This document shows, piece by piece, positions 1 through 64,000 of a stretch of DNA of 64,000 nt; the stretch's first letter is position 1, and every line of letters begins with the position of its first letter. Made by a program: the position numbers and the translations under genes. The stretch spans positions 1-64,000 of the forward strand of contig JBIJBE010000006.1 of assembly GCA_044345405.1 (NCBI GenBank), in the 5' to 3' direction. Below the pieces are notes generated by a model. It searched no databases. It worked only from the letters and a program-made list of their open reading frames with translations, and was not told the DNA's origin. The DNA comes from Bdellovibrionota bacterium (lineage in GTDB: Bacteria > Bdellovibrionota_C > UBA2361 > OMII01).

Positions 1-106
1 TAAGCTCATTTGAGGTCTGGGTTGGAGGCATGGGCAGCCTGTCCCGAGTCCGAGGGATGATCTCGTAGATAGTATTGTCTGAGAAGGCGCGATTGTTTCG
101 TGGCAT
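1..106 (-). CDS. 5' part of a gene truncated by the window edge; possibly a REP-associated/IS200-like (Y1) transposase
   Basis: Minus-strand ATG at 106 reads MPRNNRAFSDNTIYEIIPRTRDRLPMPPTQTSNEL and is open to the edge. It resembles the MPRxxR...YxxxxR N-terminus of RAYT-type proteins. The HUH motif is not visible in the window. Confidence 0.35.
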   Translation of the reverse strand, partial: MPRNNRAFSDNTIYEIIPRTRDRLPMPPTQTSNEL

Positions 107-229
107 AGCCACTTTTCGGAAAAGAACACCAAAAGTTGTGGAGAAAAGTAGGGTGTTCCAGAGTCAGGCCCGCTCGCTCTCGTTGTCCTCTTTGTGCTTC
201 GTATTGGTAACGACAGATACCCTAAGCCG

Positions 230-847
230 CTATCTGGAGGCTGAGGGCGGAGTCCATCGTTCTTGTTCACTAAGAACGTCGGCATCCCACTCTCGACTCC
301 GAGCTTCATGACCTGCCGCGATATCAACCGCGCCTGCTCGCTCGAGCAGCTCCTTCGCTTTGTCACACCAGTCGGTGTCGATACAGTGCACGGAAAGCAG
401 CAATCCACCGTCCTTGACGTGCCCTTCGTATCTCTTCGCCTCGTATTCCGGGAAGCCAAATCCTATCAACCCACCGGCCACACCACCGATCACCGAGCCA
501 GCTCCGAGTCCCGCCAGCGCTGCGACGATAGGTCCAGCGGCGAGAAGGATACCGAATCCAGGAACGACCAGAGAGCCAACGCCAACAAGCCACCCGAACA
601 TTCCCCCGGCAACGGCCCCCGCCGCAACGCCAGCGGTTACCCCTTCAGGCGCTTTCGTACTCGCCGTGTGGGCAAACTCGTGGGTTGAATCAGGTTGAGG
701 TATCAAAGCTGAGATATCGCCATTCAAGAAGCCGTTGACTCGTAAATGAGCGATTCCTTTTTCCAGCTCCGTTCGGGTGCGAAAGATCGCCATTACAACG
801 TAATTCTTTTCCCGAGCGCTTATCGGAATATCACTTTCTCTAACCAT
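230..847 (-). CDS. general stress protein with glycine-zipper membrane hairpin (DUF3341/17M-like)
   Basis: TKAPEGVTAGVAAGAVAGG...LAAGPIVAALAG...GFPEYEAKRYE...GGLLLSVHC family pattern; overlaps the end of the BON gene. Confidence 0.8.
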   Translation of the reverse strand: MVRESDIPISAREKNYVVMAIFRTRTELEKGIAHLRVNGFLNGDISALIPQPDSTHEFAHTASTKAPEGVTAGVAAGAVAGGMFGWLVGVGSLVVPGFGILLAAGPIVAALAGLGAGSVIGGVAGGLIGFGFPEYEAKRYEGHVKDGGLLLSVHCIDTDWCDKAKELLERAGAVDIAAGHEARSREWDADVLSEQERWTPPSASR

Positions 848-1340
848 GAGCTGCTCCTTCCGACACCTGCTCGCCTTTTACCACAAGTTGATTGGTAACC
901 TGGCCGCCATGCGCGTTGCTGCGAGCGATCTGCTCAAGCTGTTGCTTTTCGTTGGCGGTTTTCACCGGCCCTCGTAGCGTCACCGCCCCTTGATCATCCG
1001 TTATTATCTTTACATTTTTGGCGGCCGTAGAGAGGTCTCCCCGCTCTATAATCTGCTGTCGAATCTCTTTCGTGATTCGAACGGAATCAGCCTTCGAGGA
1101 TTGATTTTGCGCGGTCGGTCCAGAGCTGCGATCACCATTCAGGGGAGCGGTCTTACCCATCGGCTGACCACCTGGTTCAAGAGCGCCTTTTAGCCGACTC
1201 GCGCCCGGCACCTCGGAGGCGCGCTCATCGATCGCTTGAGGCACAGTGACGGCCTCCTGCTCCTGCGCGTAACAGGTGACCGCCATAACGACGCTAGTGG
1301 AGAGGACGAGGAGAGAGAACAGACACGGTAATCGTTTCAT
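840..1340 (-). CDS. BON domain-containing secreted protein (OsmY-like)
   Basis: Signal peptide MKRLPCLFSLLVLSTSVVMA after AAGGAG; BON motif ITKEIRQQI...NVKIIT..GAVTLRGPV...VTNQLVV. Start revised from 1490. Confidence 0.85.
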   Translation of the reverse strand: MKRLPCLFSLLVLSTSVVMAVTCYAQEQEAVTVPQAIDERASEVPGASRLKGALEPGGQPMGKTAPLNGDRSSGPTAQNQSSKADSVRITKEIRQQIIERGDLSTAAKNVKIITDDQGAVTLRGPVKTANEKQQLEQIARSNAHGGQVTNQLVVKGEQVSEGAAHG

Positions 1341-1562
1341 AGCTTGGGACTCCTTGAAGAAAACGTCACGGTCAACCATCCAAGCGACCTTGTAACGAAA
1401 CAGTATCTGAATCGTTCGTCGAACCTCATGACCGAGGTCACCATGATGCCCTCGCGTAATCCGGAGGAAAAACACGCTGTGGAGTCTCATAACGAACTAC
1501 TCAGCGCCTCTTCAAGATAACGCGAGAAGTCACCACACATGTTTGTGTAATGAGGAGCATAT

Positions 1563-2117
1563 ATGGCAACCACATCATCATCTGAATTTATTAAACGCTC
1601 TCTCCAAGACGCCATCGCGTCTGAGAAGTCATTTGAGTCACAATTACGAGAAATGGCCGAAGAGGGAGATAACCCACGGGTTAAGGAGCTCTTCGTGAGT
1701 CATGCCGATGAGACGAAGACCCAGTACAACCGCCTTATCTCTCGACTTCACGTTCTCGGGGGAAGCCCGTCGACCACCAAAAGTATTTTGGCGCACATCT
1801 TTGGATCGGTGCCAAAAGCTGGTCAGATCGGAAAAAAGAAGGAGGACAAAGACTCTCACAACCTGATCATAGCCTACGCCATCGAACAAAGTGAGGTGGC
1901 GAGCTATGAGGCCTTGAAGGTAGCGGCGGAGGCGGTGGGTGACATTCCAACCGCTACCTTGGCTGAGGAGATTCAGCGCGAGGAGCAGATGGCGGCGCAA
2001 CGCATTTGGAACCTTATTCCGGCTAACGCTCGGCTATCCGTAGAGCGTCAAACAAGTGGGGAATGGGAGCATCCACGTCGGGGAGACGTCTCCGGTGTGG
2101 CCGGCTCATCGATGTAG
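1563..2117 (+). CDS. DUF892 (YciE/YciF-like) ferritin-like protein
   Basis: LQDAIASE...HADETKTQ...YAIEQSEVASYEAL...IQREE motifs; GAGGAG RBS. Confidence 0.8.
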   Translation: MATTSSSEFIKRSLQDAIASEKSFESQLREMAEEGDNPRVKELFVSHADETKTQYNRLISRLHVLGGSPSTTKSILAHIFGSVPKAGQIGKKKEDKDSHNLIIAYAIEQSEVASYEALKVAAEAVGDIPTATLAEEIQREEQMAAQRIWNLIPANARLSVERQTSGEWEHPRRGDVSGVAGSSM

Positions 2118-2200
2118 ACTTCCCTCATCTCAGATTAAACAACCGCGCCTCGATCAACCCGATTGAGGCACGGTCTTGTCGCAACCATGAGCTGTATCGC

Positions 2201-2506
2201 CTAGTGCATCTCTCTCTCGACGTTCACTTCCCCCGATTCAAGAAGCCGCGAAGACCGCTCCCCTCGTCGCCCCTGCCGAGTATAAAGCCCGAGCAGAAGA
2301 AGGGTAGGCGCCCATTGGCCGACAAAGTGAGCATCGTGTTGCCTTCCCGTAACGCGCAAGAACAAGGAAAGAGCTATCGAAGCAGCCGCCCCAGTAAGGA
2401 AAAGGTCGGGCGATAGTTCTCCAACTTGCGAATAGAGCAGTCCCTTTGCCCGATGTATATTTTGCACGCTCTCGGGTTGCGATGGTGATGTTTGTTGAGA
2501 TTCCAT
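2201..2506 (-). CDS. small membrane hypothetical protein
   Basis: AGGAGG RBS; hydrophobic segments and FVGQWAPTLLLLGLY motif. Confidence 0.65.
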   Translation of the reverse strand: MESQQTSPSQPESVQNIHRAKGLLYSQVGELSPDLFLTGAAASIALSLFLRVTGRQHDAHFVGQWAPTLLLLGLYTRQGRRGERSSRLLESGEVNVEREMH

Positions 2507-2784
2507 GTGTCCTCCTGGTTAGTCGCTTTTCTCAGAGTCTACGCGCTCATCTTGCTCTGACCATGAGGGTCCGCAGTGGTATGTCGCGGCCTCATCCTGG
2601 GTCAGCGACGACCCCGAGCGCTGAGCAGGGGCTCAGTCCGCTGTAATTCCGACAAAGGGGAACCGAACTAATCCGCACTCTGTGTAATCCATATCATCTC
2701 TTTTCTCATGCGGGTGCGTGTAGCCTTACCCACGGTGTCTATTTTGAATATCGAGAACGAGTGAATAACTTACGGAGGTTCACC

Positions 2785-3327
2785 ATGACCAAGGGCGTTA
2801 CATTGCAACTCAATACACTCACCGAGGCGCTACACAGCGAGCTTGCCGATCTCTACGACGCAGAACAACAGCTTGTCAGCGCCTTGCCGCGTGTTGTTCA
2901 ATCAGTGAATAACGCGACTTTGCGGAGCGCCATCGAGGAGCATCTTGAGGAGACCCGAAATCAGGTCGCTCGTCTTGAGCAGATCTTCGAGATGGTTGGC
3001 CGAAAACCTGAACGCGACCAATGCGAGGCGATGAGGGGTCTGATTGAGGAGGCCGACGAGGTTATTTCCGCGTCAGGAGACAAGCAGGTGAAGGATGCCG
3101 TGCTCATAGGAGCTCTGCAACGAGTTGAGCACTACGAGATCGCTGGATATGGAACGGCTCGAGCATTCGCGGAGCAATTAGACCTCGACGATGTGGCTGA
3201 CCTTCTCCAGGAAGCCCTGGACGAAGAGAGCTCCGCTGACCGAAAGCTCACCACCCTCGCGGAGGGCGGGCTCTTTTCGAGTGGTGTTAACACTCAGGCC
3301 AGCCACGCCGGAGAATCCCGATTGTAA
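2785..3327 (+). CDS. yciF: YciF/DUF892 ferritin-like protein
   Basis: ELADLYDAEQQL, HLEETRNQVARLE, CEAMRGLIEE, QRVEHYEIAGYGT; GGAGG RBS before ATG 2785. Confidence 0.9.
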   Translation: MTKGVTLQLNTLTEALHSELADLYDAEQQLVSALPRVVQSVNNATLRSAIEEHLEETRNQVARLEQIFEMVGRKPERDQCEAMRGLIEEADEVISASGDKQVKDAVLIGALQRVEHYEIAGYGTARAFAEQLDLDDVADLLQEALDEESSADRKLTTLAEGGLFSSGVNTQASHAGESRL

Positions 3328-3332
3328 GAACA

Positions 3333-3370
3333 GGCGCACGCGAGGAAGGTCCTAGTTCCTTCGCGTGCCC
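3333..3370 (+). terminator. GC-rich hairpin after yciF
   Basis: GCACGCGAGGAA...TTCCTTCGCGTGC inverted repeat; no U-tract. Confidence 0.4.
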
Positions 3371-3731
3371 GACCAGCGCGCCTCTACCGTCTCCATTCAC
3401 GCCGCTTCCTCAGGAGGTTACCTGTGGTGAGAGTTATCTTTACCGCTTTTGTTACCATCGTCGTCGCGTATCTCTTCATGGCTTCTATGTCAGGGCGCGC
3501 TTTCTCGCCAAAAGCTGCCTTCATCTCCAACTGAGAGAGACACGCATACGAACATGCGACGATGAGGAAGGTGGCGCCGCTAAAGGCTCCTCCATGCACT
3601 CGAAACGGCGAGGTAAGCCTCAATTGTCGAATCTGAAGTTCAGCTACGACCAGGGCGACACTAACAATTAGAGATCTATCCCGTTCGCATAGTTCAGACG
3701 GCCTGGCAAAATGCATCAACGTCGCAGACGC

Positions 3732-3770
3732 AAAAAAGCCTGGGAGGTGCGTTCACGCACTTCCCAGGCT
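3732..3770 (-). terminator. intrinsic terminator of the pectate lyase gene
   Basis: AGCCTGGGAGGTGCG/CGCACTTCCCAGGCT stem followed by a T6 tract on the minus strand. Confidence 0.8.
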
Positions 3771-3814
3771 CGGTGACGGGAGCGATCACCTACGCAAACG
3801 CTCCCGTGCGTTAC

Positions 3815-6754
3815 CTACCTAGTCTCAAAGAGCGTCAACGCCGCGTTGAGTTCATCCTCGGTCATCGGATCGGTCGTGACGTTCACAGCGCGATAGTTCC
3901 TCGCGTATGACGGCCAGGTTCCAACCCTATCTCGAAGGCCCAACGTTTTATCTTTGGCGCCCGCGATGACGCGCAGATCATCCGCGTTTCTGTCCCACGG
4001 TCGAGACCCCGCTTTCGAGAACACCGAACTTACCGTTGTGGCGGCAGAGATCGGTGCCGGACCCGAGAACAAGCGGCTTCCCCACCGATACTGGGACTCC
4101 ACGTTCGAGATCTTCGGAGCGATATTGTCCGAGACGTACAGTCGGGTGCCGGAAGGGGTATTTTCGGTGTAGACAGCGTAGGCGTCCTTCAACCCGGAAG
4201 GACCTGATTGATAGACGTTTCCGATGACATCGAGGTACACACCGATATCTTTGTTTTCAAGGTCAGAGATATTCGTTGTATTCCAATTAGTCGTTCCTCC
4301 CCATCCGTAGATGACGTTGTTGATCATCTCTCCTCGGGTGTCGTATTTCCACCGAATGTTTCGGTCAACGTTCGACGCAAGAAGATTTCCCACAAACACC
4401 ATGCCACGCGCCTTCTCACCTACGAGCACTCCGTTCGATCGAGCACCCAACGGATGGATCGAACGCCAGAGCGCTTCGGCGATGATACTGTCTTGTACCG
4501 TCACGTTTTCAACCGGACCGGCTGTAGTCATGTTGGAGTCAACTCCCCATGACATCGAGAGGTTCTTGAGCTTAACGTTGTAGGCCACCAGCCCTTGCAC
4601 CGTCACTGAACGGCGCACGGCTGGATCTGTTCCCGTGCTGCCATCGCCACTACGCAGGGCAAGATGCTCGATGCGAACGTCATGGCTCTGGATGTTAAAG
4701 CCGCCGTTCGTGATCATGATTCCCGGCGAGGGAGCTGTCTGTCCCGCGACGATCAGATCTGGTTGCGTTACCAAAAGATCGGTTGCCAACGAGATCCTGC
4801 CAGATACCTCAAAGACACACACTCTCGGGAACGATTGCACAACGCAATCTCGCAAGGTGCCCGCCCCACTATCCGCCAAGGAGGTAACCTTAAGCACCTT
4901 GAAGAGCTTCTGTGTTGTCTGCGTAGGAACAGCTGTTGCTGTCGGGATAGTCGGCACCGGGGTGAAGGTCGCGGTAACCGTGGCTGTTGCAGGCAGAGGA
5001 GTCCACGTTGCCGTGGGCGCAGCGGTGTAAGTCGACGTTGCCGTCCACGTGGGGGACACCGTCGGTGACCACGTTGGTGTCCATGTCGCCGTCGGAGTGC
5101 TTGTCACCGTCGGAGTTGAGGTTGCCGGTACGGCGGTCGGGGTCGGAGCGACTCCTCCCGAACCGGAATCACTCGCGAACGAAAAGATGTAGTTCTCCAG
5201 GTTGGTGTACCCGTTCGCCGCGATAGTCGTGGGATTCGCGGGAATCGTGAACGTTCGCGTTGTCGCTGGAATAACCGACCATGCGTCAATTGGTTTAGTG
5301 GTATCTTTGGTGGACCCATCGATCAGGATCCTTCCTGGAGTCGGGCAGTATCCACTACCACCAGTTCCCGTCACGCAGCATGTCTTTGTTGTCGTGCAAT
5401 CTTTGTGCTTACCCGTGTTGGTCACAACCTCGTTGATAATTCGAGCGTCGTGCGGATACCTATTCCAGTAACGCGCGCCAACACCGGGCGTTATCGCGCT
5501 CAGTAACGCTGTCGGCCCCACCAAATTGGCGGCGGCGTTTGAGAGCGGAAACGCGGGGGAGGTCGCTTGCATGGATGATGGCAGTCCCTTCCCGTTCGCG
5601 TTCGCGATCAGCCACTCACTCCCCGAATCGGTCGGTCGAGTATTCGTGGAGATGTTGTGCGACACGTGGATACGAGACGCCAGCGGAGTAGAACTACTAT
5701 AAAAAAAGACCGGCGAGCTCGTATCAGCGGTTGTCGGACCACGCTGATAGTAGTTGTACATGAAGTTGATGCGATTGCCCGTCGCCCCAGAGCTGTAGTC
5801 CATGTTCCACTGGTTGTAGCCGTTGGTCGAGGAATTCGCGAAGTTGTAGACGTAGTTGTTCAAGAACTCAACGTCTGAGTTCATCTTCATCCGGATGTGA
5901 CGACCGTTTGAACTCGAAACTAGGTTCCTATAATACGTGATATTCTTGGTGTTCGAGCCGAGAAGGGAGAACATGGAGTGTTTACCCTCCGTATCTCCGT
6001 GGTTAGAGTTGTTGAGCCCCTCGGCGATGATTGAGTTCGAAATTGTGATATTACGAACCGGGGTAGTTCCATCGGCGGTTCCATTCACACCTGTATAGGT
6101 AGAGATTGACTCATCCATACCCCATGTCGCGGACACGTGGTCGAGAACAACTCGCTCAACCGGATCTGAGGAGGTATTTCCCCATACTCCAAACGCGTCT
6201 CGCTCACTCGCTTTAATTCCCGTCCCACCGTCGGTCGGAAGATTTCTATCGCCCGGTCGTGAGCCGATGTGCTGGATCAACACGTCATCCGCTTGCACAA
6301 CGATGCTACCATCTCGAACTTGAATACCGGGATAAGGGGCCGTCTGTCCGAACACGGAGACGTTCGGGTTTTTAATCGAGATCTTGGTTTGCAGATTGAT
6401 ATATCCGCCGACCTCAAAGACACAGGTGCGAGGTCCGCTTGCGGTAAGACACCCCCGTAGAGATCCTGTTCCGGAATCGTTCAGATTCGTTACCTTGATC
6501 ACCGTTGTCCTCGCGGGCACCGTTCCCCTTCCAGAGCCAGCAACGGTCGTCGTACCAAAACCAACTGCGCCCGGAAAAACAGCTAAAGAGGATGTTTGAG
6601 CGTGAAGTGGTGTGGTTACGCAGAGGGATGATAGTCCAATTACTGCCCAGGCTGGGCGCCTAAGAGACCAACCCCAAGCTTTCACAAGTAGCGGAAAAAT
6701 TCGCCGAGACTGACGCAGTGGATTGGATCCACTTCGATAGAACCTTCGTTTCAT
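3815..6754 (-). CDS. secreted tandem two-domain pectate lyase-like (PL1-type beta-helix) protein with Pro/Thr linker
   Basis: FPGAVGFG, VTNLNDSGTGSLR, VFEVGG, GQTAP in domain 1; VTSLADSGAGTLR, VFEVSG, GQTAPSPG in domain 2; PT-rich linker between them; signal peptide. Confidence 0.85.
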   Translation of the reverse strand: MKRRFYRSGSNPLRQSRRIFPLLVKAWGWSLRRPAWAVIGLSSLCVTTPLHAQTSSLAVFPGAVGFGTTTVAGSGRGTVPARTTVIKVTNLNDSGTGSLRGCLTASGPRTCVFEVGGYINLQTKISIKNPNVSVFGQTAPYPGIQVRDGSIVVQADDVLIQHIGSRPGDRNLPTDGGTGIKASERDAFGVWGNTSSDPVERVVLDHVSATWGMDESISTYTGVNGTADGTTPVRNITISNSIIAEGLNNSNHGDTEGKHSMFSLLGSNTKNITYYRNLVSSSNGRHIRMKMNSDVEFLNNYVYNFANSSTNGYNQWNMDYSSGATGNRINFMYNYYQRGPTTADTSSPVFFYSSSTPLASRIHVSHNISTNTRPTDSGSEWLIANANGKGLPSSMQATSPAFPLSNAAANLVGPTALLSAITPGVGARYWNRYPHDARIINEVVTNTGKHKDCTTTKTCCVTGTGGSGYCPTPGRILIDGSTKDTTKPIDAWSVIPATTRTFTIPANPTTIAANGYTNLENYIFSFASDSGSGGVAPTPTAVPATSTPTVTSTPTATWTPTWSPTVSPTWTATSTYTAAPTATWTPLPATATVTATFTPVPTIPTATAVPTQTTQKLFKVLKVTSLADSGAGTLRDCVVQSFPRVCVFEVSGRISLATDLLVTQPDLIVAGQTAPSPGIMITNGGFNIQSHDVRIEHLALRSGDGSTGTDPAVRRSVTVQGLVAYNVKLKNLSMSWGVDSNMTTAGPVENVTVQDSIIAEALWRSIHPLGARSNGVLVGEKARGMVFVGNLLASNVDRNIRWKYDTRGEMINNVIYGWGGTTNWNTTNISDLENKDIGVYLDVIGNVYQSGPSGLKDAYAVYTENTPSGTRLYVSDNIAPKISNVESQYRWGSRLFSGPAPISAATTVSSVFSKAGSRPWDRNADDLRVIAGAKDKTLGLRDRVGTWPSYARNYRAVNVTTDPMTEDELNAALTLFETR

Positions 6755-7498
6755 AACCAACACCCTTCGTTCCCCCTCTACCCGTTACCTGGGGGATGCG
6801 CGAAAGGTCGGGGGAATGGGCGAGTTTCCCCTCAATTGGAAACCCGCCCACAAAACCTTACGTGCATGTTCCACCAGTGGCCCCAACGTAAAACCGGCTC
6901 TCACAACGAGAGCATTACGCGTTGGGGCGTAGAGGCCGTCGCGTTAACCTCCCCCCTTTCTCTCCTGAGGACAGCTAATTCAACGGCGCGCTTTTAAGGC
7001 CAACCTAAAGCGCTTGAGCCGTAGGCACTAGGGAATCGAGGCATTTTTTTTTGAGACGGTCGTTGTCTCTTCCTTTGTCACAACGGATGAAAAACCATGA
7101 TCATGGTCATATTGAGGAGTTACTTTCTGACGAGTCCGCCACACAGACACGCTCTTGCTCTTGAGCCCGGCTGACGAATTCCTCAAACCGCTATTTCGAA
7201 ATGGCCGCGTTTGTCGGCATTTCACTGACAACGGAAAGGTCTCACCTCTACTCATCACAGAGGTCGAAAGCGAGCGAGAAGCATTTCTCGACCACTAAAA
7301 CCGAATGTCTTTGGTACGTTAAGAGACAGCTCGGACGAGCGTCACAGCTCATCGATCTTCGCGTCCCAGGATTAAACGAGAATCCGCGAAATGTCCAAAT
7401 TCTAAACCGCTGTTTAACACCCCTCGTGTGGCGCTTTCTACTCCGGATTCAGTCGCGATACGCCGATGTATAAATGGGGCGTTAGGCTCTCGCGAACC

Positions 7499-9343
7499 AT
7501 GCAACCTGAGAATTTTGGAAACAATCTAGTACTCTTTGAGAAGCTCGCTTCAGGCGGCATGGGCGAGGTGTTTAAAGCGAAGCAGATGGGCACGGAGGGC
7601 TTCGAGAAAACGGTCGCTGTAAAGCGCATCCTTCCCCACTTCGCGGAACGCGACGACTTCTCAAGGCTCTTCAAACAAGAGATGTGGCTCGCTGCGAAAC
7701 TGCAGCACTCCAATATCGCGCAGGTATTCAGCAACGGAACGTTTAAGGAATACCTGTACCTGGTGATGGAATACGTGAGCGGCAAAACGCTCGCTGAAAT
7801 TATCGGACTCTCCTCTCTCAACAAGACTCCACTCAACGTAGCACACTGTTGCTATATCATCTCTGAGGCCGCGAAGGGGCTCCACTACGCTCACACACTT
7901 CGAGATGATAGCACCGGAGAGCCCTTCAACATCGTTCACCGAGACGTATCACCTCAGAACATTATGTGTACCGAAAATGGCGAGGTAAAGATCGTCGACT
8001 TCGGTATCGCCAAGGTCTTCGACAAGATCAGCGACCTCTCCCGAGTTGGAGAGGTAAAGGGGAAGATGCAATATGTCGCTCCGGAGCAACTCGACGGGCA
8101 TCGTGCGACACCGCAGAGCGACATCTTCGCTTTGGCCGCCACTCTCTTTGAGCTTCTGACCCTTCAACCCCTTTTTCTGGGCGATAGTCCCTACCACACC
8201 ATCGGCAACATCATGACCATGGAGACGCCGAAGCTCTCCGATTTTCGGCCCGATATCCCCGCCGGCTTGCAGTCCATTCTCAACCAATCGCTTACTAAGG
8301 ATCCATCGAAACGTTTTCATACCGCCGAGGATTTTCACCGCCAATTGAGTCAGCTGATCAGCTCTCACTATCCGGCGTATTCCTCAACTGAGCTAGGGCG
8401 GGCGGTCCGAATCCTTGACACCGACGCCATCGGCGCGAACGGTGACAAGAGCGGCGGATCGGGTTCCGGTCTGTTCGGCAGCTCCGTTACTCGAAACTAC
8501 TCGACAGACACACTACGACGAAGGAGGAAACGAAAACGGTATATCGTTACCGCGAGCGCGGTCGTCTTGTGCGCCCTCGCGGCGGTTAGTGCCTCCTTCA
8601 TGACACGAGCACCCTCGAGACAATCGTCTCCTCCTCGGATCAGTGATCCGATCGCGGTGCTCTCAGCGCAAGACGTTGTATCCGCCGAGGACGGAAGGAT
8701 AGCATCGTGGGTCGGAAATGGCCGAACCGGTCAGGTACAATTCGAGCAACTCCTCCAGGATAGTCGTCCTCTTCTCATAAAGAACGTGCTCGGCGGGAAT
8801 TCGGTTCTTCGGTTCGAGGGACATCAATTCCTAACCAGCACGTCGATAGCGTCTAAGATGACCTCGGCGGATCAAGCGACCTTTATCTTTGTGGCGCGCA
8901 TGGCTCCCAACCGGATCGCGTACCTGTTATCCATTCAGCAGGCGGATTGGGAGATGGACGTGTTTCGATTGGGTACGGACGACTCCTCCCACCTGAGAGT
9001 CAAAACAACCGAGTCCTCTGGTAACCGCATCTTCGTTACTGCCGAATCAAAATATACCGAAGAGTTCTCCATAATCTCCGCCACGATCGACGGCGGCGGT
9101 GTTCGAATATTTATTAATGGCCGATTAGTCGGACCTGGGCCCCTCCCGTACCCTGTGGCGTTTCGGAAGAGCGCGGTTGTGAGCATCGGTCAGGAATTCG
9201 ACCGAGGGCGACCCTCAGATTTTCTGGTTGGAGATATCGCGGAGATACAGATCTTTGATTCCTCGCTCCCGCCATCGTATCGAATCCGCGTTGAGCGGGG
9301 ACTCGCGCAAAAATACGGACTACAGTCACAGCACAGCAAGTAA
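7499..9343 (+). CDS. Hanks-type Ser/Thr protein kinase with TM helix and C-terminal LamG/ConA-like domain
   Basis: LASGGMGEVFKA, VAVK, HRDVSPQN, DFG, YVAPE motifs; TM helix; C-terminal VRIFING...IGQE...GDIAEIQIFD. Confidence 0.9.
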   Translation: MQPENFGNNLVLFEKLASGGMGEVFKAKQMGTEGFEKTVAVKRILPHFAERDDFSRLFKQEMWLAAKLQHSNIAQVFSNGTFKEYLYLVMEYVSGKTLAEIIGLSSLNKTPLNVAHCCYIISEAAKGLHYAHTLRDDSTGEPFNIVHRDVSPQNIMCTENGEVKIVDFGIAKVFDKISDLSRVGEVKGKMQYVAPEQLDGHRATPQSDIFALAATLFELLTLQPLFLGDSPYHTIGNIMTMETPKLSDFRPDIPAGLQSILNQSLTKDPSKRFHTAEDFHRQLSQLISSHYPAYSSTELGRAVRILDTDAIGANGDKSGGSGSGLFGSSVTRNYSTDTLRRRRKRKRYIVTASAVVLCALAAVSASFMTRAPSRQSSPPRISDPIAVLSAQDVVSAEDGRIASWVGNGRTGQVQFEQLLQDSRPLLIKNVLGGNSVLRFEGHQFLTSTSIASKMTSADQATFIFVARMAPNRIAYLLSIQQADWEMDVFRLGTDDSSHLRVKTTESSGNRIFVTAESKYTEEFSIISATIDGGGVRIFINGRLVGPGPLPYPVAFRKSAVVSIGQEFDRGRPSDFLVGDIAEIQIFDSSLPPSYRIRVERGLAQKYGLQSQHSK

Positions 9344-9369
9344 AATTACCCTACTATTCACGTCCTCCC

Positions 9370-10815
9370 TCAGATGGTGGCCGCGTGGTTGCGCTTCGCT
9401 GAGAGGGTCGCTTGTCGTCGCGCTTCGATCGCCTCACCGATCTCCGCTGCGAGGCTCGGTGAGCTATTAAGCAAGTCGTTCATCGCTTTCGTGTCGAACA
9501 ACATGACCTTGAGATCCTCAAGAGCCACTATTGAGATATCCTCAGTCGCTGCGCCAGAGATAACGGGCTCACCGAAGCACTCACCAACTCCGATCTCTCC
9601 AACCTTCGAGTAACGGCCCTGCCGATCAACAACCCGCAGAGCGGCGCGACCTTTAACTATGAGCCCGAAGCCCTCGACCCGTTTCCCCCTCCCCTGCACA
9701 ACCTCATCGGTCGCGAAGTCGATGACGGTAGGTTGAAGCGAGGAGTCATCCTTTAACGCTGGCTTAAATCTGGGGTGATTTCGCAGAAGTTCGTGTGGCG
9801 AAGCCTTCGGAGCGCCGGGATTCTCTCCGGGGCTGTATTCCATCGTAATAGGGAACGGAATCGTGAGCCCCTCACGACGCGCGACATACCACAGGTGTGT
9901 CATAAACGTGTCCCGCGTCGCGGCGACATCCTCCTGCCGAGCGACAGAGAATATGATCTTATAGATCACTGAGAAGTCACCGTACTCCACTGTCCGAATA
10001 GCGGGGGCGGGATCGCTCAATACACCCGGAGTCTCACGCAACAACGCGCCGAGGATATCCTTGACCCGATTGGGGGGGTCGTCGTAGCTAAAGCCGATCT
10101 GAAGAGCTTCAGTTCGCACGTCGGTCGGTCTTGAGAGATTGCTGAAAGCGCCCTTATACAACCGAACATTCGGAACGATCCGCAGCTCCCGTGTAGGAGT
10201 TTGAATGTGAACGGATCGCCAATTAATCTCGATAACCTTCCCGGTTACGCCCTCCGCGTTAACCCAATCTCCAACTTTGAGTGGACGTTCGAAGAGGAGC
10301 ATTAACCCGGAGACGATATTTCCTAGGGGCTCTTGAAGGGCCAAGCCGATAACAACAGATCCCACGCCAAGCGCGGTCAACGCGCCCTGAACCTCTCGTC
10401 CCCACACGTGGGAGTAAATGACCAAAGCGCCAAAGGCGACCAGAACAGCCCGCGAGAGGTCAGCGAATAATTTCGGAACTCGAGCTCGCCAGGAATCCTC
10501 TGCTCCCCCTCCAAACACCACATCGTTGACAACGCCAATCGCCGCATAAAGAAGAAAAACGAGAAAGGCCGACTGTATCAGCCGCATCAAAGTGTCTGTG
10601 GCCGGAAGTTCAAGAACGTACCGGGCGAAGATAAGCACGGCTAACGATGGCGCGACCAAGTTACGAGTGGTTCGTAACGCGCGGGCTAACGCGAAACCAC
10701 GCCGCTCACAGGCACTGATGCTCTCGTTGAGGAACAACATGACCGCGGGAAAACCGACCGCTAACGTGAGCGCAGGCCAAAGATTTGATAGTTGCAATTC
10801 AAGAAGACCGTTCAT
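9370..10815 (-). CDS. MscS-family mechanosensitive channel with C-terminal cNMP-binding domain
   Basis: GLALQEPLGNIVSG, LKVGDWV, GKVIEINWRS MscS motifs; C-terminal LIVKG...GECFGE cNMP fold. Confidence 0.88.
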   Translation of the reverse strand: MNGLLELQLSNLWPALTLAVGFPAVMLFLNESISACERRGFALARALRTTRNLVAPSLAVLIFARYVLELPATDTLMRLIQSAFLVFLLYAAIGVVNDVVFGGGAEDSWRARVPKLFADLSRAVLVAFGALVIYSHVWGREVQGALTALGVGSVVIGLALQEPLGNIVSGLMLLFERPLKVGDWVNAEGVTGKVIEINWRSVHIQTPTRELRIVPNVRLYKGAFSNLSRPTDVRTEALQIGFSYDDPPNRVKDILGALLRETPGVLSDPAPAIRTVEYGDFSVIYKIIFSVARQEDVAATRDTFMTHLWYVARREGLTIPFPITMEYSPGENPGAPKASPHELLRNHPRFKPALKDDSSLQPTVIDFATDEVVQGRGKRVEGFGLIVKGRAALRVVDRQGRYSKVGEIGVGECFGEPVISGAATEDISIVALEDLKVMLFDTKAMNDLLNSSPSLAAEIGEAIEARRQATLSAKRNHAATI

Positions 10816-10836
10816 ATCCGTCCCTTCTCTTTCAAG

Positions 10837-12945
10837 CTAGACCGCGATTTGCCACGCCTCAATCGGCGGCTTACCCTCTCCATCAACCTGAATTGGTCCG
10901 CTGCATGAGAACTCATCACCCATGCGGTTCTTAACCCCCTGGGTGACTCGAATAGCGGCTCCTTTACCGGCCGCAAGCTTTCTCGCGATCGTTACGGTAT
11001 CGCCCCAAAGGTCGTAGAGAAATTTCCGCCGCCCAACCACGCCACCAACAACAGGTCCCGAATTTATTCCCACAGCGACACTGAGATCGGCTTTGTGTTC
11101 ACGGTTAAACATCGAAACTATTCTGACTAACTCCTCCGCGAACTGTACCATTCGACGCGCGTGGTCGGGTCTCGCGACCGAGAGTCCACACACGGCGAGA
11201 TAGGACGCGCCAATCGATCGAACCTTCTCAATCGCCAACTTGTCAGCGGCTTCGTCGAAGGTCGCGATCAGATCACCAAGGGCGGAAAGCGCTTTAGCGT
11301 CACTCACTCGCTCGCTGAACTCCTCTAGGCCGAGAATTTCGCAAAAGAGAACTGAGACGTCAGAGAACTCACGACTCGCCCTCTCGTCACCTTCTTGGCG
11401 TTGCGCGACGGCCGACGCGGGCAGGATGCTCAGAAGAAGCTCCTGATTCTTGTTAACCTGGTCCTCGAGGCGATCTGTTTGCGTGCGGATGTTGTCTGCC
11501 ATCTCGTTAAAAACACCCGCAAGTTCCCCGAACTCATCCCGCGAGGAGACCCGTACCTTCACATCCGTTTGTCCAGCTCCCAGCCGACGCGCCCCCTCAG
11601 TCAACGCCCGGAGAGGACGAGTCAACGCGTACGATGAAATAAGCGCTAGGAGACTCACGAGAAGCGCCATCGCGCTCGAAGCGATAACGACCCGCCGACC
11701 GAACTTACGGATCGGAGCGGTCGCCTCTTCTTCGTCCATATCCGCAATCACAGCCCAGCGAACTGAATCGAGCTCCAGGGGACCGTACGCGCTTAGAACC
11801 CTCTTACCGCGATAATCAGTGGTTACCTCAAGCCCCGACTGGCCTCGTAACGCTCTCTCTACACCAGGTGTTGTGACTGACAGTAAGTTCATCGCCGATC
11901 CCTGTCGTTCGATGGCGGCGATCGTCTTCGCGTTCACACCAGCATCACGGAGCGACTCGTAGAATCCTTTCGGATCGGTACGCATGAAGCGCGAGCGGCT
12001 TCGCAGTGTTTTATCTGGGCCGACAACATAGCACTCACCCGTTTTACCGAGCCCCTCACCCGTCCAGTTGTCGTCACCTGTGAGCACCCGATTGAACAGC
12101 TCAATCGGGAACTGCAATACGAGAATCCCCACCATCGTGGTCCCATCGAAGATCGGGCTCATCGCGAACCCCATCGAGGATCCCAAGCTGGGACGAAACG
12201 GCTCAAAGTCGGCTATCTTGAAATCATCACGATCACGCGCTGCTCTTATCGCTCGTACCCGATCCCCAAGGTTGGTGTTCGAATAGGGGCCAGTGCGCAA
12301 GTTAGACGCGAACTCAGTGGTCTTTTGATAGGAATAAACGACATCGAGGGTCTCGGGATCGACCAACATCATATCCTCGAACCCAAATATCTTCACCGCG
12401 CGCGCGAAGAAGGGGTGAAACTTCGCGTGGGTCTGGCCGTAGAGGGTCTCATCGTTCACCGCCTGGATGAGATCCTGCTTTTGGAGATAGGGATGCGGAT
12501 TAGCCGCGATGTATTGATACTGCAGGTATCTCTCAGCTGGGGAGGTCGGAAGGTACTGATCAAGAACCGGCTGCCCCTCCAGACGAGGCGCGAGTTTCGG
12601 CAAAAAATCATCCCTATAAAAATTCTTTACTTGTTCGTGCTGATCGCTCGAAAGGGTCTTCGAGGAGAGGTCTCGATACCCTCGGTTGAAGGAGAGCATC
12701 GCGTCAATAACCATCCGGCTATCGGACATGAGAATAGCCTGATCGCGCAGCGCGCCTAACATCTCTTTGAGGGTCGTGGTCTTCGCGACTCGCACCCCTT
12801 GAAGTTGGTTCTCAACCGACGCGGTGAGCGCTTCCTTGGCGGAACGGTACCCAATCCCAGCGATGACGGCGATGGAGCACAAGCTCACCGCGAGGAGCAG
12901 GACGATCATCTTTGACTGGATGCTTAAACGATTGAGGCCGAACAT
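10837..12945 (-). CDS. Cache-HAMP class III nucleotide cyclase-like membrane protein (catalytic residues degenerate)
   Basis: Two TM helices, Cache sensor (GLGKTGECYVVG, DYRG), HAMP (DEFGELAGVFNEM), cyclase fold (GINSGPVVGGVVG...YDLWGDTV). Confidence 0.88.
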   Translation of the reverse strand: MFGLNRLSIQSKMIVLLLAVSLCSIAVIAGIGYRSAKEALTASVENQLQGVRVAKTTTLKEMLGALRDQAILMSDSRMVIDAMLSFNRGYRDLSSKTLSSDQHEQVKNFYRDDFLPKLAPRLEGQPVLDQYLPTSPAERYLQYQYIAANPHPYLQKQDLIQAVNDETLYGQTHAKFHPFFARAVKIFGFEDMMLVDPETLDVVYSYQKTTEFASNLRTGPYSNTNLGDRVRAIRAARDRDDFKIADFEPFRPSLGSSMGFAMSPIFDGTTMVGILVLQFPIELFNRVLTGDDNWTGEGLGKTGECYVVGPDKTLRSRSRFMRTDPKGFYESLRDAGVNAKTIAAIERQGSAMNLLSVTTPGVERALRGQSGLEVTTDYRGKRVLSAYGPLELDSVRWAVIADMDEEEATAPIRKFGRRVVIASSAMALLVSLLALISSYALTRPLRALTEGARRLGAGQTDVKVRVSSRDEFGELAGVFNEMADNIRTQTDRLEDQVNKNQELLLSILPASAVAQRQEGDERASREFSDVSVLFCEILGLEEFSERVSDAKALSALGDLIATFDEAADKLAIEKVRSIGASYLAVCGLSVARPDHARRMVQFAEELVRIVSMFNREHKADLSVAVGINSGPVVGGVVGRRKFLYDLWGDTVTIARKLAAGKGAAIRVTQGVKNRMGDEFSCSGPIQVDGEGKPPIEAWQIAV

Positions 12946-13267
12946 ACAGGTACGTCTCCCAAGCAAACTAGGTCGAGCGGGCACAACACTAGACCGCCCG
13001 CCCGGGACTATAGCCTAAGGAGCCTACCCGCTGAAAGAAAAACGGATTATCAGAGAAGCCCTCCGTAGAGGGAGAGGGGCGCAGAGGCCGTTTAACGGCG
13101 TTTTCGCGAATACTCGGAGACGTCTCCCCATTCGTGCCGTACAATCACAGGGCAACAGGGCGAAGTCGTGAGTCAAATGGCCTAAACAAACAAAAACGTA
13201 CCATATCAGGCACGAGCGGGGCCGCTCGATAAGAGACCCTCGTAGCGTTCGTCGCCATAACAGAGAC

Positions 13268-14119
13268 ATGCGGGGGGCAGAGACACAACTCACAACAGCA
13301 TCCGAGGATCTTCGCGGGCTTCACGTTCCGCATGCCCCCAGTGTTTCCGATAGTACCTTGAGAAGTAGAGGAAGAGAGGATTGGCTGGCACCGGAGTCTT
13401 TTCGCCGCGACACGGTATTTGGCGATATATCATCCTGCATACGCGATACGGAGGTCGTTCGACTCACGTGCGAGTTCCTTCGCAAAAGAGAGCCTCTTCT
13501 CTACAACGAACTGTGGGGGGAGCTTCAAAAACAAAAGCCGCTCAACGAGAATCCGCTCCTTTCAACGCGACAAGCTCGCGACGCGGTACCACCTCTTCCT
13601 AGTGTCGACCACGTCGAACGCGGGACCAAACCTCAACGCGAGACCTCCGAGGAGCGCCGTAGCGCCCCATATCCTCTCGCACTGCCGAAAATAGATACCG
13701 AACATTGGGCCTACGCCAGGCACGCGCAGGTTGGACATTATGTGAGGCCGAGAGACAAGGCGGAGGAACGCGCGGCGAAACATGAAGAAGGACGGTCAGA
13801 CATAGCCGTCATAAATACGTACCTCAAAGCGTACCGTGAGCTATCTCAAGATGTGTCCGGAAAGAACTTGTGGAAAGCGACGCGCCATCCAGCTGACCGG
13901 TCCCCGTACTACACGACTATGGAGATAGTCAAACAGGAGGCTAATCCGCCGGAGCATTTTTACGCGCTTATTCATTACGGGATGGGGCTGCACATGCTGT
14001 ACGAACTAAGCCTTGCTCGCAAAGCGAAGGATGCGCCGACCACTATGGCGAAGCTCACCGATGTGCTCCAGCGAAGCTTTAAGGCTATCGCCCGCGCGTA
14101 CCGCCAAGACTTCTGTTAA
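13268..14119 (+). CDS. hypothetical protein
   Basis: 283-aa ORF filling the intergenic space; no recognisable motif. Confidence 0.6.
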   Translation: MRGAETQLTTASEDLRGLHVPHAPSVSDSTLRSRGREDWLAPESFRRDTVFGDISSCIRDTEVVRLTCEFLRKREPLLYNELWGELQKQKPLNENPLLSTRQARDAVPPLPSVDHVERGTKPQRETSEERRSAPYPLALPKIDTEHWAYARHAQVGHYVRPRDKAEERAAKHEEGRSDIAVINTYLKAYRELSQDVSGKNLWKATRHPADRSPYYTTMEIVKQEANPPEHFYALIHYGMGLHMLYELSLARKAKDAPTTMAKLTDVLQRSFKAIARAYRQDFC

Positions 14120-14152
14120 GACCATTTGAGTTATAATTCAATCGACTGCCCC

Positions 14153-14329
14153 TTAGTGAATCGTAATCTCCTCGCAGTAGAGACGGAGCGTTTCACGGAG
14201 GATAGAGAACTCCTCTCCCGCGCAAATCTCCTCAAGAAGGGTGTGAAGGTACGCATTAGTAGCCTCAACCTCTACAACCTCAGTCGTTGTCTCCTCAGCG
14301 ATCTTATTCTCAACATCATTACGGTTCAT
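14153..14329 (-). CDS. small acidic hypothetical protein (58 aa)
   Basis: AAGGGA before ATG 14329; MNRNDVENKIAEETT...EEITIH. Start revised from 14524. Confidence 0.5.
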   Translation of the reverse strand: MNRNDVENKIAEETTTEVVEVEATNAYLHTLLEEICAGEEFSILRETLRLYCEEITIH

Positions 14330-14647
14330 AACATCCCTTTTCATTCGTACAATCAGCTCACGTCCATTCGTCAGGACGTGGGGATAGGTATGCCATGGCT
14401 GGACAGGCGAGTTGTCACGACGAGGTGAGAGGTTTGTAAAACTATTGTCACAGCGCGAAACCGGGTATCCGCCCCAAAGCCCGTCGGTAAACAGCTGAAA
14501 ACGATACGTTATTTTTATTTTCACACTTCAGATCGGGTGCAATTCCTATGATTCTCGTTAGATTCGGGGTAGTGTGACGAGTCGATAGCAATCTGATCAG
14601 GTTCCCCAACTTCGGGGACCTGTGCGAGAGGGCTTAACGTTCCGACT

Positions 14648-15364
14648 ATGAGCAACCCCGTAAAGGCCGAACTAACGGCCCGTGATGACAACGACCTGGT
14701 TCGAATGACCCTGGCTGGGGACAAAGAGGCCTATCGCGCCCTTGTGGAACGGTATCAAGGGCGCCTTTTCTCGACCGCCCTCGACATCGTCAAAACCCGC
14801 GAAGACGCTGAGGATGTCGTCCAAGAAACCTTCGTTAAGGCCTTCTTATCATTAGGACAATTCAAGGGACAAAGCTCCTTCTACACCTGGGTCTATCGGA
14901 TCTGCTTCAACATGGCGATCGACATACGCCGCAAAGCAGGCCGCCGTGGTGGAACTCACCTTGAATTTAAGGAACATACGGGCGTCAACAGAGCGGCGGT
15001 TCAGGAAGGAGCTCGTGAGACAGGAGGTAACGGTCTCGCGAGTCATTCGCAGAACGTCGAGGGTCCTCATGACGCTCTTGCGCGTAAGGAGTTAGGGCGC
15101 AAGATTCAAGAGGTGCTTGGCCAGCTCTCCGAAGAGCATCGGGCGGTGATCATGTTGCGAGAGGTCGACGGCCTCGATTACGAGGAGATCGCGCAGGCGA
15201 TCGGAGTTCCGAAAGGAACTGTCATGAGTCGACTATTCTATGCTCGGAAAGCCCTGCAGAAAGCCCTTGAAGAGTTCGCGCCGCCACAAGCGGCGACCGG
15301 TGAGGAGGAAGACCTCGACACCACGAACGCGCCAAAGAGAGGACGACCAGCCAAAGCTCGTTGA
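14648..15364 (+). CDS. ECF RNA polymerase sigma factor (RpoE-like)
   Basis: DAEDVVQETFVKAF, SSFYTWVYRI, LREVDGLDYEEIA...GTVMSRLFYAR. Confidence 0.93.
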   Translation: MSNPVKAELTARDDNDLVRMTLAGDKEAYRALVERYQGRLFSTALDIVKTREDAEDVVQETFVKAFLSLGQFKGQSSFYTWVYRICFNMAIDIRRKAGRRGGTHLEFKEHTGVNRAAVQEGARETGGNGLASHSQNVEGPHDALARKELGRKIQEVLGQLSEEHRAVIMLREVDGLDYEEIAQAIGVPKGTVMSRLFYARKALQKALEEFAPPQAATGEEEDLDTTNAPKRGRPAKAR

Positions 15365-15373
15365 GGTGACACT

Positions 15374-16084
15374 ATGAGAGAGAGCGGATCGAAAGAATTG
15401 AGCGAACGACAGGAACTCCTGCTGAGTTCCTACGTGGACAATGAATGCTCTTTTCTCTCTCGCTTACGCGCGGAGCGTCTGATCAAACAAAATGAGACAG
15501 CCAAGTTGTTCGTTCAAAATCTTAAGAACACCTCTCAAACATACCGCTCTCTTTTCTCTGATACCGCCGCATCAACTAATTTATGGGATAAAATCTCTCA
15601 GCGAATCGACGCCGAAGAGCGAGCCGCTCTCTATCTTGGACAACGAAAACCAGCGACGGTCGCGCAGGAACGACCAACTCTCGCCAACTTCTTCTCCAAA
15701 CAAGCCCTGCTTGGGGGACTCTCCGGCGCCGCGGTGGCGGCGTGCGTTTTGATGCTCGTATCCCGACCAGCCAAACCAGGAGAGATTATCCCGGTATACA
15801 CAGGTGGCCCGGTCGCCGCGCACAACGCCTCAGCGTTCCACCAAGCGTCCCTCGGATCAGCGCCACAAGCAGCGGTTGCTGGATCCTCGATGGAGGTCGA
15901 TTGGATGCGTTCAAACGGCTCGCTCAAGATCATTCAAAATCCCTCAGACAACTCCGCCATCTTTTGGGTTCGCAAACGTTCAGGAGCCCCGACCTTGACG
16001 ACGCAAGGTATCAAGCCAACTCCAACGATTCGAGTTCTGCGAGAACAAGGGCTTGACGCCATGCCCCTTGGGAATGCCAAATAG
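15374..16084 (+). CDS. putative anti-sigma factor
   Basis: Directly follows the ECF sigma gene; N-terminal LLSSYVDNE motif and a single TM helix. Confidence 0.75.
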   Translation: MRESGSKELSERQELLLSSYVDNECSFLSRLRAERLIKQNETAKLFVQNLKNTSQTYRSLFSDTAASTNLWDKISQRIDAEERAALYLGQRKPATVAQERPTLANFFSKQALLGGLSGAAVAACVLMLVSRPAKPGEIIPVYTGGPVAAHNASAFHQASLGSAPQAAVAGSSMEVDWMRSNGSLKIIQNPSDNSAIFWVRKRSGAPTLTTQGIKPTPTIRVLREQGLDAMPLGNAK

Positions 16085-16091
16085 AGAAGAT

Positions 16092-16646
16092 ATGAAGTGC
16101 TGTTCCCAACCACGAGCGATAACCAAAAAGCGACTTATCGCTCTGTGCACGCTCGGAGCTCTTTGGTTTAATCCCCTCTCCGCTCAAGCTGACGAGTCGT
16201 GCGAGCATTCAAAGGTGAAGGTCGTTGTTCGCACCATTCAGGCAACAGGACCTAGGCCATCAACAACAGCTCCGGCATCGACACCTCAGGCTGAGGCGCT
16301 ATCCCTTGAGGAATCCCTCGCCGACCTCAAGCCTCAACTCGCCCTCCTTCCCTTCTCGACCTTTCACTTGATCGCGAGCAAAGAGGGGGAGATCTCCCTC
16401 AAAAAGAAGGAGAGCTTTCGGTTACCGAACGGCCAAACCCTGACCTTTCGACCGATGTACATGGAGAAAGAGCGCGTCGGCATGTGGCTGTCGTGGAAGG
16501 ACACGGACGGTTCTGATATCCTCAACACCCGGATCCACTTCGACGCGGACGACTCAGTACTCACCGGCACCGATTACCATGACAATGAGGGAAGGATCCT
16601 CGCCATTCGCGCGGTTAAACCTGAAGAGAACACCGCTCAGGACTAA
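16092..16646 (+). CDS. secreted hypothetical protein in the ECF operon
   Basis: Signal-peptide-like N-terminus (..LSAQA); co-directional and tightly spaced. Confidence 0.65.
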   Translation: MKCCSQPRAITKKRLIALCTLGALWFNPLSAQADESCEHSKVKVVVRTIQATGPRPSTTAPASTPQAEALSLEESLADLKPQLALLPFSTFHLIASKEGEISLKKKESFRLPNGQTLTFRPMYMEKERVGMWLSWKDTDGSDILNTRIHFDADDSVLTGTDYHDNEGRILAIRAVKPEENTAQD

Positions 16647-17437
16647 GAGGACGCGGATTCGTAACGACGCAATCCAAACACCCACAGCCACTTTGTCACA
16701 AACCAAACGGCTACCATCGCCACGCACAGGAACGGGATCTCCCACCACGCCCCCTCTCCTATCACAGCTCTTACCGGGAATGTAATCGCGGCGAGAAACG
16801 GGATAATTCGGGTGAAGAACCACCGCATCCGATCGGGATAGACGAAATCCGGCCACCGCTGAAAATTTTGGCAATGAATCCGAACGAAGTTGATTCCATC
16901 TCCGCCCTTTGTCCACATCAATCCCATCGAGATCATCACCTCGAGGAGCACGATACAGATAAGTGAGAGAACCCAGAGGAAGGGCATCATCATCCACCCC
17001 ATCGGCGACACATGGAGCTGAATTCCGTAGTAGATGACAAACCCAAAAATGAAGGGGAACGTTAGTAACGTGACCGGTCGAGTTATCGCTGTAAAAACGT
17101 CGAAGAGACTTCCGAGCGGTCTCAGCAAACGAAAATCGAGGTTTCCATCGCGCACCTCGGAGGCAAAATTCCAGAAATTTGGTGCCACAATTCCCGAATG
17201 GACGCAGTTCACGGACTGGAGCCAAAAAATATAGAAAAGGAAGTTCTCACGGGTCCACGCGCCGATGTGAGAGATATGCAGGAACAGAAAGTCGGTTGTG
17301 TAGTAGAAGGTTACGAACGCCGCTAGGTCAAAAAGACCGCTCAACAGAAAGTTGACACGAAAACTCATCAACTTGGCGAGCGAATTCAGCATCTGTTGAT
17401 GGAGTACACGAAGGTAGGGGGAGGCGGAGTCTCTCAT
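16643..17437 (-). CDS. ABC-2 family permease (DUF990-type)
   Basis: VRDGNLDFRLLRP, P..VYP, GLRRYESASS. Confidence 0.85.
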   Translation of the reverse strand: MRDSASPYLRVLHQQMLNSLAKLMSFRVNFLLSGLFDLAAFVTFYYTTDFLFLHISHIGAWTRENFLFYIFWLQSVNCVHSGIVAPNFWNFASEVRDGNLDFRLLRPLGSLFDVFTAITRPVTLLTFPFIFGFVIYYGIQLHVSPMGWMMMPFLWVLSLICIVLLEVMISMGLMWTKGGDGINFVRIHCQNFQRWPDFVYPDRMRWFFTRIIPFLAAITFPVRAVIGEGAWWEIPFLCVAMVAVWFVTKWLWVFGLRRYESASS

Positions 17438-18244
17438 TTAAATCCCCGCCGCGTTATAGAGCCGAAGTCCCCGTCGCCACACAAGCACCGCGCTGAGGCT
17501 CAAGGCCACGATCCATCCAAGCAGCGTTGTTGTAGCGGACCAGATAGATACCGAGCTTGTTCCCATGAAGATATGCGCTGGAACTGATGTAATAAAAGGA
17601 AACGGCGTGTAGCCGAGAAACGTTTGGAGTCCCGGCGGAAACAGCTCAATCGGGATAAATGCGCCTGAGAAGAGCACCGCGAAGAATCCGAAAATAACCC
17701 GAAAGATCCAAACCTCTTCGAGCCAAAACGCGGCGAGCCCGAATGTGAAGTCGAGCGCGAACCAGAGCACGCTCACCAAGAGAGAGAATCCGAAGCCGAC
17801 CGCGCAGGTCGCGACATCCAAGGGCGGCAAGAAGTGGAAGGCTTGTAACACAACAACCGCTAAAACAGCGGTGACGAACTGCAAGAGTTGAAAGGCGATA
17901 AACTCGCTAGCGTAGAACTTCCATGCGTCGAAGGGATAGAGCAGAAAAGCGGTAAGGCGTCCAAATCGAATGTGCTCTGAGAGATTCCAGGTCCGGTGAG
18001 ATCGAACCAGCAACGTGATGATGAAGGACCAACATTGATAGTGCAACATCTGATCCATCGTGAAGCCGGAGATACTCTCTCCATCTCGAGATTGGTAAAC
18101 CGATCGCCAGATGTTGTAATTGATGGCGATAAACACAAACGAGGGTGCCACCAACATCAAGAAGAAGTCCGTTTTAAAGGCCATATAACGAGAGAGGGCC
18201 ACACTGATCGTCTTACGCCATTTCTCGAGTTCGCTCCTCACCAT
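17438..18244 (-). CDS. ABC-2 family permease (DUF990-type)
   Basis: IRFGRLTAFLLYP, FSGAFIPIELFP, WRRGLRLYNAAG. Confidence 0.85.
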   Translation of the reverse strand: MVRSELEKWRKTISVALSRYMAFKTDFFLMLVAPSFVFIAINYNIWRSVYQSRDGESISGFTMDQMLHYQCWSFIITLLVRSHRTWNLSEHIRFGRLTAFLLYPFDAWKFYASEFIAFQLLQFVTAVLAVVVLQAFHFLPPLDVATCAVGFGFSLLVSVLWFALDFTFGLAAFWLEEVWIFRVIFGFFAVLFSGAFIPIELFPPGLQTFLGYTPFPFITSVPAHIFMGTSSVSIWSATTTLLGWIVALSLSAVLVWRRGLRLYNAAGI

Positions 18245-18247
18245 ACG

Positions 18248-19249
18248 CTACCCCGGAAGAAGGTGAGGATTGGCGAGTAGCGTTTTCATAACTCGCTCTA
18301 TCGGTAATTTCTCGGTTGAGTAATCAACAACGGGGAAGGCGGAAAAGATCGCGATCGACCGGTCACGAAGTGATTCCTCGGCGATCTGCAGTTCGACTGA
18401 GGTTCCACGCTCATCCCACTGCGGATTAAGCCCTGCCCATATTGGATGCTCGCGATCAACGGGCGCGGCGAACGACAAGGTAACAAACTTTTCGCGCCCT
18501 AGGACCCGCTCGAAATCACCGATAGAGCCATCGAAACGTTTGTGTCCTCCAAGGACGAGCACGATACGGGGGCACAGCGCCTCAATGTCGGCCATGTAGT
18601 GCGACGTCAGGATAATGGTGGTTTTATTCTCGCGTTGATACTCTTTGAAGAAGTCTCGTATCTGCTTCTGCGCGACCACGTCTAGTCCGATCGTTGGCTC
18701 ATCGAGGAAGCAGAGATCTGGATTGTGGAGAAGACACGCCATGAGCTCCATCTTCATCCGCTCACCAAGCGATAGCCTTCGAATGTGCGTATGAAAGAGG
18801 TGACGGACACCAAGCACCTCTCCGAGCGCATGCACACGCTTGGTGAACTCGATCTCGGGTACTTCGTAGTAACGCTGTAACAGCTGAAACGAGTCGTACG
18901 CTGGAATATCCAACCACAGTTGAGTCTTCTGACCCATCACGAGGGAGATTCGTCGTCGAAAGTCTTTTGGGCGGCGAAAGGGCTCGTATCCAAGAACCCG
19001 CGCGACTCCGTGGCTTGGGGCTACGATCCCGGTGAGCATCTTAATCAGGGTTGTCTTGCCAGCACCGTTTGGGCCGAGCAATCCGACTATCTCTCCACGC
19101 CCGATCTCAAGATTAAAATCTTTTACCGCGCTTACCGTCACTCGGTTCGGCGACACAAAGGATCGAAGGGTACCCAGAAAGCCTGGCTCCTTACGAGCAG
19201 AGAGGTATTCCTTTGTTAGGGATTGGCACGAGATCACTGAATCGTTCAC
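18248..19249 (-). CDS. ABC transporter ATP-binding protein
   Basis: GPNGAGKT, LSLGERMK, FLDEPTIGLD, TSH. Confidence 0.92.
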   Translation of the reverse strand: MNDSVISCQSLTKEYLSARKEPGFLGTLRSFVSPNRVTVSAVKDFNLEIGRGEIVGLLGPNGAGKTTLIKMLTGIVAPSHGVARVLGYEPFRRPKDFRRRISLVMGQKTQLWLDIPAYDSFQLLQRYYEVPEIEFTKRVHALGEVLGVRHLFHTHIRRLSLGERMKMELMACLLHNPDLCFLDEPTIGLDVVAQKQIRDFFKEYQRENKTTIILTSHYMADIEALCPRIVLVLGGHKRFDGSIGDFERVLGREKFVTLSFAAPVDREHPIWAGLNPQWDERGTSVELQIAEESLRDRSIAIFSAFPVVDYSTEKLPIERVMKTLLANPHLLPG

Positions 19250-19692
19250 GGTGCGAAAACGTTACCACACGGGCTCCCGAGTCGGTAAGTAGTTACTTTC
19301 TCTCTTTCTCTCCGACGCCCCGCTCCAGTTGAATCGTGAAGCCCCGGTCTCTGGCGGGTATGGCCAGCAGCTATCCATACCGTGATGACCATAGCCACTC
19401 CTGCTCCCACCCAAAAAGCCCGATCCCAGACCGATTCGAACAGCCTTACCTCAGAAATTACATTCGCATCACATCTGCTGAGAGTTTATATGAGTTCCGT
19501 TAGGTTTTGAGCCCCATATATACTGCAGCGACGGATTTTTCGGGGGGAATATCCATGCTTGTCTATATCGCGGCCGCGTCCTGTCTTGGGACCCGCGTCA
19601 ATCACATGCTCGCGTCTTCATTGGCGAACACGCCGAGCGAGCTTCCCGTCCCCCTATCCTCGCGACCATGCACAGGACGAAGGTAAGGTGAT

Positions 19693-22677
19693 ATGCTGCA
19701 GAATCCAGACGAAAGACCATCCTCCCCTCAGAGCACACCGCCGGTCACACCGACTGACGAGGCAACGTGGTCCACCGTATCCAGCCAACCCCTACCTTCC
19801 GAAGGAGCGATAGCTCTCAACGTCAAGCTTCAACCCATACTTAAGCTTCTTGACCACTCCTTTGGGACACAACAAAAGGATGCGGGAACCAATAACGTTG
19901 ACCGCGCTAAAGCGGTCCTCGCTTTCATCTGTGGAATCTCGCCTTCAACACTTCAAGAATCCCACGCCAACCGGGAGCACGAGCCTTTTGCTAAAGCGCT
20001 CTGCGAGCGGTGCGACACCGAGTTGCGTCGCGCCATTCCGATGCTCAGCGCTATGGAGAAGATCTCTCTACTTCGCTCCGGGTATCCCGTCGGTTCGGGC
20101 AAAGATTCTCTCGCGGAGCTTTGCGCGACGAGCGGACGTCCCAAGAACGGCGCGGGGGAAGCGATATTACTTTTCTCTCAGTCTCGCGAGAAAAATGATC
20201 CATACACGCCTTGGTCAGCCGACCTGTTGCGAGGGGCTACCGCTGCCCTTAAAAACGCGCATTACGGGGTCACAGCAAACTATATGAAGGGGCTTAGACG
20301 TATGTTCTCACCCTCGAGCGCGTGGGCATCGCAAGCCCACGAGCTGTTCAACGAGACGACCGTAAAGCTCCCGATAAGTACCCTGACGGATATCTACACC
20401 AGAATCCGAGAGAGTAAGGCATTCGCGGTTGAACTTAAATACGCCGTTCTCTCAACCATCATCGACTCTATAAACCGGGCAACGAAGGAATTCTTTAGAG
20501 ACGACCTGGTAGTCCTCAAAGATAGCGGAAGACTGCCACTTATCACTAAGCAGGATATTGAGCCACTTAGGATAATTGTCCAACGGCACGCGAAAGCCTC
20601 TGAGATCCCACGCAACGAGGTGGAGAAATTCACGGCGACGCTCAAACGGTGGATCTCTGACGCGACTCCTAGAGCTGGTAATGTGGCGGCCCAATCCCAC
20701 GAGAGTGGTGTTACCATAAACAGAGAGCGGGGCGATGTGAACTCCGGCGCGGCGGCGCAACTTTCCGACGAAAGCGCTGTGCCGAACGTCTCACAAGAGG
20801 TAACCGGTGCATTATTAACGTTGGGGAACGAATCACTGCGAGATTACATCGTAGACCTCCTCAACAGAGGCCTGCGGGATCCATCCTCCGAACTGTCCGA
20901 AGCGTTCACGCGAACACTTGAGAATCTACCCCTTGAGAGGCTTCTCGGTATTCGGTCGGTTCTGGAGTCAACACAAGAAATCCCCGAGAGCCACCTGCGA
21001 GCAGTTGAAGGGCGCATTCAGAACGAGTTTCGCTCAACACCCGGGGCACTCGACGCGGTCGGGCTCGCCGATCTGTATACAATTTGTGTCCGTATGGGAG
21101 CCCGACAAAGTGAGATCGCGCAGGTTCTCCAGGCCCTTCGCACGCGGTTACGCTTACCCCCCAACGAAACCAGCGCCACTCCTAGCGAGCTTAGTCCGGC
21201 GGGTTTACTCGTGTGGCGATGGATGTTCTCGGACCTTCCGCCCGATGGCGAGCTCCTCGCCGATATGACTCGCGTTCATTTTAACAAGATGACGGGCCAT
21301 CTCGCGCGCAGAGTTTCCTTCAACACTCCGCGAGGGTCCGCTCTCGATGCCACACTGCGGTATGGAGAGGAGCTCGGTCTTTTGGAATCCTTTAAACCTG
21401 ACCGTGCTCTTATCGACGCACCGCTCGCGAAGCTGATTATATTCACCACCCTCACGCGTCAACATTTTGGGGACAAGTATGGGATCGTCGATACCCTTGT
21501 TGACTCGATATGCTCGAGACTCATCAGCGGTGAGGTTCAATCGAAGGACCTCTTTTCTCAACACTGGAGGCCCTCTACCAACGCGAGGGCGATCGAGGAG
21601 CTCAGCAGGGAGATAACAAAGAGGCTCGCGAGGAGTACGACCAGCACCTCCTTTGAGGATCTCGCCCGCCTCGTCGCTAACATACGTTTTTTGGAACGAA
21701 AGGGGCCAAGTCACTTCGGCGGCCTCTATCAGTACCTGCGCCCCCTATTCGTGGAACAGATATCCCGGGCGCTGCCACGTCAACTTCAAGAGCGGGATCC
21801 GCAGGCCCTGCGCAGGTCTCTGAAAGCCATAGCCGCGACTCGGCACAGGTCGCTCGAGCTTCTGGATGCCCTGTCGAACGAATGCGTGACGCATATCGAA
21901 TCGTTTTCACCGGACGAATTCGCGGAGATAGGCTCAAACTTCGCGACATTAAAAAGTGGCACTCCCACGTTTTGGTCAACCTTCGCCTCACGGGTAGAAC
22001 GTGACTGGCATTCCTTTAGTGATGAAATGCGCATAGGCGCCATCATCAGCCTTGTTTTGAGGGCTCCTGAAAAGGTCCCTCAATCTTTTGACTCATACAC
22101 CATGGTAGCGAGAAGCGGAGCTCGCTCCTATGAGAAGGTTGTTCAGGCTCTCATCGCGCTGGGGCGATATATTCCAAAAGCACACGATAACGCCTACAGG
22201 AGGCTCACGACGATGCAGACGCCACATGAACTGTATCAACATGAGATCGATTTTATGCGAGAGCTACCAGCTCTGATTGGCGTTCCGGCCAAGTCTATTT
22301 TCTCTCAAGTGATCGTGGGAGGATTCGAAACCGATTTCGTCGTCGACTTCGGTCATCGCCGACTTATCATCGAGCTTGATGGAGCAGCCCACTTTTTAAC
22401 CGGCCCAGACGGTGGCATGCTTCAAGGAAGGGACGAATTTCAGGACATCGTTTTCAGGCGTCTCGGATATGAAGTGATTCACGTTCCATTTCACTCCCGA
22501 GAACAAGGGCATACAAAGGGCGGTCTCGAGTATCCGATGCTGCACTCTGTCGCCGCCATCCTGAAGAGGGAAGCTCTCGATCCAGAAACGGTGCCCCGTG
22601 CGTACCTTGAGCCACTAAAGCCCAACAACGGAGGGCCAACCGGCGAACCCCCTAGCGAGAACACCGAGCCCCTATAG
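19693..22677 (+). CDS. large helical-repeat protein with C-terminal RAP domain
   Basis: C-terminal GFETDFVV...IIELDGAAHF...RRLGYEVIHVPF, preceded by FAST/OPR-like helical repeats. Confidence 0.75.
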   Translation: MLQNPDERPSSPQSTPPVTPTDEATWSTVSSQPLPSEGAIALNVKLQPILKLLDHSFGTQQKDAGTNNVDRAKAVLAFICGISPSTLQESHANREHEPFAKALCERCDTELRRAIPMLSAMEKISLLRSGYPVGSGKDSLAELCATSGRPKNGAGEAILLFSQSREKNDPYTPWSADLLRGATAALKNAHYGVTANYMKGLRRMFSPSSAWASQAHELFNETTVKLPISTLTDIYTRIRESKAFAVELKYAVLSTIIDSINRATKEFFRDDLVVLKDSGRLPLITKQDIEPLRIIVQRHAKASEIPRNEVEKFTATLKRWISDATPRAGNVAAQSHESGVTINRERGDVNSGAAAQLSDESAVPNVSQEVTGALLTLGNESLRDYIVDLLNRGLRDPSSELSEAFTRTLENLPLERLLGIRSVLESTQEIPESHLRAVEGRIQNEFRSTPGALDAVGLADLYTICVRMGARQSEIAQVLQALRTRLRLPPNETSATPSELSPAGLLVWRWMFSDLPPDGELLADMTRVHFNKMTGHLARRVSFNTPRGSALDATLRYGEELGLLESFKPDRALIDAPLAKLIIFTTLTRQHFGDKYGIVDTLVDSICSRLISGEVQSKDLFSQHWRPSTNARAIEELSREITKRLARSTTSTSFEDLARLVANIRFLERKGPSHFGGLYQYLRPLFVEQISRALPRQLQERDPQALRRSLKAIAATRHRSLELLDALSNECVTHIESFSPDEFAEIGSNFATLKSGTPTFWSTFASRVERDWHSFSDEMRIGAIISLVLRAPEKVPQSFDSYTMVARSGARSYEKVVQALIALGRYIPKAHDNAYRRLTTMQTPHELYQHEIDFMRELPALIGVPAKSIFSQVIVGGFETDFVVDFGHRRLIIELDGAAHFLTGPDGGMLQGRDEFQDIVFRRLGYEVIHVPFHSREQGHTKGGLEYPMLHSVAAILKREALDPETVPRAYLEPLKPNNGGPTGEPPSENTEPL

Positions 22678-22787
22678 TTTCTTTCCGGATTCCCGAGTAT
22701 TTCTTAGGAGATCCCCCCAGAGGCGACATTTTTTGGTAGGGGGCCCATAACGGGCAAGGATAGTATGAATGTAAAGTGAGAGGCCGT

Positions 22788-22967
22788 ATGTGTCGCACAT
22801 TAAGAATACTTACATGCCTGATGGGATTGTCTCTTTTGGCTGGATGTACCGTCGCTGAACCTCGGTTCAGACCGGATCTTGGTGGATACGCCATGATCCA
22901 CGAACAGGCCGACCAAACCGTTGCCACGCAACGAGTCGAGAGCGAAGAGCGTCAGTCTAACAGCTAA
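22788..22967 (+). CDS. small putative lipoprotein
   Basis: Lipobox LAGC after a hydrophobic stretch; GAGG RBS. Confidence 0.55.
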   Translation: MCRTLRILTCLMGLSLLAGCTVAEPRFRPDLGGYAMIHEQADQTVATQRVESEERQSNS

Positions 22968-23027
22968 TCCCGCTCCCGCCGCGATGGCTGATCAGCAATT
23001 TAACTTGATGAACACGACCCGTGATCC

Positions 23028-23052
23028 GGGAGGGCGACCTTCCCGGTCGCCG
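23028..23052. repeat. REP-like palindrome (same family as 38404-38498)
   Basis: GGGAGGGCGACCTTCCCGGTCGCCG. Confidence 0.65.
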
Positions 23053-23242
23053 TAGAATTGTGTAAGCCATCAGCATCATTGCCTAGCTTAGGAAACACCC
23101 CTCCCCGTGCGGACACCTCCGAACTTACCCACCCGCGCCAATCACCAGTCATTTCTGCCTACCGGCGTCACTGATCCGTCAGTCTTCACCCTGTCCCGAT
23201 CAACGTAACTCCCTGGCGCCTCGTTCTTTTTTAATTTCGGCC

Positions 23243-23270
23243 TCAAGTTTCTTAGCCAAACACCCGACAT
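23243..23270 (+). promoter_or_regulatory. putative sigma28 (FliA)-like promoter
   Basis: TCAAGTTT-N12-CCCGACAT versus consensus TAAAGTTT-N11-GCCGATAA. Confidence 0.4.
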
Positions 23271-23326
23271 TCTTTGTGGAACGGGTTGTGCATTACCTCA
23301 TCCAAACGATTCGCCGAGGAGAAAAC

Positions 23327-23530
23327 ATGTCCAAAGATAGAAAGGATGTGCCAGAACTGACCGACGAAGAGGTGGCGTTCGAGATGATTGAGATAACCTG
23401 TGATGAGATGAACTCCCTCGCGAAAGCCTTCGAAATGATCTCGGATCTCTGCAAAGAGCTAAACGGAGAAGAAGTGGAGCGCGAAGAGGACTCTGAGGAG
23501 GAGCTTCCCGCAGGAGCGCACCTTCACTAG
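23327..23530 (+). CDS. small acidic hypothetical protein
   Basis: GAGGAG RBS; MSKDRKDVPELTDEEV...AHLH. Confidence 0.6.
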   Translation: MSKDRKDVPELTDEEVAFEMIEITCDEMNSLAKAFEMISDLCKELNGEEVEREEDSEEELPAGAHLH

Positions 23531-23540
23531 ATAATACGTA

Positions 23541-24257
23541 TCACGCAGAGTGCATGAAAGGAGAGCCCCCGAGCTCTCCTTTTTTATGCGAGTCACTCTG
23601 CCACTCCCGCCGACTGGCAACCAACAACTCCCTACACTCATCCGTTGAAACTTGCGGAAATTGATCGTACCACTCTCCCACACTTGAAAACCTCGTATCA
23701 TCGATCCGCTGATCACACACGAGCGAGGCTCCGATCTTTTCGAGCTCGCGACACGTTGACTGCGGACCGATCGGTATCGCGATAATAACCTCTCGTGGGT
23801 GTTCACCTTGAACACCTTGGAGCGCGGCCTTCATCGTCGCGCCCGTCGCCAAACCATCGTCGACAATAATCACTGAACGTCCGGCAAGGGGAATGGGTGG
23901 ACTCTCAGGTGTCCGAAGAGCCTCCTCCCGAATCTTCGCCTCCTCAATCTCCTCTTGGTAGGTATCCTCAAGATCTTCGCGGGTGATTTTGAGCGCTTTC
24001 ATCACCCGTGTGTTCCAAACGACCTCTCCACCAAGTATGAACGCGCCGCAGGCGAGTTCGGAGTGTCCAGGCGCTCCGATTTTTCTGACGACGAGGAGAT
24101 CCAAAGGGGCATGAAGCCTCTTCGCGACCTCATATCCAAGGGGAACACCTCCACGAGGGAGCGCCACAATCAGTGGATTCGCGAGCACGGGGTGTCGAAC
24201 AAGGAGATCCCCTAGGACCTGCCCAGCGACCTGGCGAGATGGATATCGGTGATACAT
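23541..24257 (-). CDS. phosphoribosyltransferase family protein
   Basis: ALPRGGVP, RKIGAPGHSELA, VIIVDDGLATGATM, SVGEWY. Confidence 0.88.
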   Translation of the reverse strand: MYHRYPSRQVAGQVLGDLLVRHPVLANPLIVALPRGGVPLGYEVAKRLHAPLDLLVVRKIGAPGHSELACGAFILGGEVVWNTRVMKALKITREDLEDTYQEEIEEAKIREEALRTPESPPIPLAGRSVIIVDDGLATGATMKAALQGVQGEHPREVIIAIPIGPQSTCRELEKIGASLVCDQRIDDTRFSSVGEWYDQFPQVSTDECRELLVASRREWQSDSHKKGELGGSPFMHSA

Positions 24258-24319
24258 GAGTGGAAAGGTAGCAATACCCCACACAAAGTCTATGACGGGT
24301 GGCTGGAGCCGCAAATATC

Positions 24320-24379
24320 GGTAGGGCCCGACTCCCTTGTCCGCCGTAGCTTTAGCGAAGGAGGGTGGCGGGCCCTACC
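24320..24379. repeat. GTAG-type REP-like palindrome with internal repeat element
   Basis: GGTAGGGCCCG...CGGGCCCTACC arms enclosing GTCCGCCGTAGCTTTAGCGAAGGAGG. Confidence 0.6.
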
Positions 24380-24397
24380 GGTCGTACAGGTGCATTG

Positions 24398-26491
24398 CTA
24401 GGCAAGGGCCTCAAGCCGCACATAATCGCCATGCGGATCGACGGAAACGACCTTCATCGAGATCTGCTCTCCCATACGAACCGGCCTATTCGTTTTCACG
24501 AATACTGTGATGTAGATCTCATCGAGCTCAACGAGGGGAGACTTCGTGTCGAGACGCACGATCGTTCCGGTGATCGGAGCGCCGCGCCCACGTTGCTCAA
24601 GATATCGAAGAAGCCAGTACCGCTTCGTCTCACGACTCGCGAGATTCGCGGAGTTAAGGTGAACCTCAACCTCAGAAGCCAAAGGCTCGAATTCAGATTT
24701 CGTGATCCATGGGCTTTGGTTCTTAAAGAAAGCGAGAAACTGCCGTTGGTGACAGAGATCGAGGTACCGTCGGATCGGTGACGTTGCCTGAATGTACGCG
24801 TCGAGCCCAAGTCCGGCGTGGTAGTGCGGCTCAAAGGACATCGTTGATTTCTTAAGTTTCGATCGCGCCGTGAAATCCTTCGCTGGCCCCTCAGGAACAT
24901 CGACCAACGCCTGGCGAGCATTCTCATCCGGTCGTTCCTGACCTCGGAAGATAACGGGCAGGTTATGTCTCACGGCGAACTGCGCCATAAGGGAATTCGT
25001 GAGAACCATCAACTCAGCGACGAGCGAGCGAGCCGGACTCTCCTCGTCTATCTCTAAAAGGCGGATAGAACCGCCATCCTCAACAAACGGAACGACCTCT
25101 CGACGATGCACCCGCACCGCGCCTTTTCGTATGCGCTCTTCTTCACACGCCGTCGCCGCGTGGTAGACCCGCATGAGGGTCTCGTCCTCATGCTCAAGGA
25201 GGAGGTCTACGTCATCGTAGGTATACCTTTGAGCTACCTTGATGAACGAGGGAACGACCGTCCAATCACGGAGCTCGAAATTCTCGGAGAGCTGCGCCAC
25301 TACTGAGATACACGGCCGCACCTCTCCCTGACGGAGGCTCAACTTCGCTTCCGACAACGAAAGGGGCAACATATTTACCGTTTTGTCGGCGCAATAGAGG
25401 GAGGTGGCTCGGCGACGAGCTTCTCTGTCAACCGCGGTCTCAGGGGCTATCGCCCACGCAACGTCGGTGATGTGAATCCCCAACTCATACCCTTCAGGCG
25501 TGCGCTCGATCGAGATCGCGTCGTCCATATCCTGAGTGGTGATGTCATCGATGGTAAAGGTGTGCTTCTGCGTGAAGTCCCTTCGAAGGCGACGCTCCTC
25601 CTCTGGAAAGTCAGCGAGGGTCGTGGGCACCGTAAAGGCCTCTGCCTCCGCGAGGGAGTCTTGAGCATACCGAATTGGAATATCGTGGCGTATGAATGAG
25701 AGATTAGAGTCCTTCGTAAAGTACCCGATCTTTACTAAGACCTCGAAGGCTTGCTTCTCAATCGGCGCGTTCTCAGAGACCTTGAGCGCCACCGCGCAGA
25801 GATGAACTAATTCCTTGCCCTCTTTTTGACGAGCTTGATCGGTGTGCGCGACCCCAGCCGCGACCTCGGCCATCAGCGCGAAGTTTTCCTCAAGCTCACG
25901 AGGGATCTCCGAACTTGGGTCCTTAGACCGTTGCACGACACAGGCAACGGTCGATTCGCGAGCGGTTACCTTCTTCTTTTTAGCCTCTTCAGCGATCCGA
26001 AGGTCTCCTACTACCTGGGCCGAGCGAGGCTCAAATCCGTCCTTGTCACGCTTAAAGTGCACCTTCTCGCGAATGAGGGCGATTCGAAGACCGGCGTGCT
26101 TCTCAGCCGTGTCTGTCCCGAAATAACTTTGACAAAGCTCTCCAACGGTATAAAGACGACACTCTTCTTGAACGAACGACCAGAGCTCCTCCACGTTGAG
26201 TTCGGTCGCCTCCCTCTCTATGTTTTGCGAGATAAGGTTGAGTGCCTCAGTCTTAGCGGCGACCGTTGCACCGGAGGCGCTTGCCCCCGCGGGCAACCGA
26301 TAGAGTCGGGGACGAGGAAGTTCAACCTCGCGCCCCCGAAAATTCAGCACCGTCAGTTTGTCGCGCTTGGTGCCTGTAATAACGCCAAGGATAATCGCCC
26401 CGTCGTCGTCGTATTGAACGAGCGCGCCTACATTTGAATCGGTACTTGAGGGTGGTGCGGCTTTTGCCGAGCCTGGAGGAAGAATGCCCAT
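24398..26491 (-). CDS. RNase II/RNB family exoribonuclease
   Basis: FTIDDITTQDMDDAISI, GIHITDV, LVAELMVLTN, HAGLG..Y..TSPIRRYLDL. Confidence 0.92.
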   Translation of the reverse strand: MGILPPGSAKAAPPSSTDSNVGALVQYDDDGAIILGVITGTKRDKLTVLNFRGREVELPRPRLYRLPAGASASGATVAAKTEALNLISQNIEREATELNVEELWSFVQEECRLYTVGELCQSYFGTDTAEKHAGLRIALIREKVHFKRDKDGFEPRSAQVVGDLRIAEEAKKKKVTARESTVACVVQRSKDPSSEIPRELEENFALMAEVAAGVAHTDQARQKEGKELVHLCAVALKVSENAPIEKQAFEVLVKIGYFTKDSNLSFIRHDIPIRYAQDSLAEAEAFTVPTTLADFPEEERRLRRDFTQKHTFTIDDITTQDMDDAISIERTPEGYELGIHITDVAWAIAPETAVDREARRRATSLYCADKTVNMLPLSLSEAKLSLRQGEVRPCISVVAQLSENFELRDWTVVPSFIKVAQRYTYDDVDLLLEHEDETLMRVYHAATACEEERIRKGAVRVHRREVVPFVEDGGSIRLLEIDEESPARSLVAELMVLTNSLMAQFAVRHNLPVIFRGQERPDENARQALVDVPEGPAKDFTARSKLKKSTMSFEPHYHAGLGLDAYIQATSPIRRYLDLCHQRQFLAFFKNQSPWITKSEFEPLASEVEVHLNSANLASRETKRYWLLRYLEQRGRGAPITGTIVRLDTKSPLVELDEIYITVFVKTNRPVRMGEQISMKVVSVDPHGDYVRLEALA

Positions 26492-26709
26492 GTGTGAGGG
26501 TCATCGTGCGTGAGGGGACTGGGAAAGTCAAACCCCGAAACCTTCGGGCGCACAAAGTTGCCCGGAGCGTTCACGTTAGGATGCGCATCTGTCACGAAGG
26601 CTCAACGGACACAGGGAGTTACGATCCACGTCGAGCTTGGCGCCATGTCGCGCGTTGTCTCAAAAACTGATTACCATCGCGGGCATTTCATAGATCAGAG
26701 CGATGCTAC

Positions 26710-28944
26710 TCACTGGACACCTTCCTGACCGCCGTCCCACGTCGCAAGGTTCGGAGTGTGAGGGACCTGCGCCACTCGCGGCTTAAGAGCCGGGAGAAAG
26801 TCACGTTGCATAGTTAACTGCTCCCGGTACTCTTCGCAGGTATCACCAACCTCATCCGGAGTACCATCCCCAACAACCTTCCCATCGTGAATGACGATGA
26901 TCCGGTCTACATGTTGAAGTCCGGCGTAGTCATGCGTCACGTATAAGACCGACTTGCCTGTGCCTCTTTGCCTCAATATACCGGTGACAATGTGTCGTTT
27001 TGTGCGGGGGTCCAGCCCCTCGTGAGGCTCGTCCCATATCTCGATTGGCTTGTTCCCAACCGCCGCTTGAGCATCGCGCAACCGCACCACCTCACCGCCG
27101 CTCAAGTTAGTGTCGTAGCCGATACGGGCTGATGTAATATCGTGACGCTGCGCTAGCCCGCTGATACCAGAGAAATCCAACGCGGCGGACGTGGTGAGCT
27201 GAGTTCGCCCCGTTGGCGATCGGCCTAAGTCCACATACTCTTGGATTCGAAGAGACCGTCCAGCGTAGCCACCCTGTGGAGACCAGGCTATGAATGACTG
27301 AAGAATTCGCCGAGGGATATCGGCACGTGGCACAACTTCATCAACGTTAGTGTCAGGATCTCGCAACAGGACATCCATTGATCCACCCGTTGCGTCGAGA
27401 ACGCCGACAATCAGGCGAATCAACGTTGACTTTCCGGCCCCACTCTCTCCGACGATAGCGACAAGTTCTCCCGGCCTCACGGTGAGGGTCCCGGGTATAT
27501 GTAGGATCGTGGTATCGCCTTTGTGGTACCTGAGATCTGTCGCGCGCAGCCCGAGCTGTTTACCTTTAAGTCTTTCGTACCACTCCCTCTCGTTTTCAGT
27601 CATATTAGAGAGAGCCAGCGATTCCTGATTCTGGTCTCGGCGGCTTTGAATTTCAAGTTCGCTCTCATGCTGCTGCTTCGGAGTAGTAGAAGGTTTTTCT
27701 ACTACGTTCTGTTCACCTCCATCTTTCACCTGTTCATCTACGCTTTCAGCTGAGGCGGCGCTATCTTTTTCAGCCAATGCTCGAGGCAACTCGCGTCCGA
27801 GCGTAGCGTTGCGCTGCACCTTTATCGCCACTCGCTCACGCTCTCCCCGCAAACTAGCGGTGTGCCACATAGTGCCTTGCAAGGTGAGCATCGCGACAAT
27901 AAACGACGCGACCGAGTTAACAGTCACACTTCCACAAAACGCCAGGTAACACATGATAGCACCGGCCGCTAAACTGGTAGTTCCCGTGACCAACCAGCCC
28001 TTCCTCGTAAGGGCGAGATGGCGATGCGCCGCGTGTTCAGTGAGCTTAGCGACATATTTGGAGTATCGCTCCACCCGCTCTGCCTGCCACTCACTCTTAC
28101 CCATGGCATCCAGCTGCGACGCGGAATCAGGATCGAGAGCGGCCTGATTCGCGTCGTGAAATAGCCCTTGCCATCGAGAGGCTCGTTTAACTACGTCCTT
28201 TTCAACCTCGGTGCGTCGCTTTTCAATCGAACGAAGATACAACGAAGAGAGCATCACAAGACCGCCGATCGTCGGGTTGATCCACAGTAATCCCACAAAG
28301 GCCACAACCAGGGAGGTCGACGACTCGATCTCTTGATAGCGGTTCTCCGCCAGTGAGGGCAAAGCTCCGATAGAGGAACGCGCGGTCCCTATCTCGCCTC
28401 GAGCCTCCGCGTCATTTCTATCTTTAAAGGTGAGGCCCAAAACCTGTCTGGCGAGACCCGCGGTTTCCTTTGAGCGCAGATTCTCGCCCATCCTCCATTG
28501 CACATTAGATTTGAAGATGTAGCAAAAGCTTACGGCTGAGGGAAAAGCGATCATCGCGGCGGCAGCCATCCATCCAAGAGGAGTGGTGGCGGTAACGTCA
28601 AATAGCTGGGCAAGTTGAGGCGCCATGAAGGTACTAATGGTTGAGATAGCCCCCAGAGAAACACCTGTAACCGTCCGTTGAAACCCTAACTTGGGGCATG
28701 TTTGGGCGATCGCGTCCTTTGTTGTCTTTTCGGCTGCCTTCTCATTCGAATAGACCTCGATCAATCTCTCAGAGACGGACGGAGTCGGGCTTTGTTTCAT
28801 CGATGGCGATTTATCGCGCACCCCAAAAGACGTATTAAGCGCACTTGCCTCGACAGGTACCCGTTCACCTCGCCTGGCTGAAGTAGGCCGATGTTGCGCG
28901 GCATCCTGTGAGTTGGCGTCTCTGCCCTTGTGTTGTATCCCCAT
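26710..28944 (-). CDS. divergent fused ABC exporter (TMD+NBD)
   Basis: GESGAGKST, LSGGE, WDEP, VTHD; N-terminal TM helices; AAGGAG before ATG 28944. Confidence 0.8.
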   Translation of the reverse strand: MGIQHKGRDANSQDAAQHRPTSARRGERVPVEASALNTSFGVRDKSPSMKQSPTPSVSERLIEVYSNEKAAEKTTKDAIAQTCPKLGFQRTVTGVSLGAISTISTFMAPQLAQLFDVTATTPLGWMAAAAMIAFPSAVSFCYIFKSNVQWRMGENLRSKETAGLARQVLGLTFKDRNDAEARGEIGTARSSIGALPSLAENRYQEIESSTSLVVAFVGLLWINPTIGGLVMLSSLYLRSIEKRRTEVEKDVVKRASRWQGLFHDANQAALDPDSASQLDAMGKSEWQAERVERYSKYVAKLTEHAAHRHLALTRKGWLVTGTTSLAAGAIMCYLAFCGSVTVNSVASFIVAMLTLQGTMWHTASLRGERERVAIKVQRNATLGRELPRALAEKDSAASAESVDEQVKDGGEQNVVEKPSTTPKQQHESELEIQSRRDQNQESLALSNMTENEREWYERLKGKQLGLRATDLRYHKGDTTILHIPGTLTVRPGELVAIVGESGAGKSTLIRLIVGVLDATGGSMDVLLRDPDTNVDEVVPRADIPRRILQSFIAWSPQGGYAGRSLRIQEYVDLGRSPTGRTQLTTSAALDFSGISGLAQRHDITSARIGYDTNLSGGEVVRLRDAQAAVGNKPIEIWDEPHEGLDPRTKRHIVTGILRQRGTGKSVLYVTHDYAGLQHVDRIIVIHDGKVVGDGTPDEVGDTCEEYREQLTMQRDFLPALKPRVAQVPHTPNLATWDGGQEGVQ

Positions 28945-29489
28945 AAAACTCCTTGTACCTCCGCTCGGCAGCCCGTAATCATACCTAAAAAGAGCCAATA
29001 ACAAAGGACAGTGAAGCTATGCGGAACGCTTTTCTGAATCGGAAAGCGACTACGATAGGTCATGAGACAGGATCAGACACCCGGTTCACCGGTATTGGAT
29101 CCGCAAACGGATGGCTCTCATCAATCAGCTCTTAGGCAATGCGAAGGGGGTGCTGGATATCGGCTCGGAAAGTGGCGTTCTCGCGACCTAGACTCCAGGC
29201 TTAGTCACGGTAGATGACGAACAGAAAAAATTCGGCTTCTCAACCGACGAGAGATGAGCGGGGAGGTTCTTTCGAGCTCTCTGTAGTGCTCTTCCAGTGT
29301 CCAGTAGATCGTTTCCATCATTTGGCGAGCTCTTAAACAATAGGGAAGGGCAACAATTCGGAGGGCCGCGCCTTGGGATCCCCCCGAAAGTTGCTGGCCT
29401 TCACGGGTATCGATGTCGCCCTCAAAGACACTACGCATACCTGCTGGTCGCTTAACCTGTACAACCCTATGGATATCCCCCCAAGACGT

Positions 29490-30050
29490 ATCAAACCGAT
29501 TTCACGCGAATACTATGCCCCCACCACTTGGGCTAGGCTGGCATGTGGCTCGTAAAACCTAACTCATCGGTTTTAGATGTCGGACGTCTGTTACTCTCGC
29601 GCATCAACGTTCGCGCTCTCGATTTAGGCGCAGGGGTAGGCAGGGATTCCATCCCCTTCGTGAAGTTATTCGATCCATCGAAGGTGACGAGTGACTGTGG
29701 GAAGATCTTACCCGCGGCTGTTGAGATACTACGGACTAACGCGGCTTCCGCGGGTGTCGCTGACCGGATAAACCCTATCTGTTCGAATGCAGCCGACTAC
29801 CAGGTGGCATCCGGTGTGTATGACATGATTATAGCGATGTCGGTGTAGAACACGCCGATACCATCGCCACTATTGGCGATTGTATTCAGATGATTCAGGA
29901 GGGAACCCACATTAACGGTTTCAACTGCCTGAGCATCGCGCCCGATTTGAGATAAACTGACGGCGAGACGGGACAACCGTTGGAGCCCCTTATCCAAGCT
30001 AATCTCTCGGAGGCCGCGTGCCGTACGCTCCCCTCAACGAAGATAGTCAT
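29490..30050 (+). pseudogene. class I SAM-dependent methyltransferase pseudogene (boundaries approximate)
   Basis: WLVKP...ALDLGAGVGRDSIP...YDMIIAMSV, then a frameshift into EHA...IQEGTHINGFNCL, an in-frame TAA, then GETGQPLEPLIQANLS. Confidence 0.6.
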
Positions 30051-30053
30051 TCT

Positions 30054-30983
30054 CTATCCAAGCGCCTGCCGCAACTGCGAGTTGAACTTCTCAGTATTGG
30101 ACCGGATCAGCTGCTCAAGCGCCGCCTCACTATCCGCGCGCCCTTCAAGCAACCCCCGCGAGACATTCACAAGAGCGCCACCGCGCGCGCCGTTCCTCGT
30201 GGCGAATCCCGCCGTAGCGTCGTCGGCTCCCGCTCCCTGCGCGCCGAAGCCGGGCATGAGGAAGAACGTGGTTGGAAGAGTGGCTCGTAGCGCCCGAGCC
30301 TCATCGGGATACGAAGCGCCAACCACGGCGCCCAATCCTGAGAATCCGCATTCTCCCTCAAGTCGACGGGCATTCGTCGCAAGCCATTCCGCGATGTGAC
30401 CACTCACCGTTTTCCCCTTGCTCTCTAATCCCTGAATATCTTTCGCGCCCGGGTTTGAGGTTTGCAGAAGAATGAACAGGCCCTTGCCGTATCTTTCGCA
30501 GTCCGTGACGAAGGGCTCCAAGGTGTCGAATCCAAGGAAGGGATTGATCGTGAGCGCGTCGCACTCAAACGCGACCTGACGTGATCCACGAACTGTGACA
30601 CCACTAATAAACGCCGCGCTATACGCCGCCGCCGTCGATCCGATATCTCCTCGCTTAGCATCGATGATAAGAGGGATATGAGCGACTCGAATGGCGTCAC
30701 AGAGACGCTTGAAGGCGTTCAAACCGGCAAGACCGTACTGCTCGAAGAACGCGATGTTCGGCTTAATCGCGGCGACCTTGCCGGTGACCGAGGCGAGAAA
30801 GATATCGCCAAAGCGGGAGAGCGCTCGTTCGATAAACTCACTATCGCTCTTAGTCGCTCGTTGCGCCTCATCGAGCAAAAAGGATGGAAGCTTATCCAAG
30901 ACGGGGTCACACCCGGCAACGAGCGCGCTCTTTGATGAATCGATTGAAGCTTGAAGTCGATCCGCGAATGAAGTCATGGTCAT
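30054..30983 (-). CDS. pyrF: orotidine-5'-phosphate decarboxylase
   Basis: GCDP, KPNIAFFE, DAKRGDIGST, TSNPG, MPGFGAQG, NVSR. Confidence 0.95.
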   Translation of the reverse strand: MTMTSFADRLQASIDSSKSALVAGCDPVLDKLPSFLLDEAQRATKSDSEFIERALSRFGDIFLASVTGKVAAIKPNIAFFEQYGLAGLNAFKRLCDAIRVAHIPLIIDAKRGDIGSTAAAYSAAFISGVTVRGSRQVAFECDALTINPFLGFDTLEPFVTDCERYGKGLFILLQTSNPGAKDIQGLESKGKTVSGHIAEWLATNARRLEGECGFSGLGAVVGASYPDEARALRATLPTTFFLMPGFGAQGAGADDATAGFATRNGARGGALVNVSRGLLEGRADSEAALEQLIRSNTEKFNSQLRQALG

Positions 30984-31002
30984 ACCCCCGTGTACAGTTT
31001 GC

Positions 31003-32103
31003 TCACCTTCGTACTATCTCCTGAAGTACAGCGAAAGGATCTGAGGAAGGCTCTGCTTCCATCTTTCTCTGCGCTTCCCGTATCGCGTTCATAAAAGCTC
31101 CCCAATCTCGGTCGCGTTGAATGAAGAGCTCTCGGAACACCCAGATATTCGAGAGATAAAGCTTCAATTGAATGATATCGGCGTTGTTTACCTCCTTGAG
31201 GATTTGGAGGGTTGGAAATCGCTGCCGGAACGGTTTCATAATCGAGTCAAACACCTGAACTCTACGAACGATCTTTTCCTCAGAGGAGAGCGCCGGATCG
31301 GTATAAAGCTTTTCAAGGGAGGAAAAGAGGGTATCAATCAGATCCGCGAGCTCGAATTGGAAGGCGTACTCCCGTTGAGCCACCGCGAGCTGTCGCTCAT
31401 CCTCTCCGCACTCACCTCGCGCCGCGCGACACTCCTTCACTCGATTCGAGAAGAAGTCGACAGCTCCTTGTGACCCAACGAAGTTCGCGAGGCTCTCGTT
31501 AAAGGGAACAGTGCCAGGTATCCACACGGTGGTGTGAACGCTCTCATGAATCACGGTGTTCGCGATCCGACTCGGGGCGTTCTTGAGCGTTGTGGAAACG
31601 ACCGGATCATCGAACCATCCAAGGGTACTAAATGCCTCGGTCCCTCGTATCGACGCCTCGAATCCGAGCGCTTGCAGATCTTTTACCTGCGCTTCAGCGT
31701 CGGCTTTATCGAAGAAGCCCTTGTACGGAACGGTGCCCACTATCGGAAACCACCACGTATACATCGCGAAGGCGTCCCGCCGAGAGGCGACAACGACCCA
31801 CGCGAGGGGATCTCGAGACACTTCGGCGAAGCTCTTGAAAGAGCCTCCCGGATTGAGGCCGATTTGTTCAGCGAACGTGCGAGCATCCACCACTATACGC
31901 AGCTTCGCTCTCTCATCAGAGGAGGTGGTCGGATCTTCGATAACCTTGGAGATATCTCGTCGAGCGAGGAGTATCTTACTCTGTTCATACGCTCCGCGAA
32001 GAACATAGCCCGGCGAGCACGCCGCTGCGCCAGTAACCACAACCGCGGCGCACCCCAACATCACTCGCGTCGCGATCTTCATGGAACGAAAGGAGACATT
32101 CAC
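31003..32103 (-). CDS. putative aminopeptidase (zinc, DUF2265-like) lipoprotein
   Basis: WWFPIVGTVPYKGFF, AFSTLGWFDDP, IHESVH, FNESLANFVG. Confidence 0.85.
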   Translation of the reverse strand: MNVSFRSMKIATRVMLGCAAVVVTGAAACSPGYVLRGAYEQSKILLARRDISKVIEDPTTSSDERAKLRIVVDARTFAEQIGLNPGGSFKSFAEVSRDPLAWVVVASRRDAFAMYTWWFPIVGTVPYKGFFDKADAEAQVKDLQALGFEASIRGTEAFSTLGWFDDPVVSTTLKNAPSRIANTVIHESVHTTVWIPGTVPFNESLANFVGSQGAVDFFSNRVKECRAARGECGEDERQLAVAQREYAFQFELADLIDTLFSSLEKLYTDPALSSEEKIVRRVQVFDSIMKPFRQRFPTLQILKEVNNADIIQLKLYLSNIWVFRELFIQRDRDWGAFMNAIREAQRKMEAEPSSDPFAVLQEIVRR

Positions 32104-32564
32104 ACTACGTACCTCGCGGCGATCATTCCTAGGAGCGCGAAAACTCCAGCCACAACATCATCCGCCATAATTCCAACGGCCCCCGGAAGTCGTTCAGCCG
32201 AACGAATCGGGCCGACCTTTGATATATCGAAGATCCGAAAGAGTATAACGGCGAGAAGCACCTGCCACCCCACGCGCCAATTTACTCCGACAAGGGCTAC
32301 GAAGAGTCCCGCCCACTCATCGATTACGATCCATTGAGGGTCCTTGGCGGAATTGGCTCCCAAACTCAATCGAATCGCGAGCGTGCCAAGAACGATCGTC
32401 ACAACCGCGCACGCCCACTGCGCTTCAACAGAAGCGAGCGCTCCTGCCCACGACAGCGCAAGCCACACGACGGCGGCCGCTACCGTTCCGAACGTTCCGG
32501 GCGCTTTCGGAGCGTATCCGCTTCCAAATCCACTGCTGACTAATGAGGCGATTCGCGAAGACAT
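32100..32564 (-). CDS. pgpA: phosphatidylglycerophosphatase A
   Basis: GYAPKAPGTFGT, DPQWIVIDEWAG, FRIFDISK, GIMADDVVAG. Confidence 0.93.
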   Translation of the reverse strand: MSSRIASLVSSGFGSGYAPKAPGTFGTVAAAVVWLALSWAGALASVEAQWACAVVTIVLGTLAIRLSLGANSAKDPQWIVIDEWAGLFVALVGVNWRVGWQVLLAVILFRIFDISKVGPIRSAERLPGAVGIMADDVVAGVFALLGMIAARYVV

Positions 32565-32986
32565 GCGGCCTCAACTATGCCACGGACGCGACGATAACAC
32601 ACGACGAATGATCCACCCTCTCTTCACCGTTTCCATACTTCTCGGAGCAAGCTTCAAGCTCTTCGCAAAAGTAAAGAGGAAGTCGAGAAATTTTTTCAAA
32701 AACGCGCGCTTTCTTTTTTCGCGTTGGAGAGGTTTTTCAAAACTTGTTTGTTGACGTTCGGATCGCCGCTTTGGTATAAGTTGCTTAAAGTAACTCGATT
32801 CACGAATTGTGTCATCGGGGTTTTTTGTGAGCATTCGCGAAAAATTCGATGGGCAGTTCGAGAGCCACGAGAAACTCGTTATGAAGTAACATTCAGGGCG
32901 CGTCTGAAGTTTTTCAGCGCCGTTTTTCTCCTGGATTTTTTCATATCGCAGCACTACAATGCCGCCCTCTTGCTTCTTGGAGTACT

Positions 32987-33904
32987 ATGACTGGCTCGTT
33001 CAACGATGACGAAAATTTGGGATTCGAAGCGGATACGTCTTCGCTTCAAGGTTTAGGGATCTCAACTTCCTCTCTAAAAGTTGAAGAACAGGAGGGTGAA
33101 ACCCGAAGTAGCGTCATCACCGCGCGTGGAACCGCCGAGGGGCTCGTTCTCCGCATCGATGGCAGAGTTCAGGAGCAAGACCTTACCGTTGCGGTTCGTG
33201 ACTTCCTCGAATCCCGCCGGTCGTTCCTCCAAGGAAACGACGTAGCGTTCGAGTGGGTCGGCCGCAAACCAAGCGACGACCTAGTCCACGATCTCACTAA
33301 CCTTCTCGCCTCAGAGTTCAAAGTTTCCGTGCGTAGCTCCAAGCTTAAGGGAGCGGGTGCTAAGCCAGCCACCAGCGAGAGCTCGATTCCTGTATTCAAT
33401 GGCCCACGGACAACCTCTCCAACTCGCGTTGCCGCGCCAACCCCAGAGCGAAACGTTAGTCTCTTTGATGGCATGGACAGTATCGAGAGCCGAACGAGCG
33501 TCGCCGCCAACTCTATGTTGTGGGACGAGCCGGATACCCGAATCATCTACGGCACCCTCCGCTCGGGTCAAAAGGTTGAAACGGAACACTCCATCGTCAT
33601 CTTCGGAGATGTGAACTCCGGGGCCGAGGTAATCGCGGGTGGCGATATCGTGATCCTGGGAACGCTTCGTGGAATCGCCCATGCAGGGGCGTACGATGAG
33701 AGCGGAGGGGGGCGCGTTATCTTTAGCCTCAACCTCCAACCAACGCAGCTCCGCATCGGCCTTGTGATCTCTCGGGGATCAGGGTCCGAGAACTTCGAGA
33801 GCACCCCTCGTGGCGGCATCCCAGAGATCGCCCGAGTGGAAGGAAACCTTATTGTTGTAGAACCTTACCAATCACGCACTGTTTGGACACGTAGAAGGGA
33901 GTAA
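32987..33904 (+). CDS. minC: septum site-determining protein MinC
   Basis: TLRSGQKV...GDVNSGAEVIAGGDIVILGTLRGIAHAG; upstream of minD. Confidence 0.92.
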   Translation: MTGSFNDDENLGFEADTSSLQGLGISTSSLKVEEQEGETRSSVITARGTAEGLVLRIDGRVQEQDLTVAVRDFLESRRSFLQGNDVAFEWVGRKPSDDLVHDLTNLLASEFKVSVRSSKLKGAGAKPATSESSIPVFNGPRTTSPTRVAAPTPERNVSLFDGMDSIESRTSVAANSMLWDEPDTRIIYGTLRSGQKVETEHSIVIFGDVNSGAEVIAGGDIVILGTLRGIAHAGAYDESGGGRVIFSLNLQPTQLRIGLVISRGSGSENFESTPRGGIPEIARVEGNLIVVEPYQSRTVWTRRRE

Positions 33905-33907
33905 TTG

Positions 33908-34735
33908 ATGAACACGCGAAGAGACAACGCAGGGAAGAAGGACCTTGGCGAGGTAATCGTAATCACCTCAGGAAAGGGTGGAGTTGGGAAGACAACGACT
34001 ACCGCAAGCCTCGGTGCGGCTCTCGCCCTCCGCGGTCAACGAGTTCTCGTTGTTGACGCTGATATCGGACTCCGTAACCTCGACATGATGCTCGGCCTTG
34101 AGAACCGCATCGTGTTCAACGTGGTCGATGTAGCCAAGAAGATCTGCAAGCCAGCTCAAGCTATCATCAAGTCCAAGAAGTCAAACAATCTCTACCTCTT
34201 ACCAGCGTCGCAGACGGATGATAAGGACGTAGTCGATGAGGCTGAGATCCGGTATGTGCTCGAGCAGTTCCGGCGTGAGTTCCACTACGTCCTCGTAGAC
34301 TCCCCAGCTGGTATCGAGCAGGGCTTCCGTAACGCGTGCGCAGGCGCTGAGTCCGCTATCGTGGTAACCACCCCTGAGGTATCCGCAATCCGAGATGCTG
34401 ACCGAGTCGTTGGTCTTCTCTCCTCGAAGGGTATCGAGGCTAAGCTCATCATCAACCGTATCGACTTCGAGATGGTTCGTCGTGGAGACATGCTCTCCGT
34501 ACGAGATGTTCAGGACATCTTGGGCATCGAGATCATCGGTGTTGTAGAGCGCGACGATCAGATCATCTCCGCCGCAAACTGCGGAGAGCCCGTTGTGTAC
34601 AACCAGAAATCAAAGGCAGGGCAGGCGTTTACCCGAATCGCGGCACGAGTATGCGGCGAACAGGTTCCTGTTCCGAGCTTTGACACCGGTTCCTTGTGGA
34701 GCCGTATCAGCCGTAAACTTGGTGTGAACGCTTAG
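33908..34735 (+). CDS. minD: septum site-determining protein MinD
   Basis: SGKGGVGKTTT, DIGLRNLD, DSPAGIE, EVSAIRDADR. Confidence 0.96.
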   Translation: MNTRRDNAGKKDLGEVIVITSGKGGVGKTTTTASLGAALALRGQRVLVVDADIGLRNLDMMLGLENRIVFNVVDVAKKICKPAQAIIKSKKSNNLYLLPASQTDDKDVVDEAEIRYVLEQFRREFHYVLVDSPAGIEQGFRNACAGAESAIVVTTPEVSAIRDADRVVGLLSSKGIEAKLIINRIDFEMVRRGDMLSVRDVQDILGIEIIGVVERDDQIISAANCGEPVVYNQKSKAGQAFTRIAARVCGEQVPVPSFDTGSLWSRISRKLGVNA

Positions 34736-34836
34736 CGGTTTTCATCTGTACGGGTTGTCCATTTACAGTTAGAGTTACGTAACAGTTAGGTCATTCGGAA
34801 ACGGAGTTTTTCCGACAACTGAGGGAGTTTCAAAAC

Positions 34837-35190
34837 GTGTTTAACGCGCTCAAGAAAAAGCTCTTCGGCGAGAGCAACGAAAGCAAAGAAACAGCGAAGA
34901 GCCGACTTCACTTCGTGCTTGTACAGGATCGAACCGGTCTCACAAACGAGGAGATGGCAGGTTTCCGCGAAGAGATGGTTAAGGTTATCGAGAAGTACTT
35001 CGTTATCGATAAGGAAGGCTTCGACATCAAGTATCACCGCCTCGCTGATACAACGACCCTTCTCATCAACTCCCCCGTCATCGTTCGCCGGTCGACATCG
35101 GGCTCAAGTTCAAAGAGCGCTCGTGTGACTGAGACTGAGGCAGAGAACGAAACCGATACCGAAACAGCTGCTGTAGCGTCAAACGTATAG
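34837..35190 (+). CDS. minE: cell division topological specificity factor MinE
   Basis: SKETAKSRLHFVLVQDR; follows minD. Confidence 0.9.
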   Translation: MFNALKKKLFGESNESKETAKSRLHFVLVQDRTGLTNEEMAGFREEMVKVIEKYFVIDKEGFDIKYHRLADTTTLLINSPVIVRRSTSGSSSKSARVTETEAENETDTETAAVASNV

Positions 35191-35213
35191 TCGCGACCTT
35201 CGGGATCCACGAG

Positions 35214-35254
35214 ACCCCACCACCGTAGAGATACGGTGGTGGGGTTTTGCTTTT
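35214..35254 (+). terminator. intrinsic terminator of minCDE
   Basis: ACCCCACCACCGTA/TACGGTGGTGGGGT stem followed by TTTGCTTTT. Confidence 0.85.
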
Positions 35255-35282
35255 GGATTCCACTTTATTCGTGGAAGGTCCG

Positions 35283-35395
35283 ACGTGCACATGCTCGTGC
35301 ACCTAAACGTGAACGTATACGAAGGATAACCCCAGCAGCAGAAGCACGAAGCCCTTCGGGGTCGGGTCTGGTGCACGTTTACGTTCACGTTCACG
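35283..35395. repeat. degenerate hexamer-repeat inverted element
   Basis: CGTGCAC/CGTGAAC units on the left arm; GTGCACGTTTACGTTCACGTTCACG on the right arm. Confidence 0.55.
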
Positions 35396-35506
35396 GCTTT
35401 ATGCGCGAGAGTTTGGTGGAAACTCGGCTTTGATGCTACCTGTGTATGTACATAGAAAACAGCGGCGGGATAGGATAGGCAAAACGATTTTCCGAGGACC
35501 TCTTGC

Positions 35507-36811
35507 ATGCTGCGTCAATTCAACCGACTCATCGCTCTCGCCCTCCTTATCGCGGTCACGATCTACATCACGCTCACAAACTCAGAGACAGCCACAATTA
35601 AGCTTGGCCCCTCAATCACCGTTACCACATACGCCGGTGTAATCTATCTTGGGGTCTTCTTTATCGGATGCGTCGTAACCTCCGTGGTGGCGCTCTTCTT
35701 CGGCTTTAAGAGCTATTTGCGAGAGCGAAAGCTTAGGGCCGCCTCTCGGTCGCACCAACTCTTCTTCGAACTCTTCCTCAAGGCGCGAAGCTATATGGCG
35801 AGTGGGGAATGGGGCGCGGCTCGCGCTATCTGGGAGCAGGTTCTTCAACAGGACCCCGAGAACACAATCGCTCGGGTTGAGCTCGCTACCTGCGTTGAGA
35901 ATCTCGGCGACGTGCGGGAAGCGCTCAAGGTTCTCGATACGATGCGAGCCAGCAACCACATGAACGCCGCGGTTCTCTTTAAGGCGGTTGAGCTCAACCG
36001 AAAGCTGGGCAACAACACCGCGGCGAAGGACAACCTCGCGCTTCTGGTTCAAGAAGCGCCCACCAAGCGCGCTCTAGAGCTCGCCCGAAATATCGCCGAA
36101 GAGCTTGGTCGGATCGATGACGCGATGGATTACCAACGCTCACTCGAGAAGATCGGACACGTCTCTGAAGAGATGGTAGAGGCGAAGACCCGCCTCTCGT
36201 TCGAACAACTCGTGCGCTCCGTCGAAAACGAGAATTCTCTGCGCGAAACATTGACCGTCTTTGTGAAGAAGAACCCGACCTACGTGCCGGCGCTTGAACG
36301 ACTCGCGCAACTAGAGATCAATCGAGGGCGTCTCGATGAGGGCGCGGAGCTTCTCGTGAAGGCCGCGAAGCTCTCTGAAGGGAACCTCTCAAAGTGGAAC
36401 ACCATCATCGATCTCTGGCTTCGCTCCGCCCCTGGAGACTTCAGCCGTCGAGCTGAGCGCGCGCTCGCCGCGGCTCGAAGCGCGACGCAGGGGCTTCACG
36501 GAGGAAAGAGGCTCGACGCTGAGTTCGTCGTGGCGAAAACCCTCCTGGCGGTGAATCGAGCCGAGGACGCTCGGACTCTCCTTGAAAACCTCTCCACCCT
36601 CGCTGACAAGGAGAAGGTGTCTCTCACTCCAAGCCAAACGCAAACACGAACCCACCTCATGGGGCTGTGCATGGCTCGCCTTGGCCTCTCGAAAGACACC
36701 TCTAGCCTATGGGAATCACTCGTAGAGCCAACTCTTCCGGCCACGGAGACTGGAAAGAAACCGCCATTATCTGATAGAGGTGAACCATCGCCGGCGCTCT
36801 CGACGCCGTAG
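35507..36811 (+). CDS. LapA-like membrane anchor fused to TPR repeats (LapB-like)
   Basis: Two N-terminal TM helices with LapA-type spacing followed by TPR-like helices. Confidence 0.7.
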   Translation: MLRQFNRLIALALLIAVTIYITLTNSETATIKLGPSITVTTYAGVIYLGVFFIGCVVTSVVALFFGFKSYLRERKLRAASRSHQLFFELFLKARSYMASGEWGAARAIWEQVLQQDPENTIARVELATCVENLGDVREALKVLDTMRASNHMNAAVLFKAVELNRKLGNNTAAKDNLALLVQEAPTKRALELARNIAEELGRIDDAMDYQRSLEKIGHVSEEMVEAKTRLSFEQLVRSVENENSLRETLTVFVKKNPTYVPALERLAQLEINRGRLDEGAELLVKAAKLSEGNLSKWNTIIDLWLRSAPGDFSRRAERALAAARSATQGLHGGKRLDAEFVVAKTLLAVNRAEDARTLLENLSTLADKEKVSLTPSQTQTRTHLMGLCMARLGLSKDTSSLWESLVEPTLPATETGKKPPLSDRGEPSPALSTP

Positions 36812-36835
36812 CGCAACGATTAGGAAAAACAACAT

Positions 36836-38356
36836 ATGACATCCCCTACCCTCCTCTGCATCCTCGACGGATTTGGCCTCAATCCCAAAACAGAGGGCAA
36901 CGCAGTAGCCCAAGCCAAGAAGCCCGTTATTGACGGGCTCTTGAAGAGCTATCCTCACGCGACCCTCACCACCTTCGGCGAGCAGGTTGGATTGCCCGAA
37001 GGCCAGATGGGGAATTCTGAAGTGGGGCATCTCAATATCGGCGCGGGACGGGTCGTTGAGCAGTGGCTCCTTCGAATCAGCCGCGCATTCCAGGGAAGCT
37101 TCTTAAAGGAATCTCCTGAGTACACGAACTTCATCTCCTCGACCGCTTCCGCGAAGACGATCCATATCGTTGGATTGTACAGCACCGGCGGTGTTCACTC
37201 TCACCTTGAGCACATGAAGCTCTTCGTGAAGCGGCTCGTTAAGGACAACAAAAACTCAAAGATCGCGCTTCACCTTATTAGCGATGGCCGCGACGTATCT
37301 CCAACCTCGTTCAAGACGGACCTTGCGGACCTACAGAGCTTCTTGGAGGGATATCCTCGCTGCACCGTTGCCTCAATTTGCGGACGATTCTTCGCGATGG
37401 ACCGTGACAAGCGATGGGAGCGCGTGCAGGTCGCGTACGACGCTATCGCGCTCGGTAAGGGCACAGTCACAACGGACCTCACTTCGCACATCACCGAAAG
37501 CTACACGAAGGGCACAACCGATGAGTTCCTTGAACCAGCGGTGACCTCAAGTCAAACGCTTGAGGCAACCGACGGGCTTGTGTTCTTCAACTTCCGCGAG
37601 GACCGCATGCGCGAAATCGTCTCCGCTCTCTGCGCCGAGAAGTTCGATGGATTCGCTCGAACGGCTCCACTTCTTCCGAAATCGAACGTTCTCTGCTTCA
37701 CGGATTACGATCACACCCTTCACCTCCCCTTCCTCTTCGCTCAGTTGGACATCAAGAATCACCTTGGCGAGACCGTAGCGGCAGCCGGTAAGAAGCAACT
37801 TCGTGTCGCGGAGACCGAGAAGTACCCTCACGTTACCTACTTCCTCAACGGTGGCATTGAGACACCATACGAGGGAGAGGACCGTAAGATGATCCCATCC
37901 CCTCGGGACGTGAAGACCTATGACCTCAAACCTGAGATGAGCGCGCCTGGTGTCACGGAACTCGTTGTTGAGGGCATCCGTTCGAACAAGTACGACCTTA
38001 TCGTGGTGAACTTCGCGAACTGCGACATGGTTGGTCACACCGGAGTTGTTGCAGCCGGCGTTAAGGCCGTAGAGACGGTCGACGCGTGCCTTGGGCAGAT
38101 CTTAAACGTCTTGAAGGACGCGAAGGGGCAAGCGCTTATCATAGCTGATCACGGAAACGCTGAGCTGATGGTGAACTATGAGGATGGAACGCCTCACACC
38201 GCGCATACTACCTATCCCGTGCCGGTTATCCTTGTTGACCACGGCGACAAGATTACGTTGCGGACTAACGGCGCGCTGTGCGATGTCGCTCCGACGATCC
38301 TGAAGATGATGGGATTGCCTCAGCCGAAGGAGATGACGGGGAAGGCGTTGTTTTAG
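36836..38356 (+). CDS. gpmI: 2,3-bisphosphoglycerate-independent phosphoglycerate mutase
   Basis: ILDGFG, GQMGNSEVGH, DGRD, MDRDKRW, ETEKYPHVT, DMVGHTG, ADHGN. Confidence 0.97.
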   Translation: MTSPTLLCILDGFGLNPKTEGNAVAQAKKPVIDGLLKSYPHATLTTFGEQVGLPEGQMGNSEVGHLNIGAGRVVEQWLLRISRAFQGSFLKESPEYTNFISSTASAKTIHIVGLYSTGGVHSHLEHMKLFVKRLVKDNKNSKIALHLISDGRDVSPTSFKTDLADLQSFLEGYPRCTVASICGRFFAMDRDKRWERVQVAYDAIALGKGTVTTDLTSHITESYTKGTTDEFLEPAVTSSQTLEATDGLVFFNFREDRMREIVSALCAEKFDGFARTAPLLPKSNVLCFTDYDHTLHLPFLFAQLDIKNHLGETVAAAGKKQLRVAETEKYPHVTYFLNGGIETPYEGEDRKMIPSPRDVKTYDLKPEMSAPGVTELVVEGIRSNKYDLIVVNFANCDMVGHTGVVAAGVKAVETVDACLGQILNVLKDAKGQALIIADHGNAELMVNYEDGTPHTAHTTYPVPVILVDHGDKITLRTNGALCDVAPTILKMMGLPQPKEMTGKALF

Positions 38357-38403
38357 GGAGCCCACATAGCGGCGACCGGCCTTCCGTCATGCGCCCCGTG
38401 ACC

Positions 38404-38498
38404 AGGGAGGGCGACCATTCCTGGTCGCCGAGAGGTTGGGTACTTAGATAGAACCTTCGCCTCACGTAACACGGCGGTCAGGAATGACCGCCCTCCCT
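38404..38498. repeat. inverted REP doublet (REPIN-like)
   Basis: AGGGAGGGCGACCATTCCTGGTCGCCG (38404-38430) and inverted AGGGAGGGCGGTCATTCCTGACCGCCG (38472-38498). Confidence 0.75.
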
Positions 38499-38593
38499 AG
38501 CACCGCGCCCCTCCCCCTCTTCCTGACTTACCACCCAACTCAATCCCTGGTACGGTTTGGACGATCGTATAGTAATCCCAACCGGACCGCCGC

Positions 38594-39943
38594 ATGCCCC
38601 GCTCACGCGCATATCTACTCCTAACCATCGCGATCGGGCTTCTTACCCTCGCCTTTTACCTCGGGCTTGAGTCCTACATGCGGCCCTACGCCTTGCAGGG
38701 GATGTACTTCCAGGAATGGTCGTCCGAGACGATGATGCAGACGTTATCGATTGAGGACCTTCGGCATGCGCCCCTTCAATCATTGTGGAACCTCCACATG
38801 CAACCTCCGCTTTTGGATACCATCCGAGCGATTCTCGCCCATCTCGCCAACGCGAACGAAGGGGTGGCGTTGGTACGCGAAGTCGACCAGGACCTCTACA
38901 TGGTGTGGGCACTCGGCGCGGCGACACTAGCTATCGTGATGTTTCGATGGTTAAAGCAGCTCACAAACACCTCGTTGGCGTTCCTCGCGACACTTCTCTT
39001 CATGATCCATCCAGGGGTCATGTTTTACGCCACCCTCCTCGATGGCACCTTCCTCTCCTCAATCTTGATATTCGGGACCTACTACGAACTCTGGAAGCTG
39101 CGCCGAGATCCCAACCGTTCCATCCTTCCAGTCACGTGTCTCTTTCTCGCCCTCGCGCTCTTACGCACCCTCTTCCAATGGCCCGCGGTCGTCATCTTTG
39201 CCGTGGCGCTTATCTTAATGAGGGTCCCGAAACGGTCTATTCTTACCTACCTCGCGATATGCCTGGTGGTGTTAGGTTCCTACATCACAAAACAATACAT
39301 GTTGTTCGGCACAACCTCCTCATTCGGATGGAGGGGACTGAACATGTGCCGCTCAATAGGCAGCTCCGATCGATATGAGATGGGGCGATACCACGACGCC
39401 ATACATTCGGTGGCGACACCATCTGCCGCGGAGGGGAGCGTACCCTCTGCTCTCTCTCGACGCGTGAAGGTAAGCGGCACTCCTAACTTTAATCATGTGA
39501 GCTTCCTACCTCTTAACAGAGAGATGGCGGACTATTGCTCCGCTCGACTTACGGAGCTTCCCCTTCCGACGTTGCTTCAGGGCTATCGGGTCAATTGGGA
39601 TATCTATTTCTCACCTTCGAGCCGCTACGTGACTGAGAATGAGATCGTGAAGCGACTTCCGTGGCGAGAGCGATACGACACCATCTTCTCGAGTCCGGTC
39701 CTGCCCGTCGCTATCGGCGTCGCCCTGATGGTGACGATACTCTCTCTACGCGGTAACACACTTCTCCCTCACCTCGGACTGCTTCTTCCGGCAGCCTATA
39801 TCCTCACGCTCTCGGTGATAGGGGAGCGAGGCGAGAATATGCGGTTAAAGATCTTCCTTGAGCCCCTCTTCTACGTCTTTATCATCGGCGCGATATACAG
39901 GGTCTACTTCGCCTTCATATCGCGGCGGAGCTCACCTCGGTAA
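38594..39943 (+). CDS. polytopic membrane protein, probable GT-C fold glycosyltransferase
   Basis: Multiple TM helices; LHMQPPL and ENMR motifs. Confidence 0.6.
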   Translation: MPRSRAYLLLTIAIGLLTLAFYLGLESYMRPYALQGMYFQEWSSETMMQTLSIEDLRHAPLQSLWNLHMQPPLLDTIRAILAHLANANEGVALVREVDQDLYMVWALGAATLAIVMFRWLKQLTNTSLAFLATLLFMIHPGVMFYATLLDGTFLSSILIFGTYYELWKLRRDPNRSILPVTCLFLALALLRTLFQWPAVVIFAVALILMRVPKRSILTYLAICLVVLGSYITKQYMLFGTTSSFGWRGLNMCRSIGSSDRYEMGRYHDAIHSVATPSAAEGSVPSALSRRVKVSGTPNFNHVSFLPLNREMADYCSARLTELPLPTLLQGYRVNWDIYFSPSSRYVTENEIVKRLPWRERYDTIFSSPVLPVAIGVALMVTILSLRGNTLLPHLGLLLPAAYILTLSVIGERGENMRLKIFLEPLFYVFIIGAIYRVYFAFISRRSSPR

Positions 39944-41161
39944 CGATGGGGCGGCGTCGCTAAGACCGAGTACACTCCGTCCAAGTGACCACGCGCGATA
40001 TCGATACCGCGAGAATAAAACGGCCGATGTTGGAAGAACCCACACTAGGTAGTTGGAGTGCATCTCAACATGGAGCGAATTAATGATGACCGCCATAAGG
40101 GTGAACTCGTACATCAATGAGTCGACATCTACCTCCTTAAGGAAATTTCTCGCGACAAAGATGACGACGCACACGAGTCGGCCGTCGCGGATGAGGTTGT
40201 GAAGCTCAGGGGGTGTAATAGTAAAGATACTCGTCGGTGTTCCCCCTTTCACAAAGTGGAAGTACACAACGTCATGAAAGAATCGAGCCGGTTCCCATAG
40301 AAAAAAAGGAACCATCGGAAGGCATCCGAGCGCGACGCCAACGAAAAATCTGAAGGGAAATTTTCGACGAATCATCAGGATAATCAGAAACGCGGCGGGA
40401 GAGAATTTTGCTGATAGGGAAAGTCCGGCGAGAAAGCCGGCGGCCCCGCTCTTGCTCACCTGTAGAAGTGAGAGACTCGCGAGCACCAAGAACACAGGCA
40501 AATGGTCATTTATCCCCATACTCACATCGTTCAAGAGCGCCCGAGGCATGGTGACGACGGCGGTGGCGAATACTATCGCCGCGATCTTTGGAACGACTCC
40601 CTGAACACCCTGAGCGGCGAACCGCCCCGTTAAAACCAGAATGCCGGCGATATATACAAACGAGCAGACCTTGAACCAAAAGGGGCCCCAGATCGCTGGC
40701 AGATAGCCGAACATCATCAGAGGACCGTACATGAACGCCACGCCAGGAAAACTCGACCAGCGACCGACTTCGGAGGGATAGTACGGATTCTCGTGAAGCA
40801 CAAAGAAATTGCGTATCGCCATTTCAACCAGAGTGCCGATGTCCAAGACCGCGGGACTGAAGAGGGGACGAGGGAGGTGTGCGACTGAGATCTCTTGGGC
40901 GAGAAGTATTAACAGAAGCACTATCGAGATCTCTACACCGAGAGCGACGTTAGAGGGTCTCCCCACCTCACTTCGGTGGGAGAGGCTTACCAAAAGGATA
41001 ACGATCGTCCAGTATCCGACCAATTTAAGGAGGGGCCAAAAGAAGACCACGGTGGCGAAGGTCTCATACGCGCACCAGACGAGGAGCAGGAGCGAGATGG
41101 ATGAGATGACCGCGAGAAGGTCAACCTTACTGGGGGTACGCGTACGCTGTTCGCTTGTCAT
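39932..41161 (-). CDS. GT87/DUF2029-like membrane glycosyltransferase
   Basis: NPY...FMYGPL, GINDH, SAKFSP, HSNYLVW; multi-TM. Confidence 0.65.
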   Translation of the reverse strand: MTSEQRTRTPSKVDLLAVISSISLLLLVWCAYETFATVVFFWPLLKLVGYWTIVILLVSLSHRSEVGRPSNVALGVEISIVLLLILLAQEISVAHLPRPLFSPAVLDIGTLVEMAIRNFFVLHENPYYPSEVGRWSSFPGVAFMYGPLMMFGYLPAIWGPFWFKVCSFVYIAGILVLTGRFAAQGVQGVVPKIAAIVFATAVVTMPRALLNDVSMGINDHLPVFLVLASLSLLQVSKSGAAGFLAGLSLSAKFSPAAFLIILMIRRKFPFRFFVGVALGCLPMVPFFLWEPARFFHDVVYFHFVKGGTPTSIFTITPPELHNLIRDGRLVCVVIFVARNFLKEVDVDSLMYEFTLMAVIINSLHVEMHSNYLVWVLPTSAVLFSRYRYRAWSLGRSVLGLSDAAPSLPR

Positions 41162-41330
41162 AAAACTATTTCACCGAGCGATCTCCCTCTCGTTCATCAC
41201 GGAGACGCTTCTCCTCCTTGCTTCCTAGAAACCAATAAGACAGGGAGGTCGTTTGGTCTACAACAAATCTCTCGTTCGAAGCGACTCACCTCCCCGCAAC
41301 TTTCAACGCCGTGACACGATACAGAGAGCC

Positions 41331-42131
41331 ATGAAACGGAATTCCCTCGCTTGCTCATGGCTCTCAGGCCCCCTGGAGGTTCTCTTCCCGAGGGAGTGCC
41401 TGGTTTGCACCCGTCCGCTGCGGGGAAGTTCGCTCTGTTTCCGCTGCACCCCTTCGCTCATTAATCTGGAAACGCCGCGATGCGCCCGATGTTTCGGCGC
41501 TGTGTGGAATACCCCGGAGCCCCTCTGTCCCGCGTGCGAGACATTCCCCTTGGAATTCAAACGAATTCGGTATTTATGGGAGTACGAAGGGGTCGCCCGC
41601 GACTTCATACGAGCTATGAAGTATCAACCGAGTCCGTATCTGGCGTATCGAGCCGGGGAGTTTATGGCTAACCATCTTCCTAACCTATACGCTGATAACG
41701 TGTGGGACCTTATCGTTCCTGTTCCGTCATCTCCGGAGATGCTCAAGAAACGATTATTCCATCCCTGCGCGGAGATGAGTAAAGCTCTCTCACGGCACCT
41801 GGTTCGAGCGTCGATCCGATACGCGCTGGAGCACCGTGGCAACCGCACTCCCCAAGCGCGCCGTTCACACCGCGAACGCCTGCGAGGATTACGCACTATC
41901 TTTCGAGTTCCAAAGAGTGGTCACGTGGCCGGCAAGCGAGTGCTTCTTATTGAAGACGTCATAACCACCGGAGCCACCGTTGCGGCCGCGTGCCACACCC
42001 TGTACGAGGCTGGCGCCCTATCCGTAGACGTTGTCGCGCTGGCCGAGGCTCGGGTATGGAGACGATTTCGGAGCCGAATTTTCGACCTTTTCAACCCTCC
42101 GAGAGAGCGCATCTCCGGTGTACTGGCATAA
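41331..42131 (+). CDS. comF: ComF family protein (double zinc ribbon + PRT domain)
   Basis: Four CxxC pairs; IVPVP; VLLIEDVITTGAT. Confidence 0.88.
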   Translation: MKRNSLACSWLSGPLEVLFPRECLVCTRPLRGSSLCFRCTPSLINLETPRCARCFGAVWNTPEPLCPACETFPLEFKRIRYLWEYEGVARDFIRAMKYQPSPYLAYRAGEFMANHLPNLYADNVWDLIVPVPSSPEMLKKRLFHPCAEMSKALSRHLVRASIRYALEHRGNRTPQARRSHRERLRGLRTIFRVPKSGHVAGKRVLLIEDVITTGATVAAACHTLYEAGALSVDVVALAEARVWRRFRSRIFDLFNPPRERISGVLA

Positions 42132-42153
42132 GGTTCGGTGGTAGCGTTGCGGC

Positions 42154-43017
42154 ATGACTACCGCAAACTCTCAAGCACAAGCAGCCGAATCTCTGTCCAA
42201 GTTTCTTGATGTGATCGCGCAACTTCGTAATCCGAATGGCGGGTGCCCGTGGGATCTCAAACAGACCTTCGAGTCGTTGCGTTCTTGTCTCGTTGAGGAA
42301 TCGTATGAGGTGCTTGACGCGGTAGAGACGAGCGATGAAGCGGTGCGTGAGGAGCTCGGGGATCTCTTGTCGATCATCGCGCTCTACGCTCGAATTGCTG
42401 AAGAGAAGAACTCCTTTTCATTCGCGTCCGTTGTCGAAGGGATCACCGAGAAACTTGTTCGCCGACATCCACACGTCTTTGGTGATGTGAAGGTCAGCGG
42501 AGAGGCAGAGGTCTTAAAGAACTGGGAAGCTATCAAACAGCAGGAGCGCGCTGCGGACCCGAAGAAGGCAAAGGGTCTGCTCGACGGGCTACCTCGCTCA
42601 ATGCCAGCGCTTCAGAAGTGTCACGAGATCGGGGTGCGGTGCGCCCGAGTTGGGTTTGACTGGACAAACGCTGAGGGGGTCGCGGAAAAGGTACGTGAGG
42701 AGCTCGCCGAGTTCTTAGCGGAGCTTCCAAACCCCAAGAACGCAGCTATGAACGCCGGTGGAAAGCCGTTCAACAAGGAGCTCGTCTATGAGGAGTTCGG
42801 GGACCTCCTCTTCACCCTCGCTCAGGAGAGTCGCCATTTAGGGTTTAACGCGGAGGAGGCGCTGGCGGCAGCGAACGCGAAGTTCATGCGCCGATTCAAA
42901 ATCCTCGAACAGATCGCGACCGAAGAGACCCCGGAGAAACCTCTTAATACCCGTACGACCGAGGAGCTGGAGGCCCTCTGGCAACAGGTTAAAAAACGGG
43001 CCTCGAACGTTTCTTAA
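42154..43017 (+). CDS. mazG: nucleoside triphosphate pyrophosphohydrolase MazG
   Basis: GCPWDLKQT, EESYEV, EELGDLL, KLVRRHPHVF, GFDW, EEFGDLLF. Confidence 0.95.
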   Translation: MTTANSQAQAAESLSKFLDVIAQLRNPNGGCPWDLKQTFESLRSCLVEESYEVLDAVETSDEAVREELGDLLSIIALYARIAEEKNSFSFASVVEGITEKLVRRHPHVFGDVKVSGEAEVLKNWEAIKQQERAADPKKAKGLLDGLPRSMPALQKCHEIGVRCARVGFDWTNAEGVAEKVREELAEFLAELPNPKNAAMNAGGKPFNKELVYEEFGDLLFTLAQESRHLGFNAEEALAAANAKFMRRFKILEQIATEETPEKPLNTRTTEELEALWQQVKKRASNVS

Positions 43018-43166
43018 AGACCTCCACTTAAGGTATCTTTCAGGCCTTCTTACGGCGGAGAAGGGCTTTGAAAGCCAAGGTTTTCGCTGATTCGGCATGA
43101 GTTCGGTGGGTAGTGGATTGCCCGCGATCATGTCGTTTCTAGTTTAGCACCAGAGAGGCTGCACCA

Positions 43167-43343
43167 ATGCTCGTGCTATCCAGGAGGGTCGGAGATAGGA
43201 TCCTCATCGGCAAGGACGTTTGGCTAACCGTGGTCCAAATTGCCGGTGACAAAGTTCGGATCGGGATTGAGGCTCCCAAGGATGTTCCAATCATCCGACA
43301 GGAGATCCTCCCCGACGACAACCGTGACAAGCCATCGAACTAA
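43167..43343 (+). CDS. csrA: carbon storage regulator CsrA (58 aa, absent from the ORF track)
   Basis: MLVLSRRVGDRILIGKDVWLTVVQIAGDKVRIGIEAPKDVPIIRQEI; GAGAGG upstream. Confidence 0.93.
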   Translation: MLVLSRRVGDRILIGKDVWLTVVQIAGDKVRIGIEAPKDVPIIRQEILPDDNRDKPSN

Positions 43344-43571
43344 CGTATTCGATGCTTCGTGAGTCGAGGGATTGGGAATTGCAAAACGCGCCCAATCCTT
43401 CACTCACCTATCAACCGGTTGCTTGAGAGGTTTTCAAACAAAGCCCTTTTCTCCGCAACCTTTCGCGTGCACCTCCGTGCGTCGCGTAGCCGCATTTTCC
43501 CTACAAAAAGATTTATAATTCCAGGGAACTACGACTTTAAGCCACACACCACAAGTTCCGGGGTCCTTTAC

Positions 43572-43600
43572 TTGTCGCAACGCACCGCCTGGTATACGAT
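43572..43600 (+). promoter_or_regulatory. putative sigma70 promoter of ahcY
   Basis: TTGTCG-N17-TACGAT. Confidence 0.5.
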
Positions 43601-43655
43601 TCCGGGGTCAAAAGCCACCTCACAGCGGGGTGCATGTAACTGATAAAAAACGCGT

Positions 43656-44966
43656 ATGCTACAAGCCATGAAGACAAATTTCACCGATTACAAGGTCGCG
43701 GACATCACCCTCGCTGATTGGGGCCGCAAAGAGATCGTTATCGCCGAGAAGGAGATGCCAGGACTCATGGCTCTTCGTGAAGAGTACGGCAAGTCGCAGC
43801 CTCTCAAGGGCGCTCGCATCGCCGGCTCCCTCCACATGACGATTCAGACAGCTGTTCTGATCGAGACCCTCATCGCCCTTGGCGCTGAGGTTCGTTGGTC
43901 GAGCTGCAACATCTTCTCAACGCAGGACCAAGCTGCAGCGGCCATCGCAGCGGTAGGCATACCGGTATTCGCCTGGAAGGGTGAGACCCTTGAGGAGTAC
44001 GACTGGTGCCTTGAGCAGACCGTGAACTTCAACGGCAAGGGACCAAACATGATCCTTGACGACGGTGGAGATCTCACGATGCTTGTGCACAACAAGTATC
44101 CAGAGATGATGAAGGACATCTACGGAATCTCTGAGGAGACAACAACAGGCGTTCACCGTTTGTACGAGATGCTCAAAGCGGGAACCCTCAAGGCTCCAGC
44201 CTTCAACGTTAACGATTCTGTGACGAAGTCGAAGTTCGACAACCTCTACGGATGTCGTGAGTCCCTCGCTGACGGAATCAAGCGCGCTACTGATGTTATG
44301 GTAGCGGGCAAGGTTGTTGTGGTAGCTGGATACGGAGATGTAGGCAAAGGTTCCGCTCACTCGATGAAGACCCTCGGCGCTCGCGTTCTCATCACTGAGA
44401 TCGACCCGATCTGCGCTCTTCAAGCGGCGATGGAAGGCTACCAAGTTGTAACGATGGAGACAGCAGCTCCTATCGCTGACATCTTCGTAACCGCGACCGG
44501 CAACGTAAACATCATCAACGAGAAGCACTTCAAGTTGATGAAGGACGAGGCCATCGTGTGCAACATCGGTCACTTCGATAACGAGATCGATATCGCGTGG
44601 CTCGAGAAGAACACCACCGAGATGAACATCAAGCCTCAGGTTGATAAGTTCGTTTTCAAGGATGGACGCGCTATCGTCGTGCTCGCTCGAGGACGTCTTG
44701 TGAACCTTGGTTGCGCTACTGGCCACCCAAGCTTCGTAATGTCGACCTCGTTCACGAACCAGACACTCGCTCAGATCGAGCTTTACACCAAGAAGGGACA
44801 ATACCCTGTTGGGGTATACGTTCTTCCGAAGTTTCTCGACGAGAAGGTTGCTCGCTTGCACCTCAACAAGCTTGGCGTTCAGCTCACTGAGCTCACCGAC
44901 CAACAAGCAGAGTACTTGAGCATGAAGAAGGAAGGTCCTTACAAGCCTGAGAACTATCGGTACTAA
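43656..44966 (+). CDS. ahcY: adenosylhomocysteinase
   Basis: [61 protein letters not shown]. The start may be 43668. Confidence 0.98.
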
Positions 44967-44997
44967 TATCCCGACCTCGCACGAGGTCGAGATTTAG

Positions 44998-45031
44998 AAA
45001 CCGCCACGGTGAAAGCCGTGGCGGTTTTTTT
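44998..45031 (+). terminator. intrinsic terminator of ahcY
   Basis: AAACCGCCACGGT-GAAA-GCCGTGGCGGTTTTTTT. Confidence 0.88.
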
Positions 45032-45204
45032 ATTTCCTAAACCTCCCCGCACACCTTCGTCGAAAGTCCCCTGAAAAGAGTCTCTGAAAAGGGCAGAAAC
45101 CTCCTCGTTGGCTCTCATCCAAGCAGCCCTATCCGATCCGCTTTGAGCAACATTCTCTGCCCTACCCTTCATAATAGGGAAAGGCTCCAAAACAGGGATC
45201 GTTT

Positions 45205-46173
45205 ATGCGTCAGCTTTTCTTCCTTCTCGCTCTTTGTCCCATCCTTGTAGTGGGCTGCGTCAGGGAATCTGATGATGCAACGTCATCTGGAGGGGATGAC
45301 AACTCATCCAACAATCAGACAACCCCGTCCAATAAGGAGTTGTTCTTATGCGAGACCAAAGACCTCGAACCGGATTCCAGAGCCCAAATCGCAGACATGT
45401 TCACGACACAACGAAGTAGTCTCGCGGCGCTCGCCAACACCACAAGCGCCAAGACCACCTCGCTACCTGTCTATTTCCACGTTATCGGACGTGCAAGCTC
45501 CGAAACGAGCCGGGAAGTACCCGATGAAGCGCTCGTGGAGCAAATTGATGTCCTGAACCGAGCCTACTCGGGTAAAACCGGCGGAGCTTCCACCCCATTC
45601 CGATTTGCGTTGGGAGGAATTAATCACGTGGACAAACCCGAATGGAGAGCTATCTCGCCCGGCTCTGATGAAGAGACCGCCATGAAGAAAGCGCTCCGGG
45701 TAGGTGGCGTTACGACTTTGAACGTATACATCACGGACATCGTTCCGCCGCCGAATCAAAATGTGAAGGGGAAGATCTTAGGTTTCGCCACCTTCCCCTT
45801 TACCTATCGCATGCAACCAACTATGGACGGAGTGGTTCTCAACTACCGAGTCGTACCGGGAAGTGATGTGGCTAATTACAACGTTGGGCACGTACTGGTG
45901 CATGAGACTGGGCACTGGCTCGGACTCTTTCACACATTTACCGGTGGCTGTGAAAGTCCGATCAACGACCTGATTACAGACACTCCCCGGGAGGCGTTAC
46001 CAACCCCAGGTGAGTACTGTCCAACAAAGCGAGACTCCTGCCCACAATCGCAAGGCCTCGACCCGATTCACAATCATATGGCCTACACCGCGGACCGTTG
46101 CCGAACAGAGTTCACCCCAGGACAAGTTGCCTTCATGCGATTTACCATGATGCTCTTTCGAGGGGAGCGCTAA
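45205..46173 (+). CDS. M43 (pappalysin/ulilysin-like) zinc metalloprotease lipoprotein
   Basis: HETGHWLGLFHTF, DTP, NHMAY Met-turn, FTPGQ; lipobox VVGC. Confidence 0.9.
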   Translation: MRQLFFLLALCPILVVGCVRESDDATSSGGDDNSSNNQTTPSNKELFLCETKDLEPDSRAQIADMFTTQRSSLAALANTTSAKTTSLPVYFHVIGRASSETSREVPDEALVEQIDVLNRAYSGKTGGASTPFRFALGGINHVDKPEWRAISPGSDEETAMKKALRVGGVTTLNVYITDIVPPPNQNVKGKILGFATFPFTYRMQPTMDGVVLNYRVVPGSDVANYNVGHVLVHETGHWLGLFHTFTGGCESPINDLITDTPREALPTPGEYCPTKRDSCPQSQGLDPIHNHMAYTADRCRTEFTPGQVAFMRFTMMLFRGER

Positions 46174-46217
46174 AGGTAGGCTTGATTTCCTCCATGAGAC
46201 CATCCTAACCTCCTTAC

Positions 46218-46904
46218 GTGTCCGCTTTTCTCATCCATCAAGAACTCTCCTACCTCGTCCTTCTCGCCGATTCGCTGGGAACTAAGACCCATGCAGCCGG
46301 GGGCGCTCCGTATCCGGTGACGGCTCCCAAGCTCGTTCATGTCGCGCCAGGCGTATATGCCGCGCACGCCGGGACCCTACAGCCCGCCATCGACATGCTC
46401 TCGGAGCTTGGGGAGACCCTGACAACAGCGACCACCTGGGAGTCCATTACGTCTCGGATGCGTGCTATCGGCGAAAGCGTCTACGCCCGATACCAAGAAC
46501 GGTTCAAGTCTGACTCCTTCGATGTCCGAGTGGCTCTCGTATTGACCGGAGAGAGACGACACCCCTCTGACATCGAACACGACCGCAGCTCGTCGATCGT
46601 AGTGTGGGAGGTCGCGCGAAAGTTTGAGCCTCACCATACCACCGGTCACGTATACTTCGCGGGCAGCGCGCCCCTCTCGGAGCTCGCCACTAACTTCTTA
46701 GCACAACCCCTTCTCGCCGGTATGTTGCGACAAGGGCCCCTTGCGGCTGCTCACGCGCTTGTGGCGACGCACGCCGCGCTCTCCAAGTTGAGTTCGACCA
46801 TCTCCCCGGACGCGAATGTGGTGATCATCGGTGATGATGATGAACACACGGTACTTCACGGAACCCTTTTGGAGCTCGCGCAAGCGGTGCTCATGAAGGG
46901 ATGA
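46218..46904 (+). CDS. proteasome-beta-like Ntn-fold protein with N-terminal Ser
   Basis: After Met removal: S1, D17, K37, G51, and a later AGSA motif; spacing follows the proteasome beta subunit pattern. Confidence 0.6.
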   Translation: MSAFLIHQELSYLVLLADSLGTKTHAAGGAPYPVTAPKLVHVAPGVYAAHAGTLQPAIDMLSELGETLTTATTWESITSRMRAIGESVYARYQERFKSDSFDVRVALVLTGERRHPSDIEHDRSSSIVVWEVARKFEPHHTTGHVYFAGSAPLSELATNFLAQPLLAGMLRQGPLAAAHALVATHAALSKLSSTISPDANVVIIGDDDEHTVLHGTLLELAQAVLMKG

Positions 46905-46945
46905 TACTCCTCCTCTAACGGGACGAGCCTACTGGAATCTTCGAT

Positions 46946-48019
46946 ATGAGTTCATCACGGACAAACGGCTCCCGCTTCGAACGGCGCCTTTCTCGGACGG
47001 TTGCTCTATCGTTTACATGCTGTTCTGTGATCTATGTGGTCCTGTTTCTCGGGAATTACGAAAATAATATCCTCATATTTCTGGCTAACGTGTTCGCTCC
47101 GGCGCTCCTCATCATCGCTGCAGGGGTGACAGTCCTTGCCGAGCTTCTTGCCCTGGCGCGAAAAAAACCGCCACAGTTCCGAGAACGGGTCGTTCGGACA
47201 TCGCTTATCGTTTCCTTCCTTATACCCACCGTTGCCGGTGAGATTCGGGCCCATCCCCGACGGAATCTTTCAGGCATCCGGTCCGATTCTCAATTCACCG
47301 TCCTCGACGCGAACCTCTTGGGTCCAGTTGATGTTGATCCTGGCTTTTACGACGAGGTCGCTCGCAGGCGTCCCGATATCATTACCCTCCAGGAGTTGAA
47401 TCCAACCGTAGCGGAGCGATTGAGCGCTCGGCTCGGGGAGGACTATCCATGTAAGGTCGTCGAGGCGAAGCCCGCTGTATTCGGAATGGGGGTATTCTCT
47501 CGATTTCCGTGCGGGGAACGAGACTCCTCCCGCTTCCCCCGCGCGATCGGCGTTCCGCAGATAGTCGACGTTCAACTGCCAAACAACAAGACAGTCGGGG
47601 TGGTCAACGTTCATACGGTGCCACCGCACATCCTCATCAAGGGAAGGCACGACGATAACGATGTGCAGCAGCTCTCAAACGCGATCATTGAGCGCGAGCT
47701 ATTCGTCCAAGATATCATCAAGACGTCTCGTCTTATCGACACTGACGCCGCGGTCCTAGCGGGAGATTTTAACGCCACCACTCGGAATCGAGTCTATCGC
47801 CTCGTTCGTCAGATGGGATTGTTTGACGCGTTCTCCTCGGGAAGTAGAGTGCGCGGAGGGACCTGGCCCGGCCCACAGTTTCCACTTCCCTCATGGATGA
47901 TGCGCATAGACTTTATCTTTCACTGCGCGGGGCTGACATCTATCGCGGCGGAAACATTACCCAGCGGATATGGTTCGGATCATCGCGGTGTACTCGCGAC
48001 ACTCGCGTTTGTTCAATAG
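46946..48019 (+). CDS. endonuclease/exonuclease/phosphatase (EEP) family membrane protein
   Basis: DIITLQE, AGDFN, RIDFIF, SDH. Confidence 0.9.
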   Translation: MSSSRTNGSRFERRLSRTVALSFTCCSVIYVVLFLGNYENNILIFLANVFAPALLIIAAGVTVLAELLALARKKPPQFRERVVRTSLIVSFLIPTVAGEIRAHPRRNLSGIRSDSQFTVLDANLLGPVDVDPGFYDEVARRRPDIITLQELNPTVAERLSARLGEDYPCKVVEAKPAVFGMGVFSRFPCGERDSSRFPRAIGVPQIVDVQLPNNKTVGVVNVHTVPPHILIKGRHDDNDVQQLSNAIIERELFVQDIIKTSRLIDTDAAVLAGDFNATTRNRVYRLVRQMGLFDAFSSGSRVRGGTWPGPQFPLPSWMMRIDFIFHCAGLTSIAAETLPSGYGSDHRGVLATLAFVQ

Positions 48020-48060
48020 AGGTCAAGTAACCCCAGAGCGACGATGCGTCGCACGTCAGA

Positions 48061-48450
48061 TTAATTGAAGAGTGCCGGATACAGCAACTTGAATCGCGGT
48101 ATCTGCACGGTGACAAAATCCGCTTCACCTCTCTTGAAGAGATAGCTACCTTGCATCGCTCCGATCGGATCTTTGATAACGGTGCTGCTCGTGTACTCAA
48201 ATCGCTCCCCCGGCCTGAGAACGGGTTGAACGCCAACAACACCGGCGCCATTGACCTCGCCGGTTTGCTCGCCCGCGGATTCGATGATCCAGTGCCGCTC
48301 AAGAAGTTGCACGGTATCGCCGGATTGATTCTCAATCGCCACGTTGTAGGCGAAAACAAAGACGCCCTCAGCGGGGCGGGTCTCTTCAAAGATAGGTGCC
48401 GGCTCAACCGTCACCGTGATGCTTGCGGTTGTCTCAGTGAAGGTGCTCAT
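48061..48450 (-). CDS. apaG: ApaG protein
   Basis: FAYNVAIEN, QLLERHWII, GVVGVQPVL.PG..FEYTS, GAMQGSY. Confidence 0.93.
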   Translation of the reverse strand: MSTFTETTASITVTVEPAPIFEETRPAEGVFVFAYNVAIENQSGDTVQLLERHWIIESAGEQTGEVNGAGVVGVQPVLRPGERFEYTSSTVIKDPIGAMQGSYLFKRGEADFVTVQIPRFKLLYPALFN

Positions 48451-48525
48451 ACGTTTAATGCTAACTAAGTAACGGTGCGCTGAAAAGGGTGTCACGTTCT
48501 GGATGCTGGATTAAGGCCACGTTCC

Positions 48526-49524
48526 ATGATACCTGACCCTAGGCGCATGAAACTTCCCCTCCACACCACTATTGCCCCCTTACGTCCCTATCATGGGGCT
48601 GTAAAGGGTCATGAGGTGGTGAACGAGTGCCGGAAGGTGTGGAGCCTTATGATGAGGTCGCCACACTGGAACGGGATCCGAAAGTCACTTTCGACTCTCC
48701 TGAGCGACACAAACCTCTCTGGAACCGACATAAACCTCCATGCCGACGCTATCTCGGCGACGTTACCCCCCGGCCTAGAGTACGAGGGACTGAAAGATAT
48801 CTGTCGGTCCCTCATTTCGTGGCGAACGGGTCCCTATCAGCTAGGGGAGTTCGCGCTCGATACGGAGTGGCGTTCGCACATGAAGTGGCGGCGAGTATCC
48901 CCTATGATCCCGCAACGCTCGGGGATGCGGATCGCCGATGTCGGATGCAGCAACGGCTACTTTCTCTATAAGCTCTCGACGTTACATCCAGAGATAGCCA
49001 TCGGCTTTGATCCGGTCGAGCGCTGTTGGCTCCAATTCGCGTTGCTTCAGTCAATTCTGCGCGTCCCGAACCTGGCGTTCCTACCGATGGGGATCCTCGG
49101 GCTCGACGCTTTCCCGGAATTCTTCGATTTCATCTTGTGCATGGGGGTTATCTATCATCAACGTGATCAAGCGCTCGCAGTCAGGAAACTCTACGACGCG
49201 ACACGACCCGGCGGACACGTGCTTCTTGAAAGCCTTGTGGTGCCTGGCGATGAGCCACTCACTATTACGCCACCCGATCGGTACGCGAAGATGCGCAATG
49301 CGTGGACGATGCCCTCAGCCGCGTCACTCAAAACTCTTTTCCTAAACGCTGGATTTCAAGATGTCCGCGTTGAATCGTTCGGCCCCTTAACCACCTTTGA
49401 GCAACGACGTACTGAGCTTGCGCCATTTGAGAGTTTGTCCGACTTCCTTGACCCGAACGATCCTTCACGCACCGTTGAGGGACATCCCGCCCCGCATACA
49501 GCCGCGGTTATCGGACGAAAGTAG
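48526..49524 (+). CDS. cmoB: tRNA U34 carboxymethyltransferase
   Basis: WRTGP, DTEWRS..KW, DVGCSNGY, MGVIYH, RYAKMRN, ESLSDFLDP...TVEG.PAP. Confidence 0.9.
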   Translation: MIPDPRRMKLPLHTTIAPLRPYHGAVKGHEVVNECRKVWSLMMRSPHWNGIRKSLSTLLSDTNLSGTDINLHADAISATLPPGLEYEGLKDICRSLISWRTGPYQLGEFALDTEWRSHMKWRRVSPMIPQRSGMRIADVGCSNGYFLYKLSTLHPEIAIGFDPVERCWLQFALLQSILRVPNLAFLPMGILGLDAFPEFFDFILCMGVIYHQRDQALAVRKLYDATRPGGHVLLESLVVPGDEPLTITPPDRYAKMRNAWTMPSAASLKTLFLNAGFQDVRVESFGPLTTFEQRRTELAPFESLSDFLDPNDPSRTVEGHPAPHTAAVIGRK

Positions 49525-49535
49525 GCTCGTAAAAC

Positions 49536-50420
49536 TTAGTACTCAGCGCCGATCAGAAGCTCCTCGATACTCACATCGAGCGCCTTCGCCAACTTTGAGA
49601 TCGCGCCGATGCTGATGTTTTGCTTTCCGTGCTCCACCGCGCTGATGTAGGCACGGTCAAGGTCTGAGTTAGTCGCAAGCTCCTGCTGGCTGAAACCTCG
49701 TAGCTTTCGATACTCGTGAACGGAGTGACCGAGCTTTCGCAAGAAGAGTCCGAGCGAGTTCTCAGCGTTTAAGAGACCACACACCTGCCGCGCCGAGATC
49801 ACCGCCGTCTGTGGGTCAGCTGCGAACGCGTCGGCTTTAACCTGTTCGGCGAGGTCGGGATTCATGATAAACGTCGCGCCACCAACGATAACTTTCGGAG
49901 CCGGATTGAGCTTCTTCAATTCCTGAACTAACTTCGCCGCCACCGGAACGAGTCCGGTCAGGGAGCACGACACACACACAAGGTGCGCACCGCGAGCTTT
50001 CGAAAACGGTACGAGATGATCCGTTGGTACGTCAGCACCGAGGAAGTCGACCTCCCATCCATCCACCGAGAGAAAATCCGCGACAGCTTGGGCCCCGATA
50101 AAATGTTGGTCACCCTCAACGGAGCTAACCACCGCTTTGAGACCGAGCTTTAGCCGGGTCTTTAAGAGACCCTTGAGGCGGGTCATCTGTCGTAAGGTAA
50201 TCTGCGTGGCGATGTGTTCTTGCGGTATAGAGATCTCTCCTCTGTGCCAGCGGGCGCCTAGCTCTACCTGCACGGGCATAAGGACGTCGAGGTACAGCTT
50301 TGAGGGAATGACTCCACTGGCGAGGCCCTGGTCCAGAACCTTGTGCGCTTCATCCGCATTACCGTCTAAAACGGCCGTAGCGTATGCGCTCCTCAGCTTG
50401 GTAAGTATGTCTGTGACCAC
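49536..50420 (-). CDS. cobalamin-binding domain protein with C-terminal XRE HTH
   Basis: WHRGEISIPQEH, GDQHFIG, LGADVP, VGG; C-terminal SQQELA...DRAYISAVEHGKQN. Confidence 0.85.
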   Translation of the reverse strand: MVTDILTKLRSAYATAVLDGNADEAHKVLDQGLASGVIPSKLYLDVLMPVQVELGARWHRGEISIPQEHIATQITLRQMTRLKGLLKTRLKLGLKAVVSSVEGDQHFIGAQAVADFLSVDGWEVDFLGADVPTDHLVPFSKARGAHLVCVSCSLTGLVPVAAKLVQELKKLNPAPKVIVGGATFIMNPDLAEQVKADAFAADPQTAVISARQVCGLLNAENSLGLFLRKLGHSVHEYRKLRGFSQQELATNSDLDRAYISAVEHGKQNISIGAISKLAKALDVSIEELLIGAEY

Positions 50421-50595
50421 AAAACCACCTCGTGTATTTGTTATATACCAAATTATGGTAGCAGATGCTGAATAAAGACACCAGCAGAGGTCGCTGGATT
50501 GAGTAAATAGAACAGTTTGTGGTGACGATCAAAAAGCCACGCTGTTTCAATATGTTAAATCACCGAACTCCTGGGACCAGACATAACCCTAGGGT

Positions 50596-51573
50596 ATGAG
50601 TTCGCTGCGAGACCACTTCCAAACACTGGGGCTAACGGAAAACGCCTCCCTTGATGACGCACTCGCGTCGTACAAGGACCTCGTGCGGGTGTGGCATCCG
50701 GACCGCTTCGGTCACGACGCTCGGTTAAGAAAGAAGGCCGAGGAGCAAACGAGTCGAATCAACGTGGCGATGGCTCAGGTACGGGAGTTCTTTAAAAATC
50801 CATCTGCGTATCGCCGTCAAAACGAGCCACAAGCGACCCATCGTTCCGCGCCGCCGACCAGCGCCCCTCCCGTAGCACCGTCGCTTGGAAAGGCGCTCGC
50901 TGTTCACCAGCGGAGAGGCGTTTCCTTGGCTCATATCGCGTTCGGCCTCCTCGTTCTTCAGCTCGGATGGTGGATGTCTATTGAACACCCTGGAACCGCC
51001 GGACAGATTGCGCTCGGCGTGGTGATGTGCGGCTACGGCTTCTCCTCCGCGCTTTTCGCGCTCACAATCCTATGCTTCCGAAGACCTGTCATTTCCCTGA
51101 CAAATAGCTCGATCGGGATACTCGGCAGACCAAGGATTCGCATCGACGAGATAGCGGCATCGCACTTGGTGGTTACAACAAAAGGCTCCGTTTTTACTCT
51201 GCAAGCATCACCCCGTTACCTGAAGAGAACCCCGCTTCCGCTCAGATTGTGGCTTCAAGGACTTCTTCTCGCTCGGCGTAGTCACTACGAGGTGAAAGCG
51301 ACCGCTCTTGATACGCACCCGGCGGTTATCCTCGACACCTTAGACCTCATAACCGCTCGAGGTGTCGCACCATCGCCAGCCCCATCTCCGCACGTGGCCG
51401 CCTGGGGATACTACGCCTTCGCGTTTTCTATCGTGACCTTGGCAGTGCCGGTCATCCGTCTCTTTATGGAGGGGCCGTTACCGCCGACAGCTGTCCTCCC
51501 GTACCTGGCCCTCTTTGCCATATTACAGACGAGCTCGGTCATTAAAACGGTCGTTCTAGCGCCAACTCGATAA
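50596..51573 (+). CDS. J-domain membrane protein
   Basis: N-terminal J domain with WHPDRF followed by four TM segments. Confidence 0.8.
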   Translation: MSSLRDHFQTLGLTENASLDDALASYKDLVRVWHPDRFGHDARLRKKAEEQTSRINVAMAQVREFFKNPSAYRRQNEPQATHRSAPPTSAPPVAPSLGKALAVHQRRGVSLAHIAFGLLVLQLGWWMSIEHPGTAGQIALGVVMCGYGFSSALFALTILCFRRPVISLTNSSIGILGRPRIRIDEIAASHLVVTTKGSVFTLQASPRYLKRTPLPLRLWLQGLLLARRSHYEVKATALDTHPAVILDTLDLITARGVAPSPAPSPHVAAWGYYAFAFSIVTLAVPVIRLFMEGPLPPTAVLPYLALFAILQTSSVIKTVVLAPTR

Positions 51574-51586
51574 CCCGAGCCACCGA

Positions 51587-51615
51587 TTGAAACCTTGGGT
51601 AAGACTCGCTATAAA
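51587..51615 (+). promoter_or_regulatory. putative sigma70 promoter for tRNA-Thr
   Basis: TTGAAA-N17-TATAAA. Confidence 0.55.
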
Positions 51616-51706
51616 TGAGAAAAAGGCACCGTGAGGTGTCTCTTTTGCGGACCGATTCCGGGCTCTCAAGCGTCTAGTAGAGAGAGACCCAGTTCTTGGT
51701 TCTTGG

Positions 51707-51782
51707 GCCGCCCTAGCTCAGTTGGTAGAGCACTTCATTCGTAATGAAGGGGTCGCGTGTTCGATTCACGTGGGCGGCTCCA
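51707..51782 (+). tRNA. tRNA-Thr (anticodon CGT)
   Basis: GCCGCCC/GGGCGGC acceptor stem, D arm AGCTCAGTTGGTAGAGC, anticodon arm CTTCA-TTCGTAA-TGAAG, TTCGATT T loop, encoded CCA. Confidence 0.96.
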
Positions 51783-51915
51783 ATCTTCGCTTCCTTCGGA
51801 AGCTTCGGCTGGCGGGCCGTCTTCCCTCCTCCACATAGCCTCTCAGGTATCCAACGCTCTCAAATCCCAGACTTCACTAGTCTCTAATAGTCGTCTTCTA
51901 GAGGAATCATTATCA

Positions 51916-53220
51916 ATGGCAACCCCACAGTCATTTGATAAGGGGGCCGAACTTGATACCCTCCATCGGTCTGCTACCAACTCTGATGCTACCCATATGA
52001 GCCGACTTGCTTCTCCCCCCATCACTTCCCTTGCGACACTGAGTTTCGACGAGCGCGTCGGCAATGCCCTGCAATCACACATTCAAGAGGGAGATCCTCT
52101 CGGCGGTCGGTACCCTCGTGGTGCGTCCTACCTGCTTCCAAAGTCGGGCGATGGCGGAGAGACGCAAGATTATGGTCGGCAAGGTCACGAAGGGGGAAAG
52201 CACGTTGAAAATGTTTTAAGAGCGGCTGAACTTGGGGAGCATTGCTACGCCTTTTCTGATGGCATGCGCGCAATCGCCGCGGCTACAACGGCAGCAACTA
52301 AGCTGGCAGGAGGTGATCGACCAACCGTGTTGCTTCACCGTTCTGTATATGGAGGAACGCATCGTTTCTTTTCCGAAGAACATCAAGAGAAACACATCTC
52401 GTTAGAAAGCATCGACCTTACCGACCCAAACGTTGGTGAAGAGATTCGTCGCAGAAAGCCAACACTAATCGTCGGCGAACCGGTCACAAATCCCTTGCTT
52501 GATGTAGTGGACCTCAAACCAGCTATGGAAGCCGCCCGAGACATCGGCGCGACCATGATCCTCGACAACACCCTCACAACTGGACGCGCATGTATTCCCC
52601 TGCAAATCGCGAGGGAGGTTGGCTTCGACAAACTTTTGAATGTACTGAGCCTCACCAAAGCCTACACAGCGGGCACGCTGAGCGGCGCGGTTCTCACCGA
52701 TAATCCAGATCTAGCTAAGCTGCTCTTCGAGGATCGTCGCCGAAAGGGCGGCGCACTTCCGGCAGACAGCGCTGCCTCTGTTATCGACGGATTCAAGTCC
52801 ATGGACGTCCGTTTAGAAAGAATGACGCAAACAACGATGGTGGTTCTGGAACACCTTTCAAATAACCCTGTGGATGGTGTCGAGATATTGCATCCATTTG
52901 TGGCGAAAGGGAGGCAACGTGAACTCGCGAATCGTTACCTTGTTGGCTGCCCAGCCGTATTCACTCTCAGGTGTCATCTACCCGAGGAACGTTATCAGAA
53001 CCTACTTGAAGCACTCTCCGGCGTTTTTCTCAGAGCCAATAGTTTCAACGGGCATTATCCGATGATGAGCGAGTCCTCAACTCAATCTCATGCGAGCGTG
53101 AAGGATGCTCAAGCTAAGAAGGATGCGGGCGTGGAAGCAGGTATCATTCGCCTATCAGGGGGATCGGTCTTCGCTCCACAGACGATACTTAACAAGGTAA
53201 AGAGCATCTTCCGGGCTTAG
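51916..53220 (+). CDS. divergent Cys/Met metabolism PLP-dependent enzyme (cystathionine gamma-synthase/lyase family)
   Basis: FSDGMRAI, VYGGT, EPVTNP, DNT, SLTK (PLP lysine), IRLS; GAGGA before ATG 51916. Confidence 0.8.
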   Translation: MATPQSFDKGAELDTLHRSATNSDATHMSRLASPPITSLATLSFDERVGNALQSHIQEGDPLGGRYPRGASYLLPKSGDGGETQDYGRQGHEGGKHVENVLRAAELGEHCYAFSDGMRAIAAATTAATKLAGGDRPTVLLHRSVYGGTHRFFSEEHQEKHISLESIDLTDPNVGEEIRRRKPTLIVGEPVTNPLLDVVDLKPAMEAARDIGATMILDNTLTTGRACIPLQIAREVGFDKLLNVLSLTKAYTAGTLSGAVLTDNPDLAKLLFEDRRRKGGALPADSAASVIDGFKSMDVRLERMTQTTMVVLEHLSNNPVDGVEILHPFVAKGRQRELANRYLVGCPAVFTLRCHLPEERYQNLLEALSGVFLRANSFNGHYPMMSESSTQSHASVKDAQAKKDAGVEAGIIRLSGGSVFAPQTILNKVKSIFRA

Positions 53221-53341
53221 TAGGGTAGGTTAGAACAGGGAGAGACGGTGTAAACACAGAACCTCACTGCATTCCCCTATAAAAGCACCCATTCCGCCCC
53301 CATCCCTTCAGCCCCCGCGTTGTTCCGCCGACGGACGTCTC

Positions 53342-54448
53342 ATGGAACAGGTACATGCCCCGTCTCGGATCGACGAATCACCTCACGCCGAAGCCCCTCA
53401 ACAGGTAGAGCAGTGCGCCTTCACGGGCACCGGTGATGGATACGCCAAAGTTTTCTTCGCGAACCTTGCGCTTAATTTGATCACGTTTGGGTTCTACAGT
53501 CCGTGGGCGAAGGTGCGGCGACTGAAATACTTTCATCACAATACGGTGCTCGCTGGGTCATCCTTTGAATACACAGCCAACCCGTGGTCGATCTGTAAGG
53601 GACGACTCATCGTGCTGGGATTGTTTATTGTCTTTTCCGCGCTCTCCGCGGTTCCGGTTTTGAATATCGTGATGTATGTAGCGTTCCTGTGCGTCGTTCC
53701 ACGATTGATCCTGCAAACGTATCGATTTCGAGCTCGTTACTCTGAGTATCGAGGCTTGAAATTTCACTTTAATGGAACCACCTGGGATGTGTTCCTGTAC
53801 TCGATGCTCTATAGATTTTTGGCGATTATCCCCCTTGGGCTTCTCGTTCCGACAGCCCGAGCCGCGGAGCGACGCTACGTTATGAGCCAACTCCAATTCG
53901 GCACGGCACGGTTCACAGGGAGAACCACCGCTCGGGATTTTTGGGGCGTGTACCTAACCACGGCGGGCGTGGGCCTCCTGGTCACCCTGCCGGTTATCGC
54001 GCTTATCGCCTTCCGGGCTTTTGTCGCTATCTTTTTTTACGCGCCACCCGATCAGGGTGACACCAGCGCCCTCGGCACCTTCATGCCCGCCTTGATTACA
54101 GTCGCTATGAACATCGTGGTTGTTTTGTCGATAGCGCCTCTTTTTCATGCTCTGGTTGGGAGAGCGACGTGGAACGGCGCTACCGTGGGTGATGCCACTA
54201 TTGCCTACGCCCCGAGGGTGAGCTCCCTTCTCAAGCTCGGTGCTCTTAACGCCGTGCTGATCATCTGCACTCTCGGCCTCGCGTATCCATGGTGCGTCGT
54301 TCGCCTTCTTCAGTACAAGATGTCGTGCCTCTCCATAGCAAGCACGGAGGGGGTCCAAAGTTTCGTCGGAACCCAGCAGGTGGAGGTGCAGGCGCTTGGG
54401 GATCAGGCCGCGGAGGTTTTGAACATGGACCTTGATTTTGGATTCTAG
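53342..54448 (+). CDS. YjgN/DUF898 family membrane protein
   Basis: FTGTG...NLALNLITFGFYSPWAKVR, TLGLAYPW. Confidence 0.88.
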   Translation: MEQVHAPSRIDESPHAEAPQQVEQCAFTGTGDGYAKVFFANLALNLITFGFYSPWAKVRRLKYFHHNTVLAGSSFEYTANPWSICKGRLIVLGLFIVFSALSAVPVLNIVMYVAFLCVVPRLILQTYRFRARYSEYRGLKFHFNGTTWDVFLYSMLYRFLAIIPLGLLVPTARAAERRYVMSQLQFGTARFTGRTTARDFWGVYLTTAGVGLLVTLPVIALIAFRAFVAIFFYAPPDQGDTSALGTFMPALITVAMNIVVVLSIAPLFHALVGRATWNGATVGDATIAYAPRVSSLLKLGALNAVLIICTLGLAYPWCVVRLLQYKMSCLSIASTEGVQSFVGTQQVEVQALGDQAAEVLNMDLDFGF

Positions 54449-54451
54449 GGA

Positions 54452-55516
54452 ATGGCATCACACAAGGTAACCGGGTCTCTGTTTGATGGATTAAGCGCCA
54501 AACCCGAGAGCGTATCGGTAGAGATACACGAGCCTTCCGGCGACATGACGATCTGGCGGGCGAGCGGAGAGCGCAACGAGGCAACTCGGGGAGACCTCTC
54601 CTTTGAACTCTTCGATGATAGTCCCCTTATACCAATCACGGTGCGATCGATCGGTCGAATCGAACTCCCAAACACCCTTGAGACGCGAGAGGCGCTCGGA
54701 AAACATCTCTCGCTGAGCGGGAAGATCCCGGCATGGATGGAGCGATGCGCGTATCGGGCCATCGTGGGAATGGCGGGCGCGCTCGCTATCATCACGCTCT
54801 TTGTGATCTACGCGCCTCCCCTGGTTATTCCACTCATGCGCCCGCTCGTGACCCAGGGAATTCAATCAGCGATCGCAGACCAATCATTCGCCGTTCTGGA
54901 TCGGATTATCTTACAACCTTCCTCCCTAGACGAATCAAAGCAACGCGCGGTGGCCGATGACGCTCTAAGATTACAGGAGCGGTTCTTTCCGGAGCGGCCA
55001 ATCAAGGTTCTCTTTCGACAGGTGCGTAATCGGCCAACCATGATGAACGCCGCGGCTCTCATTCCAAACAATATGATCATTATCGACGCTATCGTGACCG
55101 GGCTTACGCATGATGAACTGAAGGCGGTACTGCTCCACGAGCTTGGTCATCTCAAATTTAATCACGGCGTCGATGCGTTGCTGAGGGCGTCGTTCCTCGG
55201 AGTCACCTCACTCATGATCCTCGGTGGCGATCCAGGAACGATGCATGGTATCGCCATCTCCCTTTTGCACGCGCAGTACTCCCAGGCAAACGAAATGCAG
55301 GCTGATCACTTCGCGGCTGAAAGCCTCAAGGCTATGGGGCTCGATCCGATGCTCTTGGCGTCGGCGCTGGATAAACTCGAACAAGCCGCGGAGAACTCAT
55401 CCTCTGACGGCGACAAGGACGCCTCGGATTATTTCGCCTCCCATCCTCGAACGTCTGAACGCAAAGCGGCACTCACAGCGTTTACGAGTGAACATCCGAA
55501 TGAGAGGGAGCCTTAA
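54452..55516 (+). CDS. M48 family metallopeptidase
   Basis: NAAALI, VLLHELGH, YSQANEMQAD, ASHP; the usual partner of YjgN. Confidence 0.9.
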   Translation: MASHKVTGSLFDGLSAKPESVSVEIHEPSGDMTIWRASGERNEATRGDLSFELFDDSPLIPITVRSIGRIELPNTLETREALGKHLSLSGKIPAWMERCAYRAIVGMAGALAIITLFVIYAPPLVIPLMRPLVTQGIQSAIADQSFAVLDRIILQPSSLDESKQRAVADDALRLQERFFPERPIKVLFRQVRNRPTMMNAAALIPNNMIIIDAIVTGLTHDELKAVLLHELGHLKFNHGVDALLRASFLGVTSLMILGGDPGTMHGIAISLLHAQYSQANEMQADHFAAESLKAMGLDPMLLASALDKLEQAAENSSSDGDKDASDYFASHPRTSERKAALTAFTSEHPNEREP

Positions 55517-55537
55517 CACGCTTCTCTCGAAAATAGG

Positions 55538-55572
55538 GAAGCCCCGGGCGCGAACCCGAGGCTTCCAGTTTT
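55538..55572. terminator. hairpin terminator between convergent genes
   Basis: GGAAGCCCCGGG...CCCGAGGCTTCC followed by AGTTTTT. Confidence 0.6.
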
Positions 55573-55608
55573 TATCGCCACCACGGCGCTGTAACGAGCG
55601 AAACCCTT

Positions 55609-56007
55609 CTACGCTTGGATTCCTACGTCGTTAAAGAATGTTCCTATCAACGACCGCAGAATAAAGGATCCCACGGCGACGACGAGGAGGCTTAACGATG
55701 CCTTGTACTGACCGAAGGCGGCAGACATGATCGCGCCAACTCCAGCGGCTGCCATGATCAACGCTCCAAACGCCCCCTCGAGGTAGGTCATAATCGCATT
55801 GACCGCGGCATCGATCCTCTCGGCGTTGTACTGAATAGCCGCCCCGGAGCTGACTTGCGCCATGGCGTCATCCACTACGCCGGCAACAACAATTGCCGTA
55901 CCCACCGCGAAAAGCGCGAATGAGAACACCGACTCAGCCCGAGGGCCTCCAAACACCGAGCGTCCACGAACGCTCGGCACACACGTATCCGTTGTGTCGT
56001 TCTTCAT
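55609..56007 (-). CDS. TrbC/VirB2-like small membrane protein
   Basis: Signal ending in AMA, followed by two short hydrophobic helices (EGAFGALIMAAAGVGAI; LLVVAVGSFILRSLI). Confidence 0.55.
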   Translation of the reverse strand: MKNDTTDTCVPSVRGRSVFGGPRAESVFSFALFAVGTAIVVAGVVDDAMAQVSSGAAIQYNAERIDAAVNAIMTYLEGAFGALIMAAAGVGAIMSAAFGQYKASLSLLVVAVGSFILRSLIGTFFNDVGIQA

Positions 56008-56369
56008 ACCGTATCCTTTTTATTTTTATGGTTAGTAACATTGCTTCAATGTAACGACGTGGATTCCACGTCCCAGTTTCATAAAGGTTGTGTGCGGGAA
56101 GACGAGCGCCGTTTCCTATCGTGACGATCCTTGTTTTACAGGAAGACAGGTTGCGCCTTGCGCGCCATCTCGATCATCGATTCGGCACGATCGTACGCGA
56201 GTCAGATGGAACCAACGTGAAGAGAATCGTTGATTCCTTAGATGATGTGATGCGGCGCGGTCGCTCGTCGCTGTTCGTTGAAGCGATTCCGTTCGTGGGG
56301 TCGGCTCTTAGAGGCGGAAAAGATAAGAACACGTTTCGTTAGAAAAACCTTGGGCACATCTAAAATCGC

Positions 56370-56397
56370 TCAAGGCAGAGAGAAAGGTCGCCGATAC
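56370..56397 (+). promoter_or_regulatory. putative sigma28-like promoter
   Basis: TCAA-N16-GCCGATAC. Confidence 0.45.
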
Positions 56398-56477
56398 ACC
56401 CTCTGCGGGGGTTTATGACCGCACCCGCATTCACGGTGGATGTTTGCAAACCATCCCGGACGCAAAAGGAGTTGCGT

Positions 56478-56930
56478 ATGAGCGTACGAGGACTTAGTGG
56501 ATATACCCTTTCATGGGTTCAACAACGTGGCGGGGCCCAACCCCAGAAAGCCACCTTCTCCGAGGACAAAGCTCGGAAATCATCAAACGAAGCTCGCATA
56601 ATCGAACAGGAAGGCTCTCAGGAGTTCTCAAAAGATGAACTCAAAAAGATGAGGGAGTTCATGGTCGGGATTGGGGAGCGGGTCGACTCCATAGATGGAG
56701 CCATCAATAACTTCGAGCGGATAGACACCAAGCGAAAGGGGGCGATCACCGCCGAGCAGGTGAAGGCATTCGAAAGCGCCTCAGCGGAAGGGGTCGTGCC
56801 TGCGCAACCTCTTATGCTCGACCCAAACGACGCTACCGCCCCAATGGCAAAGGCCCCGATGGAGAGCTACCTCAATAAATACACCGCCAAGACCCAACAG
56901 AAGACCTCGACATTCGAGCGAAGCGAGTAG
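56478..56930 (+). CDS. hypothetical protein with degenerate EF-hand-like loop
   Basis: AGGAG RBS; FERIDTKRKGAITAEQV. Confidence 0.6.
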   Translation: MSVRGLSGYTLSWVQQRGGAQPQKATFSEDKARKSSNEARIIEQEGSQEFSKDELKKMREFMVGIGERVDSIDGAINNFERIDTKRKGAITAEQVKAFESASAEGVVPAQPLMLDPNDATAPMAKAPMESYLNKYTAKTQQKTSTFERSE

Positions 56931-57308
56931 CGCGTCCCATGCGGGTCTGAGTGTCCCACTCCCTGACAGACGTCCACGCTTTCGGGGGCCTGATTCCAGG
57001 CTAGAGCCCGGTATTCCCTTACAAAAGTAAGCGCTCAACCCTCAAGCTTAAAAAATCGCTTTATGGATAGGTAATTATCCTGCTATACTTATCGTATCTG
57101 GTGAATTTGTAGGAGGCGTCACGGTCCACCACAGCGAAAACATCAATCGCACCCCTCGACAACAAGCACTCTTCTGCGCGCTAAAATCCCCTCTTCGCAG
57201 TCATCCTCTCAACTCGAACCGTCACATTCTCAACACGATTGGGTATCATTTTATCGTTCCTATAGTTAATCTACGTGTCTATTTGCCTAATGGAGGATCC
57301 CGCGAACT

Positions 57309-57695
57309 ATGAGAAAAAACCTCGCTGTAGTCGAAGCTACCAAAGATGAGTCTTTGGCCGTATCCAAGCAGATCGTACAGGCCTGTGAAGAAGTAAAGGC
57401 AACCGAGGTCGTAGTTCTTGATGTCGCGTCCGTGTCAGACTTCGCGGACTATTTCATCGTGGCGAGTGGGCGTTCCGATCGTCAGGTTCAGGGAATCACC
57501 AATAGGGTGATCGAAGAATTAGCCAAGGTCGGAGTTCGACCTCTCTCAGTAGAGGGATATGAGGATGGTCAATGGGTCCTCATCGACTGCGGCGATGTCG
57601 TCGCGCACGTATTCTACGAGCCGGTTCGCTCGGAGTACGACCTTGAGAGCTTGTGGATGCGGGCTCGTAAGCTTGATCTCGTTAAGGCGGCCTAA
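57309..57695 (+). CDS. rsfS: ribosome silencing factor
   Basis: ADYFIVASGRSDRQV, EG...WVLIDCGDVVAHVF...YDLESLW. Confidence 0.95.
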   Translation: MRKNLAVVEATKDESLAVSKQIVQACEEVKATEVVVLDVASVSDFADYFIVASGRSDRQVQGITNRVIEELAKVGVRPLSVEGYEDGQWVLIDCGDVVAHVFYEPVRSEYDLESLWMRARKLDLVKAA

Positions 57696-58077
57696 GGGCG
57701 ACGAAAACAAACTCTGCCGCACTCTCAAAGATGTCTTGCAAAGCGATGACGATCACGTCGACGTGGGACGTCCTAGGTAAACCGTCGACGGCTCACGGTG
57801 TACGTTTTGCGGTCGACGTCAGTCATCATAGTGCATCCCTTTGTACACTGCGGATCGCAAGAGGTTCTGGGCAAGGGCAAGGGAGCCAGGAGGCTAAATA
57901 CCGTTCTATTTCAACACCCTGTAGTACGACTCAAACCGATGAGCTCTCATACCGGTAATAAAGGTCATGGCCCTTCTCGTGGTTTTTAGTCACCTAAAAA
58001 GGCCTAAGCCTTGTTCTGCCTAGCTCATCATGTCACGATCGAGGCCCGGTTAATTGTATACGTACGCAGAAGGAACC

Positions 58078-58968
58078 ATGTACCACGGAGATGTTGAGAA
58101 TAAGAACGAGCCATTCAGCTTCATGAATATCGTCAAGCAGGGAGTGTTCTGGTCTGTACACCTCGCCTGCCTTGCGGTCATCTGGGTTGGTTGGAGCTGG
58201 ACCGCGGTAACGGTATGTCTCGCCCTCTACGTGATACGTATGTTCGCGATTACGGGCGTTTATCATCGCTACTTCTCGCACCGGTCGTACGACACAAGCA
58301 GGGTGTTTCAATTTCTCTTGGCGTTACTTGGAACCACAGCGGCTCAGAAGGGACCGATCTGGTGGGCCTCGCACCACCGCCATCACCACCGTCACTCAGA
58401 CACCGAAGAAGATATTCACTCACCGATCGTTCACGGTATCTACTTCTCGCATATCGGTTGGGTGTTGAGCTCTCAGTTCCTTGAGCCCCGCCTCGACCTC
58501 GTCAAGGATCTCACGAAATACAAAGAGCTCACCATTCTTGAGAAGTACAATGTGATTCCGGTGGTCCTTCTCGCGGTGTGCACATTCTTCCTTGGAGTGT
58601 ATCTCCAGAGCGCGCATCCCGAGCTTGGAACAAACGGTTGGCAGATGCTCGTATGGGGCTTCTTCATCAGCACCGTGCTGCTCTACCACGGCACGTTCTG
58701 CATCAACTCATTTACTCACCTGATTGGAAAGCGGCGATTCCCTTCCACCGACCACAGCCGCAACCACTGGTTCTTGGCCCTGATAACTCTCGGCGAAGGA
58801 TGGCACAACAATCACCACTACTATCCTGGTTCAGAGCGCCAGGGCTTCTACTGGTGGGAGATCGATGTCTCGCACTACATCTTAAAGGTGCTCTCATGGT
58901 TCGGCTTGGTATGGAATCTTCGCGTTCCTCCACAGCGTGTCTATGAGGCCGCTGGAAAGCTTTCGTAG
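58078..58968 (+). CDS. acyl-CoA/acyl-lipid delta-9 type desaturase
   Basis: His boxes HRYFSH, HRHHH and HNNHH; GEGW. Confidence 0.93.
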   Translation: MYHGDVENKNEPFSFMNIVKQGVFWSVHLACLAVIWVGWSWTAVTVCLALYVIRMFAITGVYHRYFSHRSYDTSRVFQFLLALLGTTAAQKGPIWWASHHRHHHRHSDTEEDIHSPIVHGIYFSHIGWVLSSQFLEPRLDLVKDLTKYKELTILEKYNVIPVVLLAVCTFFLGVYLQSAHPELGTNGWQMLVWGFFISTVLLYHGTFCINSFTHLIGKRRFPSTDHSRNHWFLALITLGEGWHNNHHYYPGSERQGFYWWEIDVSHYILKVLSWFGLVWNLRVPPQRVYEAAGKLS

Positions 58969-58990
58969 TTTGTTTTCACTATGAGGCGAG

Positions 58991-59261
58991 TCATCGCGGC
59001 ATCTCGCGTCCCGCGGTACCTTCACACTCATAAGAACGTAGGGAAGGCCGTTACACAGCTCACCCTGAGTAATGGACGATTAGATTGCTCCTTCGCTTGT
59101 CGAGGGAGATTGGTTCCCCAGTTGGTTTAATCACTAGATTGAGCCGTTCAGTAGAGGGACTAAGCCGGGAATGCCTACGATACTGCTGAGGTAGTAGGTA
59201 CCGGTGATCTAATGAACTCTGCGCTCGGAACCCGACTATAACTGGTAGTCGGGTTTTTTTT
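58991..59261 (+). ncRNA. unassigned structured RNA, copy 1, with intrinsic terminator
   Basis: Nested helices supported by covariation with copy 2; terminator at 59229-59261. 5' end approximate. Confidence 0.7.
59229..59261 (+). terminator. intrinsic terminator of copy 1
   Basis: AACCCGACTAT/GTAGTCGGGTT stem with a T8 run. Confidence 0.88.
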
Positions 59262-59361
59262 ACCTCCATGCCGGACACATGAGCCAACGTGACCGACGAT
59301 GAAGCGCACAAGCTATAGGTCGCTGGGTAAATTTCGTAAATTGTTTTCAACCTAATCCCAA

Positions 59362-59630
59362 TCATCGCGGCATCTCGCGTCCCGCGGTACCTTCACAATC
59401 ACAGAACGCAGGGAAGGCTGTTACTCAGCTCACCCTGAGTAATGGACGATTAGGTTGCTCCTTCGTTTACCGAGGGAGATTGGTTCCCCAGTTGGTCTAG
59501 CCTAAAAATTAGATCGTTCAGTAGAGGAACTAAGCCGGGGATGCCTGCGATACTACTGAGGTAGTAGGTACCGGTGGTCTAATGAACTCTGCGCTCGGAA
59601 CCCGACTATAACTGGTAGTCGGGTTTTTTT
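59362..59630 (+). ncRNA. unassigned structured RNA, copy 2, with intrinsic terminator
   Basis: Same fold as copy 1 with compensatory changes; terminator at 59599-59630. 5' end approximate. Confidence 0.7.
59599..59630 (+). terminator. intrinsic terminator of copy 2
   Basis: Stem identical to copy 1, with a T7 run. Confidence 0.88.
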
Positions 59631-59657
59631 ACCTCCATGCCGGACACATGAGGAGCC

Positions 59658-60722
59658 GTGACCGACGATGAAGCGCACAAGCTATCAATTCGGGAACCGT
59701 ACCTTCCGTACAGTCAGTCACTAGCGCTAGGACTCACCACTCTGTGGTTTATCTATCTCTGCGCCTCGATCGTTAAGCCGTTTTTTTCGGTGCTCGCATG
59801 GTCACTCGCGCTCGCGGTAGCTTCCTATCCCGTCTCATCGTGGCTTAAACAACGAATTCGCAGTCGTTCGCTCGCCTCATTTCTCGCGCTTACCCTCGCG
59901 ACAGTTGTTATCTTTGTTCCGACGCTATGGGTATTGCGGATCCTTATTAACGCCGCGGCTGAGAATATCACGAGCGTCATTCAACAGTCCGGCCTGCGTG
60001 TATGGCTCGATCCTACGACGGCCCCTCCCCGCCTCGCCCCGCTCATGGTGTGGCTTGAGCAATCGCTCCATCTCCAACAGCTCGTCACTGATTTCGTGGC
60101 ATCGGTGGGGCAGCGGTTACCTCAACTTATTACGATGTCGCTGATCGGACTTGTTCAGGTTTTGTTGATACTCTTCACCACATTTTTCTTTATGAGAGAC
60201 GGAGAGCTCTTCTTCTCTTACCTCAAATGGGGAGTCCCGCTCCCTGAACAACAAACGGAGAAGGCGGTGTTTAGGGTGCTCGATACGGTACACGCCTGTC
60301 TCTTTGGGGTTGTCCTGATGGCGGTGCTCCAGGGGGCGCTCGGGAGCGCGATCTTTTGGTGGCTGAGGCTCCCTCAACCGGCGCTGTGGGGGATCGTGAT
60401 GGGGCTGCTAGCCATAGTGCCGTACCTAGGCGCGTTTGTGATCTGGATTCCCACCGCTTTCGTCCTCGCTCTGCATGGAAGATGGAGCGACGCGGTTGTG
60501 CTGGTGATATGGGGAACGATCGTCATAGGACTCGCGGACAACTTTCTCTATCCCGTTCTTGTCGGGAAGCGACTTCACTACCACACCCTTCTCATTTTTC
60601 TCTTCATATTGGGAGGTGTGTTTGTATTCGGGAGCGCGGGGATCGTGGTGGGGCCGATCGTTCTAAGCGCGACCCACAGTCTGATCGCGTTGTGGAACGA
60701 TGGGGAAATCCGTCGACGGTAA
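59658..60722 (+). CDS. AI-2E family (UPF0118) transporter
   Basis: KPFFSVLAWS, FFFMRDG, QGALG, IVPYLGA...WIP, DNFLYP, GG...FG..G..VGP; GAGGAG RBS. Confidence 0.92.
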   Translation: MTDDEAHKLSIREPYLPYSQSLALGLTTLWFIYLCASIVKPFFSVLAWSLALAVASYPVSSWLKQRIRSRSLASFLALTLATVVIFVPTLWVLRILINAAAENITSVIQQSGLRVWLDPTTAPPRLAPLMVWLEQSLHLQQLVTDFVASVGQRLPQLITMSLIGLVQVLLILFTTFFFMRDGELFFSYLKWGVPLPEQQTEKAVFRVLDTVHACLFGVVLMAVLQGALGSAIFWWLRLPQPALWGIVMGLLAIVPYLGAFVIWIPTAFVLALHGRWSDAVVLVIWGTIVIGLADNFLYPVLVGKRLHYHTLLIFLFILGGVFVFGSAGIVVGPIVLSATHSLIALWNDGEIRRR

Positions 60723-60795
60723 AACGAAAACCGTCGACGGTTACCGTCAGACGTCCTACGCCGGACGTCTACGTCATCGTTTCGCCCTCCGTGCC

Positions 60796-61365
60796 TTAGT
60801 GCGCGGATGGTTGCTCAGATGGTGCCTCTCCTCGCCCCTTCCCCGCCGGCTTTTCAAGTTGTCGCGGAGCGCCCGGCTGGACCTGAATACGTCGGGCTTG
60901 CAGACGGGACTGCTCGGTTTTTGGCAGAGATACGGTGAGCACTCCTCGGTCGAAGTTCGCCTGTATCTGACTCTCCTGGACTTCTACCCGAAGGGGGATT
61001 CGTCGCTCAAACGCGCCATATCTCCACTCGGAGTAGCGGGCGCCACGGATCTTCGACTCACGTTGCTCCTCCTCTTTCTTTTCACCTTTAAGAACGAGGT
61101 AGCCTGGCTCGAAGGTGACCTCGATATCGCTCTCCTTCATGCCAGGAAGCTCTGCCTGGACTCGGATCTCTCGCTCATCCTCCGACACGGAGACCTCGGG
61201 TTGAAACTCGCGCTGACGAATGGACGAGACTCCGACCGGCTCCCACACGTCCTGAAGCGCGGAGTTAATCGCTCGGCGCATCTGACGAATAATCGGGGCG
61301 AAATCACTGCCAAAGAACTCTTGTGGAATAAGTGGGTACTCACTGCGTGGCATAGAAACCTCCAT
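60796..61365 (-). CDS. Hsp20/alpha-crystallin small heat shock protein
   Basis: AELPGM...LVLKGEK...YGAFERRIPL...ANFDRGVLTVSLPK. Confidence 0.92.
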   Translation of the reverse strand: MEVSMPRSEYPLIPQEFFGSDFAPIIRQMRRAINSALQDVWEPVGVSSIRQREFQPEVSVSEDEREIRVQAELPGMKESDIEVTFEPGYLVLKGEKKEEEQRESKIRGARYSEWRYGAFERRIPLRVEVQESQIQANFDRGVLTVSLPKTEQSRLQARRIQVQPGAPRQLEKPAGKGRGEAPSEQPSAH

Positions 61366-61468
61366 AGGTACATAGTTTAGCTCGGGAACATTCCCGCACT
61401 AGGAGGGTACCGTTGAACTTCGACGCCGCTCATGACTGAGGTCATTTGCGGAGGGCGCGCTGAGTTCG

Positions 61469-61852
61469 CTACGCCGCTTGTGTAAGAGCTATCTGCCGAT
61501 GACAGGAAGAGCAGTTCTCATAGAACGGATACTGCTCTTGGTTGGTTAAAACGTTAAGTGGCTTATGGCAGGCGGGACAATCAACCTTCGCCGAGAGGAT
61601 CTTGGTTTTTACACGGAAGGTGTAGATAGTCATAATGGGCGTTACCACAAGGAGACCAAGCGGCACCAAGAAGAAGTGCGCGACAGGAATAAATACGCAC
61701 AACACAGTGGCCCCAAGACATTTGAGCGCCATCATCCATGCTCGTTTAATACGCCCCTGTTCGCTAAACTCAAGCACCTCCATGGTGCCGTACGTTGTTA
61801 CCTCATTACTTGTCGCGAGTATCTTTCGGGTGTGTTGGGTGGTGTGGTGCAT
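61469..61852 (-). CDS. small membrane protein with C-terminal zinc ribbon
   Basis: FIPVAHFFLVP TM hairpin; CPAC...CSSC. Confidence 0.7.
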   Translation of the reverse strand: MHHTTQHTRKILATSNEVTTYGTMEVLEFSEQGRIKRAWMMALKCLGATVLCVFIPVAHFFLVPLGLLVVTPIMTIYTFRVKTKILSAKVDCPACHKPLNVLTNQEQYPFYENCSSCHRQIALTQAA

Positions 61853-61911
61853 GGTTGGTTTGTAGCACTGGAATCGGAGCGTTTCCTATAGGGAATTTCC
61901 CGTGTCAGTGA

Positions 61912-63399
61912 CTACGGCTCGAGCTCAACCGTCGTTGGAAGAAGGCCGTGAAAGAGATCGTGCTCTAGCTTCTGCCACATCATGTATCGTCTCCGTCGTT
62001 CAGGATGCTGTGGTTGATAGCTCTTTTTCGGAGGCTCCTTTGTGAACTCACGGGTTGATGGGAGTTTTTCGGCGTAAACCAGCGCGGCGAGCGCGGCGCC
62101 CCGCGCGGTGGCTTCACGGGTTGGCATACGGTGAAGGGTTCTGCCACTCACGTCGGAGATATACTGCAAGAGATAGTCGAGTTCAGATCCTCCACCGGTT
62201 ACGACGATCTCGTTATTCTCATCGGGACCAAGGAGCCCCTTATCCTGAAACTCCTCTATCATCCGCACGATTAGATTCCCCACGTTCTCAACAATCGCTC
62301 GAACTTTATCACTAACAGTTGCGCCAGCCTTACAGAAGAGCGCGTTCGGTGTGCGCTCTGGATGCCACGGTGGAGAAGGGCGATGATTCACGAAGTACGC
62401 GGTCGCTATACCCTCAGGGTGTCGCTCATATGACTCCACGCACATCGTGTGGAGATCGGCGGTATCGTGACACCATCCTCTGCGGAGGGATTCCATAAGA
62501 ACCGTCCCCGTTATGGCCGAAGTGATCTCAACCAGATATTCCTTACGAACATCTTTGGTGACCGGGTCCTCTCGTGAAAAGAGCACACTCGTCATGAGCC
62601 CCATCTTTTGCACCCGCCGTTCGCCGGTCTCAACGACAAGCGAGGCGATCGTGCCAAGATTGAGGAGCGCGTATCCGCTCTCTCCCGGACGACCGAGGAC
62701 AGCCGCTTGTTGATCGCCGAGAACAGCGACCACAGGGATCTCCTCGAAGGTCGTATGGGCTGCGAACGATGGTCGAATCGGCGCGAGACGAGCGCGATCA
62801 ACTTTAAAGTCACGGCACAATTGCTCGCTCCAACCGCCCGTGGCGATCGGATAGAGCATGGTGCGCGCTGCCATGGTCTCTTCAGTGGCGAAAAGGTGCC
62901 GGCCACTTAATCGATACAGGATAAACGACTCTAAGGTACCGACCTTCACCGAGGGCTCAAGGAACTTACGTTGCAGAAGGTGGATCTTTCCCGCGGCGAA
63001 GTTGGGAATCGTAGGAAGACCCGTCAGCTCGGAGATACGCTCACTGTAGCGACCAAAACTTTGAATAATCGGAAAGGTGCGGGTATCGGCCCACGTAATC
63101 ATGGGATGCAGGGGCACCCCATCTGAAGATCGCCACGCGAGTACACCCGAACGCTGGACGGCAAGTCCGGCAGCTACGATCTTTGAGTCGTTCGCGCTCG
63201 CCCACTGCCTCGCTTTGAGAAACACCTCTACCACAGAGGAGAGAAGTCCCTCCGCGTCCTGCTCAACCGTTCTCTCAACTTCTACACGGGGAGGAACCGC
63301 GACAGTAAAGTCGGCGACAGATTGCCCGGATGCGTCGAGTAGTACCCCTTTCGTGGAGCTCGAACCCTGGTCGATTCCTAAGAACATAGAGCCGGTCAT
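61912..63399 (-). CDS. FGGY family carbohydrate kinase (glycerol kinase-like)
   Basis: GIDQGSSSTK, VEQD, QRS, TWADTR, GDQQA, EATARGAA. Confidence 0.85.
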   Translation of the reverse strand: MTGSMFLGIDQGSSSTKGVLLDASGQSVADFTVAVPPRVEVERTVEQDAEGLLSSVVEVFLKARQWASANDSKIVAAGLAVQRSGVLAWRSSDGVPLHPMITWADTRTFPIIQSFGRYSERISELTGLPTIPNFAAGKIHLLQRKFLEPSVKVGTLESFILYRLSGRHLFATEETMAARTMLYPIATGGWSEQLCRDFKVDRARLAPIRPSFAAHTTFEEIPVVAVLGDQQAAVLGRPGESGYALLNLGTIASLVVETGERRVQKMGLMTSVLFSREDPVTKDVRKEYLVEITSAITGTVLMESLRRGWCHDTADLHTMCVESYERHPEGIATAYFVNHRPSPPWHPERTPNALFCKAGATVSDKVRAIVENVGNLIVRMIEEFQDKGLLGPDENNEIVVTGGGSELDYLLQYISDVSGRTLHRMPTREATARGAALAALVYAEKLPSTREFTKEPPKKSYQPQHPERRRRYMMWQKLEHDLFHGLLPTTVELEP

Positions 63400-63645
63400 G
63401 GTATCGTTGGTAAGGATTGCTAACTATTCGCTCTTCGCGTGAAGCTTCTTCTCGCGGCGGGGCACGCAAGGTACCCCTTAGTGTCCCATGGAGATGGCTG
63501 GCCAAGCAATCGAAGTTATTCGGTTATTTTATAATATAGCTAATAGTACCGAGGCTTTACATTTAAGCCGTTTCCCCGAACAATAGACCGCCGAAGGAGA
63601 TCGTAACTTCGGTGGTGTTTTCTCTAGGTATCAGGAGTCGTTCAG

Positions 63646-64000
63646 ATGAGCTCGCATAAAAAACGTTCCCTCACGGGCTTAAAGCCAACGGGCAACCTCC
63701 ACCTCGGCAACTACCTCGGGGCGTTAAAACCTGCTCTTGAGCTCTCGAAGAGCTACGACTGTATCTACTTCATCGCGGATCTCCACTCGCTCACCCAAAA
63801 CAGAGACGCTGACGCGCTCGCGAGCCAAACGCTCGATCAGGTGGCGACCTGGCTCGCTATCGGTCTCGACACCGATAAACACACCCTCTTTAGACAGTCA
63901 GATGTACCGAGCGTCACTGAGTTGACGTGGTACTTAAGCTGCGTAACGGGGCACGGACTTCTTGAAAAGGCGCACGCCTTCAAGGATGCCGCGGCGAAGG
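63646..64000 (+). CDS. trpS: tryptophan--tRNA ligase (5' part, truncated by the window edge)
   Basis: MSSHKKRSLTGLKPTGNLHLGNYLGA...IADLHSLT...WLAIGLD...FRQSDV; AGGAG RBS. Confidence 0.93.
   Translation, partial: MSSHKKRSLTGLKPTGNLHLGNYLGALKPALELSKSYDCIYFIADLHSLTQNRDADALASQTLDQVATWLAIGLDTDKHTLFRQSDVPSVTELTWYLSCVTGHGLLEKAHAFKDAAAK

Follow-up and report, generated by a model that had tools for sequence, protein, structure and literature searches.

Terminating riboswitches, including those in tandem arrangements, consist of a folded, P1-closed domain that is followed by a terminator. 6S RNA is a long irregular rod with a large central bubble between its closing and terminal stems, and raiA motif RNA and OLE are orphan structured bacterial RNAs that are listed in Rfam and have no assigned function. 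CyaR and FnrS are short, Hfq-dependent RNAs whose genes have class II Crp/Fnr-dependent promoters. At the PrrF locus of Pseudomonas aeruginosa a longer RNA is made by read-through past the first terminator of two near-identical small-RNA genes in tandem, whose Fur-repressed, base-pairing products are 114–116 nt long. A study of this locus describes tandem PrrF1 and PrrF2 plus a third, longer transcript (PMC2851614).

Here we analysed a stretch of 64,000 nucleotides, hereafter the window, in which two putative small-RNA genes likewise lie in tandem. The RNAs share no sequence with PrrF and differ from it in being ~195–235 nt long and almost fully helical. Each unit of a 371-bp tandem duplication (58946-59316 and 59317-59687) holds one structured RNA copy; the units align with 92% mean column identity over 383 columns, and a whole-genome search finds no further copy in the 3.59-Mb genome. 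The original prediction of two tandem copies is thus borne out. Its length of ~270 nt per copy included ~40 nt of promoter, and the transcribed unit is put at ~232–235 nt including the terminator. The unit junction is bridged by a DNA contig of run X1 (59231-59391). The locus is laid out as follows:

58054..58968, + strand: fatty-acid desaturase gene (PF00487, E 4.1e-17), upstream of the RNA
58946..59316, + strand: duplication unit 1, with the desaturase gene's final 23 nt, then promoter, RNA copy 1, terminator and AI-2E start remnant
59030..59264, + strand: RNA copy 1, putative start 7–9 nt after the -10, end at the terminator U run
59289-59316, + strand: 28-nt remnant of the AI-2E gene start in unit 1 (pairwise alignment)
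59317..59687, + strand: duplication unit 2, with desaturase remnant, promoter, RNA copy 2, terminator and true AI-2E start
59317-59339, + strand: 23-nt remnant of the desaturase 3' end in unit 2 (pairwise alignment, per-segment identities)
59401..59634, + strand: RNA copy 2, putative start, copy 1 helices shifted by +370
59658..60722, + strand: AI-2E family transporter gene (PF01594, E 1.5e-46), GTG start
60796..61365, - strand: Hsp20-family gene, convergent with the AI-2E gene

The GTG start of the AI-2E gene lies ~23 nt past the U run of the second terminator. The Hsp20-family gene was recognized by tblastn with the Hsp20 protein of L029 (64% identity, E 1e-71), and its counterparts in relatives by Pfam. 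Two open reading frames were rejected as genes. The one that begins at ATG 58981 on the + strand lacks conservation, its ATG being missing in copy 2 and an indel separating the copies at 59032. The 101-aa minus-strand frame at 59060-59365 spans the unit junction and is therefore impossible in single-copy relatives.

What is the fold of this RNA? In an alignment of 11 related sequences, which we call type A, pairing holds in 95.7% of 812 cells, and both sides vary in 30 of the 74 pairs; none of 500 shuffles reaches any measure, and slid controls are 29–44% paired. The elements of the fold are the following (percentages are cells paired):

59034..59226, + strand: P1 of copy 1, GAACGUAGGG (59034-43) with CUCUGCGCUC (59217-26), enclosing the whole body; 99.0%, 2 pairs changed on both sides
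59048-58/59065-75, + strand: P2 hairpin; 98.2%, 5 pairs changed on both sides
59079..59213, + strand: P3, AUUAGAUU (59079-86) with GAUCUAAU (59206-13), closing a four-way junction; 95.5%
59088-95/59101-08, + strand: P4 hairpin; 97.7%, 5 pairs changed on both sides
59110-17/59156-63, + strand: P5 arm, carrying P5a; 96.1%, 5 pairs changed on both sides
59123-32/59137-46, + strand: P5a hairpin; 89.9%, 5 pairs changed on both sides
59164-68/59201-05, + strand: P6, carrying P6a; 98.1%, 3 pairs changed on both sides
59173-78/59194-99, + strand: P6a; 84.8%, 4 pairs changed on both sides
59227..59264, + strand: intrinsic terminator of copy 1; 99.2%
59404-13/59587-96, + strand: P1 of copy 2, shifted by +370
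59599-609/59615-25, + strand: terminator hairpin of copy 2, the same helix in the alignment

The type-A helices meet in two junctions, one three-way (P1/P2/P3) and one four-way (P3/P4/P5/P6), and type B has a single three-way junction. The P2 loop region GCUCACCCU is near-invariant within type A. P3 lacks compensatory support because its variation is one-sided only. The figure for P6a is lowered because MAFFT misaligned two rows; one of its double-sided changes is AUUCGC:GCGAAU in G014. The many G-U pairs and the terminator are consistent with the + strand only. A terminator scanner called copy 1 alone (59227-59257, 13 pairs plus T run), and the aligned hairpin of copy 2 completes the predicted terminator for each copy. 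A closing helix stands at the same position in every sequence type; tested sequence by sequence, as MAFFT set the types in different registers, P1 is not significant (median z -1.7, with ≤5 of 300 shuffles as good in only 3 of 33).

Four of the eight helices first proposed hold in relatives (P2, P4, P5, P5a; the arm helix TTGGTTCC/GGGACTAA is P5), and the other four give way to P1, P3, P6 and P6a. For the outer helix CGGTACCT/AGGTACCG the 11 sequences show pairing in no more than 68.6% of cells, and its 5' strand falls in the promoter -10 region. CGTAGG/CCTACG (81.8% of cells) and ACTGC/GTAGT (85.5%) conflict with the better-kept P1, P6 and P6a, and GGC/GCC with P2 and P6. In the RNA, CGUAGG:CCUACG would join the 5' strands of P1 and P6a, with 2 pairs changed on both sides, and leave the terminator untouched. 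The differences listed between the copies are all real by alignment and per-segment comparison. The double change T59039/A59177 to C59409/G59547 exists as bases, but wobble absorbs both in the better model: from copy 1 to copy 2, U59039-G59222 of P1 changes to C-G, and A59177-U59195 of P6a to G-U. Three further readings were discarded. A pseudoknot of the P2 loop UCACC with GGUGA (59203-07) fails as G010 (GGAGG) and G022 (GGAAG) differ with the loop unchanged; a CsrA-type GGA decoy has no repeated loop motif and no Rfam match; a hammerhead-like CUGANGA reading misfits the core and has no Rfam match either.

An Rfam scan of the window at the gathering score matches neither copy, as the original prediction had it, and none of the 4227 models of Rfam 15 matches the family. 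At E ≤ 10 on 58900-59720 sub-threshold, terminator-driven noise is all that appears. No match to 6S RNA (RF00013) turns up in 15 related loci (E ≤ 1), in the genome of the window (E ≤ 10) or in 91 genomes of the same order (E ≤ 0.01), a weak silence because the 6S search is positive in only 4–7 of 14 control genomes. The window's genome does yield RNase P, tmRNA and SRP RNA, leaving 6S as the sole housekeeping RNA not detected there. A full-text search found no paper joining AI-2E with a riboswitch; the papers listed for Bdellovibrio, noncoding RNA and 6S RNA include none on this RNA. The family resembles raiA motif RNA and OLE in its multi-helix structure, strong covariation and presence in RNA libraries, and differs from them in being absent from Rfam, much narrower in range and much faster in sequence turnover.

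Of 35 genomes of the genus, 32 carry the RNA in this position, and it was not found beyond the genus. Within this one genus it falls into eight very different sequence types that have only P1 and the terminator in common, with folded bodies of ~100 to ~200 nt. L082 fits the DNA pattern, fails the model and was set aside as a chance match. Of the 32 genomes, 28 have a desaturase gene upstream and G022 retains a remnant of one; in G024 and G046 the upstream position is taken by a different gene in divergent orientation. The earlier question of whether homologues always precede the AI-2E gene receives a divided answer: among the 28 genomes whose sequence continues for at least 1 kb past the RNA, the gene is present in 21, reduced to a 43-codon remnant in 1 and missing in 6. 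In 5 of these 6 an AI-2E ortholog is also absent elsewhere in the genome (E ≤ 1e-20). The next gene is a convergent Hsp20 gene in G045, G019 and G046, and a co-oriented DUF3015 gene in G016. All three type D genomes are without the AI-2E gene, yet their RNAs share a fold.

Upstream of each RNA copy lies a putative promoter, deduced from an architecture that is conserved throughout the family:

58980..58995, + strand: copy 1 upstream promoter element TATGA-GGCGAG-TCATC, a Crp/Fnr-like inverted repeat
59017..59022, + strand: copy 1 -10 hexamer TACCTT, TAnnnT being conserved in the family
59351..59366, + strand: copy 2 upstream promoter element CCTAA-TCCCAA-TCATC, family promoter pattern
59388..59393, + strand: copy 2 -10 hexamer TACCTT, family promoter pattern

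The spacer plus -10 is identical between the copies (27/27), and the CTAA-N6-TCAT variant of copy 2 is seen in types B, E and F too. TCA(T/G) is found in all 33 family members, with T(G/A)A six bases upstream in 30; TAnnnT is likewise present in 33/33, at a distance of exactly 26 nt from the T of TCAT in 31/33. TGn precedes the -10 in 16 of 33 members, and the window's two copies have CGG instead. A simple scan found no sigma-70 promoter at the locus. A review gives TGTGA-N6-TCACA as the Crp/Fnr site consensus and describes a distance of 22 bp between the 16-bp site and the second base of the -10 as exclusive to class II promoters (PMC10187061). The 26-nt spacing translates into the same 22 bp, which matches the class II rule as stated there. 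A TGA-N6-TCA-type inverted repeat over the -35 with this distance is also what CyaR and FnrS have. The half-sites depart from the consensus: the right one is TCAT(C) rather than TCACA, with T instead of C after TCA in 32/33, and the left one is TGA or TAA after a variable base, the G of the GT core occurring in a minority of members only. The repeat of copy 1 is centred ~41–42 bp upstream of its putative start, and two of the proteins encoded in the genome have a Crp-type HTH. The arrangement has the geometry of a class II Crp/Fnr-type promoter and suggests binding of such a regulator; the start and the identity of the regulator are both read from the geometry of the sequence. We had also considered the conserved TCAT and the variable stretch behind it as a 5' hairpin and tail of the RNA, a reading that was dropped because the spacing from TCAT to TAnnnT is fixed at 26 nt.

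Both copies are present in RNA libraries. All three metatranscriptome runs, from three studies, yield separate contigs for copy 1 (59054-59223, 59059-59223 and 59099-59285) and copy 2 (59426-59593, 59418-59577 and 59441-59592) with 0–1 mismatches; these are Logan contigs, in which strand, ends and level are not readable, from libraries that may contain DNA and whose depths cannot rank genes. RNA contigs end at 59223 (X19, X21) and at 59593/59592 (X19, X18), with adapter letters following in X19, and DNA contigs extend to 59237 and 59607; this is a weak hint of a 3' end ahead of the terminator. In the three runs no contig assignable to this organism covers the desaturase gene, the AI-2E gene or 58997-59053, where the only pieces are short and carry mismatches or loose ends, and uncovered parts prove nothing.

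How old is the pair? The bodies of the copies have diverged by 12% (23 differences), and P5a plus its loop, the most rewritten part, accounts for 11 of the 23. The relative L081 carries the same pair, 90.7% identical to the window over 1255 nt; matching copies reach this 90.7% in the colinear match, versus 84.7–86.5% for cross-copy matches, and copy-specific characters, including the P5a sequences, are common to both. The copies are old siblings, both maintained: two homologous RNA genes, each with its own terminator and putative promoter.

Based on these observations we propose, with moderate confidence, that the locus carries two sibling, autonomous genes for trans-acting small RNAs and that the AI-2E gene is transcribed by read-through. 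Of the possibilities first raised, a pair of paralogous trans-acting RNAs fits best with the separate terminators and putative promoters, the retention of the RNA without AI-2E and the occurrence of both copies in a relative. A Crp/Fnr-family activator would bind T(G/A)A-N6-TCAT, centred ~41.5 bp upstream of the start, and recruit RNA polymerase together with the TAnnnT -10, so that transcription would begin near 59030 in copy 1 or 59401 in copy 2. As covariation shows, the transcript folds from its first bases into the closing P1, which encloses both junctions, and the 3' strand of P1 leads straight into the intrinsic terminator. Because both ends are locked in helices, the RNA is likely to be stable and to act in trans. 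No conserved single-stranded seed is seen across the sequence types, and a protein-binding or scaffold RNA appears more likely than a classical seed-pairing one; the divergence of P5a may give the two siblings different partners. As only ~23–28 nt separate the terminator from the AI-2E start codon in type A, the gene is presumably transcribed by those polymerases that pass the terminator, a side effect rather than the RNA's reason to exist. That the family represents a new class, namely an ends-locked, fast-evolving, protein-binding RNA, possibly standing in for 6S, answering a Crp/Fnr-type signal and having sibling-specific partners at P5a, is an idea that we regard as distinctly doubtful.

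Could the RNA instead be a cis-acting leader, that is, a riboswitch, a protein-dependent attenuator or a thermosensor that sets the passage of polymerase into AI-2E, with the tandem acting as two serial checkpoints? Promoter, P1-closed body, terminator and a start codon shortly after it follow one another as in a terminating riboswitch that precedes a transporter gene, here with two in series. Three quarters of the genomes with sufficient downstream sequence have AI-2E next, type A leaves almost no room for an AI-2E promoter of its own, and 81.8% of cells still allow the alternative P1/P6a pairing, which a switch would require. However, the body differs almost wholly among the eight types of a single genus, leaving no ligand-binding core conserved over it, whereas known aptamers, to our knowledge, retain their cores across phyla. 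Moreover, in 7 of 28 genomes the RNA persists although the AI-2E gene is missing or truncated, and the type D RNAs have a common fold after the loss. A search by eye found no conserved antiterminator: the sole complement to the 5' half of the terminator is GGUUCC (59112-17), whose pairing with GGAACC (59227-32) is lost in G044. With the silence of the literature on AI-2E riboswitches added, the tandem riboswitch or attenuator of the original prediction is disfavoured, and we judge a leader of any kind rather unlikely.

Co-transcription with the desaturase gene is possible because the RNA lies 20–60 nt past its stop codon in most genomes, and the RNA could then be a processed 3' part of that transcript, or a structural insulator, with no trans function of its own. 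This is highly improbable, as the promoter architecture between stop codon and RNA is conserved in every member, G024 and G046 carry the RNA without a desaturase gene upstream, and copy 2 is present in RNA-library contigs with only a 23-nt desaturase remnant before it; an insulator would need a terminator alone and none of the ~190 nt of covarying helices. Least probable of all is a lineage-specific, branched stand-in for a housekeeping RNA, above all for 6S as the RNA polymerase-binding promoter mimic: the paired ends, the non-coding nature, the presence in RNA libraries and the missing RF00013 match would suit it, but the consensus folds are multi-way junctions without a long rod or central bubble, size varies down to a core of ~100 nt, the RNA was found in one genus when the 6S gap is order-wide, and the resemblance first seen to a 6S central bubble falls away because most of that unpaired TTCACA... 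strand is promoter, falling after the -10 hexamer and ahead of P1.

What are the implications of this locus? It brings to light, in an uncultured freshwater lineage, a structured RNA family that is well supported and that Rfam 15 does not contain. The combination is unusual, in that every member has the conserved promoter architecture, the closing helix and terminator keep a fixed geometry, and the body has been almost completely rewritten several times within one genus; this pattern raises the question of what is selected in such an RNA. The old tandem pair, in which one hairpin has been rewritten, offers a natural experiment on the divergence of sibling RNAs. The locus also advises caution in reading sequence on its own, given that what looked like two conserved 5' motifs with a variable 'hairpin' between them proved to be a promoter. 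Close relatives of the host carry the labels Bdellovibrionota or Proteobacteria.

The two copies in the window are members of a new structured small-RNA family. In the model that we favour, with some reserve, they are sibling autonomous small-RNA genes, each with a Crp/Fnr-type promoter and a trans-acting product whose ends would be locked by a closing helix, P1, and by the terminator. A fatty-acid desaturase gene and a gene for an AI-2E family transporter flank a spacer that is duplicated in its entirety, as two tandem 371-bp units (58946-59316 and 59317-59687) with 92% mean column identity in alignment. Each unit begins with 23 nt from the 3' end of the desaturase gene and closes with 28 nt from the start of the transporter gene; between them lie, in order, a promoter-like stretch, the folded RNA and its intrinsic terminator. 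The two tandem copies with their own terminators, as originally predicted, are borne out. The usual order in the genus is desaturase, RNA, AI-2E gene and a convergent Hsp20 gene. In the window these genes are:

58054-58968, fatty-acid desaturase gene (PF00487)
59658-60722, AI-2E family transporter gene (PF01594)
60796-61365, minus strand, Hsp20-family gene, convergent with the AI-2E gene

The organism is known solely as a metagenome-assembled genome. A DNA contig from a lake-water run (59231-59391) spans the junction, which excludes a misassembly in this record as the source of the duplication; the rest of the assembly (3.59 Mb, 99% complete) contains no further copies. At the junction (59289-59339) the 28-nt copy of the AI-2E start, GTG plus eight codons, runs into a newly created stop and is directly followed by the diverged 23-nt copy of the desaturase 3' end. 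Past the terminator (59265-59316) the units share 92% identity, and single-copy relatives keep much of this stretch too. A metagenome locus, L081, carries the same two copies and matches the window at 90.7% identity across 1255 nt. Its first copy has the characters of the window's copy 1 and its second those of copy 2, including both P5a versions, T/C at 59039 and A/G at 59177; cross-copy BLAST identity is 84.7-86.5%, against 90.7% for the colinear like-with-like match. The duplication is therefore older than the split of the lineages, and both copies have been kept. Between the window's copies, spacer and -10 are identical at 27/27 positions and the terminator at 37/38, whereas identity drops to 88.1% in the body, where P5a and its loop account for 11 of 23 differences, and to 76.7% in the useless desaturase remnant.

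How widespread is this RNA? At gathering score, Rfam 15 matched nothing in the 64-kb window apart from one tRNA (51707-51779, plus strand, 65.9 bits); at E ≤ 10 the RNA region gave sub-threshold, terminator-driven matches only, and at E ≤ 1 there were none in 15 related loci. The RNA thus stands outside the known Rfam families, as had been suspected, and no homology to any family described there was found. BLAST located single copies in seven other genomes (41 searched, G000 included). A covariance model built from eight sequences matched 17 of the 35 genomes of the genus at E ≤ 0.01 and, under stricter filters, none of 56 from other genera of the order. A desaturase ortholog is present in 34/35 genomes of the genus; once the filters were removed, weak model matches appeared directly 3' of the desaturase in 14 of 18 further loci, and inspection of the spacers placed the RNA in this slot in 32/35 genomes (33 copies). 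The RNA is missing from three: G013 (70% completeness, without a desaturase match), G004 (82% completeness, with a paralogous desaturase only) and G042, in which the desaturase locus is present. In four further genera of the order, the sequence downstream of the desaturase ortholog contains nothing comparable. The family comprises eight sequence types (A-H), scarcely alignable with one another, with inferred transcripts of ~137 to ~242 nt (counted from ~6 nt past the -10 hexamer to the terminator U run); the window's copies are type A, and three further type-A members came from metagenome contigs searched by pattern.

The consensus fold of type A, obtained with RNAalifold on eight and then 11 sequences, has nine helices, which recur in copy 2 at +370. 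In copy 1 they are:

59034-43/59217-26, plus strand, P1
59048-58/59065-75, plus strand, P2
59079-86/59206-13, plus strand, P3
59088-95/59101-08, plus strand, P4
59110-17/59156-63, plus strand, P5
59123-32/59137-46, plus strand, P5a
59164-68/59201-05, plus strand, P6
59173-78/59194-99, plus strand, P6a
59229-39/59245-55, plus strand, terminator helix

In the 11-sequence alignment 95.7% of 812 cells are paired and 30 of 74 pairs carry changes in both partners; none of 500 shuffles attains any of five measures, and pairing falls to 29-44% when partners are slid. P3 varies on one side only and has no compensatory support. The strand is plus, as shown by the many G-U pairs and by the terminator. 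The original prediction shares P2, P4, P5 and P5a with this consensus. Not borne out are its outer helix (68.6% of cells paired), whose 5' strand is the -10 region, and CGTAGG/CCTACG (81.8%) and ACTGC/GTAGT (85.5%), both incompatible with better-supported helices. In all types, by alifold for the seven with more than one member and by MFE fold for type H, a closing helix joins the 5' end of the inferred transcript to the bases directly ahead of the terminator. The P1 strand differs by type (GAACGUAGGG, GAGACGUUGAGC, GGGUCGCUGAG, CGAACGCUGUG, GAGCUAACCGAG and ACGUUGCUUAUG are examples), each with its own complement. Taken individually, the P1 duplex of single sequences is not significant against shuffles; the case across types rests on constant place and altered sequence and so depends on homology, for which the common slot and promoter argue.

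Only three 5' features are conserved across the 33 copies: T(G/A)A (30/33), TCA(T/G) six bases further on (33/33) and, after 22 variable bases, TAnnnT (33/33, spacing exact in 31). Since the spacer between two fixed motifs is constant in length and free in sequence, we read this stretch as a predicted promoter, with TAnnnT as its putative -10 hexamer, extended in about half of the members (TGn precedes it in 16/33), and TGA-N6-TCA as a candidate inverted repeat of Crp/Fnr type. The 16-bp site lies 22 bp ahead of the second base of the -10 hexamer, a distance that the review PMC10187061 describes as exclusive to class II promoters, with the activator over the -35 region. A simple sigma-70 scan detected no promoter, as expected of one without a -35 hexamer. 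The half-sites deviate from TGTGA/TCACA, and a Crp/Fnr-type regulator is here putative; the genome encodes two Crp-type HTH proteins. Transcription would start at ~59030 (copy 1) and ~59401 (copy 2), 1-4 nt ahead of P1.

What does this arrangement imply for function? A ligand-sensing or regulatory leader of the AI-2E gene seems unlikely to us, even though that gene lies downstream of the RNA in 21 of the 28 genomes whose contigs extend 1 kb or more past the RNA (G050, G007, G012 and G047, with a contig end within 300 nt, were excluded) and the type-A gap from U run to start codon is only ~23-28 nt. In the other seven the RNA is kept without an intact AI-2E gene. Six lack the gene there (G046, G016, G045, G019, G049 and G003), five of them having no ortholog of the window's transporter genome-wide at E ≤ 1e-20, with more distant PF01594 paralogs on other contigs. 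In G022 the gene is cut to its first 43 codons and the desaturase is in fragments, and the RNA is the best-scoring of the family. All three type-D genomes lack the AI-2E gene; G049 diverges widely from G045 and G019, and the three nonetheless share the consensus fold. In G024 and G046 the RNA has no desaturase upstream. The RNA thus outlives both neighbours and its body is almost wholly turned over between types, which argues against the riboswitch or attenuator of the original prediction and leaves its other reading, a paralogous trans-acting pair, as the preferred one. Its partner would be a protein rather than an mRNA paired in the classical way, as no single-stranded seed is conserved across types. 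With so short a gap, transcription of the type-A transporter must depend on read-through or on a promoter lying within the RNA gene, and a secondary effect in cis is likely.

A desaturase 3' element or mere insulator we consider very improbable. A 6S-like or other housekeeping role is the most doubtful reading: RF00013 has no match in the window's genome, where RNase P, tmRNA and SRP RNA are present, but this gap spans all 91 genomes of the order (0/91 at E ≤ 0.01, with 4/14 controls positive) rather than the genus, and is not strong evidence since the search was positive in only 4-7 of 14 control genomes. Either 6S RNA is too divergent across the order or the search is insensitive.

For autonomous sibling genes, the nearest known systems by promoter type are Crp- or Fnr-activated sRNA genes. 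By arrangement the nearest analogue is PrrF1/PrrF2, a pair of tandem sibling sRNAs (PMC2851614). The present family stands out by rapid turnover of the body inside a conserved frame of promoter, P1 and terminator. We found no literature on it, either under AI-2E with riboswitch or, judging by the listing, under Bdellovibrio noncoding or 6S RNA.

Six metatranscriptome runs contain a fraction of 0.17-0.21 of the words sampled from a 1501-nt query. Contigs were compared for three of these runs, from three studies; they denote presence in an RNA library, which may contain DNA, and not strand, level or ends. Copy 1 (59054-59223, 59059-59223 and 59099-59285) and copy 2 (59426-59593, 59418-59577 and 59441-59592) lie on separate contigs in 3/3 runs, with 0-1 mismatches. 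Two of the RNA contigs end at 59223 and two at 59593 or 59592, with adapter letters next in sequencing run X19; DNA contigs reach 59237 and 59607, a limit imposed by the repeat at k=31. This hints weakly that molecules or cDNA end 4 nt ahead of the terminator stem, and poor priming within the terminator hairpin explains the ends equally well.

The neighbourhood itself varies. The AI-2E protein downstream is 36-46% identical between type A and other types, against 77-96% across the genus for the desaturase, so the transporter is evolving much faster or has been replaced. In the G022 locus (L020, ~1350-1960) desaturase residues 131-159 and 280-304 remain with the RNA intact between them, and a TauD-family gene on the opposite strand comes next. 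In G019 only, a 209-aa ORF without Pfam match (L036, 750-1379, minus strand) separates desaturase and RNA. Where the AI-2E gene is absent in G045, G019 and G046, the RNA terminator directly faces the Hsp20 gene. The type-D RNA is separated from that gene by a long and almost perfect inverted repeat (L036:1974-2055 and L031:1231-1314), and the L036 repeat matches microRNA-precursor models on both strands below threshold (44 and 38 bits). The flanking desaturase and Hsp20 genes might point to a temperature or membrane-stress theme.
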